Assembly: GCF_009914755.1 (NCBI RefSeq)
Contig: NC_060930.1
DNA from: the human T2T-CHM13v2.0 reference genome, Homo sapiens
Length of the DNA: 64,000 nt
Strand: one strand, 5' to 3'
The notes under the pieces were generated by a model, which ran no database searches, was not told the DNA's origin, and was given only the letters and a program-made list of their open reading frames with translations. The position numbers and the translations under genes were made by a program. This document shows, piece by piece, positions 1-64,000 of the stretch. Positions within the stretch are counted from its first letter, which is position 1. Every line of letters begins with the position of its first letter.

Positions 1-339
1 GTGCAGGTAACAGTGTTACTAACTTTCCACTGCTACATAATGCCGGTCATCTTCTCACTAGCCTTTCTCTAGACTCCACTACACCGTCTCCTCCACACCC
101 TTTTAATTTCCACTTGCTTCCCAGTCCCAAAGCCAGTATCATAGGTTTTCAGTTAAATTATGGCAATAATCTACTTCCAGATACCAATTTTTTTTGTTAT
201 TGCTGGATAACAAACCATCCCAAAATTTAATGGCTTTAAATAATAATCATTTATTATTTCTCATGGTTCTGAGGGTGAGCTGGGTCCAGCTGGGCAGTTG
301 TTCTACCCCATGTGTTACTGACTGGAGCCATCCTATCCC

Positions 340-2390
<2,051 letters not shown>

Positions 2391-3544
2391 GATACAGAAA
2401 TCGGTTCCAGGAGTAGGATGTTTCCATAACAACAGCAACACATTCTATATTATGTGGCATTACCATCCAGTCTGACAGCATGAAATTGTTGTGGAAGACC
2501 TGAAAAGATGGCAATCTATGTGATGCAGTGGGAAAAGTTGTAAAACTATAGCCTGGAATAGATTAAAGGGCATATTATATACCTAATGAGCTCGTACTTT
2601 ATGCAAAGAGGTAGAAAATGAATGTTATGTTATTAGAATAAGTTTATTACTACAGGCCACGTTTGCCAAAGTACTAGAAGAAATAGAGGAGCTCAGAAGA
2701 TATTTGGCTGGTTTGTAAGCAGGAATATAAAAGAATTCAGAGAGAGTCTCAAAACTCAGGGATTTGCACAGTTGGAAGGAATAACTGACTCACATCTTCA
2801 ACTAGTAAAGAAAAAACTGAGAAAGACTTTGAGCAATAAATGATGCTGAAAACTATGTCTACTGGCAAGGACCAGTCAAAAGTATGGTTGTCACACCATT
2901 GTTAGGATCTCCGAATGGAACAAGGTGGTACCCAGCAAATACTTTGAGTTGGAAAAACATCTCAGGGAAGAAAGACGTAGGGTTTGGCTTTTTCTAAGGA
3001 AGCCTGATACGCTCAAAATATCTGCAGTTAACTTTAGAGAGAGAGAAAAAAATGTCTCTAAACAATTGTGGCAAATAGCACTGCTTAGAATCAAATATAT
3101 AATTTGGGATATATTTTGAGAAGTTGACATTGTCAAGGGAATCCCTGGCATGGTCTAAAAGAGAATGTGATTGTTGGAGACAAAATGATCACTGCGCCCC
3201 AGCCTTCTGAAGCTGCATTTCAGGATTGCTATGAATCCTTTATATGTCATCCTTCTTTAAGAATGGGACTATCTATTGCAGTTATCCTTTCCTTGTTCCA
3301 CCATGATATATATTATTTACACAGGCAAGGACCAGATAACTTGTCTTTTTAGTTCAAAGGTATTTGGATCAAAGGGAGCTATACCTGTATCTATAGAGAC
3401 ACCCTTGTGAATCATTTTTAGCTCATGAGCTCTGTGCTAAAAATATTGATGAGATGGAACTTTGGGGTTGTTTTCCTTAAAAATGTGTGAGTGAGTGTGT
3501 TCTGCATATGGGAAAGGAAAGGAACTGTCCCAAAGGGTAAACTA

Positions 3545-4975
<1,431 letters not shown>

Positions 4976-5095
4976 ACATTAGCCTATTTTATTTTTCTTT
5001 ATATTCTCTTTGACCTCTGTCCTGAAAAGATGGGCAGGTGGAATGTCACCTTCTAGTACTTCAAATTCTTACTTTCAGACAGATGCAGTGGCTCA

Positions 5096-5532
<437 letters not shown>

Positions 5533-5726
5533 GTAAGAATAGAATAATTGCAATGATTTGAAGTTAATGGGATTTTTGTGTATATTTGTATGGCTTATCA
5601 TATACACAGATGAATTTTATATATACACACGTACACACATGAATTATAATTCTATCTATATGTTATATGTGAATTTCTATAATTATATAATTCCTATAAG
5701 GACATTAACATATTGGTTATTTCTAG

Positions 5727-5829
5727 GTGATCTTAATTGCACACCTATTGAAATAAACCTGTAGTTTCTAGAAGTGGAAGAAAATTTGCTGAGACGTCAG
5801 CTGGGGATTCTTCCTGGAGAACTCCAGAA
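5727..5829 (+). other. ECT2L: 5'UTR part of the first coding exon of ECT2L
   Basis: Acceptor ggttatttctAG|5727; 103 nt with no ATG before gaaATGg at 5830. Confidence 0.7.
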
Positions 5830-60736
<54,907 letters not shown>

Positions 60737-61477
60737 GTAAGTGTTTCTTTGAAGAAAGTAAACTATGAAAACCAACATTTAAATAAATTCTGTTTGCAGT
60801 TATTATTAATTTTTTTGACCAGTTTATCCCTTTCAGAGCACAGTTCCTCAGAGAAATTACATCAGTTTATAAAAATAGCCACTAAGAGATTCTGGGCCCA
60901 AGATGTGTTAAGTACACAAAACAGACAAGTAGGAAAATCTTCTAGGTTATTTAAAGTTTATTACATTGTGCCCTGTTTTCTGTCTTGTGCTTAATTTCAG
61001 TCAGAAGTGACTTTTTTTTTTTTTTAATAAAACATGTTAGTGGCTTTATATTTCACATAAACTTTACTCAACAGAGAAACCAATTCCTAGTTTCAGGAGA
61101 AATCTGAGAAAGTGTGACCCAGATGTGAAAAGATGACGGGAAAAGGGGCTAGATGAGAGAGGAAGGGAAAGAGAACACAACGGAACGGAAAGAAGCAAAT
61201 CAGTAATTCGGCTGGGGATGGGTGTAGGAGAAACCCAAAGAAACAATTTCATCAGACACAGATCCAAGGTTCTCTCTCATTAAGGTCAGTCTACACTTCA
61301 GAAAACAGTGAGAAGGAGCCAGTCCACATTTCAGAAAATAGTGAGGAGAGGCCAGTCTCCAGACAGCTCTCCCAGCCCCAAAGAGGACAGCATGGCTATA
61401 GGAAAATGCAATGTGGCCAGGCGTGGTGGCTTATGCCTGTAATCCCAGCACTTTGGGAGGCCGAGGCAGGCGGATCA

Positions 61478-61795
<318 letters not shown>

Positions 61796-62722
61796 CTAAA
61801 TTCTCTAGTTTCCAAGGAATTCTCAAGGAGAGTCTCAAATCTTTCTCTTCCACCATCATAATTCTGCTTTGTGGGTGAATTTAACATTGTCTCTGCACAC
61901 ATTCTCTCTCTCCTTATTATTGAGTATCTGCTCCTGTTTCAGTGTGGCTTCCTGGGTCTGCACCAGGCATTTCTGGGCGTAGCTGTCCTGCACTGGGTGG
62001 GGGCTGCGAAGCTGCATTAGCTGTAGTTTGTCTCCTGTGAAGTCTCAGCTCTGCAGTGAGGCTCAGGCAGCCCAATGACGAAAGGCCTTTGGCGAGCCTT
62101 GCTGATAAAATGAGCAGGGATATTCACAGAGGTGCCCCCTCACTGTCTGCCAAAACACTGAAGGATTACTCAGCATGCTTGGTGTCAGTTCAGTGTACTT
62201 ATTTCCACCTAATTATTTAAAAATAACCATGTATGATATAATTTGGATGGTGCTCAAACCTATAGCCTGAGGGGAACCAAATTTGAGAGCCCCAGCATGT
62301 TTTCCCAGCAATTCTGCTACTGCAGCCTCTCTCCCAGGCCTTCTTCCTCCCACTGAAAGACAACAAGATCCTTCCTGTCCCGTTTCCTCATTTGGCCAAG
62401 GGGTTGGTGTGGGCCACTTTGGTTCCAAAGATCTTGAGAGACCCTCCCATAAAATTTTGGTGTCTTAACTGGATTGTGACAAATTGTTGAGAACCAAGAG
62501 TACATATGGTAACTGGAATATGAGATGAACTAGAAAGTCTCATGTACTGACTTGAATTGAGCACTAGTCACTCTGTTTTCTGGACATGTCAATTAATTAG
62601 GTAGAAAGCTGAAATCCCTGCTAAAAAGTGTGCTCTCTCTTCTGCTGCAGTATTGACATCTGTATTTCAGAAGAATGTTTTAAATGGGCATTTTTCTTGC
62701 GGGGGGGTTGGGCATTCTTTAG

Positions 62723-62848
62723 GACAAACCTCTGGAATTTTTGTCGTATTTTCTGCTGAAGAAATGTGGCAAAAAGATCAAAGATGTTGAAGGAAATGTT
62801 ATTCCAACAAAATGTGACCCAAAGACAACATTCAGTTTATTCATGAAG
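62723..62848 (+). CDS. ECT2L: Candidate alternative or vestigial in-frame ECT2L exon: DKPLEFLSYFLLKKCGKKIKDVEGNVIPTKCDPKTTFSLFMK
   Basis: cattctttAG| ... AAG|gtaaag; 126 nt, phase 0-0, no stops; completes a Dpy-30-like motif with the preceding exon. Confidence 0.6.
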
Positions 62849-64000
62849 GTAAAGTTGCTGCTGAATTTTTATGCCATTGCTTTTCTGTAGAGTTAGGCAC
62901 ATGTGATAAAGAAATTCATAAATCATTATATGAGCTCTACTGGGAAGCTTTAACTTGTCATTTCTCCAAAGAATTTTATTTTCATGAAGTATTACTAAAA
63001 TAGGGTGTTTTGTAGTTTCATAATATGAGTAACATTTAAGCCGCTTAAAAGCATAAACTGCAACATGTTAACTTGAGTAACACTATTTGGTTGTGGGGAG
63101 AAAGGTAGAAATTTGCATTTTGCTTTGACATTTATGCAATTGAGCCCTGAGAGAACTTAAGGGGAATTTTTTTTTGAGGGAGGTGAAACTAAGAATAGTT
63201 CTTTTTTTTTCTTAGTTGAGATTCAAATTCATTAAAGAAAAAAATGGGTTTAAAGCGAGTTCTGGCTGGGCGCGGTGGCTCACGCTTGCAATCCCAGCAC
63301 TTTGGGAGGCCCAGGCGGGCAGATCATTTGAGGTCAGGAGTTTGAGACCAGCCTGGCCAACATGGTGAAACCCCGTCTCTACTAAAAATACAAAAATTAG
63401 CTGGGCATCGTGGCATGCCTATAATCCCAGCTACTCAGGAGGCTGAGGCAGGAGAATCACTTGAACCCAGGGGGGTTCAGTGAGCCAAGGTTTGCTTGAA
63501 CCCGGGGAGGTTCAGTGAGCAGAGGTTGCAGTGAGCCAAGATCGCACCACTTTACTCCACCCTGGGTGACAGAGTGAGACTCTGTCGTAAATAAATAAAA
63601 CTAGTTCATCAGGCCAAAAAGAATAATTTTGCCAGTACTATATTAGGAATCCAAGCATTCTTGTTTACATGAAATAACCAGGATTCAAGAAATGCTGAGA
63701 ATTACATTGTCGTTCACATAACTGATTTCTATGTAGGGGAAAATACTGTTTTAGAACCATTTTATGTCCATAGAAAAGTCACCTGTCTTTGATGTTTGAA
63801 GGCGTAGGATGGCAGTCCCTAACACAATCTCACCATGGAGGGCTGCTAGGAGTAAGAGACTTGTGAGCACCTCTAGCAGGCAAATCATTTGTTGCCCTAT
63901 TAACCTGATATTCTGGAAGTATTTGTTAATGCTTCTTTAAAGGACAGTGCAGGGCAGGGCAGGAGCAGACATAGAGAACTGCTGGAGGCAGCATTCCCTC

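What the first reader, a model, noticed from the sequence alone, without database searches (positions are those of the whole stretch)
62723..62848. Hidden in-frame ECT2L exon completes a Dpy-30/RIIa-type docking motif
Seen: a 126-nt AG..GT-bounded, stop-free, phase 0-0 segment 2 kb after the exon ending ...SKEDS (phase 0). Spliced, it gives [27 protein letters not shown]. This aligns without gaps to the DPY30 motif as I recall it ([27 protein letters not shown]), with 13/27 identities including G-L, K-E, P-x-E-F-L and L-L-K. The canonical human ECT2L I remember runs EDS-ERNVV, skipping this exon and keeping only half of the motif. Known: Dpy-30/RIIa domains bind amphipathic helices and are common in motile-cilia proteins (DYDC1/2, NME5, AK7, ROPN1L). 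Inference: ECT2L ancestrally has a docking module between the DUF4347-like region and the RhoGEF domain, which is alternatively spliced or being lost in humans.
Basis: partly seen in the sequence, partly recalled or inferred. Interest (0 to 1): 0.85.

Follow-up and report, generated by a model that had tools for sequence, protein, structure and literature searches.

The report
ECT2L cassette exon completing a Dpy-30 domain
A 126-base alternative exon of the human ECT2L gene, left out of the reference isoform, supplies the second helix of an ancient Dpy-30-type dimerisation/docking domain, a module typical of proteins built into motile cilia.

Summary
Window 62723-62848 is an AG/GT-bounded, stop-free, phase 0-0 segment of 126 nt. 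Spliced to the exon ending at 60736, it gives ...[27 protein letters not shown].

It is not hidden: RefSeq already lists it as an exon of other ECT2L transcripts. The selected transcript skips it.

An open AG..GT frame alone is not beyond chance (132 such segments in 3.2 kb). The content is. ECT2L models across placental mammals include the exon, and the same motif is found in teleosts, molluscs, a hemichordate and ichthyosporeans.

- Pfam Dpy-30 (PF05186) matches across the junction in 20 of 50 orthologs at E<=0.01.
- Eight orthologs reach the gathering score.
- The human-identical orangutan segment scores only 14.6 bits against a cut-off of 22.
- An ECT2L-family profile finds solved Dpy-30 domains at E=7e-10 to 5e-7.
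- AlphaFold2 gives a confident helix-loop-helix that superposes on DPY30 and DYDC2.

Dimerisation, docking and human exon usage were not tested. "Being lost in humans" is not supported: all ten near-invariant motif residues are kept. This is a new member of a known kind, of moderate interest, made timely by a 2026 preprint that places an ECT2L dimer at the ciliary transition zone.

The parts
62723..62848 (+). 126-nt phase 0-0 cassette exon of ECT2L (42 codons), skipped in the selected transcript NM_001077706.3
   Evidence: Sequence and translation. Listed by the hub under 'exons of other transcripts'. Present in ECT2L protein models of many mammals.
62723..62767 (+). The first 15 codons (DKPLEFLSYFLLKKC): the loop end and second helix of the Dpy-30 motif, and the conserved part of the exon
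   Evidence: P, L, E, F, L and L are at least 90% conserved in 50 orthologs. Column conservation is 0.78, against 0.51 for the exon's last 27 codons. pLDDT exceeds 90 over residues 21-50 of the segment model.
62768..62848 (+). The last 27 codons of the exon: a poorly conserved linker, predicted to be disordered from about its seventh codon
   Evidence: Conservation 0.51. pLDDT is below 50 from residue 59 of the 71-residue model. Residues 556-607 of the full-length sheep model have pLDDT below 50.
60674..60736 (+). The end of the constitutive exon 60633-60736 ([21 protein letters not shown]): the first helix of the Dpy-30 motif
   Evidence: Pfam PF05186 positions 7-40 span this stretch plus the next exon in orthologs. 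L, G, L and L are at least 90% conserved.
62690..62722 (+). Acceptor region: a polypyrimidine tract interrupted by a run of seven G (62701-62707), then AG at 62721-62722. The TAG at 62720-62722 is an in-frame stop just before the exon.
   Evidence: The pyrimidine fraction at -20..-3 is 0.50, the second lowest of the 12 exons scored (the lowest is 0.33, the next 0.56).
62849..62854 (+). Donor site AAG|gtaaag
   Evidence: 7 of 9 matches to MAG|GTRAGT, which is typical for this gene's exons.

Best explanation
Window 62723-62848 is a genuine, evolutionarily old coding cassette exon of ECT2L. The end of the preceding exon encodes helix 1 (...[16 protein letters not shown]). This exon encodes the loop end and helix 2 (DKPLEFLSYFLLKK). 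Together they form a Dpy-30-type (PF05186) helix-loop-helix, placed after the DUF4347 domain and a long helix, and about 50 disordered residues before the DH/PH RhoGEF module. These points are shown.

The mechanism is inferred by analogy with DPY30, DYDC1/2, NME5 and AK7. Two copies of the motif pair into an X-type four-helix bundle. This dimerises ECT2L and forms a groove that docks an amphipathic helix of a scaffold protein, tethering the F-box/RhoGEF protein to a ciliary structure. Because the exon is 126 nt and phase 0-0, skipping it (as in the human selected isoform) removes helix 2 and hence the domain while leaving the rest of the protein in frame. Splicing could therefore switch the docking module on or off.
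For: - Anatomy.
- Inclusion in mammals: all 62 proteins found with the exon peptide contain it. The named ones are ECT2L of primates, carnivores, bats, pig and horses. The junction is ...SK(E/D)(D/N)(S/P)|DKPLEF.... The 120 best of 246 profile hits add pangolins, ruminants including Bos, camel, hippopotamus, rhinoceros, manatee, rodents, tree shrew, lemur and loris.
- Deep conservation: the motif is in representatives later named as scallop, oyster, Saccoglossus, many teleosts and two ichthyosporean-labelled records (the Nk52 label is Chromosphaera perkinsii per PMC6981761).
- Pfam PF05186 at the junction, profile positions 7-40 of 42: listed in 18 of 22 proteins at E<=1, six of them at or above the 22-bit cut-off. 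Listed in 6 of 16 distant motif-bearing representatives at E<=0.01, two of them at or above 22 bits, and in 0 of 3 exon-skipped ones. Listed in 20 of 50 at E<=0.01.
- Human-identical orangutan segment: PF05186 is the only family listed, at E=0.028 and 14.6 bits.
- Family profile A2 against the PDB: Dpy-30 motif protein 9nw3_7A at E=7.2e-10, human DPY30 at 6.1e-8 to 4.3e-7, Chlamydomonas DPY30 at 5.3e-7, DYDC1 at 2.2e-4, NME5 at 1.3e-3. Besides ECT2L itself, 23 of the 27 listed sequences are Dpy-30-domain proteins.
- Fold: helices 20-35 and 41-63 with pLDDT above 90 over residues 21-50. Foldseek ranks 1-24 are DPY30, COMPASS and ciliary entries, with probability up to 0.99, rmsd 1.1-2.2 A and 36-41% identity. 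The only two of 48,161 chains with Z>=5 are DYDC2 chains (Z 5.8 and 5.4, rmsd 1.6 and 1.7 A, 46 and 44 residues aligned).
- Context: zebrafish ect2l was among the Foxj1-induced genes tested, and its knockdown shortened motile cilia (PMC4199137, passages). A preprint assigns an ECT2L dimer to the transition-zone linker of bovine tracheal cilia (passages).
Against: - The human/orangutan peptide is below Pfam's cut-off (14.6 against 22 bits). PF05186 was not listed at E<=1 when the whole orangutan and langur proteins were scanned.
- Each half alone matches nothing.
- PF05186 did not reach E<=0.01 in 30 of 50 orthologs.
- Foldseek E-values are weak (0.28 or worse; none of 49 matches at E<=0.001). 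The tool warns that VIA Z-scores below 8 can reflect a common helical arrangement.
- In the full-length monomer model the motif has pLDDT of only 52-63.
- Of the three DPY30 groove hot-spot residues named in a review (Val62, Leu66, Leu69; PMC13063893), only the Leu69 equivalent is kept. By the alignment, Val62 and Leu66 correspond to Ala/Thr in ECT2L, so the groove, if present, is different.
- Conservation of the motif (0.75-0.78) is at the level of the other folded domains, not above it (rank 283 of 945 windows).
- Dimerisation, docking and human exon usage were not tested.
- The preprint's ECT2L assignment rests on fitting predicted structures, and the passages read do not say which part of ECT2L forms the dimer.
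Confidence: 0.8

Rival explanations
1. The domain works in other animals, but in humans the exon is effectively retired. The exon-skipped 904-aa protein is the functional product, and the transcripts that include the exon are minor splicing noise.
For: - The selected RefSeq transcript skips the exon (hub table), and the ECT2L chain deposited in PDB 11xu is the skipped form.
- The acceptor has a pyrimidine fraction of 0.50 with a G7 run.
- Catarrhine segments score lowest against PF05186.
- Two primate-type Alu-like repeats flank the exon.
Against: - The frame is open over 42 codons with canonical AG/GT.
- All ten residues that are at least 90% conserved are kept.
- The score-lowering I-to-T change also occurs in lemur, Meriones, Acomys, Pteronotus and Phyllostomus.
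- Two constitutive exons of the same gene have similar or weaker acceptor tracts (0.33 and 0.56).
- RefSeq keeps the exon in other human transcripts.
- Exon-skipped models also exist among non-human representatives (P0067, P0076, P0104), so skipping is not peculiar to humans.
Confidence: 0.12
2. The helix-loop-helix is homologous to Dpy-30 but does not act as a dimeric docking site. It packs within the molecule, for example onto the long helix after DUF4347 or onto the DH domain as an autoinhibitory element. ECT2L dimerises through another region.
For: - Two of three DPY30 groove hot-spot positions are Ala/Thr in ECT2L.
- The full-length monomer model runs helix 464-511 straight into the motif.
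- Many RhoGEFs are autoinhibited by elements upstream of the DH domain. This is general knowledge and was not tested here.
Against: - The proteins matched come from dimerisation/docking-domain crystal structures, COMPASS and ciliary complexes.
- The Leu69 equivalent and the G-L and P-x-E-F-L core are conserved.
- About 50 disordered residues separate the motif from the DH domain.
Confidence: 0.07
3. The resemblance is chance: a piece of intron that happens to be open and bounded by splice-like dinucleotides.
For: Open AG..GT segments are common here: 132 in 3.2 kb.
Against: - The exon is included in ECT2L models of dozens of mammals, and the motif is conserved out to ichthyosporeans.
- Profile E-values reach 7e-10 against solved Dpy-30 domains.
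- RefSeq annotates the exon.
Confidence: 0.01

Closest known systems
DPY30 dimerisation/docking domain (Pfam PF05186; PDB 3g36, 4riq, 4rt4)
   Same: - A helix-loop-helix of about 35 residues with the G-L...L...P-x-E-F-L...L-L core.
- 13 of 27 identities to human DPY30.
- Profile E=6e-8, and the model superposes at 1.1-2.2 A.
- The Leu69 equivalent is conserved.
   Different: - It is embedded in a roughly 950-aa F-box/DUF4347/RhoGEF/PH protein, not a 99-aa adaptor.
- The groove positions equivalent to Val62 and Leu66 are Ala/Thr.
- In mammals the motif is split over two exons, and the second can be skipped.
- Dimer formation and partner binding are not shown.
Ciliary Dpy-30-domain proteins DYDC1/DYDC2, NME5, AK7 and central-pair Dpy-30 motif proteins (PDB 8j07, 8wzb, 9fqr, 9nw3, 7n6g, 9d2f)
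   Same: - The best structural matches are DYDC2 chains.
- The best sequence match is a ciliary-tip central-pair Dpy-30 motif protein.
- ECT2L is likewise linked to motile cilia.
   Different: - Those proteins sit in radial spokes or the central apparatus of the axoneme.
- ECT2L was assigned to the transition-zone linker on the B-tubule, and it carries enzyme-type domains of another kind (F-box, DH/PH).
PKA regulatory-subunit RIIa-type D/D domains that dock AKAP helices (for example PDB 2ezw, 4f9k, 6xqk)
   Same: The same general X-type docking architecture. They appear as weak matches: RI-alpha D/D at E=0.66 and Z 4.6-4.8.
   Different: No Pfam RIIa match was listed in any scan. The sequence signature is that of Dpy-30, not RIIa.
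Canonical human ECT2L (NM_001077706.3, 904 aa; chain A1 of PDB 11xu)
   Same: The same gene and the same protein, apart from these 42 residues.
   Different: It lacks helix 2, so it holds only half of the motif (...SKEDS|ERN...). Exon-skipped representatives give no PF05186 match (0 of 3).

Membership tests
Dpy-30 motif (Pfam PF05186) | The human spliced peptide reaches the Pfam gathering score of 22 bits | tested here: not met
   The orangutan segment is identical to the human spliced peptide from RMIGQF to KKIK. It gives 14.6 bits at E=0.028, and PF05186 is the only family listed. PF05186 is not listed at E<=1 for the whole orangutan and langur proteins.
Dpy-30 motif (Pfam PF05186) | Orthologous ECT2L sequences reach the gathering score at the same position | tested here: met
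   At or above 22 bits in P0019, P0021, P0035, P0041, P0042 and P0043 (6 of 22) and in P0065 and P0089 (2 of 20). E<=0.01 in 20 of 50. Always profile positions 7-10 to 38-42, spanning the exon junction.
Dpy-30 motif (Pfam PF05186) | Significant profile-level similarity to solved Dpy-30 domains | tested here: met
   Profile A2: 9nw3_7A at 7.2e-10, DPY30 at 6.1e-8, DYDC1 at 2.2e-4, NME5 at 1.3e-3, Sdc1 at 1.5e-3. The mammal-only profile A1 gives DPY30 at 9.5e-4.
Dpy-30 motif (Pfam PF05186) | A helix-loop-helix fold that superposes on the DPY30 D/D domain | tested here: met
   AlphaFold2 gives pLDDT above 90 over residues 21-50. Foldseek probability is 0.94-0.99 with rmsd 1.1-2.3 A to DPY30 chains, but E>=0.28. 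VIA gives Z 5.8 and 5.4 to DYDC2, the only two of 48,161 chains with Z>=5. Short helical folds give weak statistics.
Dpy-30 motif (Pfam PF05186) | A homodimeric X-type four-helix bundle | not tested
Dpy-30 motif (Pfam PF05186) | A hydrophobic groove that binds an amphipathic helix (DPY30 hot spots Val62, Leu66, Leu69) | tested here: inconclusive
   By the alignment, only the Leu69 equivalent is kept (at least 90% conserved). Val62 and Leu66 correspond to Ala/Thr. The hot spots are taken from PMC13063893 (passages). No partner was tested.
RIIa D/D domain (PKA regulatory subunit type) | Sequence match to the RIIa family | tested here: not met
   No RIIa family was listed in the Pfam scans at E<=1 or E<=10. 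There is only a weak PDB profile hit to the RI-alpha D/D at E=0.66.

The most novel reading that the evidence does not exclude
A conserved splicing switch gives ECT2L a Dpy-30 docking domain or removes it. The exon-containing isoform is the one built, as a dimer, into the transition-zone linker of motile cilia, held by the Dpy-30 bundle docking a helix of a neighbour such as DZANK1. The exon-skipped isoform is a free, undocked RhoGEF/F-box protein. On this reading, structural models built from the canonical human sequence (the 904-aa chain in PDB 11xu) lack the element that makes and anchors the dimer.
Probability: 0.25. Interest if true: 0.65.

Novelty: new member of a known kind. Interest (0 to 1): 0.45.

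Why it matters
Dpy-30/RIIa docking domains are how many motile-cilia proteins are fastened to their scaffolds. ECT2L is a poorly studied F-box/RhoGEF protein. A zebrafish screen linked it to motile cilia, and a 2026 cryo-ET preprint now places it, as a dimer, in the transition-zone linker.

Its reference human isoform lacks half of an ancient Dpy-30 domain. That has practical consequences:
- It names a candidate dimerisation and anchoring element.
- It gives a point mutation to test, at the position equivalent to DPY30 Leu69.
- It warns that human-isoform-based models, interaction predictions and variant interpretation miss 42 residues that most mammals' primary gene models include.
- It raises the testable idea that splicing regulates the docking.

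I found no paper that connects ECT2L with Dpy-30. ECT2L plus 'Dpy-30' gave 0 papers. ECT2L plus 'DPY30' gave 1 paper, seen only as a search listing and judged unrelated from its title (lung-cancer exome sequencing, MLL2). The preprint has 0 occurrences of 'Dpy'. An automatic Pfam label does exist on two orthologs in the protein database (P0019 and P0042).

Tried and rejected
- Each half of the motif alone gave no Pfam family at E<=10. The exon peptide alone gave no PDB sequence match. The signal needs the spliced junction.
- The exact human spliced peptide was not sent to any tool, because joined sequences may not be typed. The orangutan segment, identical to human over the whole motif, stood in for it.
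The queue was full, and the tool was finally declared unavailable. There is therefore no dimer test, with or without the exon.
- I tried to learn which ECT2L residues are modelled in PDB 11xu. That entry does not appear in the Foldseek results, whose library ends on 2026-04-08. The preprint passages do not say which part forms the dimer, and its supplements are closed. The preprint cites another PDB code (30XP), so whether 11xu belongs to it is unknown.
- 'Decay in catarrhines' was considered and rejected. The substitutions that lower the score are shared with other mammals, and all near-invariant residues are kept.
- 'The motif is the most conserved part of the protein' was considered and rejected. 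It ranks 283 of 945 windows.
- Taxonomy look-ups for Chromosphaera found nothing. The Nk52 label was confirmed from a paper instead. Reading the 'Sdes' label as Sphaerothecum destruens is my recollection only; merely shows that species is an ichthyosporean.
- No DNA of other mammals was available, so dN/dS and PhyloCSF-type tests were not done.

Full report
**Observation**

Window 62723-62848 is preceded by AG (62721-62722) and followed by GTAAAG. It is 126 nt long and reads DKPLEFLSYFLLKKCGKKIKDVEGNVIPTKCDPKTTFSLFMK without a stop. Adding up the annotated coding exons shows that exon 60633-60736 ends in phase 0 with ...[16 protein letters not shown]. The candidate exon is therefore phase 0-0, and both inclusion and skipping keep the frame.

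The recalled canonical junction (EDS-ERN) is what the 904-aa ECT2L chain of PDB 11xu shows.

The hub's RefSeq table already lists 62723-62848 among 'exons of other transcripts' of ECT2L. The exon is annotated and alternative, not hidden.

**Chance**

Between 60737 and 64000 there are 1049 AG..GT pairs of 60-300 nt with a length divisible by three. Of these, 132 are stop-free in phase 0, and 51 of those are at least 120 nt. The open, splice-bounded frame is ordinary by itself.

The acceptor tract is 50% pyrimidine over -20..-3, with a run of seven G. That is the second lowest of the 12 exons scored, after 0.33 and ahead of 0.56. The donor matches 7 of 9 consensus positions.

No repeat covers the exon. 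Alu-like direct repeats lie at about 61414-61720 and 63263-63610. The minus strand shows only short stop-to-stop frames.

**Is it a real coding exon?**

A search with the 42-residue peptide among longer proteins gave 62 hits at E<=0.01 from 64 candidates. Every named hit is ECT2L of a mammal: orangutan, langur, New World monkeys, bear, dog, seal, bats, pig and horses. All carry the junction ...SK(E/D)(D/N)(S/P)|DKPLEF..., followed after the exon by ERN....

Two short unnamed records (P0017, P0018) are unspliced genomic reading frames that run through the exon.

A profile of 22 segments found 246 proteins at E<=0.001. The 120 listed are all mammalian ECT2L. They add pangolins, cattle, sheep, goat, deer, camel, hippopotamus, rhinoceros, manatee, squirrels, mole rat, murid and cricetid rodents, tree shrew, lemur and loris. 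Full-length models are typically 959 aa.

**Depth**

An exhaustive HMMER search with a bat ECT2L returned representatives at 50% clustering. In 16 of them the same region carries the motif ...(E/D)(G/A)L..L...(N/K)P(L/I)(E/D)(F/Y)L..(F/Y)L... Three are exon-skipped forms, and one (P0077) has a diverged second helix.

A profile of 13 distant segments gave names for several of them: Mizuhopecten, Argopecten, Ostrea, Saccoglossus and many teleosts. It also named two EukProt records labelled Nk52 and Sdes. Nk52 identifiers belong to the ichthyosporean Chromosphaera perkinsii (PMC6981761, passages). Reading Sdes as Sphaerothecum destruens is my recollection. The motif therefore predates animals.

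In a 50-sequence alignment, ten motif positions are at least 90% conserved: L514, G517, L518, L521, P529, L530, E531, F532, L533 and L537 in orangutan numbering. All ten are present in the human translation.

In a second, 38-sequence alignment, column conservation is:

| Region | Conservation |
|---|---|
| First 15 exon residues | 0.78 |
| Last 27 exon residues | 0.51 |
| Whole protein | 0.72 |
| RhoGEF domain | 0.78 |
| DUF4347 | 0.75 |
| F-box | 0.88 |

The 15-residue window ranks 283 of 945. That is domain-level conservation, not exceptional.

**Is it a Dpy-30 domain?**

Each half alone matches nothing. Across the junction, PF05186 is found at profile positions 7-40 of 42:
- It is listed in 18 of 22 proteins at E<=1. 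Six bat or unnamed sequences reach the 22-bit cut-off (22.2-25.6 bits). Carnivores, pig and horse score 14-18 bits, and New World monkeys 12-14.
- It is not listed for whole orangutan and langur proteins, nor for the two unspliced records.
- Scanned alone, the orangutan segment, which is identical to the human spliced peptide over the whole motif, gives PF05186 as the only family, at E=0.028 and 14.6 bits. The langur segment gives 15.3 bits.
- Among distant representatives, PF05186 appears at E<=0.01 in 6 of 16 motif-bearing proteins. Two reach the cut-off: P0065 at 24.8 bits and the Chromosphaera record at 24.1. It appears in none of the 3 exon-skipped proteins, nor in P0077.
- Over 50 exon-containing orthologs, it appears in 20 at E<=0.01.

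A mammal-only profile hits human DPY30 in the PDB at E=9.5e-4. Sixteen of the 21 non-self rows are Dpy-30-domain proteins, and the remaining five are Cullin-3 chains near E=0.7.

The broader family profile is decisive:
- a ciliary-tip central-pair Dpy-30 motif protein at 7.2e-10;
- human DPY30 at 6.1e-8 to 4.3e-7;
- Chlamydomonas DPY30 at 5.3e-7;
- DYDC1 at 2.2e-4, NME5 at 1.3e-3 and Sdc1 at 1.5e-3;
- AK7 at 0.12 and the PKA RI-alpha D/D at 0.66.

**Fold**

AlphaFold2 on the 71-residue segment with the 22-sequence alignment gives helices 2-18, 20-35 and 41-63. Mean pLDDT is 77, it exceeds 90 over residues 21-50, and the model is disordered from residue 59.

Foldseek ranks 1-24 are DPY30 crystal structures, COMPASS entries and ciliary entries. 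Probability reaches 0.99, rmsd is 1.1-2.3 A over 31-42 columns, and identity is 33-42% to the DPY30 chains. E-values are only 0.28 or worse.

The Foldseek-independent search of 48,161 chains gives just two chains with Z>=5, and both are DYDC2. 8wzb_A has Z 5.8, rmsd 1.6 A and 46 residues aligned. 8j07_c3 has Z 5.4, rmsd 1.7 A and 44 residues aligned. DYDC1, PKA D/D domains, SPA17 and DPY30 follow at Z 4.5-4.8, mixed with unrelated helical hairpins. The tool warns that such Z values are middling.

In a full-length sheep model, the motif (helices 521-536 and 542-560) follows DUF4347 (301-460, pLDDT about 86) and a long helix (464-511). A disordered stretch (556-607) then leads to the DH/PH module. 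The motif itself has pLDDT of only 52-63 there.

**Function**

This part is inferred. By homology, the motif should pair into an X-type bundle and offer a groove for an amphipathic helix.

A review names DPY30 Val62, Leu66 and Leu69 as groove hot spots, with L69D abolishing binding (PMC13063893, passages). By the alignment, the Leu69 equivalent is the near-invariant L518. Val62 and Leu66 correspond to Ala/Thr in ECT2L. Any groove would therefore have a different shape and partner.

Context fits a ciliary docking role. Zebrafish ect2l was among the Foxj1-induced genes tested, and its knockdown shortened motile cilia (PMC4199137, passages). A June 2026 preprint on bovine tracheal cilia assigns an ECT2L dimer to the B-tubule end of the transition-zone linker. 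The authors found it through predicted DZANK1 interactors and by fitting predicted dimers into a helical density (10.64898/2026.06.11.731632, passages). That text never mentions Dpy-30, and its supplements were not readable.

**Humans**

Nothing here measures exon usage. The 'being lost' idea is not supported. The frame, the splice sites and all near-invariant residues are intact. The I-to-T change that lowers the Pfam score is shared with lemur, two rodents and two bats. Exon-skipped models also exist outside humans.

The read-through frames of two unnamed mammalian records match the human intron on both sides of the exon. Downstream, 11 of 13 residues agree, and there is a similar stretch upstream. 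This is a weak hint of conserved flanking intron, as seen around regulated cassette exons.

**Novelty**

The exon is annotated, and two orthologs carry an automatic PF05186 label in the protein database. I found no paper linking ECT2L and Dpy-30. A survey of Dbl RhoGEFs that covers ECT2L does not mention it either (PMC5499878: 0 occurrences of 'Dpy', passages).

Verdict: ECT2L is a new member of a known kind, a Dpy-30-domain protein whose reference human isoform lacks half of the domain.

Noticed in passing
upstream of the window (CCDC28A at -33693..-14137); proteins P0067, P0071, P0229, P0245, P0284: Several ECT2L gene models carry an N-terminal CCDC28 domain (PF13270). They come from sheep, tree shrew, the teleost Centroberyx and two unnamed representatives. 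CCDC28A is the upstream neighbour of human ECT2L, so the adjacency seems conserved from fish to mammals. Read-through or fused models recur.
   Followed up: no
window 61414-61720 and 63263-63610: Two Alu-like elements in the same orientation flank the cassette exon, at about 1 kb upstream and 0.4 kb downstream. Whether they affect inclusion in primates is unknown.
   Followed up: no
window 62625-62722 and 62849-62890: The intron on both sides of the exon resembles the read-through frames of two unnamed mammalian records (P0017, P0018). Downstream, 11 of 13 residues are identical. Upstream, ISEECFKWAFFLRGGWAF resembles ISNECFKYEFLGLGVWIF, including the G-rich stretch. This hints at conserved splicing-regulatory flanks.
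   Followed up: partly
the exon after 62848 (outside the window); proteins P0043, P0044, P0067: The next coding exon (ERNV...EDN...) is itself skipped in some models. These go from the cassette exon, or from exon 60633-60736, straight to ERKLQ.DS.... The linker between DUF4347 and the DH domain therefore has more than one optional exon.
   Followed up: no
PDB 11xu chain A1: A solved-structure entry holds two chains of the 904-aa canonical (exon-skipped) ECT2L. It is absent from the fold library, which ends in April 2026. The transition-zone preprint cites another code (30XP), so the relation between the two is unknown.
   Followed up: partly
ECT2L N-terminus (orthologs, residues about 20-62): There are weak sub-threshold matches to DUF4508 (PF14969) in 23 of 50 orthologs at E<=0.01. 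In the full-length model the N-terminal 300 residues are mostly low-confidence helices.
   Followed up: no
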